Below, one piece after another: positions 1 to 64,000 of a stretch of 64,000 bases of DNA. Under the pieces are notes generated by a model, which was given only the letters and a program-made list of their open reading frames with translations, was not told the origin of the DNA and did no database searches. The translations under genes and the position numbers were made by a program. The stretch comes from Chitinophagales bacterium (GTDB lineage: Bacteria > Bacteroidota > Bacteroidia > Chitinophagales > UBA8649), in NCBI GenBank assembly GCA_049610685.1, contig JBMYZU010000007.1, positions 10,954 through 74,953 on the forward strand. Direction: 5' to 3'. How positions within the stretch are numbered: the first letter of the stretch is position 1; every line of letters begins with the position of its first letter.

Positions 1-2461
1 CACATTCCTTTACAGCGAGTTGATAAAATTCAGTATCGGCGTACTCCTCTTTTAACACCTTAAAGGATTCACTGTAAGCCTCATCAAATTCATTCCAGAA
101 TACTTTGTTTTCCCTCCACATCTCTTCATTTTGTTTCTTCCATAATTGCCTATCCTTTAACCACCTACCTATACCCCACATATTATCGTTGTGAGAAAAC
201 CTGTATTCATATAAATCAGGGATTGAATACCCGTTTATAGCTCTTGGATACAAACCATATTGCGTTGTATTATGGTATAAAGTTCGATCACACCGTGACA
301 TGATAAAAAGTGCTTGAGCTTTTTCCTCTCGGGTGAGGTATTCGCTTTGAATACCCTCATATAAGTATTCTTTTAATAATTTTTCATCGGAGTATTGGGT
401 TAAATATGCTACTGAAAAATTAATGAGATTTTTTCCCTGATCCTCCTGCTTAGATTCATTGCGAAGAGAATCTAAACACCTAGAGAGGTCTAATGTTGTC
501 CATGTATCCCATGGGGTTTCTAGTGTTTTTATAATCGAGTCACTGCCATACGGTTTAAATTTAAATGCAAATGGGTTATTGGCCATTGTGTCCAGTGATT
601 CTTCAGGTAGCTTCTCAAAATGTTTAATAGCATCAGCAATATTGTTTAGGTCACTGAGCAGGAATTTTCCTTTCATCTTATGCAGATATATCCGGATTAG
701 ACTATCGTTACTTAATTCGTGATGGCTTATCCTTTGAGTAAGATTACGGATAGCAGGAGCAAAATATACCTCTTCACCAAACTTTGTTAGAGCAGACTTA
801 GGACTTACAGCTTGTGTATCCAAGAGATTTTGAATGTATTGAAGATTCTTGTAAAAACTATCCACTGTGCTTTGATCAAGAATATCCCAAAGAAGTTGAT
901 TAGAGGAATGATTACAGTTAAAAATGATCGATTTATAAAAATCTCCTTGATTTAGGTATTTGCTATAAAGAAGATTGAAGATATATCGATTGATATCCGT
1001 TCCCTCGTCTTGCCATATAGTTATCCTTGCTTGCGTATCTCTTATACTACTGAGTGTGCTCTGACCATCATTTAAAAACAGCAGAATCTCCCCAATTTCA
1101 TTTTCGTGTTCTATGGACAATATTTCATTACCCTCGATAACATTGAATGCTCGAATAGCCTCATACATTTTTAGCATACCCTGATCAGTCGGAGGCGTAC
1201 CTAAACATTCTTGGCTACTGGAGAAGTCTCCTTTTAAATAGTATAGATAGGCTGTACTTAATCTCCAAAAACTGTCTTCAGAATCATTTGACATCATCTT
1301 GTTGCTAATTCTAATCAAATCGTCTAAGTACGCAAAGGCACCCATTTGATATAGATATTGATTATCATAATCCCTCAGAGCGTATCTATGTGAATATTGC
1401 CCGATAGTCTCAGATGAATATGATGAATTGTTTTGATTAAAGTCAATAATGGCGGATTCTATTTTGACAATCTCTTTACACATAAGAATGCGTACAAATT
1501 CATGATTTCCAACGGATTTGACTATAAAATTGATATCATCATAGGCTAGATTAGACTTATTCATTCCTCTTATAAAATGTAGTCCTGACTTCTCTTCATC
1601 TGAGATGCACAGACGTTTTGCTGCATCAAAATCATATTCCGACATAAAAGAGAGACTGTTATATGCCGAAATCTGTCTACTCGGAGCGTTCATATAGACT
1701 TTGGAGAATAGATAATTCGCCTCATCCTTTCTTTCGAGATGGATAAGTGCTCCTGCAAGATGTTCCATGGCCCAATAAGATATAAATGATGTAGACCCTG
1801 TAAAGTATTGATAAAACACATCCTCGACTAGAGAATATTGGTTGTTATATCGATATAGCTTTACAAGCTGATATGCCGTGCGTTCCCTGATAAATGAAAA
1901 TTGACTGCGATTGATTAGTGCCTCTGCTTGTTGAACTAATCGGTTGAATTTTGTCGTACCATTCTCTAAAACGCCTTCTTTGGTTCGCTCGGGATTGTCA
2001 TCCCAATAACGATCATATTCCCAAGCTGACGTATTATTTTCAAGTATGGCCTCAACCTCTAATGCCAATTTAAGATATTCTATGAAGGACTCTTCTTTCG
2101 CTATTAGTTTCAATTCTGTACTCCGTTTATTCCTTAAGCTGTTAAGTTCCGCACGGTTCGATTCAAAATCATGCCCCCTGTAGATAACTGACACTAGACT
2201 GTCTGGAGTATACTTTCCTTCAAAAAATTGAGCCCAATCCTGTACATTAAGTGAAACTGTTTGATTATGGAGATAATCATAATTTGAGTACCTATAAAGC
2301 CATGAACTGTAGCTTTCTGCAAAATCTGCATTGCCAAAAAGAAGGGCCTTGTCAAAGTTTGAATTGTAGCTGTAGCCAGAAACGCAACAATAAAGTGTAG
2401 AATGTCCTAAAAGGATGCTAACCGATAGAATTTGCAATCTTTTGAAAAAAGGATGGGTCAT
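1..2461 (-). CDS. Large secreted helical (TPR-like) hypothetical protein, 3' end runs off the window
   Basis: Not in the ORF track because no stop lies in the window. ATG at 2461 (MTHPFFKRLQILSVSILLGHSTLYCC...), read in frame by hand at both ends; internal RERTAYQLVKLYRY and YWAMEHLAGAL; ends ...YADTEFYQLAVKEC at the edge. Overlaps the upstream lipoprotein gene. Confidence 0.75.
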   Translation of the reverse strand, partial: MTHPFFKRLQILSVSILLGHSTLYCCVSGYSYNSNFDKALLFGNADFAESYSSWLYRYSNYDYLHNQTVSLNVQDWAQFFEGKYTPDSLVSVIYRGHDFESNRAELNSLRNKRSTELKLIAKEESFIEYLKLALEVEAILENNTSAWEYDRYWDDNPERTKEGVLENGTTKFNRLVQQAEALINRSQFSFIRERTAYQLVKLYRYNNQYSLVEDVFYQYFTGSTSFISYWAMEHLAGALIHLERKDEANYLFSKVYMNAPSRQISAYNSLSFMSEYDFDAAKRLCISDEEKSGLHFIRGMNKSNLAYDDINFIVKSVGNHEFVRILMCKEIVKIESAIIDFNQNNSSYSSETIGQYSHRYALRDYDNQYLYQMGAFAYLDDLIRISNKMMSNDSEDSFWRLSTAYLYYLKGDFSSSQECLGTPPTDQGMLKMYEAIRAFNVIEGNEILSIEHENEIGEILLFLNDGQSTLSSIRDTQARITIWQDEGTDINRYIFNLLYSKYLNQGDFYKSIIFNCNHSSNQLLWDILDQSTVDSFYKNLQYIQNLLDTQAVSPKSALTKFGEEVYFAPAIRNLTQRISHHELSNDSLIRIYLHKMKGKFLLSDLNNIADAIKHFEKLPEESLDTMANNPFAFKFKPYGSDSIIKTLETPWDTWTTLDLSRCLDSLRNESKQEDQGKNLINFSVAYLTQYSDEKLLKEYLYEGIQSEYLTREEKAQALFIMSRCDRTLYHNTTQYGLYPRAINGYSIPDLYEYRFSHNDNMWGIGRWLKDRQLWKKQNEEMWRENKVFWNEFDEAYSESFKVLKEEYADTEFYQLAVKEC

Positions 2462-3452
2462 AAGATGGAATGGATTGACTGTTTAAATGATAAAAGATGA
2501 CTTTGCCAAAACGTTGTTCGTTATTTGCAATAGTTTCAGCACATTCTAAAAGAACCTTTGTTTCTGAATGTTCAATTCGCAATATATCTCCACGATTAAA
2601 ATAGGTTTGATTGAAATAAAAACTCGAATCCGCTCGATATTTAGTACCGCTCAACTTAGTAAAAGGGTAGTTGGGAATGGAATCAGCTTCTATATCGTTA
2701 ACGATTAGTGCTAAATCATCCAATCGATATACTAATCCCCAATGATACGTTGGAAAGGCTAAATCTAAGGGAATAGAGTAGGAAGTGGATCCATCCATAT
2801 AGGTCTTGAGTGTTTGATTTGAAATTATCGAGTTCTCTGTATTGACATCGTAAATGTCATTCATGTTATAGCACATAAGCACCCCCTTATCGACCGGTGG
2901 CACCCCTGTTTTTTGAGGATATTTAAACTGATGAAGTCGAATGGTTGAACTAATAGTCCATGACGAAATATCTTGAAAGCCTTGAAGAAATTGAAAATAA
3001 TTAGGGCCACTAGTCTCTGTCCAATCACAATCAAATTGAATTTCGTGAATGGAAAGGGAATGAATTTCTTCAATTTCTCTAACTAAATCGTAGACATTCT
3101 GGCATAAATCACTTGGAACACCCTTTTTAAACACCTTGTTTTCAATGTATATACATGGAATAATTTCGAAAGGAATAGTCGATGTGTCTAATTCAACAAC
3201 TGAGACTGGAATACACTTTCCATCCTCAAGCGTTACATCAAAAAACCGCACATACAACTCATTCACCTTGTTGTCAGACAAAATAGTTAGCTCGTTAGAG
3301 TCGAGGCTAAAGTCCTGTTTCCAATGGTAAAATGATATCTCTGCTTGCTGATGCACCTCCTCCTTGCAACTGCTCATAGACAGCGCTAGAAGGCAAAAAA
3401 TGGAGCATAATTTAAATGCCCTAGTTGACATAACAGAACGAAATAACTTCAT
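2418..3452 (-). CDS. Conserved hypothetical lipoprotein with a possible glycoside-hydrolase-like TIM barrel (DUF3142-like)
   Basis: Lipobox LSMSSC followed by KEE; motifs LYVRFFDV, EIQFDCDWT, STIRLHQ, GVPPVDKGVLMCYN. Confidence 0.65.
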   Translation of the reverse strand: MKLFRSVMSTRAFKLCSIFCLLALSMSSCKEEVHQQAEISFYHWKQDFSLDSNELTILSDNKVNELYVRFFDVTLEDGKCIPVSVVELDTSTIPFEIIPCIYIENKVFKKGVPSDLCQNVYDLVREIEEIHSLSIHEIQFDCDWTETSGPNYFQFLQGFQDISSWTISSTIRLHQFKYPQKTGVPPVDKGVLMCYNMNDIYDVNTENSIISNQTLKTYMDGSTSYSIPLDLAFPTYHWGLVYRLDDLALIVNDIEADSIPNYPFTKLSGTKYRADSSFYFNQTYFNRGDILRIEHSETKVLLECAETIANNEQRFGKVIFYHLNSQSIPSYDPSFFQKIANSIG

Positions 3453-3616
3453 CGGTCATAAGATAGAGAGAATGGATGATTTTCAACATTGTAAACGAGG
3501 GATTAACTGAAAATATTCTTTACTCAATTAATCCATCTTTTGATGGCAATCCACAACATGCTCAGCGATAAACAGCTTATACTCATTACACCTTGACAAT
3601 GTCAAAAGGAATCTGG

Positions 3617-3648
3617 ATCTTCCCCGTAGGGAGGCGGGATGTGGTGGG
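3617..3648 (-). repeat. Degenerate copy of the C-rich dispersed intergenic element
   Basis: Reverse complement CCCACCACATCCCGCCTCCCTACGGGGAAGAT resembles CCCAC...CCCTACGGG.AAAAT at 23930 and 36789. Confidence 0.5.
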
Positions 3649-3660
3649 CCTAAACAGAAC

Positions 3661-4083
3661 TTAACCCAAAATGCTCGACTCAATCTCAGGATTGATCGAT
3701 GCTAAGGCCTCAGTAAATCCCTTTTTATCTTTCGGAGAAAGCAAAATCATATTCCATTTCCCATACCGTACTTTGATTCGATCAAATGAAGGGGCAGGAG
3801 AGGAGAGAAGGTTTCTTGAGGGTTCAACGGACTTTATTGTTTTTATATCAATAGTCCGATACTTAATAAAACCAGATTGAACCTGGAGCATATTGTCACG
3901 AATCGTGTAATGTGTGTTATAAAACATATGCATTACGAATCCATAGATTACTATTAATAGGGCGAAGGGCGCTGGCTTTGACTCAAGCGCTATATCCTTG
4001 AAAAACATGGATATGAGCGGAGCAAAAAAGGCTACTGTGACGATTGCTACTAGAAGAAGAGATACTTTAGAATAGAATCGCAT
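3661..4083 (-). CDS. Bacterial PH-domain membrane protein (YyaB-like)
   Basis: Two N-terminal TM helices, then THYTI...IDIKTIKSV...SSPAPSFDRIKVRYGK...SPKDKKGF. True start is ATG 4083; the longer ORF-track start overlaps the tRNA. Confidence 0.75.
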   Translation of the reverse strand: MRFYSKVSLLLVAIVTVAFFAPLISMFFKDIALESKPAPFALLIVIYGFVMHMFYNTHYTIRDNMLQVQSGFIKYRTIDIKTIKSVEPSRNLLSSPAPSFDRIKVRYGKWNMILLSPKDKKGFTEALASINPEIESSILG

Positions 4084-4098
4084 AATACAAAGTAAATT

Positions 4099-4131
4099 AA
4101 AAAAGCCCTGATCATTGATCAAGGCTTTTTT
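4099..4131 (-). terminator. Intrinsic terminator downstream of tRNA-fMet
   Basis: AAAAAAGCCCTGATC-att-GATCAAGGCTTTTTT hairpin with T-tracts on both strands. Confidence 0.7.
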
Positions 4132-4133
4132 AG

Positions 4134-4206
<73 letters not shown>

Positions 4207-4218
4207 ATGTTTGGACGA

Positions 4219-4226
4219 CAAATATA
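4219..4226 (-). promoter_or_regulatory. Bacteroidota -7 promoter element for tRNA-fMet
   Basis: TATATTTG matches the TAnnTTTG consensus just upstream of the tRNA. Confidence 0.7.
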
Positions 4227-4260
4227 GGAATTTCGGTGTGCTAAGCAAATTATGTGCTGA

Positions 4261-5091
4261 CTAATTCTCTTGAACATATCGTGTAAAGCGCTTGATATGG
4301 TCAATGTTTATCCATTCAACACCAGCCTCAGTAAAGAAGCGCCAAATGGATTTTTTCTGTGGCATTCCCCAAAATCTAAGCTTTTGATGACAGCGTTTCG
4401 CATTATACACACACTCTAAAAGCTTCTCATACTCCGCCTTTGGCATATCACCCCGTCCATTCCAGGTAAAGTATTGGTCGTAGTGGGCTGAAACTCTTGT
4501 AATTCGAAGATCAGGTTGACCATAACAGTGACAAGGCCTTCCATCCAAAAAAAACATGGACACATCCATATCATAAGAGAATAGATCTCTGGGATATCCT
4601 CCACTAAGGACAATCGTAACGCTTCGCTTATGAATTGACGTTGGACCATCCCAAGTGGATAGGTAAGGAGTAAGTGGTTCAAGCGCTTTTGCCAATAAGG
4701 CTATAGTTTCCTTTCCACCTGTCTTTAAGTCTATCATTATCTCTAAGGATTCTCCGTTGGCTTGAAGCACCTTTTCTAAATCAGGCAGGATCTGAAGTAG
4801 TGGCTGGACATAAAGTTCTTCAATAGTGGGTTTGCGTTTGAGAAACAAGCCAATATGAGAGACCCTAAGCTGTCCTTCATGAGCAAAGACATCAATTTCA
4901 ATACTTCTAAATCCTGCATCGAGTGCATCAAATAAGGGATTCTTGCGTGTATAATCATTGTGAGAATGGGCATAAGGGATTGATTTAACATCCATCCAGA
5001 GATTTGCCCCGTGATTTTGGGCCTTTGTGGAAGGCCGGAATACCATCACAAAGAACAAGCAGAAAAAAACTGAATAACGCCTTAACACCAT
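4261..5091 (-). CDS. PLC-like/glycerophosphodiester phosphodiesterase superfamily protein (AIM6-like), secreted
   Basis: AHSHNDY...PLFDALDAGFRSIEIDV motif, IMIDLK, LRFW; signal peptide from ATG 5091. The ORF-track extension overlaps hslR. Confidence 0.75.
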   Translation of the reverse strand: MVLRRYSVFFCLFFVMVFRPSTKAQNHGANLWMDVKSIPYAHSHNDYTRKNPLFDALDAGFRSIEIDVFAHEGQLRVSHIGLFLKRKPTIEELYVQPLLQILPDLEKVLQANGESLEIMIDLKTGGKETIALLAKALEPLTPYLSTWDGPTSIHKRSVTIVLSGGYPRDLFSYDMDVSMFFLDGRPCHCYGQPDLRITRVSAHYDQYFTWNGRGDMPKAEYEKLLECVYNAKRCHQKLRFWGMPQKKSIWRFFTEAGVEWINIDHIKRFTRYVQEN

Positions 5092-5149
5092 AGAAAAAGA
5101 GGAGAAAAAGAATCTCTTCACTGAAGTTAACGGAAAGAAGACGATATTT

Positions 5150-5590
5150 ATGTCTATGGAGAGTGTTCGAGTGGACAAATGGTTATGGGCTGTGCGCATC
5201 TTTAAAACCCGCACTGCATCTGGCCGTGCTTGCGACAATGGCAAAGTACGCTTGGGAGATAGCCCTGCCAAATCATCTTCCAAGGTCAAAGTAGGTGATG
5301 TCGTTCGCGTAAGGCTTCACCACGAAAACCGGCAGTTTAAAGTGTTAAAGCTTATCGAAAAAAGAGTAGGAGCCCAAGTAGCTATGGCCTGTTACGAGGA
5401 TATTACGCCACCTGAAGAACGAATTGATCGATTAAAATCTGCCTTTGCCTTACCCACGGCGTATCGGGAACGAGGTACTGGAAGACCAACAAAGAAAGAT
5501 CGTCGAGAGATTGATGAAATGGATAATCAGCATAAAGGCGTGGAGGACAACCATGTCGATGATTTTGATTGGGATGATTTAGACCTTTAA
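5150..5590 (+). CDS. hslR: Ribosome-associated heat shock protein Hsp15 (S4 domain)
   Basis: RVDKWLWAVRIFKTRT...GKV; C-terminal GRPTKKDRR. Confidence 0.92.
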   Translation: MSMESVRVDKWLWAVRIFKTRTASGRACDNGKVRLGDSPAKSSSKVKVGDVVRVRLHHENRQFKVLKLIEKRVGAQVAMACYEDITPPEERIDRLKSAFALPTAYRERGTGRPTKKDRREIDEMDNQHKGVEDNHVDDFDWDDLDL

Positions 5591-5602
5591 GCCCATCGAG
5601 CA

Positions 5603-6451
5603 ATGCATGCAGTAATCACAGGCGCTAATGACGGCATAGGATTGGAGACCGCCAAGGGACTAGCCAAATTAGGATATAACCAGACGTGGCTTTGTCGTAA
5701 CCTTGACAAGGCCAATAAGGCTTCTAATGATATTCTTCTTCACTTTCCCATGCTGAGTATTAATATTATCCAAGTAGATTTAGCGTCCCTAGCCTCGGTA
5801 AGAAATGCAGCATTACAAGTCATTGCTTTGGAGCAAGAGATTGATGTCTTACTATGCAATGCAGGAGGAACTTTCTCCCATTATGCCTTGACAGAAGATG
5901 GGGTGGAAAAAACGATGGCCGTCAATCATTTAAGCCACTTTCTCTTGTGTCATCTTCTGCTAGAGCATCTAAACCCTAAAGCCCGAATCGTCCATGTTAG
6001 TTCTAGGGCAAATCTCAAAGGGAAACTAAGCCTCGAAGAGCTTAAATTATGTAGTGCAGAGAGTGATCGCAAATATTTTATCATGGCCGCCTACAGACGC
6101 TCTAAGCTAGCCAACGTAGTCTACACAAAACACAGCGCTGAATTATGGTCTAGTCGAGGAATCACCGTAAACTGTTTGCACCCAGGTGTTGTAAAAACCA
6201 AAATTGGACATAAAAGCGACCGAAAGCTCCACCAATATGCATGGGCGCTTCTCTCTAATCTTCAAGGTATATCTATTGAGGAAGGCGCCAAAACATCAAT
6301 TTATCTAGCCTCTGATCCCCATGTAGCCTCCATATCTGGCCAATATTTCGATGCCTGTAAAATTGCCAAGGCCAATCCAATTAGCGATAGGAGGGCTATT
6401 CAAGAAGCCTTGTACGAATGGAGCATGGAGCGAATCGATAAGTTTATGTAG
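5603..6451 (+). CDS. SDR family oxidoreductase (retinol dehydrogenase-like)
   Basis: TGANDGIG, CNAG, VNHLSHF, YRRSK catalytic YxxxK, LHPGVV. Confidence 0.9.
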   Translation: MHAVITGANDGIGLETAKGLAKLGYNQTWLCRNLDKANKASNDILLHFPMLSINIIQVDLASLASVRNAALQVIALEQEIDVLLCNAGGTFSHYALTEDGVEKTMAVNHLSHFLLCHLLLEHLNPKARIVHVSSRANLKGKLSLEELKLCSAESDRKYFIMAAYRRSKLANVVYTKHSAELWSSRGITVNCLHPGVVKTKIGHKSDRKLHQYAWALLSNLQGISIEEGAKTSIYLASDPHVASISGQYFDACKIAKANPISDRRAIQEALYEWSMERIDKFM

Positions 6452-7754
6452 CAGATGCTAAGACTTCCGCCACAAGAAAAACAGATCCACACACTATCAA
6501 AATATCTTTAGAGGTCAGCATAGTTTTCACCGCAGTAAATCCTTCTTGTGAGGAATGGTAGGCATTTCCGGTATACCCCAACCTAAGAGCTTCATTTTTA
6601 AGTTTTTCTGCATTCATGGCACGGACCACTTTTGCTTGTGTCCATGTGAAGCAGGTATTGCTTGGAAACAGGGATAGAACACTTTGAATATCCTTATCTG
6701 CTGATGCTCCAAATAAAACGTGCAGTCTTCCACCATAATTTGGTAGGCTATCTAAAAGCGCTTGAATACCGTCCGCATTATGTCCAGCATCTAAAAGAAT
6801 CAGCGGTTCTCTTTGTATGACCTGCATTCGTCCCATGTAACCTGTAGACGGTCCAACTTGACCTAACCCTTTGCCAATAGCTTCAGGACTAGGTCGATAA
6901 GCTAGAGGTAGCATAGACAGGGCTTGAAAGGCTGTCCTGATATTTTCTTTTTGATAAGTGCCCACAAGATCACTCTGGTAAGCGTATTCTTTACCCTGTA
7001 TATGGAATTGTCCTTGGATACATTCTAGATCATGTCCTTTTTCTAAAGTAATCCTTGAATGCTCGCCTTGCAAAGTGTTTAAACGGTCTGCATAATATAC
7101 TTTGGCGTGCTGCTTTTTAGCCACTTGACTGAATACGTTTTTGGTTTCCTTTTGATCAACTCCAATGAGAACAGGCGTATTATGTTTTATAATGCCTGCC
7201 TTTTCTTTAGAAATACTTGCAAGATCAGGTCCCAACATATTCATATGGTCTAAACCAATTCTCGTAATGATTGAAAGCATGGGATGAATAATATTGGTGC
7301 TATCTAGGCGCCCTCCAAGTCCCGTTTCAATGATTGCAAGATCGACCTGTTGTTTTGCAAAATAATCAAAGGCCATGGCTACCGTTATTTCAAAGAAGGA
7401 AGGGGATACCTTTAATATCAGTTCTTTGTGCTCTTCTACAAACCACACCACATTTTCTTCTGAAATCATTAGACCATCGACGCGAATGCGTTCCCGAAAG
7501 TCCAGATAGTGCGGTGAAGTGTATAGACCCGTTTTAAATCCGGCGGCCTGATAAATGGAAGAGAGGATATGGCTGACCGAACCTTTCCCATTGGTGCCCG
7601 CTATGTGAATAAAGGTTGACTTCTTATGAGGATTTCCTAAGCCTTTACATAGAAGAGAGATGTTTGTAAGATCCTTCTTTACAGCTTCTTTACCAACATT
7701 TTGATACATAGGGAGTTGACCATAGAGCCACTCTATGCATTCCGAATAGGTCAT
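6444..7754 (-). CDS. folC: Bifunctional folylpolyglutamate synthase/dihydrofolate synthase
   Basis: HIAGTNGKGS, YTSPH, ETGLGGRLDSTN, EKAGIIK, DAGHN. Confidence 0.96.
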   Translation of the reverse strand: MTYSECIEWLYGQLPMYQNVGKEAVKKDLTNISLLCKGLGNPHKKSTFIHIAGTNGKGSVSHILSSIYQAAGFKTGLYTSPHYLDFRERIRVDGLMISEENVVWFVEEHKELILKVSPSFFEITVAMAFDYFAKQQVDLAIIETGLGGRLDSTNIIHPMLSIITRIGLDHMNMLGPDLASISKEKAGIIKHNTPVLIGVDQKETKNVFSQVAKKQHAKVYYADRLNTLQGEHSRITLEKGHDLECIQGQFHIQGKEYAYQSDLVGTYQKENIRTAFQALSMLPLAYRPSPEAIGKGLGQVGPSTGYMGRMQVIQREPLILLDAGHNADGIQALLDSLPNYGGRLHVLFGASADKDIQSVLSLFPSNTCFTWTQAKVVRAMNAEKLKNEALRLGYTGNAYHSSQEGFTAVKTMLTSKDILIVCGSVFLVAEVLASAT

Positions 7755-7761
7755 AGGAAAT

Positions 7762-8172
7762 CTAGTCTTCGAGTATCTCGATTTTGGAGATGGTTAGTAT
7801 GGATTCATACTTTTCATAGCGATCATTCCAGTCGTTATAAAACGTGATGGACTGATTTTCGTAGTCCACTAGTATTTGCGTACCATATTCGTTTACATAG
7901 ATATCATCCCCATATTCATTGCTATCATAGTACTCCCACCATACTTTTTGGGGATCTTCCTCTTGACCATCGACCATGAAGACGTAGAAATCATTCTCAA
8001 AAAGAAAATAGGAGGAGTACCACTCAGATATCGTCTCTTCATATTCAGCAGTATACAAATCAAGAGTGTATTTGTGGATATATTTCGCATGAATCATCTG
8101 CCCTGGCTCTATTTGGGCGAAGAGAGAAGAAGTAATCATTATAGCCGCTAACAGAGTATATATCTTTTTCAT
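7762..8172 (-). CDS. Small secreted acidic Tyr-rich hypothetical protein (paralogue of 8226..8627)
   Basis: Signal peptide MKKIYTLLAAIMITSSLFAQ; aligns end to end with its neighbour. Confidence 0.7.
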   Translation of the reverse strand: MKKIYTLLAAIMITSSLFAQIEPGQMIHAKYIHKYTLDLYTAEYEETISEWYSSYFLFENDFYVFMVDGQEEDPQKVWWEYYDSNEYGDDIYVNEYGTQILVDYENQSITFYNDWNDRYEKYESILTISKIEILED

Positions 8173-8225
8173 AACGAGTGTGTTCTTCATGTATTTTTGG
8201 GGGAAGTATACTTTAAGTTACGTTT

Positions 8226-8627
8226 TTAATCAAAGGATGACACGGTAAGAATCATTTCATACTTCTGTAAGACCTCATTCCAATTTTGATTGAATGTTAT
8301 GGTCTGTTCTTGATAATCAATGATTACTTCCCTATTGTTTTCTTTCAAGTAAATATCCTTATTGTCTGTAGTCTGTTCCTTAAAGTGCCAGGGAACTTTA
8401 TTAAAATCCCCTTTAGGCTTTGATTCGTCACTATGCAGATAATAACTGTCTGTTAGAAAAATATAGTTAGAATACGGCAAATCAGCCAACTTATCATATT
8501 CACCTGTGCTCGTATTGAGCTGTATTATCACCATATGCTTTGAATGAAGCATTTGCTCTAACTCAATTTGAGCACGAAGACCCAAAAATGAAAGGCATAA
8601 AATCAACGAAAAAAGTAATGACTTCAT
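8226..8627 (-). CDS. Small secreted hypothetical protein (paralogue of 7762..8172)
   Basis: Signal peptide ending LRAQ; shared AQIE..QM.H.K, DIY, DY..Q.ITF...WN....KYE.ILT.S. Confidence 0.7.
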   Translation of the reverse strand: MKSLLFSLILCLSFLGLRAQIELEQMLHSKHMVIIQLNTSTGEYDKLADLPYSNYIFLTDSYYLHSDESKPKGDFNKVPWHFKEQTTDNKDIYLKENNREVIIDYQEQTITFNQNWNEVLQKYEMILTVSSFD

Positions 8628-8690
8628 AGCAACTATGTTATGCTTACTAAGCTAGTAAAATTAGTTAGGTAAGTTAGCAGATAACCTGCA

Positions 8691-10025
8691 TTAGAAGCTC
8701 ATACCACCAGGAGTAATTGTGAAAGTAAATGTGCCGCAGGCATCATCCTTACTCGTCATCCCCTTTGTTCTAAACTCGCTTTTTTTCACAGCGCATTTCG
8801 CGGCGTCTACAAAATTATCGTCTTGTGTTGTTCCGCCAGCATACTTAATCGACTCTATATTGCCATTGTGATCAATGCAAACTTTCAATTTCACAATTTG
8901 AGTTCCACTAAACGTTTTGACAGGTGAACAGCTTCCCTTAGAAAGAAGGGTTCCACCATTTCCGCTTCCCCCAAAACCATAAGTTTTCCCATTATCCGCT
9001 TCCCCATCGCGGCCTTCACCCATCGTTCCATTATTATCCTCAGTACCGCTTAAATCGGTCCCGCTTATACCCCCAAATACTATGGATTCACTGGGTTTCT
9101 CTTCGGGTGTATTATCAGAATCTGTATTCGTTTGCTCGGAAGGGGGAGACTTATCTTCACTGGACTCTACCGGCTTCGTAACTTTCCTCTGTTCGTTGGT
9201 AGTTTGAGGCTTTTTAGGCGACTCTTCCTTAGCAGTGGACGACTTTGATGCCGAGGCTTCCTGAAAGGATATAAGTTTCGCTGTTTCCACAAGTTCTAGG
9301 CGATCCCAATAAAAGGATTCATTGCGCTTTTCTTCACCCTTATCGAAATAAACATATATACGATCATAGCTAATCGAATCAGGATTAAACGTTCCCGAGT
9401 CGGGTATGGAAAAATCAAAGGTTAGGCTATCCCATTCATTGGCACGCCCCGTTCGCTGAGTTACTTGAACAAAAGCTGTATCATTTGTACTGCTCTCTAA
9501 TCGGATAGTTACAGGAACGCCTCGTCTTGGAGACCACACATCCAATGCTAGTTTCGTCTTAAATGTTGGCACGAAAGGTATAGAGTCAACAAAGTCTATG
9601 GGCATTCCAGCACTATCCAGTGCCAATCGAGTGCCCGCGTGACGATCTGCGGAATCTGTATGAACAGTCTTTGCCACCTGATGCTTTACCAAGCTATCTT
9701 TTGGTAGTCTTGCGAGGTTGGATACATCTTGACTTGGATCGTAGTATATATCCGTAGATAGGTTAGGGCTATTTACGTCAAAATGAAATTGTTGTTTGCG
9801 CGCAGTGTCAAAATCAATGGGGAAACGATACTTTTTTCTCAAGTGTTCTGCATCAATGTACTCTTCACCATTGGCCTCTTCTGCCACATTATCCACCTTT
9901 CGAATACCACATCCCTCATAGTTGATAAAAAAGATAACAAATAGAAGCAATGCGCTCAATATGGTAGTACTCCCAAAGGATATACGACGAATTCTTGATG
10001 CTAATTGTTCTCTTAAATCTTTCAT
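8691..10025 (-). CDS. TonB/TolA-like energy transducer with an inserted CBM-like domain
   Basis: N-terminal TM helix, P/S/E/G-rich linker, C-terminal TonB-like domain (VKLKVCIDHNGNI...AVKKSEF...CGTFTF); lies after exbB-exbD. Confidence 0.75.
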   Translation of the reverse strand: MKDLREQLASRIRRISFGSTTILSALLLFVIFFINYEGCGIRKVDNVAEEANGEEYIDAEHLRKKYRFPIDFDTARKQQFHFDVNSPNLSTDIYYDPSQDVSNLARLPKDSLVKHQVAKTVHTDSADRHAGTRLALDSAGMPIDFVDSIPFVPTFKTKLALDVWSPRRGVPVTIRLESSTNDTAFVQVTQRTGRANEWDSLTFDFSIPDSGTFNPDSISYDRIYVYFDKGEEKRNESFYWDRLELVETAKLISFQEASASKSSTAKEESPKKPQTTNEQRKVTKPVESSEDKSPPSEQTNTDSDNTPEEKPSESIVFGGISGTDLSGTEDNNGTMGEGRDGEADNGKTYGFGGSGNGGTLLSKGSCSPVKTFSGTQIVKLKVCIDHNGNIESIKYAGGTTQDDNFVDAAKCAVKKSEFRTKGMTSKDDACGTFTFTITPGGMSF

Positions 10026-10058
10026 TAACGGGTATTATACCATTCCTAGTAAGTTAGA

Positions 10059-10538
10059 CTATTCTTCTCCTGTTTCATCTACTGGAACCGTGTCTTTAAA
10101 CTGCATTTTGATTTTAAAACCTAGTGCATTGGCGTGGGTAATCGCAGGTTCAAACTGATGCCAATTTGTATTGCTATCTACCGCAAGGAAATAAGAATAC
10201 GCTGTACCATAAGCAACTGGATCAGGGTGCTTTTCTACCTTGTTGTCAATGTCTAGCGATACTGCCTTTGATAAGAGACTGTCCTTGAAGTTGCTTAAAG
10301 CGATCGTGTCCTGGTTAATGGTTATGACACCTTTTTCATCTACCATGACATACATGGCATAGTTTTCAGACTCATCCTCCACAACTTCTGTGGAGGCTTC
10401 ATCTAGAGATAGAAGGATAACTGGATTTACCTTAATATCATATCGAATAATAAAGACCAAAAGCAAGAGAAACATTACATCCGTCAAGGACGACATGCTA
10501 AACTCTGCACTAATCTTTGAACGTTTACGAAACTTCAT
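10059..10538 (-). CDS. exbD: Biopolymer transport protein ExbD/TolR
   Basis: MSSLTDVMFLLLLVFII TM helix with the essential Asp; follows exbB. Confidence 0.88.
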   Translation of the reverse strand: MKFRKRSKISAEFSMSSLTDVMFLLLLVFIIRYDIKVNPVILLSLDEASTEVVEDESENYAMYVMVDEKGVITINQDTIALSNFKDSLLSKAVSLDIDNKVEKHPDPVAYGTAYSYFLAVDSNTNWHQFEPAITHANALGFKIKMQFKDTVPVDETGEE

Positions 10539-10543
10539 AATGC

Positions 10544-11212
10544 CTAGTTCGAGGGAGATTCAAGTAAATCGATAAACTCTACCGCTTTATCCTCCATAAG
10601 GAACATGGTCTTTTGCACCATACTGGACAGCAGGTTGTAGGAAATATATGCAATGATCCCTGCTATCAATCCAAAAACTGTCGTAAGCATTGACTCTTGA
10701 AGACCACCCATAAGTTGGTCAACAGCGTTATTCCCTTCAGCAAGATTCGCAAAGGTTGTAATCATGCCCGTTACAGTTCCCAAGAAACCCAGCATGGGGG
10801 CAGCACCACTAATTGTCGCTAAAATGTTCAGGTTCTTTTCAAGTCTGTAGACCTCAAGCCCCCCTTGATTTTCAATAGCTCCTTTGATATCTCGGAGTGA
10901 ACGGCCAAGTCTTGAAACACCTTTTCCAATCATATGCGCAACAGGCGAGGTATTTCGAGCACATAAGTCCTTGGCTGCCGCAACGTTACCATTTAAAACA
11001 TTTTCTCGTATGCGATGCATAAAGGAATCATCAAGATTGTTCGCTTTACGGATAAGGAGATATCGCTCAATCGTGATATAGATTGATACAATCATTAGTA
11101 TAAGGATTACGACGATAACCCCTTGACCAATAAGACCCATTTCGCCAAATGATTTTGCAATAAATGAAGGTCCCAACGATAGAATTGAAGGCTCTAAAAA
11201 GACTTTGCCCAT
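10544..11212 (-). CDS. exbB: MotA/TolQ/ExbB proton channel protein
   Basis: LATISGAAPMLGFLGTVTGMI, TTVFGLIAGI; likely start ATG 11212. Confidence 0.92.
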   Translation of the reverse strand: MGKVFLEPSILSLGPSFIAKSFGEMGLIGQGVIVVILILMIVSIYITIERYLLIRKANNLDDSFMHRIRENVLNGNVAAAKDLCARNTSPVAHMIGKGVSRLGRSLRDIKGAIENQGGLEVYRLEKNLNILATISGAAPMLGFLGTVTGMITTFANLAEGNNAVDQLMGGLQESMLTTVFGLIAGIIAYISYNLLSSMVQKTMFLMEDKAVEFIDLLESPSN

Positions 11213-11414
11213 GGTTTGAAATTTTTCTGAAATATAAAACGCTTTTTTGTGGATGTACATTGTCTCTATCCACAATACAATGGGGATTATACATAGATGA
11301 TGCCAATTTCTTAAGATTCCATAATGACACATAAGAAAAATGGACCATGCGGTCTATCCAAATACTAACTCACTTAAAAAATGTGAAGTCTAGGAAGCTA
11401 GATTGAAAGGGAGG

Positions 11415-11438
11415 AGGGTGGGGGCGGAGCCCCGCCCA
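11415..11438 (-). repeat. GC hairpin plus partial copy of the C-rich element downstream of the YHYH gene
   Basis: GGGCGG-agcc-CCGCCC hairpin; reverse complement TCCGCCCCCACCCT matches TCCACCCCCACCCT in the 23930 copy at 13 of 14 positions. Confidence 0.45.
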
Positions 11439-11473
11439 TTGTGTTAAACACAATAACTGTAGTTATGTATAGC

Positions 11474-12865
11474 CTAGCGCTGAATCAAGACCTTCTCCCG
11501 CACCATCCCTCGAACACTCGACATTTCCAAAACATATTGTCCATTATACAACCTTCGAGTATCCAAATACCAAAGCGTAGATCCTTTGCGGAGAATATCC
11601 TGAGCGACCAACTTACCTTGCATATCATACAAGCTAAGCTCAATATCATCATAGTTAACTCCTACACATTGCACAGCGATAAATTCTGAAGTAGGGTTCG
11701 GATAGATATTTAAAAGTCCTTCTAAACCATTGATCTCCTCAAGTCCAGTCGTTGTATCTACAGGGAATACAATACTATCAGGATCTTGAATTGTGGTAGG
11801 TTCCGAGATATTTACCTGAGTCCCTGAATTGCCTGGTCCCATTTGAGCGAAGTTGTCCGTTTCAACCACACCATAGTATGAGTGAATTACGTAGGGAAAC
11901 TTACTATTCCAGTTTTCGTCTACTGTAGCGAAATAGGCGTAGGTGCCATTAGGGTATTCTGGCGTAACACAAAATCGTCCGTTATGGACATCAAGATCAC
12001 CTAATCCATTCACAAATTCAAAGTCTTCATAATACCAACCCAAAGGGAAGTCTACATTTACTGCCGGCCCATTAGTTCTTACAGCGCCAATATCTCCACG
12101 CAGCTGATAGCTAGGCTCCATGAGCTGAACACCAGATGAAGCGTCCATGGCATTCTTATATCCATAGGCTCCATAAATCGGATATCCATCAAAGGCATAT
12201 CCAATTAACGGTGAATGCATCGTAGAATCCAGCACATATAGACCATCAGAGGGATATACATCACATATGTTAGAGAGGAGGGCTAAATCTGCATTAAAGG
12301 CTTGAGGATTTTGATGATGGTGGTAAGCATCTCGCGCAGGATGTCCTTTGGCGCAATCAAATCCGATGTTTTCAGCAAGAATAGCATTGCGATTCCATAT
12401 GCCATCGCCTCCACCTCCAGGCCCACCGCGCACGTCCGTGCCCTGTGCTACGCTGTATGAAGCACCATCTTGCCAATCAAATAATGGAACTCCGTTGATG
12501 AATACGCCGATCTGACCTAGTCGGGTGGTCGTGATATTCCCTGTATTTGGCACAGGGTTTCTCGGAATCTGAAAGATGTAGTCGACCTCCCCAGTTCCTC
12601 CTGGATTGCCATCAAGGTATGGTCCAATGGCATATGCTGGAATACCCTTAGAGGAGACATAGACAAAGTCGTTAGAGTACTCTACTTGTTGGACATTGAC
12701 GAGCCAATTTTGAGCAATGGGTGTGGAATTTCCCTGAACATATTGTCTTGCCGTACTTCCCTCTGTGTTTTGCAGCCAATAGGCCATCTCAGGAGGAGTA
12801 ACAGACTGCGCATAAGCCCATATCGCAAGGGTTGCGAATAGAAACGTTAAAGGAATTCGTATCAT
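11474..12865 (-). CDS. YHYH-family protein with T9SS type A sorting domain
   Basis: IGVFINGVPLF, D...GHP...YHHH, HSPLIGYAFDGYPIYG, GDLDVHNGRFCVTPEYPNGTYAYF; C-terminal IYPNPT...DMQGK...GQY. Confidence 0.88.
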   Translation of the reverse strand: MIRIPLTFLFATLAIWAYAQSVTPPEMAYWLQNTEGSTARQYVQGNSTPIAQNWLVNVQQVEYSNDFVYVSSKGIPAYAIGPYLDGNPGGTGEVDYIFQIPRNPVPNTGNITTTRLGQIGVFINGVPLFDWQDGASYSVAQGTDVRGGPGGGGDGIWNRNAILAENIGFDCAKGHPARDAYHHHQNPQAFNADLALLSNICDVYPSDGLYVLDSTMHSPLIGYAFDGYPIYGAYGYKNAMDASSGVQLMEPSYQLRGDIGAVRTNGPAVNVDFPLGWYYEDFEFVNGLGDLDVHNGRFCVTPEYPNGTYAYFATVDENWNSKFPYVIHSYYGVVETDNFAQMGPGNSGTQVNISEPTTIQDPDSIVFPVDTTTGLEEINGLEGLLNIYPNPTSEFIAVQCVGVNYDDIELSLYDMQGKLVAQDILRKGSTLWYLDTRRLYNGQYVLEMSSVRGMVREKVLIQR

Positions 12866-12904
12866 ATGTTTTGTATTAATTCCCGTCAAAATAGAAAAAA
12901 AAAA

Positions 12905-13921
12905 TTAACGCGGAAAGGCAAAGTCTGGATTCCGGATAAAGGAGTAATCACTCAACGTAAGTAAGAATGCGTAGATCTCGGTTTGTTCTTCATGAGATAA
13001 GGGCATCATGTTCTCATTGTAATGGTCAAGCACCTCATAAATCGTTTTGAACCGTCCATCATGCATATACGGATAGGTATATTCTATGTTGCGTAAAGAC
13101 GGCGTTTTAAAGCGTAAACTATCCTGTGGTCTATGCGTAACGTGATATCTACCTAAATCCATTAAAGAAGAATCAATAGGCAAATTATTTCTGGTAAAAT
13201 CATTGTTCATAAACAGTGGAGGTTTATGACAGGAGGCACAATTTCGCTTGAACAGCTTAAATCCCTTCTTTTCTTGTGCTGTAAACTTTGCTTCTCCTCG
13301 GCGTACGGAATCATATTTGGCATTATCCGAAATCAATATAAGCTGAAACTGAACCAGCGCATCAATAAACCTTCGCGTAGAAATACTTGTATCCCCAAAG
13401 GCAGCCTCAAATAGAGCGGGGTAGTGATCAGACCGGCGCAATCGCTCAAAGACTAAAGGCAGATTACTTGCCATTTCGGTAGCATTATGCAATGGTGCCA
13501 TTACCTGAGCATCAAGATGCGTTAGGCCACCATCCCAACGGAAGGACTTATGCCATCCCACATTTTGAATTGGCGGAGCATTACGCTTACCTATTGTGTC
13601 ACCTATACCATGGCTTAAGGCATGATCTACATGCGAAAAGGCCGTGTAAGAGGAATGACAACTAGCACAAGATATCGTAGAGTCCAAGGATAATATTGGA
13701 TCGTAGAACAAGGCGCGACCCAATGCAATGCCTTCTGCCGTCAAAGGGTTTGATGATATATCGTAGACCATATCTCCAAAATATTTCGGTGGATTGAGGT
13801 CATGGGCTTGCGGTTGAGCTAAAGGAGTAAACCATCGTTCTCCCTGACTAACACCATAGACCAATACGGCGCACAGCGTAATGATTAGGAATTTCCCGCA
13901 ATGTTTAGTCCAGCAACACAT
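12905..13921 (-). CDS. Di-heme cytochrome c peroxidase/MauG family protein (MbnH-like)
   Basis: LGRALFYDPILS, two CASCH heme motifs, RNAP, FKTPSLRN, PYMHDG; paired with an MbnP-like gene. Confidence 0.9.
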   Translation of the reverse strand: MCCWTKHCGKFLIITLCAVLVYGVSQGERWFTPLAQPQAHDLNPPKYFGDMVYDISSNPLTAEGIALGRALFYDPILSLDSTISCASCHSSYTAFSHVDHALSHGIGDTIGKRNAPPIQNVGWHKSFRWDGGLTHLDAQVMAPLHNATEMASNLPLVFERLRRSDHYPALFEAAFGDTSISTRRFIDALVQFQLILISDNAKYDSVRRGEAKFTAQEKKGFKLFKRNCASCHKPPLFMNNDFTRNNLPIDSSLMDLGRYHVTHRPQDSLRFKTPSLRNIEYTYPYMHDGRFKTIYEVLDHYNENMMPLSHEEQTEIYAFLLTLSDYSFIRNPDFAFPR

Positions 13922-14441
13922 GATCTATAAAGGTATCAAAGACTGTTTTAGCCTCATTTCCAGGAGACATTATCTGCCTAGAAACATTAGATGGAAGGTT
14001 TGAGAAAAAAGCATCCAAATCAATGGTCAAAAGACTATGATTAGCTACTTCAAGAGCATGATAACACACAAAGGGTTCACGAAATCCTCCTAAGTGATAG
14101 ACAAAGTCCTCACCCATATAGTTTCCCTCCATTTTAATTGCGATATACCCATTTTGCCAAGTCCAATACATGCCTTCTAAGGGATCAAAAACACCTTCAT
14201 ATGAAGACAGCACTTGAGAAACACTATCGACGCCAAAAACCAAAGAAGAAGTGTGAGGCAAATTGAAGGAAGATTGTGCTGATAAATCATGTAAATCATA
14301 GGTTATCTCTCCATGCTCAGAAACATGGCCAATGTAGAGCATAAAAACCTCCATTTCCACTTGATTAGCATTCACGTCAAGACGTAAATTTTGAGCCATT
14401 AATGATGAGGTCATCAATAGGAGGAAAAACACAAAGCGCAT
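13905..14441 (-). CDS. MbnP-like copper-binding protein
   Basis: FGVDS...G.FDP..GMYWTWQNGYIAIKMEG...YHLGG, containing the WxW motif typical of MbnP. Confidence 0.8.
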   Translation of the reverse strand: MRFVFFLLLMTSSLMAQNLRLDVNANQVEMEVFMLYIGHVSEHGEITYDLHDLSAQSSFNLPHTSSLVFGVDSVSQVLSSYEGVFDPLEGMYWTWQNGYIAIKMEGNYMGEDFVYHLGGFREPFVCYHALEVANHSLLTIDLDAFFSNLPSNVSRQIMSPGNEAKTVFDTFIDHVLLD

Positions 14442-14524
14442 ACTTAAATATAAAGGGTTTAACGATTTCGTAACATGTGTGGAAAAGCCCCTGAATTAAT
14501 GCAAAAAATGGCGGTCTAAAACCT

Positions 14525-14532
14525 TACATTTG
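14525..14532 (+). promoter_or_regulatory. Bacteroidota -7 promoter element for gyrA
   Basis: TACATTTG 5 nt before the ATG. Confidence 0.55.
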
Positions 14533-14537
14533 AGACT

Positions 14538-17246
14538 ATGGACGATAACCAGAATCCACAAGAAAATTTAAATCCGCAAGAAGGGTCAAACAACCAAGGT
14601 TCTTCTCAGATAGTTAACATAGATATTGCCGAAGAAATGAAGGCCGCATACATCGATTATTCGATGTCGGTCATTGTCTCTCGAGCTATTCCCGATGTTC
14701 GCGATGGAATGAAGCCCGTACACCGCAGGGTGCTTTACGGAATGCAGGAACTTGGACTAACCTCCGGTAAATCCCACAAGAAGTCAGCTCGTATAGTAGG
14801 GGAGGTCTTAGGTAAGTATCACCCACACGGTGATTCTTCCGTGTACGACACCATGGTGCGTATGGCCCAAGATTGGTCTTTGCGCTATCCCTTAGTCAAT
14901 GGCCAAGGGAACTTCGGCTCTGTCGATGGTGATAGCCCTGCCGCTATGCGATATACTGAGGCCAAAATGGAAAAGATAGCCGATGAGGTGCTGAAGGATA
15001 TCGAAAAAGAAACCGTTGATTTCCAACTAAACTTCGATGATTCCTTAGAAGAGCCTACGGTATTGCCGAGTCGCATCCCTAATCTTCTTGTCAATGGTGC
15101 CAACGGAATCGCTGTAGGTATGGCGACCAACATGCTACCTCATAACCTCAGTGAGGTATGTGATGGAGTTTGTGCTTACATCGATGATCCAGAAATTGAT
15201 ATTGCAGGTCTAATGCAGCACGTAACTGCCCCAGACTTTCCTACAGGCGGAACAATCTATGGATATGATGGTGTAAAAGAAGCTTTCGAAACGGGCCGTG
15301 GTAGAGTAGTGGTTCGAGGAAAGGCAGAAATTGTAACCAATGGAGCAAGGGAACAAATCATTATCTCAGAGATTCCTTATCAAGTCAACAAATCCAGCCT
15401 TGTAAAGAAAATCGCTGACCTTGTTAATGACAAGAAGATCAATGGGATTTCAGATATCCGAGATGAATCCGACCGAAAGGGAATGCGCGTTGTTATCGAC
15501 GTTAAGCGTGATGGTATACCGAATATCATCCTCAATAAACTCTATCAGTACACGCCACTTCAATCATCCTTCGGTGTAAACAACGTTTGTCTGGTAAATG
15601 GTCGTCCAAGAACATTAAATCTTCAGCAACTCATTCACTACTTTGTGGAGTTCCGCCATGATGTAATTGTCAAGCGAACTGAGTTTGAATTGAAAAAGGC
15701 TGAAGAACGCGCTCATATCCTTCAGGGACTGATCATCGCGGTAGATAACATCGACGAGGTTATCGCATTAATTCGCTCAAGCAAGACGGTTGACTTGGCC
15801 AAGAAAGGCCTTATGGAGCGCTTTGAGCTCTCTGAAATACAGTCGAAAGCCATCTTAGAAATGCGCCTTTCTAAGCTCACCGGCTTAGAAATCGAAAAAC
15901 TTCGTGCAGAGTACGATGAATTAATGAAAACCATTGCCCGACTGAAAGAAATCCTTGAAAATCGAGGTATTCGGATGGAAATGGTGAAAGAAGAGACCCT
16001 TGAGATCAAGGCTAAGTATGGCGATGAGCGACGAACCGACATCGATTACTCTTCCGGAAACATTGATATTACTGACTTAATTCCGGATGAATCGGTGGTA
16101 ATTACGATTTCCCACCTTGGATATATGAAGCGTACGCCTTCAGCAGAGTTTAGAAGTCAAAACCGAGGTGGTCGAGGAAGTAGGGGATCTACTACTCGGG
16201 ATGAAGACTTTATAGAATACATGTTCACAGCAACAACCCACAATTACTTGTTGCTGTTTACCGAAAAAGGTCGTTGTTACTGGATAAAGGTATACGACAT
16301 ACCTGAAGGGTCCAAAACAGGAAAGGGTAGGGCGATTCAAAACCTCCTACAAATGCCATCGGATGATAAGGTTATGGCCTTTATTCCTGTGCTTAACTTG
16401 AAAGAGGAGGAATATCTCGATAACAACTACCTCTTATTTGTTACCGCCTTAGGTACGATTAAGAAGACGTCATTGCGTGCGTATTCCAATGTGCGTTCAG
16501 CTGGAGTCAATGCCATTACCATTCGAGAGGAGGACAAGCTTGAGCGCGTGGTAATGACCGACGGTAATTCAGAAGTTATTATCGGAACAACAAAAGGGCA
16601 AGCCATTCGATTTGAAGAGGGCAAAGTGCGCTCCATGGGCCGAACAGCCACTGGGGTTCGCGGTGTGACGCTTCAAGGAGATGAAGACCATGTTGTGGGA
16701 ATTATCTCAGCTACCGAAGAAAATCGAGCTACGGGCACCATGCTAGTGCTCTCTGAAAATGGTTACGGTAAGCGAACCTTTATTGATGATCCTGAAACCG
16801 GAGATCCGATCTATCGTCGAACCAATCGAGGAGGTAAGGGAGTCCGAACAATGTCTGTAACCGAAAAAACAGGGAAGCTAGTCGCTTTAAGGTATGTCAC
16901 GGACAATGATGATGTAATGATCATCACGAAAAATGGGATTACCATTCGTATGGCGGTTGAAGACATTTCTACCTTAGGCCGCAATACGCAGGGCGTGAAG
17001 TTGATCAAGATTGGCAACAAAGACTCTATTGCTGCCCTTGCCATTGTGAAAGACGGTAAGGCTGAACGAGAAGAAATAGAACGCTTAGATGCCTTAGAGG
17101 CGGCTGAAGAGGACGCGGAAGGTACCGAGTCCAGTGAAGGTAGTCCTGCAAATGATTCAGGCGAAGATTCTGCCGATGCTTCGGGTAATACTTCAGCATC
17201 TGACGACACTAACCAAGACAACTCAGAAGGAGAGGAGTCGGCATAA
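14538..17246 (+). CDS. gyrA: DNA gyrase subunit A
   Basis: YHPHGDS, AAMRYTE catalytic Tyr, GyrA-box QNRGGRG, beta-pinwheel repeats, acidic tail. Confidence 0.99.
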
Positions 17247-17296
17247 AACAGGCTTTTCTCTCTATTATTGACTAATATTAACGCGGTGCCATAACT

Positions 17297-17313
17297 TTGG
17301 CACCTGATTTGTA
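17297..17313 (+). promoter_or_regulatory. Possible sigma54-type -24/-12 promoter overlapping a hairpin
   Basis: TTGGCAC-CTGAT-TTGTA has GG-N10-G(T) spacing; overlaps the GGTGCCA...TGGCACC inverted repeat. Confidence 0.35.
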
Positions 17314-17358
17314 AATGCCAACAAGCATTTAATTAAAAGAAAATCGTAAACGAATACT

Positions 17359-18480
17359 ATGAAGACATTACGTAACATTTTACCCATGTTGATTTTGGTA
17401 CTGACTGTATCCATTGCAGAAGCACAGAAAAACAAAATTTATTCAGCACAAACCAATATTGACGCTTATCTCTCAAGTAAAAACCCTGATGATCTGCTTC
17501 AGGCTAAGCAAATCATTGACGAAGTGGTTAAACACGAGAAAACGATTGAATTTTGGAAAGCCTGGTATACCTATGCTAAGGTATATCAACTGTTGGGTTC
17601 CGATTCCGTTGTAAAGAGTACAGACCCCACTTACCTTTTAACAGCACTAGATGCTTACGACAAATCGTTTGATTTAGCTGATGGACGAATTGACATGTAC
17701 ACCAAAGATGATATGATCATGTACCTAAAAAGTCTCTCTGTAGCCTTCTATAATGATGGTGTGGATTTCTACAGCGCTAGAGACTATGAAACCGCAGCAA
17801 GCTATTTCATTGGGGTAATTGTCACCGATTTACTTTTAGAACGTGAGAATGGTGAAGGAATGCCTTTCGCAGCAAATAGTACGGATATGGCAGTGGTTTC
17901 CTTTCGATTGATGGCTGACCAAGCCCGTAGTGCAGGAGATTTAGAAGGATATTTAGCCAAAATCAAGGAGGGACAGGCATTCTTCCCAGGAAATGCTGAC
18001 TTAATGACGGACGAAATCAACTATTACCTCATGGCTGATAAAATTCAGGAAGGAATGAGTATTGTACAGGACGCTATAGCCATACAAGTTTCTGCTTTAT
18101 CAGAAGATCCTGAAAACCAGGCAATCTCGCAACAAATAAGCATGCTTTACGTAGTAGAAGGAGAGGCCTATTTTCGAAATGATAATGTAGAAAGTGCCCT
18201 TAAAAGCTTTGAAACGGCCATAACGTTTAATCCCGATAACCACACAGCACAGTATAACTGCGGCGTGATTTTAGTGGAGCAATTCAATCAAGCGGGTAAA
18301 TCATTGAATGAAATGACAGATCTTGATGATGCAACGTATAATACAATGAATGAAGAGCGATACACAACATATCTTAAACCAGCTCTAGCATTCCTTATGG
18401 TTGCCCAGAATATAGATCCAGAGAATACAGAATACTCTACCATGGTTGATAATATTCAATCACTTTTGGGTAATCGGTAA
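17359..18480 (+). CDS. Secreted TPR-repeat protein
   Basis: Signal peptide and helical TPR-like repeats (AITFNPDNHTAQYNCG); usual gyrA neighbour in Bacteroidota. Confidence 0.8.
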   Translation: MKTLRNILPMLILVLTVSIAEAQKNKIYSAQTNIDAYLSSKNPDDLLQAKQIIDEVVKHEKTIEFWKAWYTYAKVYQLLGSDSVVKSTDPTYLLTALDAYDKSFDLADGRIDMYTKDDMIMYLKSLSVAFYNDGVDFYSARDYETAASYFIGVIVTDLLLERENGEGMPFAANSTDMAVVSFRLMADQARSAGDLEGYLAKIKEGQAFFPGNADLMTDEINYYLMADKIQEGMSIVQDAIAIQVSALSEDPENQAISQQISMLYVVEGEAYFRNDNVESALKSFETAITFNPDNHTAQYNCGVILVEQFNQAGKSLNEMTDLDDATYNTMNEERYTTYLKPALAFLMVAQNIDPENTEYSTMVDNIQSLLGNR

Positions 18481-18490
18481 TTATATGCAG

Positions 18491-18520
18491 AGAAGGGGGC
18501 AGTATTTGTCCCTTTTCTTT
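18491..18520 (+). terminator. Intrinsic terminator
   Basis: AGAAGGGGGCA-gtatt-TGTCCCTTTTCTTT hairpin after the TPR gene. Confidence 0.55.
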
Positions 18521-18605
18521 TGAATCTGCTACTTAACATAATATATATTATAGGAATAAAGGTGAAATAAGTAATTGAATGCCAATTCATTATGGATTCA
18601 AAAAG

Positions 18606-19052
18606 TTATAGTGATATCCCTGCAGCAGCTAAAACTGCTAATATTGGGATGATGCTTAGAATGATCAGTTCTACTCGTACAATCGCTCTAATATGATTAG
18701 GAATTTGAATTTCCTCTTGCTGATCACCTTTACGCTGACGCATAAAAAATATGCTTGGCCAAATGCTAAGAATTCCAACTAGGACGAACAATCCGTATTT
18801 CAAATGAAATAAGGGATTCTCCATGTACCAGCCTGAAGGCTTAAATCCTAAGCCAGCGTCAAATCCAAACCACATCGCCATTCCCGCTCCTACGACGAAA
18901 ATTGAAGCCATTCCGTATATCCCATCGATTTTGGCCAAAAAACTGAGCTTTTTTCGGCTTAGCGTTCTACTTAACATAATAAATTCAGTAAATACCGCTG
19001 AATAGACCAACAAAATGCTGATGAAATGCAGATAACGGATGGCATAACTCAT
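18606..19052 (-). CDS. DUF2214 family membrane protein
   Basis: YLHFI...E, LAKIDGIYG, KP..WY..NPLFHLK..LF, SIWP, ELI; four TM helices. Confidence 0.85.
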   Translation of the reverse strand: MSYAIRYLHFISILLVYSAVFTEFIMLSRTLSRKKLSFLAKIDGIYGMASIFVVGAGMAMWFGFDAGLGFKPSGWYMENPLFHLKYGLFVLVGILSIWPSIFFMRQRKGDQQEEIQIPNHIRAIVRVELIILSIIPILAVLAAAGISL

Positions 19053-19146
19053 AAAAAATACCTTTTTGGAAAGATACTATACTGTGGCCACATAGTCCGA
19101 CGCTCATTTGATTAATGGTTATCTTCAATGCCCTAAAACCACAATA

Positions 19147-19911
19147 ATGGATATTCTCCAACATCTCCCTACCCTCTTTATGCTTGTGTTGTTGCAAGCG
19201 ATTCTTGGTATAGATAACCTACTATACATTTCCATTGAATCTAAAAAAGTTGAGCTCACACAACAAAGACGCATTCGTCAATACGGAATTTTTTTGGCTA
19301 TGATTCTTCGCATTGCTCTTCTTTTTATTGTGGTTCAAACCCTTCCCTTACTTCAAGAAGAAGTTTTTTCCTTTGGTAATCCGGCGTTCATCGATGGTCA
19401 TTTCTCTATTCATGCTTTAACTGTATTATTCGGTGGAGGTTTTATCCTATATACGGCCGTCAAAGAGATCTGGCACATTATCACCTTTGATGGAGAAGAA
19501 GAAGCATTATCGAAAGGTACGCAGTCATTTGCCCATACTTTAGCGCTGATTGTTGTGATGAATCTTGTGTTTTCTGTGGACTCCATTCTTACCGCCATTT
19601 CACTCACTGAAGTACTTTGGGTAATGATAATCGCCATTTTGATAGGCGGACTTATCATGATCGTCCTTGCTGACAAAGTATCTGAATTCTTGAAGAGAAA
19701 TCGTGTTTATGAAGTTCTTGGATTATTTATCCTCTTTATCGTCGGTATTATGTTACTCAGCGAGGGTGCGCATCTTGGCCATATGCACCTAGCTGGCGAA
19801 CCAATACAAGCAATGCCTATATCGACATTTTACTTTGTAGTAATCATTTTGATCGGAATTGACATCATTCAGACGCGTTATCAACGAAATCTTTCCAAGG
19901 CCAAACATTGA
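19147..19911 (+). CDS. TerC family integral membrane protein
   Basis: LQAILGIDNLLYISI, MNLVFSVDSILTA, multiple TM helices. Confidence 0.9.
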   Translation: MDILQHLPTLFMLVLLQAILGIDNLLYISIESKKVELTQQRRIRQYGIFLAMILRIALLFIVVQTLPLLQEEVFSFGNPAFIDGHFSIHALTVLFGGGFILYTAVKEIWHIITFDGEEEALSKGTQSFAHTLALIVVMNLVFSVDSILTAISLTEVLWVMIIAILIGGLIMIVLADKVSEFLKRNRVYEVLGLFILFIVGIMLLSEGAHLGHMHLAGEPIQAMPISTFYFVVIILIGIDIIQTRYQRNLSKAKH

Positions 19912-19964
19912 TAACTCTCTGCAGAGCTATACCATAAATCTAGAACGTCCTTATTATCTTTCGA

Positions 19965-22900
19965 ATGCAAAAAATAGCTGCTATGAATAACTTTCTCTCC
20001 AGATTCATCCTTTCCATTAGTTTATTCCTTTCCGTCGATTACGCCTCCGGTCAAACCTTTCTTTTTCAAGAGAGTTTTGATGAAGCCAATGGAAGCAATA
20101 TAGGAGTTGATAACACAGCAAACAATGTCGAGTGGAACTCTACCTGCCCATTTGCTAATGATGCTCAAGACTATTTTAATGTTCGCAATGGTAAGCTTGA
20201 AGGTCGAGATACCAATGGAGAGGCTGTATTCACAACCGATCCAATTGATATTTCTGTAGCTCCTCAAGGCGTAATATTGCGGGCTACCTTTAGTGAGTCT
20301 GGAGATATGGAAGATTGTACCCCAGGTTGTGAGTTTACATGTCTCGATTGGGTTCGATTTGAATGGCGTGTAGATGGCGGCCCTTGGACCTTGCACCCAG
20401 CATCTATTGCTTGTAGCAACCCTTCTGCAGGTAGTTCCTACATTCTCATCGGGAATATGACACAAGCTCAGGAGACCTTTACCTCGGGTTGTATTACTGG
20501 AGATTCATTAGAGATTCGAATTGCTGTTGCGAATTGGGCTGCCAATGAATATTGGAGAATCGACGATGTCGAAGTGTTTACCGAACCAACCACAGGCCAA
20601 GACTCTACATTGAATACTTGTGATTCCGCCCCGTTTGACTTGTTTTTTGCCCTTGGGTCTAATCCTTTTCCCACTACAAGCGGTGTGTGGTCAGGCCCCT
20701 CAGCGCTAAGCAATGGTTTTATAGGAACCTTTACTCCTGGAGTCAATATAAGCGGTGTATATACATACTCACTTCCAAGTAACCTCTGCCCTACTTCGAC
20801 GGATATCACGGTAAACAGCATTACTTCAATTGAAGATTCAACAACACTTACGGCATGTGACTCTGTTCAAGTTGGAGGTGTATGGTATTCTAGCGATACC
20901 ACGTTGATTGACTCCTTTGTTACAGCCTCTGGATGTGATAGTATAGTAACTGTTGAGGTGTTTATTCAATCCACCCTTGTTGGGAACGACACCATAAATG
21001 GATGTGACTCTATTTTGTTTGATGGTCAATATTATTACAGCGATACCGTAGTAAACAACATCATTCCAGTGGGTGCTGGATGCGATAGTGTTGTTGCTGT
21101 TGCCTTGGTTTTTGGCGGAAGCTCAGCTCCAACGGCGATCTGTCAAGGAGCGCCACTTTATTTAAACAGCAGTGGATTTGGCGTACTTGACGCATCTCTT
21201 GTCAACAATGGATCGTTTGATGATTGCAGCATTGACACCTTACTTCTTGATCGAGATACTTTTTATTGCAGTGATGTCAGTCTTTCTCCACTAACTGTAA
21301 ATCTAACAGTAGTTGATGGAGGAGGTAGCAGCAGTACATGTTCTGCTCTTGTAAGCGTGATCGATACCATTACCCCTACTGCTTTATGTCGAGATACAAC
21401 AATTTATGTGGATTCATTTGGCCAAGTAAGCCTCACAGCCAATGAACTTGATGCGGGTTCTTTTAGCAACTGTTTACCGCTAACAACAAGTTTATCGCAA
21501 ACCAACTTTAACTGTGCAGTCTCCAACTCGGATGTAGTCACGCTTACCGTGATCGATGCTAATGGCAATCAAAGTACTTGTAATTCAACGGTAACCTTAA
21601 TCGATACAATTGCGCCTGTGCTGTTTTGCGAGGATGTTACCTTATTCCTTGATGGATCTGGAAATCTAAGCACTACTCCCTCTACCTTCGCACCTTTTGC
21701 TTTGGATAATTGCAATGGCTCAGCCATTAATCTTAGTGCGAGTCAAACGCAGTTTAGCTGTGCCGATTTATCTCAAATCCTTCCATTACCTCCAACAACC
21801 TTCCTTTGGATCAATGAATTTCACTATGATAATACGGGTTCTGACCAAGGAGAGTTTATTGAGATTGCAGGAACAGCCAATACAGACCTTACCGGGTACA
21901 GCCTAGTATTGTATAACGGCAGTAATGGGACAGTATACGACTCGCAAGTCCTAAGTGGCAGTTTATCTGATGATGGTAATGGATTTGGCTTCTTTGTAGT
22001 CAACTATCCACCCAACGGCATTCAGAATGGTCCGGATGCTATTGCGTTAATTGACCCGACGGGCACACCGGTTGAGTTTTTTGCCTATGAAGGAAGTTTT
22101 ACTGCGACTGATGGACCACTACTAGGCGTTACATTTCCTGACTATGGTTTAGAGGAAACGGGATCTACTCCGGTTGGCTTCAGTTTGCAACGCTATGGTA
22201 TAGGTGCTCAGTCATTTGATTTTTTGCTAGACACTATTGCGTTAGCGACTCCTGGAGCGGCCAATGTGAATCAAGTTTTCTTGGATTTCATCTTAGTACC
22301 AAGTCAAGTCATCGTCAACGCCAGTGATTCAGCAGGAAATCTATCAACTTGTGCAGTTAATGTAACGGTAATCGATGCCGTAGCACCTATTATTGAGTGT
22401 GCGAATGACACTGCTGTCGATAATGTAGCAGGCTTATGTGGCGCCACAGTAACCTACCCTCCTCTAAACTTTACGGATAACTGCGGTGCAACGATTGCTC
22501 AAGTTGGAGGGTTAGGCTCTGGTTCTTTCTTCCCCGTGGGCAATACAGTGGAAACTTATGTGGCTATTGACAGTTTTGGCAATACCGACACCTGTTCGTT
22601 TACTATTACAGTGAATGAAACTTCTCAGATTGTTGACACCTTCTCCTTTGCAGGTTGTGACTCCGTTGAGGTCAATGGGGTTTTCTACACGAGTTCTACC
22701 GTGTTTACTGAAGATTTTACCACAGTCAACGGATGTGATAGCGTGGAAGTATATATAGTTGATGTATATCCTTCGTACAATGAAGTAAACAGCTTCACAG
22801 GGTGTGGAAGCGTTACCTATGATGGTGTTACTTACCTGACTGACACTTCCTTTATCGAAACTTTCCAGACAGGATTTGGATGCGATAGCATTGTAACTAC

Positions 22901-23816
22901 CGTAATTGATGTTGTAGAAGCTTACCAAGTTGATCTTGCACCAATCTCTGCCTGTCCACCTTTCACATGGCAAGGACAAGTCATCACACAAAGTGGTTTA
23001 TACACAGACACTTTACAGTCTTCTGGTGGATGCGATAGCGTCATACGATTGGCTGTGACTATAACTGCAAATCCTACTGTATCCATTAGTATTGACAGTG
23101 CGATTAGTTGTAACGGTGATAATGATGGCGAGCTTTCGGCTGTGATTAGTGGTGGAACACCTCCTTATGTTGCCGACTGGTCTATCGATGGAAGTGGTGA
23201 TTTTGATGATGGCATAATTCAAGTAAATGTCGGCCAGGGATCCTATAGTGTTCAAATTCAAGATGCAGAAGGATGCCTTTCCAATACGACCTCTATTGTA
23301 TTTGAAGAACCTGAAGAAATTACGGTTTTTGCAACGGCCTATCCCGAGCTAGAGGGTAGTTCGATTGATATCACTATTCTTGGAGGAAGTCCGCCTTTCT
23401 CCTTTGATTGGAACAATGATGGTATTGGGGATAATGATGATCCAGAAGATTTAGTCTTAGCCTCTCCCAACACGTACTCTGTAATTGTCACGGATGCTAA
23501 CGGATGTAATGCCTTCTTTAGCGATAGCATTGTGCTTGGAGGCTACCCTACATCAATCATTCATGTTGATGGTCTTGAGGTATCACTCTTCCCCAACCCA
23601 ACCAATGGCATGGTCAATGTGGTCTATCAGCCAGTGAATAGCGAGGATATGTTCTTAGAAATCCTAGATATTCAGGGCAGACTAATACAGTCCAAGCGAT
23701 TAAATCAAGGGGGAATGGTTCAATTTGATCTAAGTCACTTACCAGATGGAACTTATCTCGCCCGATTTAGTCAACAACACTTAATGAAGGAGGTTACTAT
23801 CATCAAAGCGGAATAG
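19965..23816 (+). CDS. Large T9SS-secreted adhesin-like mosaic protein (GCDS repeats, HYR-like repeats, lamin-tail-like domain, SprB-type repeats)
   Basis: Signal peptide; repeated GCDS units; D.GN.STC...V...D..AP repeats; WINEFHYDNTGSDQGEFIEIAG; SC.G..DG...SGGTPPY; C-terminal LFPNPT...DIQGR...LPDGTY. Confidence 0.85.
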   Translation: MQKIAAMNNFLSRFILSISLFLSVDYASGQTFLFQESFDEANGSNIGVDNTANNVEWNSTCPFANDAQDYFNVRNGKLEGRDTNGEAVFTTDPIDISVAPQGVILRATFSESGDMEDCTPGCEFTCLDWVRFEWRVDGGPWTLHPASIACSNPSAGSSYILIGNMTQAQETFTSGCITGDSLEIRIAVANWAANEYWRIDDVEVFTEPTTGQDSTLNTCDSAPFDLFFALGSNPFPTTSGVWSGPSALSNGFIGTFTPGVNISGVYTYSLPSNLCPTSTDITVNSITSIEDSTTLTACDSVQVGGVWYSSDTTLIDSFVTASGCDSIVTVEVFIQSTLVGNDTINGCDSILFDGQYYYSDTVVNNIIPVGAGCDSVVAVALVFGGSSAPTAICQGAPLYLNSSGFGVLDASLVNNGSFDDCSIDTLLLDRDTFYCSDVSLSPLTVNLTVVDGGGSSSTCSALVSVIDTITPTALCRDTTIYVDSFGQVSLTANELDAGSFSNCLPLTTSLSQTNFNCAVSNSDVVTLTVIDANGNQSTCNSTVTLIDTIAPVLFCEDVTLFLDGSGNLSTTPSTFAPFALDNCNGSAINLSASQTQFSCADLSQILPLPPTTFLWINEFHYDNTGSDQGEFIEIAGTANTDLTGYSLVLYNGSNGTVYDSQVLSGSLSDDGNGFGFFVVNYPPNGIQNGPDAIALIDPTGTPVEFFAYEGSFTATDGPLLGVTFPDYGLEETGSTPVGFSLQRYGIGAQSFDFLLDTIALATPGAANVNQVFLDFILVPSQVIVNASDSAGNLSTCAVNVTVIDAVAPIIECANDTAVDNVAGLCGATVTYPPLNFTDNCGATIAQVGGLGSGSFFPVGNTVETYVAIDSFGNTDTCSFTITVNETSQIVDTFSFAGCDSVEVNGVFYTSSTVFTEDFTTVNGCDSVEVYIVDVYPSYNEVNSFTGCGSVTYDGVTYLTDTSFIETFQTGFGCDSIVTTVIDVVEAYQVDLAPISACPPFTWQGQVITQSGLYTDTLQSSGGCDSVIRLAVTITANPTVSISIDSAISCNGDNDGELSAVISGGTPPYVADWSIDGSGDFDDGIIQVNVGQGSYSVQIQDAEGCLSNTTSIVFEEPEEITVFATAYPELEGSSIDITILGGSPPFSFDWNNDGIGDNDDPEDLVLASPNTYSVIVTDANGCNAFFSDSIVLGGYPTSIIHVDGLEVSLFPNPTNGMVNVVYQPVNSEDMFLEILDIQGRLIQSKRLNQGGMVQFDLSHLPDGTYLARFSQQHLMKEVTIIKAE

Positions 23817-23840
23817 TTATTAACGCCTTCAATTTTTCTG

Positions 23841-23875
23841 AAAGACGCATCTCCTTTGGATTTGCGTCTTTTTTT
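23841..23875 (+). terminator. Intrinsic terminator
   Basis: AAAGACGCA...TGCGTCTTTTTTT hairpin plus U-tract after the T9SS gene. Confidence 0.75.
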
Positions 23876-23929
23876 GTTTGATGGTAAAGTGGTGATGGCA
23901 TTTAAGATGCTATATTTTGAACGCCAAGA

Positions 23930-23987
23930 CCCACATTCCACCCCCACCCTACGGGCAAAATACGATCACCAAAAAGTGTGCCGCTGA
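23930..23987 (+). repeat. 58-bp C-rich dispersed intergenic element, copy A
   Basis: 48/58 identical to 36789..36846. Confidence 0.8.
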
Positions 23988-24091
23988 ACAAATGATTATT
24001 CAGTAAAATCAAGTTCCAATAAGAGAATCCCCAACGACTATTCAGGAATTCCTAGAAAGCCTCCGATGTACAAAAATTAATTCCTATACCC

Positions 24092-24679
24092 CTACCTCCT
24101 TCCTATCACAAATACTTCTCTCCCCTTCCGAGGCTCAATAGAAATCGGATTTTCATCGACAACTAACTCCTTAAACACTCCTTTAAATAGATCAATGTAT
24201 TCATCAATGCTTCCTCCAAAAGGAGGTCCTTCACCATCAAACTGTGTATTAAACAAGATAGCAGCCCATTGCCCATTCTCTGCAAGCAAATTGTCGATAG
24301 CCAGAACGTACTGCTCTCGTAATGAAGGGTCAATCGCGCAGAAAAAGGTTTGTTCTACGATTACATCATACTGACCTGAATGCTCAAAGAAGTCGCCTAC
24401 ATGGCAATGAGCCTTCGGAAAAGTTGGCAATCTCTGCTGAAAAGAATCAATCGCCGAGGATGACCAATCCAATATATGAACGTCCTGAAAACCAGCGCGG
24501 TGAAGATATTCTACTTCATGCCCTAAGCCAGCTCCTGGAACCAGAATCCGCTTTCCTTTGTCGATTGCTGTGGAGTCCTTGAAGTATGCTTTCCATTGAG
24601 GAACTACATCGCCAACGTCCCATCCAGTATTCTTGTCAACATAGCGTTGTTCCCAATATTTTGCTGAAAGCTGAGTCAT
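24092..24679 (-). CDS. Thiopurine S-methyltransferase-like SAM-dependent methyltransferase
   Basis: YWEQRY...TGWDVG, ILVPGAGLGHE, GDFF, EQTFFCAIDP, GPPFG. Confidence 0.9.
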   Translation of the reverse strand: MTQLSAKYWEQRYVDKNTGWDVGDVVPQWKAYFKDSTAIDKGKRILVPGAGLGHEVEYLHRAGFQDVHILDWSSSAIDSFQQRLPTFPKAHCHVGDFFEHSGQYDVIVEQTFFCAIDPSLREQYVLAIDNLLAENGQWAAILFNTQFDGEGPPFGGSIDEYIDLFKGVFKELVVDENPISIEPRKGREVFVIGRR

Positions 24680-24735
24680 AGAGAATAGAGGTTTATAGAT
24701 TTACGTTACTCAAGGGTATAAAACTAATTGAAACT

Positions 24736-25671
24736 ATGGCTAAAAAGGATAATAACATACCATTGCTTCTGCTCGTCCTTCTTTTACTTGGTACAACAGT
24801 AGGTGCCTCTTACATGTGGTTTACAGAAAGGGAGTCTCGCCAAGATTGCAAAGAAACCGTAACTAGCAACGAAGAAGATATCGATGCGCTGCTGTTTGAG
24901 TTAACCTCCCTAGATGTGGCCTATGACAGTGTGGAATACCTTGCAACAGCTCTTGGCATTGATAACAAGGCAATGGGCAGCAGTATTGATTCCCTAAAGA
25001 CTGAACTCATGGCCGCCATCCAGAAAGGACAAATCGACGAACAGACCATTCAGGCGCTACAGCGAAAAGTCAATAATCTAGTGGGTCAAAATCAGACGCT
25101 TACCCAAGAAGTTACGAGGGTCATGGCAGAAAAGGATAGTGTTGAATTGGCCAATATCAGTCTCCAAGAACAAAATCTGCGAATCAAATCAGAGTATGCT
25201 ACACTTGAAACAGATTTTAAAGACCAGCAGTCTGAAATGGAAAACCTGAATACCGAATACAACAACCTTGAAACGAAGTTTACTGAGGTTAATCGTATGA
25301 AGGCACAAGACCTAACGCTGTCCTTTCTCAATAAAAGAAGAAAGTCGACGAAGAAGCCGAAGTTTGTCGATTTCTTTAACGTATCCTTTAAAACAGGTGA
25401 AAACGACTTTCGACGGGGAGAAACATTGGACTACTATATTGTGATTCTTGAGAAGAATAGCAACAGAGTGATTCAATCCGTATCCTCAGGTACGGCCATC
25501 ATGAATGGAGGCAATACGGTGAACTACACCGCAAAGATCTCTCTCCGTTATGATGGAAGCAACAAGCCCATCACGATAGACATTCCAATTGACAGTGAGG
25601 TTGATGGAACCTATGAAGTCAGGGTGTATGTCGACAATGCGATGGTCGCTCGAAGTTTATCGTCAATTTAA
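24736..25671 (+). CDS. Membrane-anchored coiled-coil protein with C-terminal beta domain (paralogue 1)
   Basis: N-terminal TM helix, long heptad region, C-terminal beta-rich domain (FLNK...VSF...END...Y.IV...GTYEVRVYVD). Confidence 0.75.
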   Translation: MAKKDNNIPLLLLVLLLLGTTVGASYMWFTERESRQDCKETVTSNEEDIDALLFELTSLDVAYDSVEYLATALGIDNKAMGSSIDSLKTELMAAIQKGQIDEQTIQALQRKVNNLVGQNQTLTQEVTRVMAEKDSVELANISLQEQNLRIKSEYATLETDFKDQQSEMENLNTEYNNLETKFTEVNRMKAQDLTLSFLNKRRKSTKKPKFVDFFNVSFKTGENDFRRGETLDYYIVILEKNSNRVIQSVSSGTAIMNGGNTVNYTAKISLRYDGSNKPITIDIPIDSEVDGTYEVRVYVDNAMVARSLSSI

Positions 25672-25723
25672 GGTGCTTTTCTATTCTTGGCACAAATAAG
25701 GAACAAGCCAGGCTTTCTTGGCA

Positions 25724-25899
25724 ATGTTAAAAATGCTTTTAGTCTAGGAAGAGTGTGATTTTGTGTTTAGTTTAATGTCAAGCACAAATCGCAAAAATTT
25801 TTAAAATCATGGATTCTAAGACTAAAAAATCAATCCACCTTGCTTTAACTCTTTTCCTGCTTGGTACAAGCATAATTACTTCCTATATGTGGGTTTTTA
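25724..25899 (+). repeat. 176-bp direct repeat, copy 1 (upstream region plus first 30 codons of paralogue 2)
   Basis: 25743..25899 is identical to 26772..26928 except one synonymous ATA/ATT change. Confidence 0.95.
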
Positions 25900-26693
25900 G
25901 TAATCAAGAAAAGCAAGCCTGTAATGAAGAGTGTGCTCTATTGGAAAATGATCATGAAGAGGTCCTAGAAGAATTTGCTAAGCTTGATCGGCAATTAGAA
26001 GAACTCGATGTATCAAACGACTCATTGAAAAAGAAAAAAGAAGAAATCCAAAGGCAGCGTGATTCTCTCCAGCAGGCCTACGAGATTGCCTTGGATAAGG
26101 GCGAGGTAGATGCCAAGACAATTTCCTCTCTACGACGGGAAATTAAGTCGTTGGAAAACGATTATCAAGTGCTTCAGCTTGAGATTAAAAGATTAGAAGG
26201 CCAAGTTGAAACATTAGAAGGCGAAGTAAAAGTTGTAAGCGATATAAATAATGTGCTTCAAGGCGAAGTTAATGCAGCAAACAACAAAGCTGACTCCTTG
26301 CAAACTCAAGCAGATAAATTCGAAAGCCAACGTGATAAGGAACTCAGTAAACTCACCATAAAAAACATAGAGAAAAGGTTTCTTAATAAGCTGGGTAAGG
26401 AAATGAAGAATGATAGAAAAGACGTCCATACATTGATCGTAGAATGGGAAGTAGAAGAGAATGATGTACGAGAGGACGGAGTGGTGAATTTTCTGATTAT
26501 TGTGCGAGATAAGAGGACTAATACTGTTATCAATCAAGAGAGTTCACGCCCTATTGAATATTCCGATAATTTTCCAAAGACATTTACAGACGGGGCATTT
26601 AGCGGAAAACTAGAACAGCAGTTTGACGTATCAAGTTATGATCTCAAGCAAGACGACATCAAGGTAGAAATTAAGGTTAAAGAGGACTTGTAA
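25809..26693 (+). CDS. Membrane-anchored coiled-coil protein (paralogue 2)
   Basis: MDSKTKKSIHLALTLFLLGTSIITSYMWVF TM helix, coiled coil, FLNK.GK...ENDVR..G.V.F.I. Confidence 0.75.
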   Translation: MDSKTKKSIHLALTLFLLGTSIITSYMWVFSNQEKQACNEECALLENDHEEVLEEFAKLDRQLEELDVSNDSLKKKKEEIQRQRDSLQQAYEIALDKGEVDAKTISSLRREIKSLENDYQVLQLEIKRLEGQVETLEGEVKVVSDINNVLQGEVNAANNKADSLQTQADKFESQRDKELSKLTIKNIEKRFLNKLGKEMKNDRKDVHTLIVEWEVEENDVREDGVVNFLIIVRDKRTNTVINQESSRPIEYSDNFPKTFTDGAFSGKLEQQFDVSSYDLKQDDIKVEIKVKEDL

Positions 26694-26752
26694 GATCTTG
26701 TTCATTTTCATTCTACTGAAAAGAATCTTTGATATCTAAGCATTAAAGAATC

Positions 26753-26928
26753 ATGTTAAAAATGTCCTTAATCTAGGAAGAGTGTGATTTTGTGTTTAGT
26801 TTAATGTCAAGCACAAATCGCAAAAATTTTTAAAATCATGGATTCTAAGACTAAAAAATCAATCCACCTTGCTTTAACTCTTTTCCTGCTTGGTACAAGC
26901 ATTATTACTTCCTATATGTGGGTTTTTA
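26753..26928 (+). repeat. 176-bp direct repeat, copy 2 (upstream region plus first 30 codons of paralogue 3)
   Basis: Offset 1029 bp from copy 1. Confidence 0.95.
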
Positions 26929-27773
26929 ATCAGGAGGCTAAGGGAGAATGTGATGATGAAGTACAGGAGGTATCCGAAGAGAGAGATACTATTCTGTCTG
27001 AGTTTGCGGATTTGGAATATGAATTTGATAGTATTAGTGCCGAAGCTTACAAAAGCGGTATTGAAATTGACGAGTTAACAAGTGTTAGGGATTCATTGAG
27101 GCATGAGTTAGCTATGGCCATTGAGCAAAACAAGGATGACGAGGAAACCATTAAAGGAATTCGCGAAGAAATGAAATTGCTTCAAGATCGATATTTGGCC
27201 ATTGAAGATTCTGTGAATGTGTTAAAAGCGACCATTAAAAAACAAGAAGGTATAATCAAGACGCAAGAAACCACTATTGATGGTCAACAAACGATCATCA
27301 ATACGCAGGGCGAGATAATCACAGTTGCCGCTGATGAATTAGCAAAAGAAAAATTGGAAAATATAGAATTGCGAGAAGAAAATGAACGAGCAAAAAAACT
27401 TCAAATTCAGTCAGGAAGTCTCTTCTTCCTTAACAAGAATGGAAAGAGAATCACAGGGTTCAAGCCTACAAAATACGTCCAGGTTTCCTTTGAAGTTAGC
27501 GGTAATGATGTGCGATCCAAAGGTAATGTAACCTATTTTATAGCACTTAAAAATGCACAAGGGAATGTAGTTAAGTATGCAGGCTCTACTAGATGTTGCG
27601 GAGGAAAAACATTTTACTACAGTACAAAAGAAACTAAATACTTTAATAGAACAAAGCAAACAATCACAGTAGCTATACCGTATGAAGCATTGCAAGGAGA
27701 AAAGCTCTACGCCACGATTTTAGTTAACGAGGATAATCAAACATTTAGCACAGGAAGATTCAAAGCACCCTAA
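26838..27773 (+). CDS. Membrane-anchored coiled-coil protein (paralogue 3)
   Basis: Same first 30 aa as paralogue 2; I-x-x-Q heptads; FLNKNGK...VSFEV.GNDVR.KG.VTYFI. Confidence 0.75.
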   Translation: MDSKTKKSIHLALTLFLLGTSIITSYMWVFNQEAKGECDDEVQEVSEERDTILSEFADLEYEFDSISAEAYKSGIEIDELTSVRDSLRHELAMAIEQNKDDEETIKGIREEMKLLQDRYLAIEDSVNVLKATIKKQEGIIKTQETTIDGQQTIINTQGEIITVAADELAKEKLENIELREENERAKKLQIQSGSLFFLNKNGKRITGFKPTKYVQVSFEVSGNDVRSKGNVTYFIALKNAQGNVVKYAGSTRCCGGKTFYYSTKETKYFNRTKQTITVAIPYEALQGEKLYATILVNEDNQTFSTGRFKAP

Positions 27774-27774
27774 C

Positions 27775-28722
27775 TTAATGTTTCCCATGATTGTAATCCT
27801 CTATGGTCTTTTGGATAGCTAGACTAGCAAGGGTGTATCCTGCCTTAAATCCAGCACTGTCAAGTTTTGTGTTGTCTGATGCTGTGTGATACTGGTATTG
27901 ATTCTTTAAGGATTCCGGCATAGGGATATAGTCTATCATTACCTCACGTTGCATGGCGTCAAAGACCAATTCAATCATATGCTTAAAAGACTTAGCCTCC
28001 CCTGTACCTACATTGTATATACCTGAAGTAGGTTTTGATTCCAATAGAAAGTCAATAACACGAATCACATCGCCTACAAAGACAAAATCCCTCAGTTGAC
28101 CACCGTCTGCATACGTTGGATGATAGGACTTGAATAAACGCATTCGACCTGTTTCTTTGATTTGCGCATAGGCTTGGGATATCACAGACGCCATAGATGC
28201 CTTACGCCTCTCATAGGGGCCATAGACATTAAAGAATCGAAGACCGTAGATTGAATGATCTTGTGAATCCTCCTTGATTTGCTTAAGAATAAGTTTATCG
28301 GCTTCCAACTTAGACTTCCCATAGAGATTAAGCGGCTCATAGACACTATTCTTGCTATGTGCATCACTATAGCCTTGCTCACCATCTCCATAAACTGCCG
28401 CGGATGAAGCATAAACCAAAGGAACCTTGAACCGTCGACTAAGCTTAACCATTGAAAGGCTTGCCTCAATATTGTAGTAGACGAGTTTTGACCAATCTTT
28501 GCACGTCGTATCCGAGATGGCCCCTAAGTGAATAATACCATCAATCGGCTTGTCCCAAGTGCTCCAATCAATCGTTTCAAAGGGAGTTACCTTATTGAGT
28601 TCGTGCTTTGCAATACAGTCCTCTGTATCGACTAGAATGAGATTGACATTCTTTGTCTGGTAATAATCAATGACATTACGGCCAATAAAGCCTCCTGCTC
28701 CTGTAATAAGAAGTGTTTTCAT
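27775..28722 (-). CDS. rfaD: ADP-L-glycero-D-manno-heptose 6-epimerase
   Basis: TGAGGFIG, HLGAISDTT, YASSAAVYG, PLNLYGKSK, RFFNVYGP.E..K..MASV, GGQLRDFV, YQY.T. Confidence 0.88.
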   Translation of the reverse strand: MKTLLITGAGGFIGRNVIDYYQTKNVNLILVDTEDCIAKHELNKVTPFETIDWSTWDKPIDGIIHLGAISDTTCKDWSKLVYYNIEASLSMVKLSRRFKVPLVYASSAAVYGDGEQGYSDAHSKNSVYEPLNLYGKSKLEADKLILKQIKEDSQDHSIYGLRFFNVYGPYERRKASMASVISQAYAQIKETGRMRLFKSYHPTYADGGQLRDFVFVGDVIRVIDFLLESKPTSGIYNVGTGEAKSFKHMIELVFDAMQREVMIDYIPMPESLKNQYQYHTASDNTKLDSAGFKAGYTLASLAIQKTIEDYNHGKH

Positions 28723-30947
28723 TAGCCGTTTAGGCGGGCGGTTAGGCCGTTATCATAAATGCTGTGCAGTGCGGACACAGACCCTATGCTTTCTCCATTC
28801 ACTGAAACATCGTTACCTTGCGTAAGTCCAAGATTTTGAAGTGGAATACCGAGTTCTGTTACTTTTTGCTCAAAGGCCGCAACTTTTGCATCTTCTACAC
28901 TGACAATAACTCGTCCTTGAGCCTCTCCAAAAAAGAAGGCATCCTTGCGTACATCCCCAAGATCTATTGTGGCATTAACCCCAATGCCATGCTCGAAAGA
29001 AGATTCTAACAGGGCAATCATCAATCCCCCATCCGATACATCATTTGCAGAAGCCATAAGTTTATCACGATGAAGGGCTTGTATTCCTTCAATGAGTCGA
29101 ACCTCCTCATCAATATCGAAGTAAGGCGCAGGGCTAATGGATAGACCCTTTATGTGCTGTGCATACTGGCTTGATCCTATATCATTGACAGAATGGCCAA
29201 GAAGGTATACTCGATGCCCCTCAGCTTGGAATCCCATGGGTAGTGCTTCGCGAACATCATCAATCGTTCCAATCATACCTATCGTAGGTGTTGGGTAAAC
29301 TGGCCCATCATCGCTCGACTGATTGTAGAAACTCACATTTCCACCGGTAACCGGGGTATCTAGACGGCTGCAGGCCTCTCCCATCCCTTGGATAGCATTC
29401 ACAAACTGCCAGTAGACATGCTTGTTATATGGATTTCCAAAGTTTAAGCAATTGGTAATGGCAGAAGGTTGGCCTCCAGAACAAGCAATGTTTCGCGCCG
29501 CTTCACAGACGGCAATGGCACCTCCCTTTTTCGGATCAGCGTGGACGTAGCGTGCGTTACAATCTACCGTTAAACAAAGTCCCTTGGTAGATGTGGGGTC
29601 AATTCGAATGACCATGGAGCTATGCTTTTCGTTGGCCGAAGTATTGACTAGACCGACCATATTATCGTATTGCTCATACACCCAACGCTTGGACGCTATA
29701 TTGGGTAAAGCGAGCATAGCCTCTGTCGTGGCCTTAAGATCTGATACGTCTTCAAGAGATGACCAATTGAGCGGCGTATTCCATTCTTTATAGTACGGTG
29801 GCTCTTCATATTCTCTGTGATATACGGGAGCACCTCCTCCAAGCACAAGGCTTTCTGCAGGAATGTTAGCGACAACCTCCTCGCCCATCGTAAAGCATAT
29901 ATTCCCATCATCGGTTACTTCGCCGATAGGTTCGCAAAGTACATCCCAACGCTTGAATATTTCTTCAACCTCAGCCGTGCGACCTTTTTTGATAACAAGT
30001 AGCATGCGTTCCTGAGATTCAGAAAGAAGCATTTCCCAGGCCTCCATATCCTTTTGTCGTGTTGGAACCTTAGATAGGTCAATGCGCATCCCAGCACCAC
30101 CCTTAGCAGACATTTCACTTGTAGAGCAGGTAATACCTGCGGCCCCCATGTCCTGCATACCAATCAGCGCTCCTGTCTTGATTACCTCAAGACTTGCCTC
30201 TAAGAGTAACTTCTCTTGGAAGGGATCCCCCACTTGTACTGCAGGTAAATCCTCTTCAGCATTTTCCGATAAATCTTTTGAAGCAAAAGCGGCTCCAGCG
30301 ATACCATCTTTTCCTGTAGCTGCACCGACAATATATACCGGATTCCCTGCGCCGTAGGCTGTAGCTGATACGGTATGATTCACATCACATATTCCAACTG
30401 ACATGGCATTAACCAATGGATTGGTATGATATACCTCATCGAAGAAAACCTCACCCCCCACAGTAGGGACACCAAAAGAGTTGCCGTAATTCCCAATCCC
30501 CTTCACCACACCTCTAAGAAGATGTTGCGTTCGGGGAAGATCAGGATTTCCAAAACGAAGGGAGTTTAGCGCGGCAATAGGCCTTGCACCCATGGTGAAA
30601 ATATCCCGGTGAATCCCCCCTACTCCAGTAGCAGCCCCTTGGTAAGGTTCAACAGCAGATGGATGATTGTGTGATTCAATTTTAAAGGCACATCCTATAC
30701 CGTTACCCAGGTCCACAAGTCCAGCGTTTTCCTCCCCTGCTTCGACAAGTAGTTTTTTCCCCGAACGAGGTAGGGTCTTAAGCCAGACAATACTGTTTTT
30801 ATACGAACAGTGTTCACTCCACATTACTGAATAGATGTGGAGCTCCGTTAAGTTGGGTTCGCGACCTAAATGATCACAAATTGCATCATATTCTTCCGAG
30901 AGAAGCCCAATTTCAGTGGCGCGTGCGCGTAAGTCTTTATCAGCCAT
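28722..30947 (-). CDS. purL: Phosphoribosylformylglycinamidine synthase subunit PurL (small type)
   Basis: [54 protein letters not shown]. Confidence 0.98.
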
Positions 30948-31167
30948 AGTACGTTTGATTATCAATCGCCTTCTAAATAATTCAAAATTCTAATCAAACA
31001 TACAACCTGGGAGGCACACTATTTTTCAACTTTTTCCATCATTTTTCAAGAAAATTCAAAAATGTTGTGATATATGTTGGATTATTTGTGGATTACTCCA
31101 AAAAAAAGTAAAAATATTGATGCATTTTTGCTGAAACATAGCAATTCACGATAAATTTTTAAATAAT

Positions 31168-33351
31168 ATGCAAAACGACGTTTTATCCACAATTCTCAAT
31201 CAGCATGATATTCAAGTTGATGGTTCTCCGGAAAAAGTATCCGCCTACTTCGAAGAACTCGTTTTTACAAAGTCCAAAATGAAAGAATATCTTTCAAAGG
31301 ATGTTTACAGTGAAGTCATCGAGTGCATTGAATTGGGAAACAAAATCAATCGAGACATCGCTGGACATGTAGCTTCAGCCATGCGTTCATGGGCCATGAG
31401 TCACGGTGCAAAAAGCTATACCCACTGGTTTCAACCATTAACAGGAGCTACTGCAGAAAAGCACGATAGCTTTTTTACGCCAAAATCAGATGGACAGCAT
31501 ATTGAACAATTCACAGGTGATGCGCTTGTACAGCAGGAGCCTGATGCATCAAGCTTCCCTAATGGAGGGATACGCGCAACTTTTGAAGCGCGTGGCTACA
31601 CCGCATGGGATCCATCCTCCCCTGCCTTTATTCTTGAATTGAAAGCGGGCAAGGTTCTTTGCATTCCTACCATATTCATCTCCTACACAGGTGAGGCTTT
31701 AGATTACAAAGCCCCTTTGTTAAAGTCTATTCACTTTCTCGAGAAGCATGCACTTCCCATTGCACGTATGTTTGACCGCCATGCAAATCGCGTACAACCT
31801 ACCTTAGGCTGGGAGCAAGAATACTTCTTAGTGGATGAGCGCATGTATTATGCCCGTCCAGACTTGGTTATGGCAGGACGTACTTTAATTGGGTCAGCCC
31901 CTGCGAAAGGCCAACAACTCGACGACCACTACTTCGGGTCTATCCCTGAGCGAGTGTACTCTTTTATGGTTGACTTGGAGTACCAAGCGCATCGATTAGG
32001 TATTCCTATCCAAACGCGACACAACGAGGTAGCGCCTGGACAATATGAGTTTGCGCCAATGTTTGAGTCGGTTAATGTTGCTGTGGATCACAATCAACTC
32101 GTTATGGACCTTATGGATCGCGTAGCAAGTCGACATAAACTCAAAGTACTTAAGCACGAAAAGCCGTTTGCCGGAATCAACGGAAGCGGGAAACACAATA
32201 ACTGGTCATTAGGAACAGATACAGGCAAAAACCTTTTATCCCCTGGCTCAACACCGAAAACAAACCTTCGTTTCTTGACCTTCTTTGTGAATGTGATTAA
32301 AGCCGTGCATGAGCATGCCGACGTATTACGTGCATCGATTGCCTCTGCTGGAAATGATCACCGATTAGGAGCTAATGAAGCGCCTCCTGCCATCATCTCA
32401 GTCTTTATCGGCTCTCACCTTACGGGAGTTTTAGATTCCATCTTAGAACGCGTAGAAAAGGGCAAGAAGTTTGACGAAGAAAGCAATGCAAACCTTAAGT
32501 TGGATATCCATAAAATGATTCCTGATGTATTGCTCGATAATACCGATCGAAACCGTACTTCACCTTTTGCCTTTACAGGAAACAAATTTGAAATCCGTGC
32601 TGTCGGCTCTTCGACCAACTGTGCCTCCCCTATGATTGTTATGAATACAATTGTTGGGGCGCAATTAGAAGCGTTCAAGAAAGATGTAGATGCATTGATT
32701 GCTAAAGATGAAAAAAGAGACGGCGCCGTCTTACGCGTATTGAGTCGATACATCGAGGAATCAAAAGCAATTCGTTTCGAAGGGGATAATTACACCGAAG
32801 AATGGGCGAAAGAGGCTGCGAAGCGCAAATTGTCGAATGTGAAGGACTCAGCACATGCTTTAGGACTTTTTGAAACCGACAAAGCGATTAAACTCTTTAC
32901 TAGTAGTGGCGTCTTTAATGAGGTGGAATTAGAAGCTCGTCAGGAAATCAACTACGAGAATTACAACCTCAAACTGCATATTGAGGTCAATGTATTGGCT
33001 GATATGGCTCGTACTATGGTCGTACCTGCTGCCATTCGATACCAGAAGAAGATTGCAGACACTTTGGAAAGCCTTGAAAAGAATGGCGTTAAGTCTACTA
33101 GCTATATGCGTAAGGAACTTGCGCTTATCGGTGAGCATATCGAAGGCTTACTTGAGCTTACCGGCCAACTTGATGAGGTTTCTGCAAAAGCCTCTTCCAA
33201 GAAACATGCAAGAGATGAAGCCCGCTACATTGCAAAAAATATTATTCCGTATTTTGAAAAGGTTCGCGGACATTGCGATGCGTTAGAAGCTCGTATTAGC
33301 GATGCAGAGTGGCCATTGCCGAAGTACCGTGACATGTTATTTATTCGATAA
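31168..33351 (+). CDS. glnA: Glutamine synthetase type III
   Basis: HWFQPLTG.TAEKHD, QEPDASSFP.GG.R.TFEARGY, GWEQEYFL, HEKPFAGINGSGKH, DRNRTSPFAFTGNKFE. Confidence 0.97.
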   Translation: MQNDVLSTILNQHDIQVDGSPEKVSAYFEELVFTKSKMKEYLSKDVYSEVIECIELGNKINRDIAGHVASAMRSWAMSHGAKSYTHWFQPLTGATAEKHDSFFTPKSDGQHIEQFTGDALVQQEPDASSFPNGGIRATFEARGYTAWDPSSPAFILELKAGKVLCIPTIFISYTGEALDYKAPLLKSIHFLEKHALPIARMFDRHANRVQPTLGWEQEYFLVDERMYYARPDLVMAGRTLIGSAPAKGQQLDDHYFGSIPERVYSFMVDLEYQAHRLGIPIQTRHNEVAPGQYEFAPMFESVNVAVDHNQLVMDLMDRVASRHKLKVLKHEKPFAGINGSGKHNNWSLGTDTGKNLLSPGSTPKTNLRFLTFFVNVIKAVHEHADVLRASIASAGNDHRLGANEAPPAIISVFIGSHLTGVLDSILERVEKGKKFDEESNANLKLDIHKMIPDVLLDNTDRNRTSPFAFTGNKFEIRAVGSSTNCASPMIVMNTIVGAQLEAFKKDVDALIAKDEKRDGAVLRVLSRYIEESKAIRFEGDNYTEEWAKEAAKRKLSNVKDSAHALGLFETDKAIKLFTSSGVFNEVELEARQEINYENYNLKLHIEVNVLADMARTMVVPAAIRYQKKIADTLESLEKNGVKSTSYMRKELALIGEHIEGLLELTGQLDEVSAKASSKKHARDEARYIAKNIIPYFEKVRGHCDALEARISDAEWPLPKYRDMLFIR

Positions 33352-33361
33352 ACTACGTTGT

Positions 33362-34420
33362 ATGATCTACCGAAATCTCCTTGTTTTCTGCTTTGGCCTC
33401 TTGTCCATATCAACAATGGCCCAAGACCTTCCTACGGTTTACGCCCATGGCGGACAAGGAAGAAATGTAAACTGGTCAGCCATCAAAGCAGAACATGATC
33501 GCATGTATGGTGATGATGATATGCCCGGATATTTTGAAAACATGTGCTGGAGAGATGTCGAAGTATTAAGTGCTTCTTCAACCCTAGGAAATCAAGGTGC
33601 ATATAACTATAGCGTAAATAACTTAAACGATACTGATCCATTTACTGCTTGGGTAGAAGGGGAAGATGGTTATGGCATTGGAACGTATCTCTATATACGA
33701 GGAAATGTAAATTCGATTTACAATGGATATCAGCGCTCCCCTCAATCATGGGCCATGAATTCTCGAGTAAAGAAGTTTAAGGTTTATCGAAATGGAGAGG
33801 CCTTATGCTACTTAGTGCTAAAGGATGAAATGGGTGATCAACGATTTGAACTTCCTGGTTTTGATTACAATGATGATCAAGTTGTTTACCGTTTCGAAAT
33901 AATGGAAGCCTATCCGGGGAGTAAGTGGGCAGATGTGGCCATCACAGAAATAAGAGGAAGCGGATGCTGCTTTTCTGGCAATACAGCAATTACCTCCTCT
34001 TCATCCTCCTATCCAATTCACACTATAACTGAAGGCCTCCCGGTGACCACGATTGATTTAGAGACGGGGAGTGTCACTGAAACGAGCACCAAGCTTGTCA
34101 CCCAACAGCATCATCTTAGTTTAATCACTGTTCGTTGTGGAGATTACGAAGTGCATTTAACGCCTGACCACCCGCTATACGTTAAGGGTGTTGGATTTAC
34201 CTCACTACCCTCATATGCCCGTACCCTCGGTCTAGCATCTTATCAAGAACTAACTGGTACTGCAGAGATTATGGTCTGGGATGAAGAAGGTCAAGAGACT
34301 CAATTTAAGACCATCGATGCCATCACCCTCAATAAGGGCTACTTTGACACCTATACTATCTTAGGCCTTAAGGAAGGCAACACTTACATTGCCAACGGCT
34401 TTATCACGAAAACCTACTAA
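33362..34420 (+). CDS. Secreted protein: NADase-type glycan-binding (discoidin-like) domain plus C-terminal Hint domain
   Basis: Signal peptide from ATG 33362; ASSTL...TAWVEG..G.GIG...NGY....NSRVK...YPG.KW.D.AITEI; then GCCFSGNT.I, LTPDHPLYV, NTYIANG. Confidence 0.8.
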   Translation: MIYRNLLVFCFGLLSISTMAQDLPTVYAHGGQGRNVNWSAIKAEHDRMYGDDDMPGYFENMCWRDVEVLSASSTLGNQGAYNYSVNNLNDTDPFTAWVEGEDGYGIGTYLYIRGNVNSIYNGYQRSPQSWAMNSRVKKFKVYRNGEALCYLVLKDEMGDQRFELPGFDYNDDQVVYRFEIMEAYPGSKWADVAITEIRGSGCCFSGNTAITSSSSSYPIHTITEGLPVTTIDLETGSVTETSTKLVTQQHHLSLITVRCGDYEVHLTPDHPLYVKGVGFTSLPSYARTLGLASYQELTGTAEIMVWDEEGQETQFKTIDAITLNKGYFDTYTILGLKEGNTYIANGFITKTY

Positions 34421-34480
34421 TCGCCTAGAGAAGTATAGCACAATCGTTGGGAAGCACTCTTTCGGCGTATATTCGCAGGA

Positions 34481-35575
34481 ATGAGGGAAATGATTGATAT
34501 TGTTGGAGGCAGTATAGCAGGACTTTCTGCAGGAATCGCCTTTGAACAGTTGGGTTTCCCTACAAGGATTTGGGAAAGAGACAATCCAATTCATAGTAGA
34601 GATGGCCATGCCTTTCTTGTGTTAGGCTCTGCGCTTGGCTCTTTGCATCACCTTGGTATCGCCGAAGACCTTAGAAATACATCGGCTAATATTCAACGAG
34701 GAATGTACTTCGATAACAAGGGAGATTTGATTAAATCCTTTGACCTACAAGATACCTTTGGCACAAAACGAATTGACTTAGTACGTATTTTAACAAGTAA
34801 GTATTCAGGTCGTTTGCACTACGATTGCGATTTAGAGAAAATCAGTTTCGACGACGACCAATATACCCTTGAATTTCAAAGTGGCGAAATCACCAAAGCA
34901 TCTACCTTGATTGGTGCGGATGGTGCTAATAGCCGAATTCGAAAGTGGCTGTATCCCAATCATAAACTTCATACAGGAGGGTATTTCGAAATTGTTGGCT
35001 CTTGTGAAAATGCGAGTATCGTCAAGGCTTTGGATAACTCATTTCAAAAGCACTTTACTCAAGATCACATAAACCAGGAGTATATCGCTTTTGGAATTCT
35101 TCCTACGGGGGGGGACGATTTGACATGGTTTTTGCAAATACCGGTAACTGTACCTGAGCAAGTGAATGACCTTTATAATGTGGAGTCACGAGAGAAATTT
35201 CTTCAAGAGCTTTCGAGCAATTGGTCCAACCTTATAGCAGAAGCCATTGAATCAACAGATACGAATTCCACCTATGTATGGCGCTCAGGATATATGGACC
35301 TGTTGCATACTTTTCATTTTCACAACATGTTTTTGATTGGAGATGCCTGTCATCCTCTGTTGAGTATGACAAGCCAAGGGGTTAACACTGCCTTAGAAGA
35401 CGCCATTCACTTAGCCCAACTCTTTAATGACAATGATCACCAAGACGTTGGGAATCTATATTATGCCAATAGAAAAGAGGTTATTGCTGATCGCATAGAA
35501 TATGGCAAGCACCTTGCCGATCGTTTTACTAAACATCCTGAGCAATGGGTACAAATGGTTCATTTAGCCGACTAA
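34481..35575 (+). CDS. FAD-dependent monooxygenase (UbiH/salicylate hydroxylase-like)
   Basis: IVGGSIAGL, LIGADGANS.IR, LIGDACHP...SQGVNTALEDA. Confidence 0.88.
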   Translation: MREMIDIVGGSIAGLSAGIAFEQLGFPTRIWERDNPIHSRDGHAFLVLGSALGSLHHLGIAEDLRNTSANIQRGMYFDNKGDLIKSFDLQDTFGTKRIDLVRILTSKYSGRLHYDCDLEKISFDDDQYTLEFQSGEITKASTLIGADGANSRIRKWLYPNHKLHTGGYFEIVGSCENASIVKALDNSFQKHFTQDHINQEYIAFGILPTGGDDLTWFLQIPVTVPEQVNDLYNVESREKFLQELSSNWSNLIAEAIESTDTNSTYVWRSGYMDLLHTFHFHNMFLIGDACHPLLSMTSQGVNTALEDAIHLAQLFNDNDHQDVGNLYYANRKEVIADRIEYGKHLADRFTKHPEQWVQMVHLAD

Positions 35576-36729
35576 CTGACGAAAACAAAAAGACGTTAAG
35601 GTCAAGAGCCTTCAATTTCCGGTGGGCGACCCTTGAATCGGACATTATCCCATTGACAGCAGCCGATCCAGACATTCCTGTACCGGGTCCGATTATTGAG
35701 GGTATCCAAGAATATATAAAGGAACCATACCTCAGTTATGGCCCAGCCGAGGGACTTCCCGAGTTTTGTCAAGGTGTTGCGGACTTTTACAACAAGCATA
35801 AGGGAGGTGATATTCAAGCTGAAGAGGTTTTTGCCATCAACAGTGCGGCCAGTGGAATGTTTCTTGTAGCGCAAGCCGTTGTTAAGCCAGGTGACGAAGT
35901 CATTATTGCCGATCCCGTAGATTTTCTGTTGGAGCGCTCTGTACTAGCTGCTGGAGGAGTAATCAAGCGATTTGACAGAAGACCTAATTCTTCCATTCTT
36001 GAGGCCATCCAAGAGCAGTTTTCCTCAAAAACAACGATGTTATCCCTATGCAATCCGCATAATCCAACAGGAGAAATCTTTGATCGTGATACGTTGGGAG
36101 CCATTTTAACATGGGCAAAACAAAAGGACATCTATGTTGTGAGCGATGAGATATGGAGTGACATCGTCTACGATGGCGCCACGGTCCATTCCGTGCGTTC
36201 CTTCGACAAATCGCTAACTGAGAAGGTCTTTACAGTCTATGGCTATTCCAAAAGCTTTGGTTTGGCTGGACTTCGCATTGGCGCACTCATCACCCCTAAT
36301 CCTGAATGGCGGGATACCATGGTCAAGCTGAGTTACGCTGCTGATACGGCCTATGGTGTAGCTACACTCTCTCAGGTAGGCGCTGTTGCTGCTATGCAAG
36401 ATGCAAGCTGGTCGGCTTTTCAAGATGTATTAAAGCACTATCAGCAAAACCGAGATCGGATAACGCAGTTTGTGGATTCTGTGCCTACTCTATCAGCTAT
36501 CCCACCAAAAGCGACTTATCTGTATTGGATAAATATCGAGCAGACTGGGCATAGCGCTGATTTTATAGTCGAGCACCTCAGAAAAAACCATGATTTAGCG
36601 GTGATTCCAGGCAACCCGACCTTCTTTGGACCGCGAGCTGAGGGGCATATCCGACTTTCTTTTGCTACGACAACTGATATTCTTGAAGAAGGGCTAAGGA
36701 GGTTACGAGAGGGAATTGAGCGTCTTTAG
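35545..36729 (+). CDS. PLP-dependent class I/II aminotransferase (MalY/PatB-like)
   Basis: IPLTAADPD, LCNPHNPTG, VSDEIWSD, YSKSFGLAGLR, HIRLSFA. Confidence 0.9.
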   Translation: MGTNGSFSRLTDENKKTLRSRAFNFRWATLESDIIPLTAADPDIPVPGPIIEGIQEYIKEPYLSYGPAEGLPEFCQGVADFYNKHKGGDIQAEEVFAINSAASGMFLVAQAVVKPGDEVIIADPVDFLLERSVLAAGGVIKRFDRRPNSSILEAIQEQFSSKTTMLSLCNPHNPTGEIFDRDTLGAILTWAKQKDIYVVSDEIWSDIVYDGATVHSVRSFDKSLTEKVFTVYGYSKSFGLAGLRIGALITPNPEWRDTMVKLSYAADTAYGVATLSQVGAVAAMQDASWSAFQDVLKHYQQNRDRITQFVDSVPTLSAIPPKATYLYWINIEQTGHSADFIVEHLRKNHDLAVIPGNPTFFGPRAEGHIRLSFATTTDILEEGLRRLREGIERL

Positions 36730-36788
36730 GGCACTATTGATTAGTTGATGTTTGTATCTAGACTTAATCTGATTTGCTCTAGTCAAAG

Positions 36789-36846
36789 CCCACGTTCCAC
36801 CCCCGCCCTACGGGTAAAATAATCCTGTCAAAAAGTGTGCCGCTGA
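36789..36846 (+). repeat. 58-bp C-rich dispersed intergenic element, copy B
   Basis: 48/58 identical to 23930..23987. Confidence 0.8.
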
Positions 36847-36909
36847 CCTTTCTACTCTATCGTAAATGTGAATGAGCATTCGGCGTCATGAGTGATTAGA
36901 ATAGGACAT

Positions 36910-36937
36910 AAAAAAAGCCCGTTTTCACGGGCTTTTT
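36910..36937 (-). terminator. Bidirectional intrinsic terminator after tRNA-Ser
   Basis: AAAAAAAGCCCGT-tttc-ACGGGCTTTTT. Confidence 0.8.
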
Positions 36938-36944
36938 ACTTTTC

Positions 36945-37032
36945 TGGCGGAGAAAGAGGGATTCGAACCCCCGGACCTGTTACAGTCAACGGTTTTCAAG
37001 ACCGCCGCAATCGACCACTCTGCCATTTCTCC
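36945..37032 (-). tRNA. tRNA-Ser (TGA)
   Basis: GGAGAAATGGCAGAGTGGTCGATTGCGGCGGTCTTGAAAACCGTT...GGTTCGAATCCCTCTTTCTCCGCCA; long variable arm, encoded CCA; TATATTTG promoter element at 37037-37044. Confidence 0.97.
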
Positions 37033-37103
37033 GCTACAAATATAAGCGACTTTCAAAAATTACAGGACTTGGAATCAAAAACTTCTAAAACCTTTTAAAT
37101 AGG

Positions 37104-37607
37104 CTATTGCTCAAGAATCTTTGGTAGATCTGCGGGACTATAGTTTACCGACTTCAGCACTTTATTATCCCCTTGTCGATAGACCATCCATTGATCACCT
37201 TTTTGGGCAATGGTGGACTGCGTGCCATCGCGATCAGCGTAATGGGCCTGGGTAGCTCTCGCCTCTTCCTCTGAAGAACATGCCTTACTCATATTGGAAC
37301 GCTGAACTTCATCAAAAAGCGCTTTAAACTTGTCACCTAAACCAAACTCTAATATTGCACCACTCAAGACATATTGAATGTCAGCTAATGCATCAGCTAC
37401 TTCTACAAGATCATTGGTTTCAATAGCTTCTTTTAACTCATTTAACTCCTCTTGCAGAAGGTTTACCCTAAGGGCACAACGATCTTCTGAAGGAATTTGA
37501 GGTGTATCAAGTACAGGAGCACCAAACAGGCTATGAAAAGCCGCTACGTCATTTAGCGCATTGGCTTCTTGAAATTGGGATGGTTTGTTAGCATCTGCCA
37601 TAATCAT
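37104..37607 (-). CDS. MazG-like/PRA-PH-like nucleoside triphosphate pyrophosphohydrolase
   Basis: V..FH..F, LRVNLLQEELNEL, VEVADALAD, EVQRSNMSK, KVLK. Confidence 0.88.
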   Translation of the reverse strand: MIMADANKPSQFQEANALNDVAAFHSLFGAPVLDTPQIPSEDRCALRVNLLQEELNELKEAIETNDLVEVADALADIQYVLSGAILEFGLGDKFKALFDEVQRSNMSKACSSEEEARATQAHYADRDGTQSTIAQKGDQWMVYRQGDNKVLKSVNYSPADLPKILEQ

Positions 37608-37621
37608 CAGTTTTTTTTCAG

Positions 37622-38797
37622 TTAACTCTTTTCATTTAAGTCTGTAGAATAGTTCCACGTATCAAAGATTGTTTTCCATTCTTTTTTGATGCGTTCCTCC
37701 AAGTCCGGACGAAGCTTTCGAAAACGATTTTTCTTGTAGCCCTTTACCGATTCAAAGTAGTCAGCGATTGGCCCCTTAGCATCATCCCACCCGGGCAAAC
37801 TAAGCTCCTTATAGATTCGCTCCATTTCAGCGTATCCATTTTGCTCGAAAATATCGAATCGGACTTCGACTAGATTGCCTTCACGAATCATTGACCTTTG
37901 GGCGATATAGCGTTCATAGATGGCCTTGCCCCATTCAATCACGCGATCCTCTTCTTCACGCATGCTAATGAACTGCAAGTATTGAGAAGAAATCATTTTC
38001 CGCATTAAGTGACGCGTAGAAAGGAATACATCATAGGGATTACGATGTATGAAAACAAACTTAGCCTCGGGATAAAGTTCTAGTAGCTCCTGCACTCTTG
38101 GAGTATTCCAAGGATTCTTTAACACCAAGTCATTGGTGCCATTGTATAACGCTATTTGCTGTAGCACATGATTATAATCCTCTTGCCATCCTGCCTTTTC
38201 TTCAGCGCTTATTCCTTGAAAGAGCGTATACTTTTCAAAATAGGACGTCTCCCGTCCAAAGAAAAAACTATGAATTCCGGTATACAGGCTTACCATGGAT
38301 AACGGCTGCTCTTCTTCTGCTGGGGCATCAGCATCTACCTTTACATTATCCTGAGGACGAGTTTCGGGCATAAAGCGGCTTACTACAGGACGTAACCATG
38401 TTTTACTCAATAGGGCCACGGTATAGAGAAAGGTCTGGAAATTGGATAAGTAGCCAAGCCTTGGATCACGTGAAAAGGCATAATGAAGATGGGTAGTACC
38501 ACTTCGCCAGTGACCTAGGATAAATATCGGCGGATTGTTTTCAAATGATATTTTTCGTGCTCTTCGGCCATAAAACACGCGTTGTAACCACTGAAAAAAG
38601 GTTGTGATGGTAACAAAGCGCGAAATAAAAAATGATCGGCGCTTGTAGGGTTTATCCACTGTGTGGAGGCGCCGCAAAGTGTTCCAAAGTTTTGGGCGAG
38701 CCACATAGAGTTGGTGCTCTTTCACCTTGTAGGCACGTTTTGCGGTATTCGACGAATTGTTTTTCGGTGCTGAGGATGGTGTCGATGGTGTGGCCAA
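37622..38797 (-). CDS. Sulfotransferase (Sulfotransfer_3/Stf3-like)
   Basis: PIFILGHWRSGTTHLH (5'-PSB loop), LKNP, FIHRNPYDVFLS (3'-PB); start uncertain (TTG). Confidence 0.88.
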   Translation of the reverse strand: MATPSTPSSAPKNNSSNTAKRAYKVKEHQLYVARPKLWNTLRRLHTVDKPYKRRSFFISRFVTITTFFQWLQRVFYGRRARKISFENNPPIFILGHWRSGTTHLHYAFSRDPRLGYLSNFQTFLYTVALLSKTWLRPVVSRFMPETRPQDNVKVDADAPAEEEQPLSMVSLYTGIHSFFFGRETSYFEKYTLFQGISAEEKAGWQEDYNHVLQQIALYNGTNDLVLKNPWNTPRVQELLELYPEAKFVFIHRNPYDVFLSTRHLMRKMISSQYLQFISMREEEDRVIEWGKAIYERYIAQRSMIREGNLVEVRFDIFEQNGYAEMERIYKELSLPGWDDAKGPIADYFESVKGYKKNRFRKLRPDLEERIKKEWKTIFDTWNYSTDLNEKS

Positions 38798-38972
38798 AAC
38801 CTATTGATTTGATGTTCAAATGATTATACCTAAATCTAGTAATCATTCATGAGAATAATCTTAGCTATAAATCAGCATTAAATATCGAGATTGCCTTAGG
38901 ATTTGATGGACTAAAACAGAACGTTTTTTTACACAATACGTTTACTTTGTATTCGCTGAGTTGATTAACCAT

Positions 38973-39557
38973 ATGAGTTTCCTTTCCAATGTATTGACGC
39001 GCCTGTTTCCCAAAGGTTTAGACCATGTGGAAGTGGATGATGTGTTGAACTACAGCACGGAGGATATTCAGCATTTTGACGAAATCATCAATACCTATAA
39101 TGGTATACAACATTTGACTTCACGACTCCATGAAGTAATTGACAAGGAGTTAATTCATCGACTTCGCGCTAGTGCTTTATGCCAGTTGCAGTGGACCGGC
39201 ATGCCTAATGACTTTTGTTTTGCCTTACATCATGCACTTAAAACGCATTTACTCGATATGTCCTACCGCATTGAACGAGCTCGATTGAAACGCTTCAGTG
39301 AAGGTCAAAACATCTTTGAAGAGCGATATTACTTCTGTAAGCCAAAGCTTCAATATGAGGGAGAGCCTCCAATTCTTATTCAACGCTATGGCAACATTGA
39401 GTTGATAGCCAAAGTGCAGGTAGATCCATCCAATAATCAAGTCTCCGAGGACTTTCCTGTATTAACCATTCGAATACACCACTACGAAGGGCATCAATAT
39501 TCCAAGGTCTTAGCTGCAGAAGATTTGTTTCAAGAATGGATACAACGTCTCAACTGA
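38973..39557 (+). CDS. Hypothetical protein
   Basis: Fills the intergenic gap; ERYYFCKP...QRYGNIEL; no recognised domain. Confidence 0.6.
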   Translation: MSFLSNVLTRLFPKGLDHVEVDDVLNYSTEDIQHFDEIINTYNGIQHLTSRLHEVIDKELIHRLRASALCQLQWTGMPNDFCFALHHALKTHLLDMSYRIERARLKRFSEGQNIFEERYYFCKPKLQYEGEPPILIQRYGNIELIAKVQVDPSNNQVSEDFPVLTIRIHHYEGHQYSKVLAAEDLFQEWIQRLN

Positions 39558-39570
39558 AGAAAACCCTAGT

Positions 39571-40362
39571 TTACCACAGATAAGGAATTAAAATCTTTCG
39601 ATCCCTTGGATAGTCTTCAAAAGACTTTTTATACCATCTATGATTTTCCATAGCGCGAGGAATCAGATTGGCCATAGTCCATACCGCAAACGTTACCGCT
39701 CCAAGATGCCAAGACAATATGGCAAAACCTATCCATTCCATGATTTCTCCAAGTAAATTGGGTGAGCTGATATATCGAAAAAAACCACCATAGGGAATCG
39801 AGTAATGACTCTCCCCTGTCTTTCGTAAGCTGAGTAGAATGGCATCGCTTTGGTGGTTGATAAACATACCCAATCCAAATACAGCAAGTCCTACAATGTG
39901 GTGCCAAGACGTAATCCACTCGCTGAGAGATATGGGATCTTGTTGGGCGAAAGACCAGCCGAGTATTGTCGTATTGCCCAAATTGAATAGAATTGCACTC
40001 ACGACAATCATGTAGGGCATGTGCTTTGCTCGAGATCGAATGCGAAATGGATAAATCCAAGCACGGTAGGTATAATGAATACTCCACAGGACAAGAGGAA
40101 TTGCTGTTCCGGCACTGATTTTACCTTGAAAGAGGTAGAAGAAGACAAAGGTTCCGAGCAGAGCAGGCGTCTCATAGATAAACCATCCTATGTAGGCGGG
40201 AAGCGTGGGTCCCCAACCCTTTCGTACGTGTCGCCCGTAGGGAGCACTTGGACCGAGAATAAGAAATATCATGATGATCCCAGCGGTAATCATCCACCCC
40301 ACCATACATTCTTCCATATGTTGATCCAACCAAATGAGCATAATCCATTGTTTAACCTTCAT
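39571..40362 (-). CDS. 3-oxo-5-alpha-steroid 4-dehydrogenase (steroid 5-alpha-reductase/DET2 family)
   Basis: APYGRH, ETPA, HYTYR, SDAIL..LR, SPNLLGEIMEW.GFA, NL.PRA...H.WY...F.DYP..RK.LIP. Confidence 0.9.
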   Translation of the reverse strand: MKVKQWIMLIWLDQHMEECMVGWMITAGIIMIFLILGPSAPYGRHVRKGWGPTLPAYIGWFIYETPALLGTFVFFYLFQGKISAGTAIPLVLWSIHYTYRAWIYPFRIRSRAKHMPYMIVVSAILFNLGNTTILGWSFAQQDPISLSEWITSWHHIVGLAVFGLGMFINHQSDAILLSLRKTGESHYSIPYGGFFRYISSPNLLGEIMEWIGFAILSWHLGAVTFAVWTMANLIPRAMENHRWYKKSFEDYPRDRKILIPYLW

Positions 40363-40441
40363 GAAGATGCAAAATATTGTCGGATTCGATGCTCACCCAG
40401 TTATTATGGGATGTATTCGTATTTGGCTGTAATTTTAGGGC

Positions 40442-41596
40442 ATGGCAAAAGTCGTTGTTGGATTGAGCGGAGGGGTTGACTCCAGTGTAGCTGCAGCTAA
40501 ACTTCTAGAAGAGGGACATGAAGTCATTGGTATCTTTATGAAGAATTGGCATGACGACAGCGTGACTATATCTGATGATTGTCCTTGGCTCGAAGATTCT
40601 CAAGACGCTCTTCTTGTCGCCGAAAAACTTGGTATACCTTTTCAAACAATTGACTTTAGCAAGGAATACAAAGAACGGATTGTTGACTACATGTTTAATG
40701 AGTATGAGGCCGGACGTACTCCGAATCCTGATGTCTTATGCAATCGTGAAGTGAAGTTTGACATTTTCTTGGACTTTGCCCAAAACCTTGGAGCTGACTT
40801 TGTCGCCACTGGACATTACTGCCGTAAGAGATCAAAAACGGATGAGAAGGGCGAGACCACCTTTGAACTCATCGCAGGCAAGGATAACAACAAAGACCAA
40901 AGCTATTTTCTCTGCCAAATCAATCAAGAGCAATTAGCGCATGCCCTCTTCCCTATTGGCGAATTTGAGAAGCACGAGGTGCGCGCGATGGCAGAAAAAT
41001 TAGACTTAACCACGGCACAAAAGAAAGATTCTCAAGGTCTGTGCTTTATTGGAAAAGTGCGTCTACCGGACTTTCTACAACAAAAGTTAGCCAAAAAAGA
41101 GGGTGAGGTGATTGAGATCGCAAGAGATCATGCCATGTTCTCCAAAGATTGGGGTTACAGTCCCTATGAATTTGACAAACCTGACGGCAAGGTTGTCGGC
41201 AAACATATTGGAGCCCATTTCTACACCATTGGTCAGCGACGTGGGCTGGGCATAGGGGGCTATGAAACGCCACTCTTTGTGCTTGGCACGAACGTCGAGG
41301 AGAATATCATTTTTGTGGGGCAAGGAGAAGACCATCCTGGACTTAATAGAGCCAAAATGTCTATCCCTTTATCCGAATGCCACTGGGTTGATCCCAATGA
41401 ACAACTCAAGGAAGGCGAAACATGGAAAGGAAAGGCAAGGATTCGATACCGCCAGCCCCTTCAAGAAGTTACTTTGCGGCGCAAGGATGATCATATCACC
41501 TTTGATTTTGACTTAGCCCAACGAGGTATAAGCCCTGGGCAATTTGTTGCATGGTATGCCGAAGACGTCCTTGTAGGCAGTGGAGTAATCCAATAA
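40442..41596 (+). CDS. mnmA: tRNA-specific 2-thiouridylase
   Basis: SGGVDS, TPNPDVLCN, ATGHY, KDQSYFL, KKDSQGLCF, TIGQRRG, RYRQ, PGQ. Confidence 0.98.
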   Translation: MAKVVVGLSGGVDSSVAAAKLLEEGHEVIGIFMKNWHDDSVTISDDCPWLEDSQDALLVAEKLGIPFQTIDFSKEYKERIVDYMFNEYEAGRTPNPDVLCNREVKFDIFLDFAQNLGADFVATGHYCRKRSKTDEKGETTFELIAGKDNNKDQSYFLCQINQEQLAHALFPIGEFEKHEVRAMAEKLDLTTAQKKDSQGLCFIGKVRLPDFLQQKLAKKEGEVIEIARDHAMFSKDWGYSPYEFDKPDGKVVGKHIGAHFYTIGQRRGLGIGGYETPLFVLGTNVEENIIFVGQGEDHPGLNRAKMSIPLSECHWVDPNEQLKEGETWKGKARIRYRQPLQEVTLRRKDDHITFDFDLAQRGISPGQFVAWYAEDVLVGSGVIQ

Positions 41597-41611
41597 CGTC
41601 ATACAGTAAAA

Positions 41612-42688
41612 TTATTCAGGGTGATCCACCACCTCAGAAGGCACATACCCCACGTCAACTGTTCGAATCAGGTTTCCGCTTGAATCATAATGCTCAATCG
41701 CCCCATTTGTGACAAAATCCTTGGCATCGGATACAATGAAATCCCCATTATTTAGAACACTAAGGCCATAGATCGCCTGCGCTGTTGTGTTCCAAGCTAA
41801 GGAAGGTGGAGTGTCACCCACAATTTTGAAAATGTCAGAGGCTAGGTTAAAATAGAGGGTGTTGGAATTTTTGTCGAAGGCTATACTATTAGGGCGATCT
41901 TCATTAAAACGGATGATTTCTCTTGAGGTTTTATCGAACAAATTGACTTCCACAATCTGACCTGCCACATCGTTAGAGGCATTACCTAAACATAGGACGT
42001 AAAATAGATAATCTTCGCTTCCTTCTATCATTTGGATGGGATCTTCCGGCAGGACAATGTTATCTCTTAGTTCTAAATCTTTTGATAACAGCAGCACTTC
42101 GGATATGGGGGATCCCTGACCATATACGGATCGATGGAGAACAGCAATGCCATTGGAACGATAAGGGAAAATATACTCTGTCCATCCATAGAGATCAATG
42201 GCGGCATCAATACAACCCGATTGAGGTTCGATTCGAACAAATTGACGGCTAAACAAGTCAGACACATAAACTCCTCCCTCATCATTAACATGGGCATACC
42301 TTGGCGAGGTAAAGCCTGCGATGGTTCTTCGCGGAGTTAAGGTATTCGGATCTAGAATCTCAATCTTTTGAGAATTGTTTACTACAAGAATCAGGTCATT
42401 ATTCATCCAATAGACATCTTGTAGAATATCACCAAGTGCATAACCTGCTTGATCAGCGAAAGCGTTGGGAAGTAAATCGCCAGTAGATGGATTATACAAA
42501 TCAATGGATGCATTCCCTCGTGTAAAGCCACCCTCGCAAGCAATAATGACATAATCTGATAAATCAATGCCGTCAACTGAGGATTCCGCCTCATACACTA
42601 CAAGACCATCAAGGCAGACGAATTCGTCTTTCTTACACCCTGTAATCAGCAGTAGACTAAGGACTAAGGTGCCAAGACAGCGTGACAT
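41612..42688 (-). CDS. YncE/BtuG-like beta-propeller surface lipoprotein
   Basis: Lipobox LLITGC followed by KKDE; CEGGF..GNASI, LGD..Q, VVNNS.KIE, TSPRY, DAKDFV.NG; start uncertain (42688 or 42712). Confidence 0.82.
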   Translation of the reverse strand: MSRCLGTLVLSLLLITGCKKDEFVCLDGLVVYEAESSVDGIDLSDYVIIACEGGFTRGNASIDLYNPSTGDLLPNAFADQAGYALGDILQDVYWMNNDLILVVNNSQKIEILDPNTLTPRRTIAGFTSPRYAHVNDEGGVYVSDLFSRQFVRIEPQSGCIDAAIDLYGWTEYIFPYRSNGIAVLHRSVYGQGSPISEVLLLSKDLELRDNIVLPEDPIQMIEGSEDYLFYVLCLGNASNDVAGQIVEVNLFDKTSREIIRFNEDRPNSIAFDKNSNTLYFNLASDIFKIVGDTPPSLAWNTTAQAIYGLSVLNNGDFIVSDAKDFVTNGAIEHYDSSGNLIRTVDVGYVPSEVVDHPE

Positions 42689-44606
42689 CAAGGGCAGTTT
42701 GTGGTGTCGCATATCCAACAATGGTTTGATATTCTGTAAACGTAACGTTATTCCAAGCAAAAGATGTTTCAAGGCGTTGATTTTTCCATCTCCAATTTTT
42801 TGCAACATGCAGACTACACGTTGTGTAAGGGGCTAAGGTTGTAGATTGGTCAACGTAACGAGAAGATTCTCCCTGAATCGTCGCACGTATCATCCAATCG
42901 CGCCAAGACCATGTTACTTTGCTATCCCACTGATAGTTGGCAACATAGGGCACTTGATCAACAATGCCTTGTCCAGAGATTTTTTCAATATTGCGTCTAG
43001 CCGCAGTACCAGACCACGCCAAATGCATCTGATTAAAATCCTTCCGAACACCAAGCGTTAATTCTCCCCCATAGCTTCGAACTTCCCCAATGTTTTCGGG
43101 CATCCATTGCTGTGTAGATTGGGGCAACCACAATATGTAATCCGTCAAATGCGAATAATATGTCTTGAGCTGAAGAAGGGCTCGATTATTGTGTTCGAGA
43201 GAAATCGAAAGCTCCCCTGTTTGGCTAAACTCAGGACGTAGGTCAGGATTCCCGCTATTTATCCAATAGCGATCATTCAGCGATGGCCAACGCTGAGACT
43301 GCCAATAGCCTATGGAATAGGACAACGTATAGGGCTTTGTGGGACTTGTATATCGAATGGTATCCTCTCGACCAAAAGACACCGAACCTGATAGCTCTCC
43401 TTGAGGCAGCAATCGAGAACTGTAGTTTTCTAAGGCTACAAGATTGGCTTGAAGCTTTGTTTTCAAAAAAGGTTTGAAGTGATAACGTATTCGATAGGAC
43501 TCGTTGACTTCCCACTGACAATATTGGCTTTCATTGTAGTTATTGGTCGTAAGCCTATCATGATAAAAAGCACCCTGATAGGATAGATAGAGTTTCTTAC
43601 GCCAGTTCAGCTCTAATCGATTGGATAATTGAGCAGATTGGGATCGGTTTTCTTTCGGCTCACTCCCCTCAAAGAGTGAGAACTGACTTTGATAGGTTCG
43701 AAGTCCTAAAAGCGGTTCATAGTATATATCCCATGATCTTCGTGTGTAGAAATAGATTTTAGCCTTGGCAACATGACCCGTATTCAGCTCACGAATGGAT
43801 TCTGTACTGCGCAGTTCGAAGACAGTAGGCGGTATGCTTGCATCGGCATGTTGTGCGTACGACGAAATCTCTAGATAACCATCGCTTCGTCCGCCTACCC
43901 AAAGGATATTCTTCCAATGGGCTTGATAAAATGCCCTTCTCGTATCTGCATCTTGCAATCGTTCATAGGGCTGACCAGGAAGACTCATCACCCGATAGCG
44001 AAAATTATTCTTCGTAAAATCATAACCTCCTGTAACGGATAGCGATCCATTATCATAGACTTTATCCCAGCCAATATCATGTGCTATGTGGCGATAGGTG
44101 CCCATAACCTGTCGTATTCTCAGGGCACTTTGACTTAACTGAGGGGATGCGATGTGCAGCATACCGCCTGCCGTGACATGACTTGCCTCAAACGACAAAT
44201 CCTCTCGACCGCTCAAGGGTAAGATGCTTGCATTCACTTGGCTGATATCAGGGGAGTTTATTCTTAGCCCATTAAAAGAGACCTGCGTGTGCGCAGCAGA
44301 CATTCCTCGAAAGCTAAGGCTGGATAATTGTCCTGTACCATAATGTCTAATTTGAATACTCTTTTCTGAAGCAAAGCTGTTTAAGCTAGATTCTATTTTG
44401 GGATTTAGTGCCTTATCCAGGGACGGAAAAATAGAAAGCGGAATGGGTCGTATGACTACACTACACAACATCTCGGAAAGCTCGGTAGAATCCTCACTAT
44501 CTGCAATGGTATCATGATCTAGGGATTGCCCATAGCTAAAGGAAAGCCCTACGCACAAAACACACAGCAAGACTACACGCCTAAAATCACCTCGACAACT
44601 GTCCAT
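42657..44606 (-). CDS. TonB-dependent receptor, BtuB-like (cobalamin)
   Basis: Plug YG.GQLSSLSFRG.SAAHTQV.FNG; P.LNDRYW...GNPDLRPE; YILWLP; under riboswitch control. Confidence 0.85.
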   Translation of the reverse strand: MDSCRGDFRRVVLLCVLCVGLSFSYGQSLDHDTIADSEDSTELSEMLCSVVIRPIPLSIFPSLDKALNPKIESSLNSFASEKSIQIRHYGTGQLSSLSFRGMSAAHTQVSFNGLRINSPDISQVNASILPLSGREDLSFEASHVTAGGMLHIASPQLSQSALRIRQVMGTYRHIAHDIGWDKVYDNGSLSVTGGYDFTKNNFRYRVMSLPGQPYERLQDADTRRAFYQAHWKNILWVGGRSDGYLEISSYAQHADASIPPTVFELRSTESIRELNTGHVAKAKIYFYTRRSWDIYYEPLLGLRTYQSQFSLFEGSEPKENRSQSAQLSNRLELNWRKKLYLSYQGAFYHDRLTTNNYNESQYCQWEVNESYRIRYHFKPFLKTKLQANLVALENYSSRLLPQGELSGSVSFGREDTIRYTSPTKPYTLSYSIGYWQSQRWPSLNDRYWINSGNPDLRPEFSQTGELSISLEHNNRALLQLKTYYSHLTDYILWLPQSTQQWMPENIGEVRSYGGELTLGVRKDFNQMHLAWSGTAARRNIEKISGQGIVDQVPYVANYQWDSKVTWSWRDWMIRATIQGESSRYVDQSTTLAPYTTCSLHVAKNWRWKNQRLETSFAWNNVTFTEYQTIVGYATPQTALDVTLSWHLSP

Positions 44607-45487
44607 TGATTATTTGATTGGTTGTATTCCACAATCCACTGATAACCTTTTGCCACCTTGGTCATTGATGTTATCGGAGTCCTCATTCCTTGAGTGTCTA
44701 TAACCCAAAGTTTATCATTGATATAATGAGTTAGTGATTGCCCAGTATTGAGAAAGATTGCTGAGCTAGGAAGATTAGCAATAGTCTCTATCGAGGTTAG
44801 TGCGTTATAATCCTTGACATATGCCACAGCATCTAAATCGAAACCCGAAGAAGCGTAGGGCGTAGGATAAGGATCATTGATAAGATTTCCCTGGCTATCA
44901 TAACTACCTAATGTAGGATCTACGATTCCAATGACATCCACACATCGAACGTAATACACCGTATCAAATGAATTAAGTGTGTCGATTTCTTCTAGATCAA
45001 AGAGTGTCCCGATTTGAACTGGGTGAATACCTGCAAATCCATGAATATCATAGGCCATGATACCTCCAAAACCGTTCACCTGCCCGTTGGTTTGGGTAAG
45101 CGACTGGCAGGGGAATCGGTGATACTCAATTCCATCCGTCGATACTTCTACAAAAGCCAGTTCAGCAAAGAACTGACCACCTCCCATATCCATAGCATTT
45201 TCAAAAATGGCAAAGTCCGGTCCATTCCCATTTGGGATGCCTGAAGCAAAAAAATAGGTAGCCGCTCCCCCATCTCCAAGGCTTACAACATTGCCATCCG
45301 CTTCTCCAAGCGCATCAGATACGACACCAGAACCGGCTAAGCCTAGCGAAGAATCTGCAAGGTCTTGATATCCTCGCATGATTTGCACACTATCCCCCCA
45401 TGAGACAATAGCTGGATCCGTGAACGCTACTTGAGACCATCCCCACTGAGCAATGAGGGCCATCCACACTGTAAGTCGAAGCATCAT
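44573..45487 (-). CDS. Secreted cell-surface protein (BtuH-like module, degenerate CTD)
   Basis: Signal peptide; VVSLGDGG...F...I.NG.GPDF.IFENA...ELAFVEVS.DG; INDPYPTP..SSGFDLDAV. Confidence 0.65.
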   Translation of the reverse strand: MMLRLTVWMALIAQWGWSQVAFTDPAIVSWGDSVQIMRGYQDLADSSLGLAGSGVVSDALGEADGNVVSLGDGGAATYFFASGIPNGNGPDFAIFENAMDMGGGQFFAELAFVEVSTDGIEYHRFPCQSLTQTNGQVNGFGGIMAYDIHGFAGIHPVQIGTLFDLEEIDTLNSFDTVYYVRCVDVIGIVDPTLGSYDSQGNLINDPYPTPYASSGFDLDAVAYVKDYNALTSIETIANLPSSAIFLNTGQSLTHYINDKLWVIDTQGMRTPITSMTKVAKGYQWIVEYNQSNNQWTVVEVILGV

Positions 45488-46626
45488 GAACGCAAAATGG
45501 GTTTAACCACGACACGACCATCCTGCAGCGTAACCATCACTAATGCCATACCCTTCCAAGAAGTTCGCCATTCAATAAGGTTGTTTAAGAAGTTGAATTC
45601 CACGGCTTGACCATTATTCCGAATAACATCAACGCGCTCAATAGGATAATCACAAGTAATCTCAATAGATTCCGCACTCGGATTAGGCCATACCTTAAGC
45701 AGACTTGCGTCAAGGACTACAATCCCCGGATTAACTCCTTGCGCAGGCACAGGTGATCTTGGAAAGATTGCTGGAGGATAATTAGGGTAAGAACAGCCAA
45801 ACCAATCTCCATTCTTAATCACAGTAGACAGGCCTGCATTGGTCATCCAATAGCCATTAGTCGTAGTCGACCAGGTATTCCAATAATTTGGATTTCCTGC
45901 TAAGCCTGAATCACTTTGGTAGATGATATCGTTTAAGAACCCTCCAGCCGCATCAAATGCCAAGGCGAAGTAGTTCTGTTCGGCTAATTGTAACAACGCT
46001 TCCGCACTAATGCTGTCATCGAACAATATGCCCCATGCATAGGACTTTGGATTTCCTGACTCATTAAGGAAGTCAATCACTAAAATAGCCGAATCACTTC
46101 CCAACCCTGCCCATTCAACAAGACTAGCCGCTGTAAAATCACTTGGATTGTTGATTGCCACAGCGGTATCAGGCCCTAGAAGATTCGCGGTGTCGGTAAA
46201 GGATAAGCCGTAGTATTCGTTAGGATATATACGATCTGTCCATGAGGAGGAAAATGTCCATCGATTGGGGTCAGCGGAACTCTTAAAAAATGCCCACGCC
46301 TTATTATTTTCTAAGGATTTACCTGTATAATCATCGCCTAAGGAGACGCTATCAATATTGCCGAAAATGTCAAAAACATTCAGGTTGTCGTCAGCAGAAA
46401 GCACCGCATTAACCATTTGGAATCCTGCTATAGAATCATCAAAAGCCACTGACCAATAAAATGATGAAGGCGGGTCCCATGCACCGGCTGATTGAAAGTC
46501 TACGACAAGGTAAGCCGTATCCGGCCCATCACCGACGACAAAGGTTGAAGCATTAAAAACATAAGCATTTTGTGCGTATACCGCACTGCAAAGTAGAGCA
46601 AATAGCCCTATACAAAAACGTACCAT
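45484..46626 (-). CDS. T9SS-secreted protein with two tandem homologous domains, riboswitch-controlled
   Basis: Repeat G.G.D.A.LV.DF.......S..W...FDDSI occurs twice; C-terminal VWPNPS...NGQ sorting domain; start ATG 46626. Confidence 0.7.
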   Translation of the reverse strand: MVRFCIGLFALLCSAVYAQNAYVFNASTFVVGDGPDTAYLVVDFQSAGAWDPPSSFYWSVAFDDSIAGFQMVNAVLSADDNLNVFDIFGNIDSVSLGDDYTGKSLENNKAWAFFKSSADPNRWTFSSSWTDRIYPNEYYGLSFTDTANLLGPDTAVAINNPSDFTAASLVEWAGLGSDSAILVIDFLNESGNPKSYAWGILFDDSISAEALLQLAEQNYFALAFDAAGGFLNDIIYQSDSGLAGNPNYWNTWSTTTNGYWMTNAGLSTVIKNGDWFGCSYPNYPPAIFPRSPVPAQGVNPGIVVLDASLLKVWPNPSAESIEITCDYPIERVDVIRNNGQAVEFNFLNNLIEWRTSWKGMALVMVTLQDGRVVVKPILRS

Positions 46627-46675
46627 AGAAAGGTCATTTATAGCGTGCAATCCCCGACACCCTGTTAAAAATATC

Positions 46676-46836
46676 GTAAGGCAGGTCTCCTGACTTATCC
46701 CATCTTATGCCCCTTCCCATGATCCATTTTCATCACAGTGGCCTACTACATAAGCTTTAAAGACTTACAGTTGCGAGGACAGCTATGGATTTTCACCATA
46801 TTCCCTTTTCACTTCTTTTACCAAGCACCTTACTCT
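46676..46836 (-). ncRNA. Cobalamin riboswitch
   Basis: Minus strand: AAGGTGC...AAAAGGGAATATGGTGAAAATCCATAGCTGTCCTCGCAACTGTAA...GCCACTG...GGGAAGG...AAGTCAGGAGACCTGCC (B12 box); upstream of btuB/btuG-like genes. Confidence 0.95.
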
Positions 46837-46901
46837 CTAAAGATATGAACTCCTCGACTAGGAAGTCTGTTTTTATTCCACAGGAATAGACAACGTGTAT
46901 A

Positions 46902-47738
46902 TTATTGACGTTTTGTGACGTGTTTTGTCCTCGTCTGAGCAATCGCATCATTGATATCATGCCCGAGGAGTACGAAGGTTGCACAGAAGTAAAGCCAGAG
47001 CAATAAGGAAAGATTTTGGCCTATAATCCCCCCTACCGACTTATGAGCAAAGAAGTGAGTCTGAATCCAACTATAAACAAGAGATAATACAAAGAGGCTG
47101 ATAGCCGTCAGAAAGGTGCCTGGCGAAAAGAAATGCTCTTTGTGCTTGATACTGCTCCCATAACGATGAATCACCGCAATGTTAAGTACTAAAAGACCGA
47201 ATTTAGCTAGACCAGCAAGAATAGAATGAAAGGTTGAGGCTTGTTGTAACGAATAAGCATTTAGACCAAAAAGAAGTACAATACTTGTGAGAAGCATCAT
47301 TGTTAAGCTAAAACCAACCGATTTGTTGCGAAAATAGCCCCAAGACTCGTAGTGATTTTCGACCTTATTCATGGCACGGATCAGCATGACCATTCCCTTT
47401 GATGTAAAGTACAGTAGCATCACAACACTGAGTAATATCGTCCATATGGATTGGCTGTCATAGCCATGCGACACATTGTCTACAAAAACACTACTTCCTA
47501 TGCTCGAGGGGAACAGAAATGAAATACTCGGCTCTAAATGGACCATAGATAGCTTATGGTCAAGTTGATCAACTACTTCATAAAAGAGAGATATAAAGGG
47601 GAATATGGCCACATAAAAACTAAACGCCACTGCCTGAGCCCTGATGTCAATCGGGTGCTTTCGAAAACTCTCAATGACTACCTGCACAAAGGTTACTAAC
47701 CAATAAATAATTGTCATAACAGGGTTTAGAGGACACAA
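46902..47738 (-). CDS. YihY/virulence factor BrkB family membrane protein
   Basis: AQAVAFSFYVAIFP, AMNK, SPG, LLLWLY...LLG..IN; multiple TM helices. Confidence 0.85.
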   Translation of the reverse strand: MCPLNPVMTIIYWLVTFVQVVIESFRKHPIDIRAQAVAFSFYVAIFPFISLFYEVVDQLDHKLSMVHLEPSISFLFPSSIGSSVFVDNVSHGYDSQSIWTILLSVVMLLYFTSKGMVMLIRAMNKVENHYESWGYFRNKSVGFSLTMMLLTSIVLLFGLNAYSLQQASTFHSILAGLAKFGLLVLNIAVIHRYGSSIKHKEHFFSPGTFLTAISLFVLSLVYSWIQTHFFAHKSVGGIIGQNLSLLLWLYFCATFVLLGHDINDAIAQTRTKHVTKRQ

Positions 47739-48136
47739 TATTTTTCCAACGCCGCCACAAAAGCATCAGGGCAAGCCACGGGACGCCGACGCGTTCGATC
47801 TAAAAAGATTAACTCCACTTCACTTTCATTAATTAATCGGTCTTTCACAAACAATTCGGTTTTGTACGTTATCGTTTTACCGATTCCACCAAGAATAACA
47901 GCCTTAGCTTGTATAAGATCATCATAAACTGCGATGCCTCGATACGTAATATTCATACGAAGTACAGGCATTAAAACGCCTTGTTCTTCCATAGATGCAT
48001 AGGACAGCCCTTCAGCTCGAATCATCTCCGCCCGCACGACTTCAAGATACCGCGCATAATTTCCATAATACACCATACCCATGGCATCCGTCTCTTCGTA
48101 GCGAACCCGTATATCGTATCGAAAGGCATCGTTCAT
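47726..48136 (-). CDS. YbgC/FadM family acyl-CoA thioesterase
   Basis: RVRYEETDAMGMVYYGNY..YLEV.R hotdog motif. Confidence 0.9.
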   Translation of the reverse strand: MNDAFRYDIRVRYEETDAMGMVYYGNYARYLEVVRAEMIRAEGLSYASMEEQGVLMPVLRMNITYRGIAVYDDLIQAKAVILGGIGKTITYKTELFVKDRLINESEVELIFLDRTRRRPVACPDAFVAALEKYCVL

Positions 48137-48139
48137 TGC

Positions 48140-49279
48140 TCAGGGGTTTTTACGCAGGTATTCATCTAAAGCAGATTGATAGGCCTTTGCAACCACTTTA
48201 TGCTCCTCGTAATTCTTTGACAAAATATGTTTATGTTGATCACGTGGCAGGTTGAAATTGGCGGGATCAGCACAGAAAAAATAATATTCATGGGGTTGGG
48301 CATTAAGCACTGCATCGATTGTTTCCTTTGATGGTAGGCAAATAGGAGCAGAAGGAAGTCCTTTTGTTTTATAAGTATTAAAGGGACAATCACATTGTAT
48401 TTCTTTCTTTGTCACCCTTCGTAAGTATAGTTCTCCTACAGCAAACTTACTGGTTGGATCGGCTTGAAGATAGCCGGCAGATTCATTAGGACCTGCGATT
48501 CGATTGATATACACCATGGCTAGATCACCCTTTTCCTCAGAATAGTTGGTTTCCTTTTCGACAATGGAGGCAATAATTATGATATCCTGAGGAGAAAGAC
48601 CAAGTCTCTCAAGATTTGCTATTCTAGATTCTGTATTCCACCAAATTGCCTGCTCATCCAATAAACGTCGGTAAACATTTTCTGCGGTAGCCGTGCGCTC
48701 AAAGGAATAGGTATTAGGAATGATTGACTCAAAGAAGTTGGGTAAGTCCTTGTCCACCTCTTCTATACAAGTGTATGCGCAGTTACTAGATAATGATGAA
48801 TTAGGCTTGTAAGATGAAAAATATCCCAATAGATCATTAACAAACTGGATTTTCTCGTCTCCCGCCAAGTTTAACTGATGAGCAATTGATGCCGAAACAT
48901 CCTCTGGCCTCCACTTTCCCTCAGGTACCGTCACAGAGACCACATTGGTTTGGAATTTTCCTTGACGCAATACATTTAATACATCATTATTATTCATCGA
49001 AGGATCAATCGAATAATACCCGGGAAACACTTCTTTAATCTTTTTATGCTCAGCTAGCCATCGCATACCCTTTGTGTGCTTGACAAATCCCTCTTCAGAC
49101 AGTAAATCTGTCGCATCTTCAATGGACATCTTTTCATCAAGAATAAAAACATCATCTTTTACAATGTTCGTTCCACCCCAGACGATAAAGGCAAAGTAGG
49201 CTAACGCTACTGCCAGCAAAAGAAAGATAATGCCCAAAGGCAAGACCATTTTACGCCATGCAGAAGGATTCTTAGCCAT
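48140..49279 (-). CDS. mltG: Endolytic transglycosylase MltG
   Basis: N-terminal TM helix, VPEG, IASIVEKET, VYINR, LQADPT, FNTY...GLP..PI, YFFCA. Confidence 0.93.
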   Translation of the reverse strand: MAKNPSAWRKMVLPLGIIFLLLAVALAYFAFIVWGGTNIVKDDVFILDEKMSIEDATDLLSEEGFVKHTKGMRWLAEHKKIKEVFPGYYSIDPSMNNNDVLNVLRQGKFQTNVVSVTVPEGKWRPEDVSASIAHQLNLAGDEKIQFVNDLLGYFSSYKPNSSLSSNCAYTCIEEVDKDLPNFFESIIPNTYSFERTATAENVYRRLLDEQAIWWNTESRIANLERLGLSPQDIIIIASIVEKETNYSEEKGDLAMVYINRIAGPNESAGYLQADPTSKFAVGELYLRRVTKKEIQCDCPFNTYKTKGLPSAPICLPSKETIDAVLNAQPHEYYFFCADPANFNLPRDQHKHILSKNYEEHKVVAKAYQSALDEYLRKNP

Positions 49280-49697
49280 TGTTTATTGTTGAGTCCGTTA
49301 TTAATCGATCTGACCACGTAGCATCAGGAAGAAAACATTCTGTTCGAGCACCAAAAACACGAATTCTATTTCGAGCAACCAAACGATAGACCGCATCGCG
49401 TAGGATTGATGGCAACAGCCAACCCAATCCCAGCAAGGGGGATAAGCCATTTAGACCACAAAGAATGGAGAGCGCAGCATTTGATTCTTTTTGTATACCC
49501 CTAGGAGTGATCAAAAGAATTGTAGTTAAATCCACGGGGTCCTTGTAACCTGCCTCTTTAAGCAAATCATTGGCTTTGTTTGACTGAATAGGGCAAAAGC
49601 GAAAGAACATACCATCATCATGACGAAGCACATACTGCACAAACCTTGAGCAAAGCATGCAGTGTCCATCATATAAAATGATACTTTCTTTCACCAT
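49272..49697 (-). CDS. DCC family thiol-disulfide oxidoreductase (YuxK-like)
   Basis: YDGHCMLC, RD.VYRLVARNR...FG...C. Confidence 0.9.
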   Translation of the reverse strand: MVKESIILYDGHCMLCSRFVQYVLRHDDGMFFRFCPIQSNKANDLLKEAGYKDPVDLTTILLITPRGIQKESNAALSILCGLNGLSPLLGLGWLLPSILRDAVYRLVARNRIRVFGARTECFLPDATWSDRLITDSTINNG

Positions 49698-49707
49698 CAG
49701 CGCTTCG

Positions 49708-52011
49708 TTAAGGTTTGATAAATTGAATACAATGCCCCACTTTACGATTACTGTTCTGCTGAATCATCAAGAGATAGGTTCCACTTGACAACTCCTGTAG
49801 ATTAATACCACTTTCAGCTACACTACCCTCCTGAATAAGACGGCCCACTCTATCAATGATCTTGTATTGATAAGACGCTTCATCTATCCGTTCCAAACCC
49901 CGGATAAAAATGGTTTCTGACGCTGGATTTGGAAAGACAGAAAGCGTCCATTGACTAGTTACATCGTCTACACTACTAGGTATAGAATCTGCCTCATCGT
50001 TCAGAACAAGACGAATCATCGGGCTACCCACAGTATTTATCGAAGAGGCCTCCCATCGATTCGATAAATTGACAAACATGTTGTTTCTCCCTTTAGAGCT
50101 GTTTACATCAAAACCCAATTGTATGTTTCGGTTATCCACTTGAGACCACCCCGCATACATTGTCCGCGTAAAGGGAATTAAAGAATCCAATGAAAAGGTT
50201 GCAAAGCCATTTAAGGTATCCAGATAAGTTGGCCTAACATTCGTAAGTGCATAGACTACGTTTTCATAGGGATTCGATGTGTATTGTTCGAGAGAATCCC
50301 ATAAATAAATAGAGAATACCATATCACTTACCTCCACATCGGTATGACTAAAATGAAAACGAAGTCCCGAAATTGAATCATCAATGATTGGGTCAAATCG
50401 ATAAGCAAACTTCTTTACTTGATCCCCCCCTTCGACACCATAGGAACGCTCAGCAGATCCATCGTCATAGGCCAACTCTTTGCTGAAGGGAAAGAATCCA
50501 CGCAAGGTATCATTACCCAAAATGTCATTTTGGCTTGAAGGACTTACGATAATAGAGGCATCCCACTGAGCTGTATCACCGGATACAGGAGACATAGGAA
50601 TAGTAAAATCATCATTGGGGTAGATTTCTCGGTAGCGAATAACACTGGTAGGGTTAAAGTTTTGTCCTGTTAAGGCATAGATTGTATCACCTGTTGCATT
50701 TTCTATGGTATACGCCTCTAAAGGCATGGCACCTGCCGTAATTCCACCGAGTTGCCCGTTATCACGAATCGGAATAGACAAGGTGTCCTCCAAACTAGGA
50801 TTGGCCAAGAAATGCTGCCATGGCATCCGGGAGTACTTTGTAAAAATATTGGGATACGGTTCAATAAAGGCAACATCCTGAATCAAGGTATCCGAGGAAT
50901 TAGGATTCCTGGAATGATCTAAACGGATATAATCAATATGCCAATGATCGTTATTCCCCGCCAACGTAGCGTAGTTTTTAAATCGAAACTTAAAGCCATT
51001 GTAGAAGTACCTCGGGCCAGCTAACAAATTGGTATCCCTTACTTCAATGTAAACTTGAGAGAAAGGAGGCACGTCAGCAGAATCAATGCCAGGACTGCTC
51101 CACACATTAACCCACTGGCCTGTTGCTTCATTCAGAAACTCTACCACTAATGAATCTTCGGCATCTGGAAAATTTCCACGACCTGTAGGCTGATAAAAGA
51201 AACTCAGGTAAACACTGGAATCATTGCTCAATCCCTCTAGATTGATCGGCGAGGATGTCAAATAATCAGCCACTCCATAGGCTTCTGTATTGCTTTTATC
51301 ATAAGGCATACCCGAAGCACTAAGCCCATCCAATGTGGCGCACCCTATGCTGGGAGGGAAAATTGGATAGGTTGCGTTGATATAGGCCCCATTATTTTGC
51401 CACACAACCGAAGAGGTATAGCGCTCAACCACTAGGGATGTTAGTGATAGTGTAGTATCCCCCACAACAAGAGAAGAATCTAGAATTACACCCAGTGAGT
51501 CATAGGTATAGCGATAATATTCAGGCCATAAAAAGAGCGTATCCAAAGAAGCGAACTGACATCCAGCATTGTCCCACTGAATAATTGTTTGCGCTGGAAG
51601 CGCCATACTATCCAACTGACCTGTAACCAAATCATAAGAATAAGACCACGCAGTATCCCTGAGCATCGATTCAAAAGACAACTCAATACCTGGCAAGCTG
51701 TACAAGCAATCACCGGTCACTTGTAGCAAGGTATCCGAAGTAATGGGGAAAGACCGTGCCGTCGACCGATCCCTTGAGAAGTCATCGACAAAGGGAAGGC
51801 TAACGGTATCAAGAAGATAAAGCACGGGAAGTCCTATATCAGTAGTCGAGGATTTCACCTCATCACCCTCCTCATATCCCACATCCGTGGAATTATCACT
51901 ATTTAAACTTTCCCGTTGTGAGTTTGCTGAATAAAACCCGACAAATGAGAATAGGAAAACAAGGATTCCTTGTACGATAATCTGGTAGCTAGAACTAGAA
52001 CGTATTGGCAT
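49708..52011 (-). CDS. T9SS type A sorting domain protein (conserved, PASTA-gene-linked)
   Basis: LPFVDDFS, ATLDGL, D.LTS.PI, DHWHIDY, AYDDGSAE; C-terminal VFPNPA...LSSGTY. Confidence 0.8.
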   Translation of the reverse strand: MPIRSSSSYQIIVQGILVFLFSFVGFYSANSQRESLNSDNSTDVGYEEGDEVKSSTTDIGLPVLYLLDTVSLPFVDDFSRDRSTARSFPITSDTLLQVTGDCLYSLPGIELSFESMLRDTAWSYSYDLVTGQLDSMALPAQTIIQWDNAGCQFASLDTLFLWPEYYRYTYDSLGVILDSSLVVGDTTLSLTSLVVERYTSSVVWQNNGAYINATYPIFPPSIGCATLDGLSASGMPYDKSNTEAYGVADYLTSSPINLEGLSNDSSVYLSFFYQPTGRGNFPDAEDSLVVEFLNEATGQWVNVWSSPGIDSADVPPFSQVYIEVRDTNLLAGPRYFYNGFKFRFKNYATLAGNNDHWHIDYIRLDHSRNPNSSDTLIQDVAFIEPYPNIFTKYSRMPWQHFLANPSLEDTLSIPIRDNGQLGGITAGAMPLEAYTIENATGDTIYALTGQNFNPTSVIRYREIYPNDDFTIPMSPVSGDTAQWDASIIVSPSSQNDILGNDTLRGFFPFSKELAYDDGSAERSYGVEGGDQVKKFAYRFDPIIDDSISGLRFHFSHTDVEVSDMVFSIYLWDSLEQYTSNPYENVVYALTNVRPTYLDTLNGFATFSLDSLIPFTRTMYAGWSQVDNRNIQLGFDVNSSKGRNNMFVNLSNRWEASSINTVGSPMIRLVLNDEADSIPSSVDDVTSQWTLSVFPNPASETIFIRGLERIDEASYQYKIIDRVGRLIQEGSVAESGINLQELSSGTYLLMIQQNSNRKVGHCIQFIKP

Positions 52012-52984
52012 TGTTATTCAAATTTGCATAACGACGATAACCTTTTTGCGCAAGTATCTGGATATCTTGAGGCGTCATAGTTGCATTAAGATAGATTCTA
52101 AAATCACTATTGGCTTGTACTTCTTGAGCCTTAGATGCATCTACTAAAGAGCCCTTATTGAAATGACTCTGGAATACGACAATGTAGTCATCAATGGCGT
52201 AATATTCATTGGCTGAAATCAGGCCATTGTTAAACAAGGAATCAATCTCCTCACCATATTCCAAAGGCTTCTCAAACCCACTTAGTTCAACATAAACCCT
52301 AAGACGAACGCCACAGTTTTCTTCTGTTATTCTGCTTGACCATTGATTATAGACGTCCATAGCTGCACTAAAGGGTAACTCAATAAGCTGCGGTGCATTG
52401 TAAAAACGATAGAGCGGCTTTTCAACCACAATTTGAATTGTATCGGTTAACGGAATATTTTGCGGGCCCTCAATACGCTTATTTTTGTGTCGAAGTTCAA
52501 GAACTTTCGGTGCAGACCCTGGAGTAATACAAGCCGGCTGAAACAACGTATCAATCGGAAACATCTGTAGCGAATAATAATCGGATACTCTTTGAAGCGT
52601 CTTTTCCATATGATCAAAATCCCCAAAATCCACTTCACGAATCGGCACCGATGCCGTAGTAATATTTACGTAGATTTTCCTGTTACGCTTAACCCTAGAA
52701 CCAGGACTTGGATTCTGCTTGATAATTACCCCTTTAGGGTAGCTTGGATCATACACAGAGTCTACCACGACAAATTGCAAACCTTGAAGCGATCCAGCCA
52801 TTATAGCCTCTTCAAGCTTGGCATTTTCATAGTTTGATACTACATACTCGTCACCGTGTGCTGTTGATTCATATAAGGCATGATGGGACTTCTTCAAAAA
52901 GAAATAAAATACAACCGCTGCAATTAAAATGTTGACTAAAACCAAGAGCAGCCGTGTCGATAGAATAAGGCCTCTATATTTCAT
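51995..52984 (-). CDS. PASTA-domain protein
   Basis: TM helix, T.HG, VVDSVY....PKGVIIKQNP.PG.RVK.NRKIY. Confidence 0.8.
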   Translation of the reverse strand: MKYRGLILSTRLLLVLVNILIAAVVFYFFLKKSHHALYESTAHGDEYVVSNYENAKLEEAIMAGSLQGLQFVVVDSVYDPSYPKGVIIKQNPSPGSRVKRNRKIYVNITTASVPIREVDFGDFDHMEKTLQRVSDYYSLQMFPIDTLFQPACITPGSAPKVLELRHKNKRIEGPQNIPLTDTIQIVVEKPLYRFYNAPQLIELPFSAAMDVYNQWSSRITEENCGVRLRVYVELSGFEKPLEYGEEIDSLFNNGLISANEYYAIDDYIVVFQSHFNKGSLVDASKAQEVQANSDFRIYLNATMTPQDIQILAQKGYRRYANLNNNANTF

Positions 52985-53994
52985 ATCGTATTAGATTTTT
53001 CAGCTCTATGGTTGTGTAATGTTGCATCGATCATATGATTTGATAGCTGCTGCAATGACCAACCATAGGCCTTACATTGCTGAGGGATGATACTTGCTGC
53101 GGACATGCCGGGAATCGTATTGATCTCTATCAAAAATACATCCTCTTTTGTTACAAAGAAATCGATTCGAACGATGCCTTGTAGTGAGAAGGCATCGTAT
53201 AGTTTTTTTGCTCGATCATGTAAAATGATTTTCACCTCATCATCAATGTTTGCAGGAGTAATCTCTTGGGATTTACCCTCGTATTTTGCTTCGTAATCAA
53301 AAAACGCTCCATCCGGAATAATCTCTGTTATGGGAAAAACATGTAAATCATCATTAAGCTGGATGAGTCCTATGGCAACTTCTCGCCCAACAATAAATTC
53401 CTCCACAAGTATCTTATCAGAATATTTCCCTGCATCACGAAGCGCTACACTTAAGGCATCCTTGCTGTCTACTTTATGCACTCCGTAGCTCGAACCACTT
53501 TCGTTGGGCTTCACAATAACAGGAAAATCAAGCGTACAATGAAAGGAACTTATCTCCTGTCGATTCAATGACTGTCCCCTTGCGCAGCGTACACCGATTG
53601 ACTGAGCAATTACTTTGGTAAGCTGTTTATCAAAGGTTAGGCACGACGTTTTCATTGAGCAACATGAATAGGCTATACCTTGGGACTCAAGAAGAGATTG
53701 TAGTTGACCATTTTCAGCAGGAGCGCCGTGAATAAGCACTAAAGCCAATTCAAAATCATAGGGATGATCATCACCTTCACCAAGGCCGCGTAAGTCATGC
53801 AAAGGACGTTCAATGAGCACCGCATCATCTTCGCCAATAATCTTCCAGGTATTGTCCTTGGTGAGCTCTACTAAAAAGGGACTGTATCGCATACGATCAA
53901 TCGCTCCAAAGAGATTTCGAGCGCTTGCTGCAGAAATAGCACCTTCTTCTGAAACTCCTCCAAAAAGGATGGCGATTGGCTTAGACGTAGACAT
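52981..53994 (-). CDS. ddl: D-alanine--D-alanine ligase
   Basis: FGGVSEE..IS..SA, IHG..AENG, VKPNESGSSYG, FFDYEAKY, EINTIPGM. Confidence 0.95.
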   Translation of the reverse strand: MSTSKPIAILFGGVSEEGAISAASARNLFGAIDRMRYSPFLVELTKDNTWKIIGEDDAVLIERPLHDLRGLGEGDDHPYDFELALVLIHGAPAENGQLQSLLESQGIAYSCCSMKTSCLTFDKQLTKVIAQSIGVRCARGQSLNRQEISSFHCTLDFPVIVKPNESGSSYGVHKVDSKDALSVALRDAGKYSDKILVEEFIVGREVAIGLIQLNDDLHVFPITEIIPDGAFFDYEAKYEGKSQEITPANIDDEVKIILHDRAKKLYDAFSLQGIVRIDFFVTKEDVFLIEINTIPGMSAASIIPQQCKAYGWSLQQLSNHMIDATLHNHRAEKSNTI

Positions 53995-54070
53995 TGAGTA
54001 GAAAGATAACAAGGTCTCAACGTAATCAAGCATAATCAAGTACTTTCGCCATCAGAAATTATCGACATTT

Positions 54071-55057
54071 ATGCGTTCGTATCCAACATTAGAGGCACTT
54101 TTACAAGTAAAGAAGGAATTTACCCGCAGTGTAGAGCTTGAAGATGTGCCGTATTACAAGGCTTCTCAAGAAAATGCATGGTTTACAAAGCCTCAGATTC
54201 ATCATAGAATTCAATGCATAAACGACGGACTCCTGCAAGAATCCACGATGAAGACTTTTTTAGCCTCTTGCGAGGACAGCACCCAGAGTAAAATCATTGC
54301 GCTGATTCCGTCAGGAAATATTCCGCTTAGTTTCGCTAGCGATCTTATCTGTATCCTTCTCGCAGGGCATAACGCCTTGGTTAAACCCTCGAGTAAAGAC
54401 AGTGTATTAACGGCATATTTTATTGAGCTCATCAATAGGCATCTCCCGAATCGAGTGTTACTAACGTCCAATCAAATTTCTGACTTTGACGCCTCTATTG
54501 CCACGGGAAGCGACCAAGCGCAACCATATTTCACCCAATATTTTGGTAAGAAGCCCCATGTATTCCGTCGTAACCGACGAAGCATAGGGATTTTACGCGG
54601 TGACGAAAACACCACTGACTTTGAAAAGCTTGCTGAAGATATCTTGCGGTATCACGGCATGGGCTGCCGAAATATCCACCACCTTATCGTACCCAAAGAA
54701 TTCGTGTTAGATCCCATTTTTGAAGCTTGCTCAAACCTATACCCTGAACTTAGTGAACACCTCTGGAAAGAAAACCACCAATACAGGTATACGATTAGCT
54801 TAATGAACAAAGAAGTATCTTTTAGTGATGGCTGGTTAACACTTCGCGAAGCCGATGACTTGAATCCACCACTAACTTGCGTTAATGTAACACGATGGAC
54901 TACGGAAGACGATATAAATGGTTTTCTAGAGCAACACAAAAATTCCCTTCAAACAGTCGTTTCAAAAAAGCTAGGAAATCTAGGACAAGCACAAAATCCA
55001 AGCCTTTTGGAGTATGCCGATGGTGTTGATCTCGCGGAATTCCTAAGCAGTCTTTAG
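54071..55057 (+). CDS. LuxC-like acyl-CoA reductase
   Basis: NAWFT, GNIPL, KPSSKD, IATGSD, R.NR.S, D...Y.G.GCRN, GQAQ.P.L..YADGVD. Confidence 0.87.
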   Translation: MRSYPTLEALLQVKKEFTRSVELEDVPYYKASQENAWFTKPQIHHRIQCINDGLLQESTMKTFLASCEDSTQSKIIALIPSGNIPLSFASDLICILLAGHNALVKPSSKDSVLTAYFIELINRHLPNRVLLTSNQISDFDASIATGSDQAQPYFTQYFGKKPHVFRRNRRSIGILRGDENTTDFEKLAEDILRYHGMGCRNIHHLIVPKEFVLDPIFEACSNLYPELSEHLWKENHQYRYTISLMNKEVSFSDGWLTLREADDLNPPLTCVNVTRWTTEDDINGFLEQHKNSLQTVVSKKLGNLGQAQNPSLLEYADGVDLAEFLSSL

Positions 55058-56205
55058 GCGGAAACCGAATTTCGTTGATACCGAGCTTTTAGTGACTTGA
55101 GGGCTTCTACCAGGTGCTGCACATCATCCAGTGTATTGGAATAGGCAATAGAAAATCGGATCGCTTTTCGAGTATTGTCATGTCCTATTGCCTGCAGAAC
55201 ATGGGAGTCCATTGCCGCACCTGACGAACAGGCACTACCTCCACTTACATAAATGCCCGCCATGTCAAGTTCAAAAAGAAATTGTTCTTTGGGTACATGG
55301 GCAGGGAAAGAAACATTTAGCACACTGTAAAGACATGAAGTTGGATGACCATTTTGATATACATCAGGAAAAACTTCCTGAATGCCCTTCCATAGGACTT
55401 CTTTTAGGTGCAATGCGTGTTGTTTGTGATGATCTTCCTTGGCATTAGAAAGTTGTAAGGCCAATGCCATAGCATCAATTCCATGAACGTTTTCTGTGCC
55501 TGACCGGTAATCATACTCTTGCCCTCCACCGAGTATCCAAGGTTTTAATTTTTGATTTTCATTGATGTACACAAAACCCACTCCTTTCGGTCCATGAAAT
55601 TTATGCGCCGAAGCAGAACAAAAGTCCATATGGTAGTCTCGGGGACAAAAAGCATAATGACCAATTGTTTGAACGGTATCACTGAAAAATAATGCGTTGT
55701 GTATTTGGCACAATTCACCAATTTCTTTGACAGGCTGCAATGTTCCTAGCTCATTGTTAGCATGCATTATGGCTACCAAGGTTGGATGGTCCGTTTTAGC
55801 TAGAGCTTTTTCGAGCGCTATACAGGATATCACACCCTGGTCATCATTCTCGAGATACGTCACCTCTGCCCCTAGACCATGCACGTATTCTATAGCCCTT
55901 GCCACGCATTTGTGTTCAATTTTCGATGTAATGACATGGCGAACTCCTAAATGAGCTACTGCATGCTTGATGACCCAGTTGTTTGCTTCCGTTCCCGAAG
56001 CGGTAAATACAATCTCTTTTGCTTTTACCGCTAATTCCTTGGCAATACTTCGTCGAGCATTTTCAATGAGGGCCTTGGCCTTTCTACCCCCGGAATGACT
56101 TGAAGATGGATTGCCAAAGCATTCCTTATGCGTTGCAGACAAGCGGCTAGAAACCTCGGGATAGAGGTGGGTTGTTGCAGCATGATCGAAATAAACAGTC
56201 CTCAT
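55054..56205 (-). CDS. iscS: Cysteine desulfurase (IscS/NifS)
   Basis: YFDHAATT, GNPSS.H, SAHKFHGPKG, RSGTEN, SGGSACSSG. Confidence 0.93.
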   Translation of the reverse strand: MRTVYFDHAATTHLYPEVSSRLSATHKECFGNPSSSHSGGRKAKALIENARRSIAKELAVKAKEIVFTASGTEANNWVIKHAVAHLGVRHVITSKIEHKCVARAIEYVHGLGAEVTYLENDDQGVISCIALEKALAKTDHPTLVAIMHANNELGTLQPVKEIGELCQIHNALFFSDTVQTIGHYAFCPRDYHMDFCSASAHKFHGPKGVGFVYINENQKLKPWILGGGQEYDYRSGTENVHGIDAMALALQLSNAKEDHHKQHALHLKEVLWKGIQEVFPDVYQNGHPTSCLYSVLNVSFPAHVPKEQFLFELDMAGIYVSGGSACSSGAAMDSHVLQAIGHDNTRKAIRFSIAYSNTLDDVQHLVEALKSLKARYQRNSVSA

Positions 56206-56206
56206 A

Positions 56207-57601
56207 TCAAGCCACGTTTTGTCGTCGAATTTCCTCTATATCCTGCATTATCTGACGCCCAATATTCTCTGCTAGATTCTGACTATTCCCTTCGGAATAA
56301 ATCCTTAAAATAGGCTCTGTATTAGATGGGCGTATGAGAACCCAATCGTTATCAAACGTAATTTTGAGCCCGTCAAGCTCATCAATCACGTATTGCTTGT
56401 ATTTAAACTTCAGGGCCTGAACAATGGTATCAAATTGCAGAGAAGGATCTAAATCCATCTTCTGTTTGCTCATGATATATTTTGGATATCCCGCTGAAAG
56501 CGCAGATAAAGACTTTTTTTCTTGAGCAAGATGCGACAGAAAAAGTGCAATACCGACTAAGGCATCTCGACCATAATGACTTTCAGGATAGATTATTCCA
56601 CCATTGCCCTCTCCGCCGATAACCGCATCCACTTCTCTCATTTTCTGTACCACATTTACTTCCCCAACGGCTGCAGAATAATAGGTTTGGCCATGGCTCC
56701 GTGTCACTTCACCTAAGGCTCTCGATGAGGATATATTACTAACGGTTGAACCCGGTGTTTGACCTAAGACATAATCCGCAACCGCAACCAGTGTATATTC
56801 TTCTCCGAAGGGTTCACCATCTTCACGTACAAATGCTAGACGATCAACATCAGGATCCACAGCGATTCCAAGGTCTGCTTGTTCTCGCTTAACCACATTG
56901 GACAACTCCGTTAAATGTTCTGGAAGCGGTTCAGGATTATGGCTGAAATCACCCGTCATCTCTTCAAAAATTACACTGACTTTTTTAACACCTAGGGCAG
57001 TTAGCAACTTCGGAACAGCATGCGCCCCAATCGAGTTAATTCCATCGACTACGATTTTAAGATCTAAAGCACGAATACCCTTAGGGTTCACAAGATCCAA
57101 TGAAAGAATATGTTCAATATGCCGGTCCAGCGCCTCATCAAAGACCTCCACCTTACCGAGACCATCGACCGTTGCGTATTGAAAATCCGCCAAATCACTG
57201 AGCCTCAAAATTTCTTTGCCCGCTTCCTCGGATACGAAATCTCCATTTTCATCAAGCATTTTTAGGGCGTTCCAATGCTTTGGATTATGGCTTGCTGTCA
57301 GGATGATACCGCCTATTGCATTGCTAGATGACACCATGTAAGCGGTAGTGGGTGTGGTTGCAAGCCCTAAATCAATTACATCCAAACCCATGCCTTGCAA
57401 GGTTCGAATAACAAGTGAAGACACCATTTCTCCAGAGATTCGAGCATCTCGACCAACGACTATACTCCCTTTTCCATGTTGTGATAAAACGTATTGTGCA
57501 TAGCCCGAAGCGAATACCACAATGTCGTAAGGAGTGAGCCCCGTACCCAAGAATCCACCGATAGTCCCTCGAATTCCTGATATTCTTTTCATTAAAGCCA
57601 T
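56207..57601 (-). CDS. glmM: Phosphoglucosamine mutase (Bacteroidota type)
   Basis: ISGIRGTIGG, TASHNP, DPDVDR, GGEGNGG, RPSNTEP. Confidence 0.9.
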   Translation of the reverse strand: MALMKRISGIRGTIGGFLGTGLTPYDIVVFASGYAQYVLSQHGKGSIVVGRDARISGEMVSSLVIRTLQGMGLDVIDLGLATTPTTAYMVSSSNAIGGIILTASHNPKHWNALKMLDENGDFVSEEAGKEILRLSDLADFQYATVDGLGKVEVFDEALDRHIEHILSLDLVNPKGIRALDLKIVVDGINSIGAHAVPKLLTALGVKKVSVIFEEMTGDFSHNPEPLPEHLTELSNVVKREQADLGIAVDPDVDRLAFVREDGEPFGEEYTLVAVADYVLGQTPGSTVSNISSSRALGEVTRSHGQTYYSAAVGEVNVVQKMREVDAVIGGEGNGGIIYPESHYGRDALVGIALFLSHLAQEKKSLSALSAGYPKYIMSKQKMDLDPSLQFDTIVQALKFKYKQYVIDELDGLKITFDNDWVLIRPSNTEPILRIYSEGNSQNLAENIGRQIMQDIEEIRRQNVA

Positions 57602-57665
57602 AAACAAGGTTGTTCAGTAATTGAAGATATGTATCTTCCATCAATTAAACACGCTAAATCCCGCC

Positions 57666-58397
57666 ATGCCAATAAATTCTTGGTTTAAAGAATGGTTTGA
57701 TTCCGAAGACTATCATACGCTCTACAGCCACCGAAATCAGGAGGAAGCAGCTTCATTCATTAACAATCTTCACAACTTCTTAAACCGGCCCAGCATGCGA
57801 GTGCTCGATATGGCATGCGGTAAAGGAAGGCATGTACAAACCTTTGCACACCTCGGACACAAGGCGGTGGGCTTTGATTTATCCAAAAACAGTATTGATT
57901 ACGCCCGAAAAGAAAATGCCAATAACCTTTCATTTCATGTTCATGATATGCGAGAACCCTTTCCATTTGGACGCTTCGATTTGATTGCAAACCTCTTCAC
58001 AAGCTTGGGATATTTCAATACTATGGAAGAGAATATGCTTCCCATAAAACATGCTGCGAATTGCTTAGAAGGAGGTGGCTTGTTAGTTATTGACTTTATC
58101 AATGTATTTCCTGCAGTTGCCAAAATGAAAGCGGAAGAAGCCATTGACAAAGAGGGAGTTCGTTATCACATTGAACGGTCAGTACAAGATCGAGTGCTTG
58201 TCAAACGAATACGTTTTAAGCGAAATGATGAATGGCAAGAATATGAAGAGCGAGTCTTTGGATTAGTCAGAGAAGATTTCATGCAAGGCTTCAAGGACAA
58301 TAACTTCGTTTGCAAAGAGGTGTTTGGAGACTATTCACTCAACTATTTTGATAAACAGCGTTCTCCTCGATTGATCCTGATTGCTCAAAAACAATAA
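57666..58397 (+). CDS. Class I SAM-dependent methyltransferase
   Basis: WF..WFDS..YH.LY..R, LDMACGKGRH, HDMR, NLFTS.GYF, SPRLI. Confidence 0.88.
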   Translation: MPINSWFKEWFDSEDYHTLYSHRNQEEAASFINNLHNFLNRPSMRVLDMACGKGRHVQTFAHLGHKAVGFDLSKNSIDYARKENANNLSFHVHDMREPFPFGRFDLIANLFTSLGYFNTMEENMLPIKHAANCLEGGGLLVIDFINVFPAVAKMKAEEAIDKEGVRYHIERSVQDRVLVKRIRFKRNDEWQEYEERVFGLVREDFMQGFKDNNFVCKEVFGDYSLNYFDKQRSPRLILIAQKQ

Positions 58398-58403
58398 CTT
58401 CCT

Positions 58404-58952
58404 ATGGGAGCAGAATGGCTTCATCAGATACAATCATTAACTCCTGCATTTTTTGATGTATTGGCAACGGTCTTGCGCAATAAAACGACATGGATTCCCC
58501 TGTACATTCTTATTGGGATCTATCTTTTTGTGCGACAAGAAAAAAAAGTCGCCATAGCCTTCCTTGTCTGTTCAGCGCTAGCTGCAGGCCTTGGTGATAT
58601 CCTATCTTCTCATATCCTTAAACCATTTTTCGCACACCCGAGGCCATGTCAAGAGCCTCTCTTAGGATTCCAACTCCTTCTTGAGCATTGTCCAAAATCC
58701 TACAGCTTCCCATCATCTCATGCCACCAATCACATGGCACTGGCTATTTTTTGGATAGGAAGCCGTTGTTTTTCTAAAACACAGGCAATATTCTTTTTAA
58801 TCTGGGTCTTTGTCATAGTCTGGGCGCAGATGGTTGTCGGTGTTCACTATCCAATAGACATCGTGGCTGGGCTTCTCCTTGGAAGCCTTATCGGCTATAT
58901 GTTTTCAAGGGTCTACCGCGTTTTTGTTGAACGATTTTTACGCCGGACGTAA
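58404..58952 (+). CDS. PAP2 family membrane phosphatase
   Basis: K.....RP, SFPSSHA, GVHYP.D. Confidence 0.9.
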   Translation: MGAEWLHQIQSLTPAFFDVLATVLRNKTTWIPLYILIGIYLFVRQEKKVAIAFLVCSALAAGLGDILSSHILKPFFAHPRPCQEPLLGFQLLLEHCPKSYSFPSSHATNHMALAIFWIGSRCFSKTQAIFFLIWVFVIVWAQMVVGVHYPIDIVAGLLLGSLIGYMFSRVYRVFVERFLRRT

Positions 58953-59005
58953 CAAACAATGTTTGACAAAACCACCTTAACTTTCTAAGTACATAGCATA
59001 AAACC

Positions 59006-59452
59006 ATGGCAATATCTTGGATTGATAAACCCTTTGAAAAGCTTAGCAATCTCGAACTCTACAACATTATGACCCTTCGCCAGGAAGTGTTTATTGTTGA
59101 GCAGGATTGTGTCTATCTCGATAATGATGGAAAGGATGAAGGCGCTTGGCATATCTGGGCCGAAGATAAACTAAGTAACATTATAGCCTATGCTCGAATT
59201 CTAGCTCCCAACGTGAGTTATGAGGAAGCAAGCTTATCCCGCATAGTAACTCATCAAGACTACCGCAGTAAAGGGCTTGGCCAAGAACTTATGACACGTT
59301 CGTTAGACCTAATGCAATCCCTTCATGGAAGTGGACAATGTAGAATATCGGCGCAGTCCTATCTTTTGGGTTTTTACAAGAGCTTTGGCTTCCAGTCCAC
59401 AGGAGACGAATACCTAGAGGATGGCATTCCTCATATTCAAATGTATAGATAG
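59006..59452 (+). CDS. elaA: ElaA-like GNAT acetyltransferase
   Basis: LY.I..LR.EVF.VEQ.C.Y.D.D, ISAQ.YL..FY, YLEDGIPH..M. Confidence 0.9.
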   Translation: MAISWIDKPFEKLSNLELYNIMTLRQEVFIVEQDCVYLDNDGKDEGAWHIWAEDKLSNIIAYARILAPNVSYEEASLSRIVTHQDYRSKGLGQELMTRSLDLMQSLHGSGQCRISAQSYLLGFYKSFGFQSTGDEYLEDGIPHIQMYR

Positions 59453-59461
59453 TTAGACCTT

Positions 59462-61057
59462 TTATCCGGCCATTAAATCTACCTTGAACTCCGAGGTTGT
59501 ATAGAATCGAATATCCGGGAAATCTTCGCGGCAAACTTTGAGTATCCAAGCTGAATCAGCCAGAAATACATCGTTATCATCCTTATCCTTGACCACATGT
59601 TGATGCTTACGCTTTTTGAACTCGGCCATGGCCTCTGGCTTATCACTTCGAATCCAACAAGCCTTGTAGTAGTTTAAGGGTTGAAAATCCATTTTAGCAC
59701 CATACTCCCCTAGCAAGCGGTGTTGAATCACTTCAAATTGGAGAGGCCCCACAGTTCCCAAGATCTTACGTTGACCGACAGGGTGAATAAACAATTGAGC
59801 AACCCCTTCATCCGATAACTGACGAATCCCTTTATCCAATTGCTTGGACTTCATCGGATCACGATTAACGACTTCTTTAAAGATCTCTGGAGAGAAACTT
59901 GGAATTCCTTTGAAAAACAACTCCTCCCCTTCGGTAAGTGTATCTCCTATTTTAAAATTCCCCGCATCATACAGTCCGACGACATCTCCTGGAAAGGCCA
60001 TATCCACAATTGATTTCTTTGACGCCATAAAAGACGTAGGGTTGCTGAAACGCAACTTCTTGTTTATTCGTGTATGCATGTAAAAGGTGTTTCGTTCAAA
60101 AACCCCACTACAAATGCGCAAAAAAGCAATTCGATCTCGGTGCTTTGGATCAAGATTAGCATGAATCTTAAATACGAAGCCGGTAAACTTCTTTTCTAGG
60201 GGCTCAACCATTCGTGCTTGGGTTGGGCGGGCGACAGGAGACGGCGCAATTTTTAAGAAATAATCCAACAACTCCTGTACACCGAAATTATTAATCGCAG
60301 AGCCAAAAAATACTGGAGCTAATTGCCCATTGAGGTAGGCCTCTTGGTCAAAATCATCGTATAACTCATTGAGAAACTCCAAATCTTCATCGAGTTGCTC
60401 TGCGAACGTGTTACCAATGAAATTGGTCAGGTCCTCAGACTCTTTATCCTTGAAGACCGTCATTTCTTCGCCAGCACTTCCTGCGGTAAAGGCCGTCATT
60501 TGATGATCTTGCAAATGCCATACGCCTTTAAACTCCTTTCCAATACCCACGGGCCAGGTCACAGGAAATACTTGAATACCGAGTTTTTCTTCAACCTCTT
60601 CAATCAAATCATAAGGATCTCGACCATCTCGGTCCATTTTATTGATGAATACTTGCACGGGAGTATCCCGCATACGACAAACCTCCATCAACTTTTCAGT
60701 TTGCTCCTCTACCCCCTTTACGCAATCAATTACAAGAATCACGCTATCGACCGCCGTCAAGGTGCGGTAAGTATCCTCTGCGAAATCTTTGTGGCCAGGA
60801 GTATCCAAAATGTTGATCAGTCTATTATCGTATTCAAAAGACATTACCGACGTGGCAACCGATATTCCCCGTTGCTTTTCAATTTCCATAAAGTCAGAAG
60901 CCGTCGTCTTTTTAACCTTATTGGACTTTACTGCACCAGCCGTTTGAATTGCCCCTCCAAACAACAGTAATTTCTCAGTCAGTGTTGTTTTTCCACTATC
61001 AGGGTGCGCGATAACAGCAAAGGTTTTCCTTCTAGCGATTTCGTTTTCAACATTCAT
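59462..61057 (-). CDS. prfC: Peptide chain release factor 3
   Basis: [45 protein letters not shown]. Confidence 0.98.
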
Positions 61058-61114
61058 GAATGCGAATATGCGGAGATTTTAATTGAGGTGTATTTTTTTA
61101 TCTAAGTTTGAGTC

Positions 61115-62659
61115 ATGTTAAAGAAACTTAAATTCATTGGTGGCGTGGCATTGAGCGCACTCTGCCTACTCCCAAATGTATTGACGGCACAGGAAGTTCA
61201 GGCTCCAACACCGAGTCAACAGGCCCAAGTAAATCTTTTTACGATTCCTAATCAATCGGCGTCCTATGTGAGAATGCCTGCCAGACAGGCAAGCCAAGAG
61301 ATTGATGCTGTATTCTTCAATCCAGCAGGAACGGTAAATCTTGACGAGGGCTTTCATTTCACATTTAATAATCAAATGCTGAACCAGTGGGTTGAAATCG
61401 ATAATGACTATGTCTTTTTTGACCGTCCGAAAAGCTATTCAGGAAAGGCTTCTGGATACATCTTCCCGAGTACCTTTCTCGCCTACAAGAAAGGAAATTG
61501 GAATTTTCATGGAGGTATTATGATGGTTGCCGGAGCAGGAGGTGCAAAATTCTCTGATTTACCAGCTTCCGATCGAGGAGTTGCAGATATTATTCCTGCC
61601 CTTCAAGCTTCTTTTCTTAACACCATTGATGCTGATGAAGCAGCGCTTGGAAACTATGCGAATTATTCGGGGCTAACTGACTACCGGTACAACTTTGAGA
61701 GCCAAGGCGTTGGGTTTAGCCCGGGAGGACTTATCGGTGTTGCCTACAAAATCAATGATTGGGTCTCGGTTGGTGCGCAGGTACGATATGCTCAGCAAAT
61801 TACTCAAGCAGAAGGCTACGTAACCGATATTGAAGTGTATCACCCCGATCTAGGAGGATGGCAAAGTCCAGAAACCTATTTATATCGAGTAGAGGATTCA
61901 ACAGGAAGTACGGTCGCTGGCCTTGCTGCACTAGCCTATGCTGAACTCGGTGCAGATCGGTACATTGATGTAAAGCAACAGGATGGTGCTTTTACCCCCA
62001 TTGTATCCATACAAATCACGCCTCACGAGGACATTGTCCTAGCGGCTAAATATGAGCACAAAACGGACTTTGATTTGGTCACCGAAGTCATTGATGGCAA
62101 AGATGGTGGAGGAGTTTACACAGACAAAGAAGTCATCTCAAGTGACTTGCCCGCTTACCTTGGCCTAGGATTAAGTTACACACCTAATGATCGATTGACC
62201 CTCACCTATTCTTTCAAGCAGCGATTCTTTAAACAAGCTGACCTCAATGGAAGAGAAGAAGAGATTGAAAGCAATCAAAATGAAAATGAGTTTGCCATAG
62301 AATATGCTATTACGCCACGATTGGCTGTGAGCGGTGGATACTCTTACTACAATTCGGCAGGTTTCAAGCCCACATATCATCGAGATGGAGACTTTTTGCT
62401 TTCTGCGCACTCTATTGCAGGCGGGGCAGCCTTTAATGTGTCGGATAAAACACGTCTTAATATAGGAGCGCTCTTTACCCATTCTATTCCGCAAACACAT
62501 ACTCTACCTCACTTGTATGCTGACGGCGAAGCCATTGCTGTAGCGCCTGCAGGATATGTTCCAGAATATCAAGCCACTTTCCGCAAACGATCCCTCATCT
62601 TTAGTGTTGGAGTCGACATGCATTTTGGAAAAAAATCAAGTACTAATAACTCTCTGTAA
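61115..62659 (+). CDS. OmpP1/FadL family outer-membrane transporter
   Basis: Signal peptide; NQSASYVRMPARQAS..IDAVFFNPAG; beta-barrel strands. Confidence 0.82.
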   Translation: MLKKLKFIGGVALSALCLLPNVLTAQEVQAPTPSQQAQVNLFTIPNQSASYVRMPARQASQEIDAVFFNPAGTVNLDEGFHFTFNNQMLNQWVEIDNDYVFFDRPKSYSGKASGYIFPSTFLAYKKGNWNFHGGIMMVAGAGGAKFSDLPASDRGVADIIPALQASFLNTIDADEAALGNYANYSGLTDYRYNFESQGVGFSPGGLIGVAYKINDWVSVGAQVRYAQQITQAEGYVTDIEVYHPDLGGWQSPETYLYRVEDSTGSTVAGLAALAYAELGADRYIDVKQQDGAFTPIVSIQITPHEDIVLAAKYEHKTDFDLVTEVIDGKDGGGVYTDKEVISSDLPAYLGLGLSYTPNDRLTLTYSFKQRFFKQADLNGREEEIESNQNENEFAIEYAITPRLAVSGGYSYYNSAGFKPTYHRDGDFLLSAHSIAGGAAFNVSDKTRLNIGALFTHSIPQTHTLPHLYADGEAIAVAPAGYVPEYQATFRKRSLIFSVGVDMHFGKKSSTNNSL

Positions 62660-64000
62660 ATGAAAAATCTCCAGAAACTCTTCATGGCTTCAATCGCCAT
62701 GAACCTCGCATTTTCCTCGTTTGCACAAACACCTATAACGAATGATGAAGAAGTCATAGATCCGGTATTAATTAAGAGCGTGCGTGTTGAAGCCGTAGAG
62801 TTTGAAACCCTACCCTATCGCAGCATTACTCAGATTCCAGCGGTTCATATTCATGGAATGCTACAACGTATACCCGGCCTTGACCTGCGTCGTCGCGGTG
62901 TAGCCGGTAGCCAGGCTGATTTGAGTTACCGTGGAGGAACTTTTGAGCAGACTCAAGTACGACTCGATGGATGGATCTTAAATGATGCACAAACTGGGCA
63001 TCATACCATGAACTTACCCATTGATGCAATGGGTGTGCGTATGGTTTCTATGCATAGCGGACCTAACAGCTGGGTTTATGGTGCGGGAGCAGCTAACGGT
63101 ATGTTAGAGATCGAAAGCCGAGCAAGCCGCAGTAATGGAGGGAGTGACAGCCTAGTATCAACACTTGGTCTTCATGGCTATATAGGGTCTTCCTTTCAAC
63201 AAGACGACTCTACAGGCAAAGCTTATCTTGGTCAGGGACTCACCGTGGATGGTGACTGGATTACCAAAAATACCGTGCAATATTGGTCTGTAGGTGGCGA
63301 ATGGGGTAACGGCTTTCGGTATAACTCGGGATACCGAAACCTCAATTCGATATATAATGGAACCTGGAATATCGATAAAAAGCATGCGCTAAAATGGATT
63401 CTTGCATCGCTCTACAATAAGTTTGGTGCGAGAGACTATTACGCTTCACCCGTAGACCGAGAAGCCGAAGAAGAAGTCAATACGTCCATGCAAGGCTTAG
63501 GCTATGTATTCAAAAACAAACAACATTCGTTTGATTTTCGTGTTATGCACCGTCTCAATAAAGACATCTACACCTTTGTGCGTCAGGATCCTAGCATTTT
63601 TCAAAATAACCATCGAACGAATCAAAACAATGTTAGTGCTAGTTATGCCTTTCAACCCAAACTCGTTCTAGGTAATGACCTTTTTAAGCTTGGGGAATCC
63701 AGTCTTTTGGCTGAAGCACGGCATACCATTATTAGCAGTCCACTTGCAGATACCACAAGAGCAGATATAGGCCTGCGTGCTATGCAACGTTTTGATTTCC
63801 TACAAGAGCGATTAGTAGTTCATGCAGGGTTGTACCTTAATCACAACACGGATTATGGCACAAGACTCTATCCTGGCGGAAGCTTTGTCTTTAGTCCTTC
63901 GCTAATGATTGAAATCTCGGGCATGTATGGTATGGGCTTCCGAAATCCTAGCTTCACCGATTTGTATTATGACGGACCAAGAAACATTGGTAATCCATCC
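62660..64000 (+). CDS. TonB-dependent receptor, partial (runs off the window)
   Basis: ATG 62660 (MKNLQKLF...); plug IPGLDLRRRG..G.QADLSYRGGTFEQT...DG....D.QTGHH.MNLP; GFRNPSFTDLYY near the edge. Confidence 0.88.
   Translation, partial: MKNLQKLFMASIAMNLAFSSFAQTPITNDEEVIDPVLIKSVRVEAVEFETLPYRSITQIPAVHIHGMLQRIPGLDLRRRGVAGSQADLSYRGGTFEQTQVRLDGWILNDAQTGHHTMNLPIDAMGVRMVSMHSGPNSWVYGAGAANGMLEIESRASRSNGGSDSLVSTLGLHGYIGSSFQQDDSTGKAYLGQGLTVDGDWITKNTVQYWSVGGEWGNGFRYNSGYRNLNSIYNGTWNIDKKHALKWILASLYNKFGARDYYASPVDREAEEEVNTSMQGLGYVFKNKQHSFDFRVMHRLNKDIYTFVRQDPSIFQNNHRTNQNNVSASYAFQPKLVLGNDLFKLGESSLLAEARHTIISSPLADTTRADIGLRAMQRFDFLQERLVVHAGLYLNHNTDYGTRLYPGGSFVFSPSLMIEISGMYGMGFRNPSFTDLYYDGPRNIGNPS

Follow-up and report, generated by a model that had tools for sequence, protein, structure and literature searches.

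An exported discoidin-type lectin with an Asn-less C-terminal Hint domain in a marine Bacteroidota bacterium

The open reading frame at 33362..34420 on the plus strand of a 64,000-nt stretch of DNA (hereafter, the window) comes from a marine Bacteroidota bacterium and encodes a small exported protein. In order, the protein comprises a signal-peptide-like N-terminus, an NADase-type discoidin lectin domain and a C-terminal Hint domain (residues 203–351). The Hint domain has kept its N-terminal catalytic residues and lost the C-terminal ones. We propose that it acts as a single-turnover, self-removing pro-domain whose thioester would be resolved by water or a small thiol, leaving a periplasmic or envelope-associated lectin, a reading to which we give about an even chance of being correct. 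The sequence features described in an earlier note on this frame were all found at the positions given there. The architecture it had read from the letters, a signal peptide followed by an NADase-type lectin and a Hint domain, was borne out by Pfam and NCBIfam for the lectin and by a family profile and an AF2 model for the Hint.

The start codon at 33362 agrees with those of close homologues, which have identical first residues in the alignment, and lies 10 nt past the stop of the upstream frame 31168..33351. An alternative ATG at 33302 (372 aa) was rejected because it overlaps that upstream frame and because close homologues begin at the position of 33362. An antisense frame of 82 aa (34361..34609) overlaps the 3′ end of the gene. 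Signal peptides, both in the query and in its family, were judged solely by a hydrophobicity heuristic, which found an N-terminal hydrophobic segment in 113 of 121 family proteins; most of the other eight are truncated gene calls. The earlier note had stated that the protein carries neither a lipobox nor a T9SS C-terminal domain. We agree on both counts: Cys10, within the hydrophobic core, comes after V-F, a context unlike a lipobox, and the C-terminus is occupied by the Hint rather than by a T9SS sorting domain, no such Pfam family appearing at E ≤ 10. Pfam returned two families in total at this threshold and no enzyme or toxin domain. A scan of 30800..34800 gave five promoter-like and three terminator-like signals, none usefully placed, against shuffle means of 8.9 and 3.6. 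In the metatranscriptome library X20, two 151-nt contigs with 0–1 differences cover 33775–34068 and a third, more divergent contig lies over 34165–34326. These contigs are at most a weak hint of expression, since an RNA library may contain DNA.

Table 1 Features of the lectin–Hint gene, in window coordinates
Feature	Position	Strand	Details and basis
Whole gene	33362..34420	+	352-aa precursor, 39.4 kDa, plus stop codon
Signal-peptide-like N-terminus, residues 1–20	33362..33421	+	Proposed cleavage after T-M-A; hydrophobicity heuristic
Conserved mature N-terminal segment, residues 21–61	33422..33544	+	L-P-T-[IV]-x-A-x-G-G-x-G-x-N-[VI]-[ND]-W; alignment
Cys62, inferred partner of Cys202	33545..33547	+	Invariant in 38/38 aligned sequences; Cys co-occurrence
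NADase-type glycan-binding (F5/8 type C, discoidin-like) domain, residues 66–198	33557..33955	+	PF25302, NF047619
Cys202/Cys203 junction, predicted scissile bond	33965..33970	+	TGC TGC; Cys203 = Hint residue 1 nucleophile, Cys202 = −1
Hint domain, residues 203–351	33968..34414	+	16.4 kDa with Tyr352; family profile, AF2 model, structure alignment
His251 (Hint residue 49), family-specific invariant His, candidate general base	34112..34114	+	121/121 family
Block B T-P-D-H-P (Thr267, His270, Pro271)	34160..34174	+	121/121; aligned to block-B T-x-x-H of 2lwy and BIL2
Degenerate block G N-G-F-I-T-K-T-Y-stop	34394..34420	+	Lys350 = penultimate-His position, Thr351 = terminal-Asn position, Tyr352 = +1

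The lectin domain was recognized by PF25302 (residues 66–197, E = 3.8e-25, 89.2 bits, cut-off 27, profile positions 7–143 of 146) and by NF047619 (residues 71–198, E = 4.9e-32, 110.8 bits, cut-off 38, positions 1–130 of 130). A profile built from the family also matched the translocation domain of the S. pyogenes NADase (PDB 7ji1, E = 3.5e-6, residues 75–198). From the family name and this structural relative, the domain is predicted to bind glycans, and NCBI names the homologues glycan-binding proteins; a literature search under PF25302, NF047619 or NADase-type glycan-binding domain found nothing by those names. The preceding conserved segment, residues 21–61, lies outside every library model and contains a short strand and a helix at residues 38–49 in the AF2 model.

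The Hint assignment, also made in the earlier note, held for the family profile and not for the query searched alone. The single sequence stayed below the cut-offs of Hint_2 (E = 0.23, 12.3 bits against 28.4) and intein_Nterm (E = 0.014, 16.4 bits against 24.5), whereas the family profile retrieved the bacterial intein-like domain 2lwy as its best PDB match (E = 6.5e-11, residues 204–334) as well as the BIL2 domain 6tmm (E = 4.3e-5). The AF2 model of the query (pLDDT 90.9, pTM 0.83) aligned by VIA to BIL domains, mini-inteins and Hedgehog with Z scores of 17.5–19.7 and rmsd of 1.6–2.0 Å over 133–134 residues. The individual values were Z 19.7 for 2lwy (1.6 Å, 134 residues), 18.7–19.4 for Tetrahymena BIL2 (6tmm/6y75), 18.9 for the Mtu RecA mini-intein and 17.5–17.8 for Hedgehog 1at0/6tyy (1.8–1.9 Å, 134 residues). 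Foldseek returned 65 matches at E ≤ 0.001, with BIL2 of Tetrahymena at the top, and all entries among the matches listed were inteins, BIL domains or Hedgehog proteins. The C-terminal domain thus models as a Hint, the outcome on which the earlier proposal had hinged, and we regard the fold as confirmed, far beyond chance, by the predicted structure.

VIA put C203 in register with the first residue of inteins and with Hedgehog C258, and matched the range 203–351 to intein residues 1 to last, with T351 as the last intein residue. Across the 121 family domains, at ~40% mean identity, C203, H251, T267, H270 and P271 are all invariant, and Cys202 accompanies Cys203 in every one; the block-A Cys and block-B TxxH that the earlier note had picked out are therefore retained throughout. 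Beyond the family, Cys1 and His270 are shared by every one of 63 further single-Hint and 116 multi-Hint relatives (179/179 for Cys1). His251 lies 16 residues ahead of Thr267, on the preceding strand, and two residues past the position of BIL2 His48 in a profile alignment. A His of this type occurs in 177 of 179 Asn-less terminal Hints versus 39 of 107 relatives of the His-Asn type, counts that are not independent because the sequences are related.

The opposite end of the domain differs from that of the closest multi-Hint relatives. The protein finishes with ...T-Y-I-A-N-G-F-I-T-K-T-Y-stop, and within the family the His-Asn position is taken by Lys/Arg and Thr/Val/Ile; a Tyr and then the stop come next, 109/121 proteins stopping exactly six residues past Gly346. 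Asn at the terminal position (G+5) was seen in 0/121 family domains versus 105/113 domains of the closest multi-Hint relatives; in the latter, G+4 is His in 95/113. The query has no C-extein, a single Tyr352 following the Hint before the stop, so that the earlier observation of a Hint lacking both His-Asn and C-extein stands. With neither a terminal Asn nor a C-extein available, splicing and C-terminal cleavage by this Hint are excluded as judged from its residues, leaving N-terminal thioester chemistry as the only activity predicted to be possible.

Residue −1 of the junction probably belongs structurally to the lectin. Discoidin domains are characterized by an end-to-end disulfide. In this family, a Cys at the N-end of the lectin (Cys62) and one at its C-end (Cys202) co-occur, a pattern seen in Hint-less relatives, and residues 58–62 of the model aligned at the place of N-extein residues −7 to −3 of solved Hint structures. 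Cys202 is thus probably the C-terminal partner of Cys62 in such a disulfide. The suggestion in the earlier note that this extra Cys forms a redox gate survives in part: a dedicated gate is improbable, since the co-occurrence of Cys202 and Cys62 in Hint-less relatives fits an end-to-end disulfide, and a redox influence on Cys203 is possible.

Full-length homologues formed 269 clusters at E ≤ 1e-3, of which the best 120 all cover 93–100% of the query. Among these 120, 117 carry a lectin Pfam match only and three have a precomputed Hint-type Pfam match, one of them (P0063) to PF01079. In the query clade, the Hint half is consequently invisible to current models, and annotation misses half of the protein together with a probable maturation step. 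The lectin–Hint fusion is kept in two clades, one with a CC and one with an H-C junction. The second, sister clade (for example P0170, P0214, P0221 and P0235; loci L048, L049, L059 and L061) shares the domain order (NADase_transloc plus Hint), the lectin family (PF25302, E = 1e-40 to 1e-56) and an Asn-less Hint that is terminal or nearly so, with His at profile position 53 in 37/39. Unlike that of the query, its Hints pass Pfam cut-offs (AXH, Hint and Vint models) and are therefore annotated automatically. It further differs in having His instead of Cys at residue −1, a C-x3-C motif at the lectin N-end where the query family has a single Cys, and a short tail of 8–24 residues after the Hint, of the ...G-V-E-E-L type, in contrast to the lone Tyr352 of the query.

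Other homologues lack the Hint altogether and end at or a few residues from position −1. The Hint-less protein at locus L050 terminates in ...A-G-C, while L057, P0297, P0302 and P0304 terminate in ...V-H, whose His is the residue found at −1 in the sister clade. No Hint remnants were found downstream of L050, L057 and L058, which are therefore not frameshifted full-length genes. Asn-less terminal Hints also carry other N-terminal domains, among them bacterial SH3_3 (together with the lectin domain) and YARHG, both of which are envelope- or wall-associated modules. FastTree phylogenies of 158 and 165 Hint domains (144 columns) had support below 80 at 68–70 of ~160 forks, and tail types clustered in them and formed no single clades. 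A literature search for a Hint domain joined to a discoidin, lectin or carbohydrate-binding module in Bacteroidota found nothing relevant among the papers listed. Clustering of 505 frames, drawn from the window and 55 related loci (56 sources), revealed no conserved neighbor gene: the best neighbor cluster was present in 5/56 sources as compared to 55/56 for the family itself, and the window was absent from all 24 most widespread neighbor clusters. No operon partner can therefore be proposed.

These family data also bear on the idea that the Hint does not cleave and is instead a structural or binding module, or a rarely firing redox or metal switch, within an intact 37-kDa two-domain lectin. 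The pTM of 0.83, which implies that the two domains are tightly packed in a fixed arrangement, would suit such a protein, and Cys203, beside a probable disulfide in an oxidizing compartment, might become trapped. There is precedent for redox trapping of intein precursors, PDB 3nzm being among the structural matches, and excerpts of PMC8616854 report zinc control of a BIL domain. Against this, invariance of the N-terminal set (Cys1, Thr and His) in 121/121 domains at ~40% mean identity is what catalytic selection predicts, the C-terminal catalytic set, which is equally ‘structural’, has been lost, and Hint-less relatives stop at the junction. We consider a non-cleaving Hint improbable.

According to the maturation route that we prefer, the pro-protein would be exported by Sec and lose its signal peptide at about residue 20. 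The Hint would then catalyze an N-to-S acyl shift, assisted by Thr267 and His270, that turns the peptide bond between Cys202 and Cys203 into a Cys203 thioester. In the simplest fate, water or a small thiol would resolve this thioester, yielding a 20.7-kDa discoidin-type lectin (residues 21–202) and a free 16.4-kDa Hint, with Cys202, now the last residue of the lectin, stapled to Cys62 by a disulfide. We favor self-removal because Cys1, TxxH and Pro271 are present in 121/121 domains while the terminal Asn is present in none, because the predicted lectin product resembles natural Hint-less homologues that end near −1 and because neither an adduct-binding region after the Hint nor a conserved partner gene exists. 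Self-cleavage at the N- or C-terminal ends of BIL domains is reported in the part of PMC5874633 consulted. Three points weigh against this route. It is hard to rationalize why a Hint that solely removes itself should be kept fused in two clades; the His251 fixed in Asn-less Hints would suit a specific nucleophile as well as water; and Cys203 must remain reduced in an oxidizing compartment beside a probable disulfide.

A specific nucleophile is the core of the Hedgehog-like ligation that the earlier note had raised alongside simple release. Here, an envelope component would attack the Cys203 thioester and anchor the lectin through the Cys202 carboxyl, its binding loops facing away from the anchor; candidates are a peptidoglycan amine or hydroxyl, a lipid head group, a glycan or another protein. 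We view such ligation as possible but on balance unlikely. The architecture resembles that of Hog proteins, with a secreted cargo preceding a terminal Hint that lacks Asn and C-extein, and Hedgehog 1at0/6tyy aligned at Z 17.5–17.8. The invariance of His251 and its specificity for Asn-less Hints, the SH3_3 and YARHG modules on related Hints and the conservation of the fusion in two clades, unexplained by pure self-removal, point the same way. Excerpts of PMC9163320 indicate that Hedgehog stays active when His takes the place of its general base Asp46 (PDB 6tyy), and those of PMC8616854 that BIL2 of Tetrahymena, our top Foldseek match, couples the ubiquitin-like domain at its N-terminus to lysine residues of further proteins. 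However, an equivalence of His251 and Hedgehog Asp46 would be conjectural at the level of single residues; in the profile alignment His251 falls two residues past BIL2 His48. There is also no sterol- or adduct-recognition region, the protein stopping one residue past the Hint fold, and no conserved neighbor to supply an acceptor or helper. Moreover, there are Hint-less lectin homologues that work with their C-terminus free and located at or close to the junction.

The most explicit form of this proposal, which we hold to be doubtful and more tentative than ligation in general, is a self-anchoring lectin that constitutes a minimal bacterial counterpart of Hedgehog, in which a nucleophile of the cell envelope, for instance an amine or hydroxyl group of peptidoglycan or of a lipid, would resolve the thioester with His251 as general base. 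Speculatively, covalent fixation through the disulfide-stapled C-terminus would let the discoidin domain do without sortase, T9SS, lipobox and any adduct-recognition region. In a diderm, the default location of a Sec/SPase-I substrate is the periplasm. About 7/121 homologues have a convincing lipobox plus linker and therefore their own anchor, which also argues against ligation. On both grounds, the surface-display route envisaged in the earlier note is doubtful for the query lectin.

The reverse assignment of roles, in which the Hint is the payload and the lectin merely targets it, would have cleavage free the 16-kDa Hint or a thioester-activated form. It draws on the finding that the closest relatives include proteins consisting of almost nothing but back-to-back Hint domains, so that Hints can make up the bulk of a product. 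Yet, apart from the catalytic set and the core of the fold, the family alignment contains no conserved surface feature or extra Hint motif, and the thioester is gone once cleavage has taken place. We judge this version very improbable. Whichever reading holds, the protein is a simple test bed for how an extracytoplasmic Hint thioester is resolved and for Hint activity directly beside a disulfide. A natural 150-residue Hint with predicted N-terminal activity only, evolved for an oxidizing compartment, could serve in thioester generation or self-cleaving tags. Should ligation prove true instead, it would represent a new route for covalent fixation of proteins to the envelope of diderm bacteria.

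Among known systems, BIL domains (2lwy of Clostridium thermocellum and BIL2 of Tetrahymena BUBL1, 6tmm/6y75) are the nearest solved relatives by sequence and structure and likewise possess Cys1 and TxxH. The accessible part of PMC5874633 describes them in secreted or variable proteins, self-cleaving without canonical splicing. They are flanked on both sides and internal in a variable region, whereas the query Hint is terminal. In solved BIL2 the terminal residue is Asn (construct C1A-N143A), in contrast to the Thr/Val/Ile of the query family with one Tyr after it, and His251 is conserved in neither 2lwy nor BIL2 in the alignment.

Hedgehog/Hog proteins (1at0, 6tyy; PF01079) share with the query a secreted cargo, a C-terminal Hint without Asn or C-extein and, as predicted for the query, N-terminal thioester chemistry only. 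The mature query is a 37-kDa, single-gene, two-domain protein that combines a Hog-type cargo with an Asn-less terminal Hint and dispenses with the adduct-recognition region: Hedgehog continues into a sterol-recognition region, while the Hint alignment of the query reaches residue 351–352 of 352. The Hedgehog junction motif is G-C-F, as compared to x-C-C-F here, and Pfam gave no PF01079 match for the query at E ≤ 10. The Hedgehog general base Asp46 (Asp303) is not demonstrably matched in the query, and, unlike Hedgehog with the C143 reported in PMC12054796, the query family has no conserved Cys at a block-F position in its alignment.

The translocation domain of the S. pyogenes NAD glycohydrolase (7ji1), founder of PF25302 and matched by the lectin domain of the query, precedes an NADase toxin domain instead of a Hint. 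Secreted proteins of bacteria that end in a Hint-like domain were noted by Burglin 2008 (PMC2362128) and, as that paper cites, by Dassa and Pietrokovski. As described there, they resemble the query in having a signal peptide, a conserved N-terminal region with conserved cysteines before the junction and a divergent Hint at the very C-terminus. Their hosts are myxobacteria, Photorhabdus, Serratia, Yersinia and Reinekea and, going by that description, they are set apart by an unrelated N-terminal region (PMC2362128). We regard the query family as a new one of a kind already known, the C-terminal Hint on secreted bacterial proteins.

The ORF at 33362..34420 (+) encodes 352 residues. Its start was placed at 33362 because close homologues (83–84% identity) open with identical residues; an upstream ATG at 33302 was ruled out. 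Residues 1–20 run from basic to hydrophobic to T-M-A, a layout typical of signal peptides as judged by a hydrophobicity heuristic, which detected an N-terminal hydrophobic segment in 113 of the 121 aligned lectin–Hint family proteins. The discoidin-like domain that follows scored 89.2 bits against PF25302 (cut-off 27) and 110.8 against NF047619 (cut-off 38), and the family profile matched 7ji1, the solved translocation domain of the NADase from S. pyogenes (E 3.5e-6). Upstream, a 727-aa ORF ends 10 nt before the gene (gap 33352..33361) and may be co-transcribed with it in the window, although this adjacency is not conserved among 55 related loci. The two downstream ORFs, which overlap by 31 nt, have no evident link to the lectin–Hint gene.

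Location of the lectin domain, its Hint-less homologues and the ORFs flanking the lectin–Hint gene
Feature	Location	Strand	Remarks
NADase-type F5/8-type-C (discoidin-like) domain	residues 66-198		above curated cut-offs of PF25302 and NF047619
Hint-less lectin homologue	L050:5980-6603		ends ...A-G-C
Hint-less lectin homologue	L057:437-1207	-	ends ...V-H
Hint-less lectin homologue	L058:304-912		ends ...G-A-H
Upstream ORF	31168..33351	+	resembles type III glutamine synthetase, as read by eye from the translation
Downstream ORF	34481..35575	+	FAD-dependent monooxygenase-like by eye
Downstream ORF	35545..36729	+	PLP aminotransferase-like by eye

An earlier note had described a C-terminal Hint domain, and both of its landmarks lie exactly where it placed them, with the C202/C203 codons at 33965–33970 and T-P-D-H-P at 34160–34174. 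Single-sequence scores were sub-threshold (Hint_2, E 0.23; intein_Nterm, E 0.014; the C. thermocellum bacterial intein-like (BIL) domain 2lwy, E 0.0063), while a profile of 38 family members matched 2lwy at E 6.5e-11 over residues 204–334 and the Tetrahymena BUBL1 domain BIL2 at E 4.3e-5. An AlphaFold2 model from the same alignment (pLDDT 90.9, pTM 0.83) bore out the fold: Foldseek returned 65 PDB matches at E <= 0.001, with inteins, BIL domains or Hedgehog making up all matches listed, and structure re-alignment with VIA gave Z scores of 19.7 for 2lwy (rmsd 1.6 A over 134 residues), 18.7–19.4 for BIL2, 18.9 for the Mtu RecA mini-intein and 17.5–17.8 for Hedgehog (1at0/6tyy). In several entries the aligned range paired model residues 203..351 with intein residues 1..last, and C203 was matched with Hedgehog C258. 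This register makes Cys203 Hint residue 1 and Cys202 residue −1, and it puts Thr351 at the terminal-Asn position and Tyr352 at +1.

A Hint-only profile built from the window's sequence and those of related loci (28 in all) was run against 1.84 billion representative proteins and gave 7706 matches at E <= 1e-3, 917 at <= 1e-10 and 49 at <= 1e-30. From the proteins collected, we took 300 complete Hint domains, including the 121 of the lectin family, and aligned them anew. Cys-Cys at positions −1 and 1, His251, Thr267, His270 and Pro271 were each kept in 121/121 family domains. The C-terminal end was different: four residues beyond Gly346 stood Lys/Arg (96/121), followed by Thr/Val/Ile (107/121; Asn in none) and Tyr (119/121), with the protein stopping there in 109. 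The nearest relatives outside the family, proteins with at least two Hint domains, mostly back to back, instead carried His (95/113) and Asn (105/113) at the first two of these positions. The lectin family is therefore either derived from canonical His-Asn Hints or their sister, and it has specifically lost the C-terminal catalytic pair with retention of the whole N-terminal set. Splicing, already judged impossible in the earlier note for want of the terminal His-Asn and a C-extein, can on these grounds be excluded together with C-terminal cleavage, and an N-to-S acyl shift at Cys202–Cys203 is plausible and would be expected from the conservation pattern. That the Hint domain is inert, structural or switch-like seems improbable, because such a role would hardly explain why the N-terminal catalytic residues alone were selectively kept.

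The multi-Hint relatives (P0122, P0123, P0125, P0135, P0142, P0147 and P0153) have 2–7 Hint matches each, mostly head to tail. Their junctions read His-Asn, Lys/Arg, 0–2 residues and then Cys-Phe, so that the self-cleaving domains form arrays in which exteins are all but absent. P0122 (1285 aa) contains seven Hint stretches and, like P0135, ends in a Pro/Gly-rich tail; the name given to P0125 assigns it to a Nanoarchaeota MAG.

The C-terminus of free-standing lectin homologues falls at or close to what is position −1 in the Hint proteins of their clade, either Cys or Val-His. Those in the sister clade, whose Hint proteins have an H-C junction, include P0297, P0302 and P0304, ending ...V-H with the −1 His. 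No Hint remnants were found downstream of L050, L057 or L058. Residue −1 is thus part of the lectin module, and Hint gain or loss seems to occur cleanly at the scissile bond. One N-end Cys (here Cys62, just before the first lectin strand) co-occurred with a C-end Cys just after the last strand in 133 sequences (124 with CC-Hint and nine lectin-only proteins ending ...S-C-G-G), while one sequence had the single N-end Cys without the C-end Cys, five had neither and two had the CC junction without the N-end Cys; with only about four lineages behind these counts, the association is suggestive rather than statistical. In four re-alignment rows, model residues 58–62 fell at N-extein positions −7..−3 of solved precursors, beside residues 196–202. 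F5/8-type-C domains typically have a disulfide between their two ends. Together, these observations make Cys62–Cys202 a probable end-to-end lectin disulfide, in which case the scissile bond would directly follow a disulfide-locked residue. The adjacent Cys, earlier proposed as a redox gate, is accordingly better read as a lectin disulfide partner, which may also have a redox effect on neighboring Cys203. Cys at −1 in 30/107 His-Asn-type relatives lacking a lectin is unexplained by this reading. The sister clade (for example, L048:56-1270, L059, L061 and P0297) has C-x3-C in a conserved G-C-S-W-Y-C-G-G at the lectin N-end and His at −1 beside Cys1; these two Cys, His and Cys, close to the junction in sequence, could bind a metal or provide another kind of staple.

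His251 (Hint residue 49) is fixed in 140/140 Tyr-ending and 37/39 sister-type domains, while the equivalent position holds His in only 39/107 His-Asn-type relatives and Arg in 41. Neither 2lwy nor BIL2 conserves this His; by profile alignment it lies two residues past BIL2 His48, which the structure providers describe as binding zinc close to the active site (PMC8616854). For Hedgehog, PMC9163320 describes a general base, Asp46, that activates cholesterol and whose replacement by His retains activity. His251 is a candidate base for thioester resolution by water or another nucleophile.

The best-supported reading, held with about even confidence, is export and self-cleavage at Cys202–Cys203 with the thioester resolved by water or a thiol. 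The protein would be exported, lose its signal peptide and fold; the acyl shift would follow, and resolution would then yield a free lectin (calculated 20.7 kDa) ending in the disulfide-stapled Cys202 and a spent Hint domain (16.4 kDa). The main rival, Hedgehog-like ligation as proposed in the earlier note, is possible but less likely: the Hog-like architecture, a lectin–Hint fusion persisting in two clades, the extra His251 and the precedent of BIL2, which conjugates its N-terminal domain to lysines, speak for it, while the lack of an adduct-recognition region and of a partner gene, the free-standing lectins that end at this position or close to it and the existence of lipoprotein variants speak against it. 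Because Sec/SPase-I substrates of diderms are periplasmic by default, surface display is doubtful.

The source genome (2.17 Mb, 88% complete) carries one copy of the gene, and near-identical DNA occurs in seawater, marine and estuary metagenome runs from 12 studies. On one metagenome contig from a related strain (run X2), likeness to the Hint part begins exactly at the Cys203 codon, 33968 (10 differences/108 nt), and upstream falls below the 90% threshold; this break may be due to normal sequence divergence or to a recombination event where the two domains join. The 55 related loci among GTDB species genomes are almost all from Bacteroidota (Flavobacteriales, Cytophagales and Chitinophagales), including Aquirufa, Saprospiraceae, Crocinitomicaceae and Chryseolinea, with one sister-type locus in a Bacillota-labelled MAG. 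Of 401 genomes sampled evenly across the phylum, nine matched at E <= 1e-10 and four over both domains; among these four, only the window's own genome was CC type, the others being two H-C and one L-C. No conserved neighbor gene was found around the lectin–Hint loci. About 7/121 homologues are lipoproteins with a 50–130-residue linker, and same-clade Asn-less terminal Hints are also found behind TPR and YARHG regions, and behind SH3_3 or MORN plus lectin. Many of these bacterial Hints exceed the cut-off of the Pfam AXH model PF08517 (P0170: 50.5 bits versus 33); automatic names such as 'Ataxin-1 and HBP1 module' look like cross-hits to the Hint fold. Phage proteins with Hint domains that are not inteins may be represented by two Atlas clusters assigned to Uroviricota (tailed phages), whose proteins (279 and 734 aa) are rich in Hint, PT-HINT and Intein_splicing matches.

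A 2008 paper (PMC2362128) already noted secreted proteins of bacteria that carry a divergent Hint-like domain at the C-terminus, and the sister clade is automatically annotated with Hint-type Pfam models plus lectin. The general kind is thus known; the lectin–Hint family itself is new, no published account having been found in the literature searched on it and on Hint plus lectin. For bench work, it stands out by a scissile bond beside a probable disulfide, wholly lost C-terminal chemistry and a His specific to its clade. The fold and catalytic blocks of the window protein place it in the Hint superfamily. It is not an intein, because the terminal Asn and the +1 nucleophile are missing. Nor can it be counted among the Hog proteins, since it lacks both a recognition region and a match to PF01079, although it may act in the same manner. 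BIL domains are the nearest known kind, from which this Hint differs in being terminal and Asn-less.
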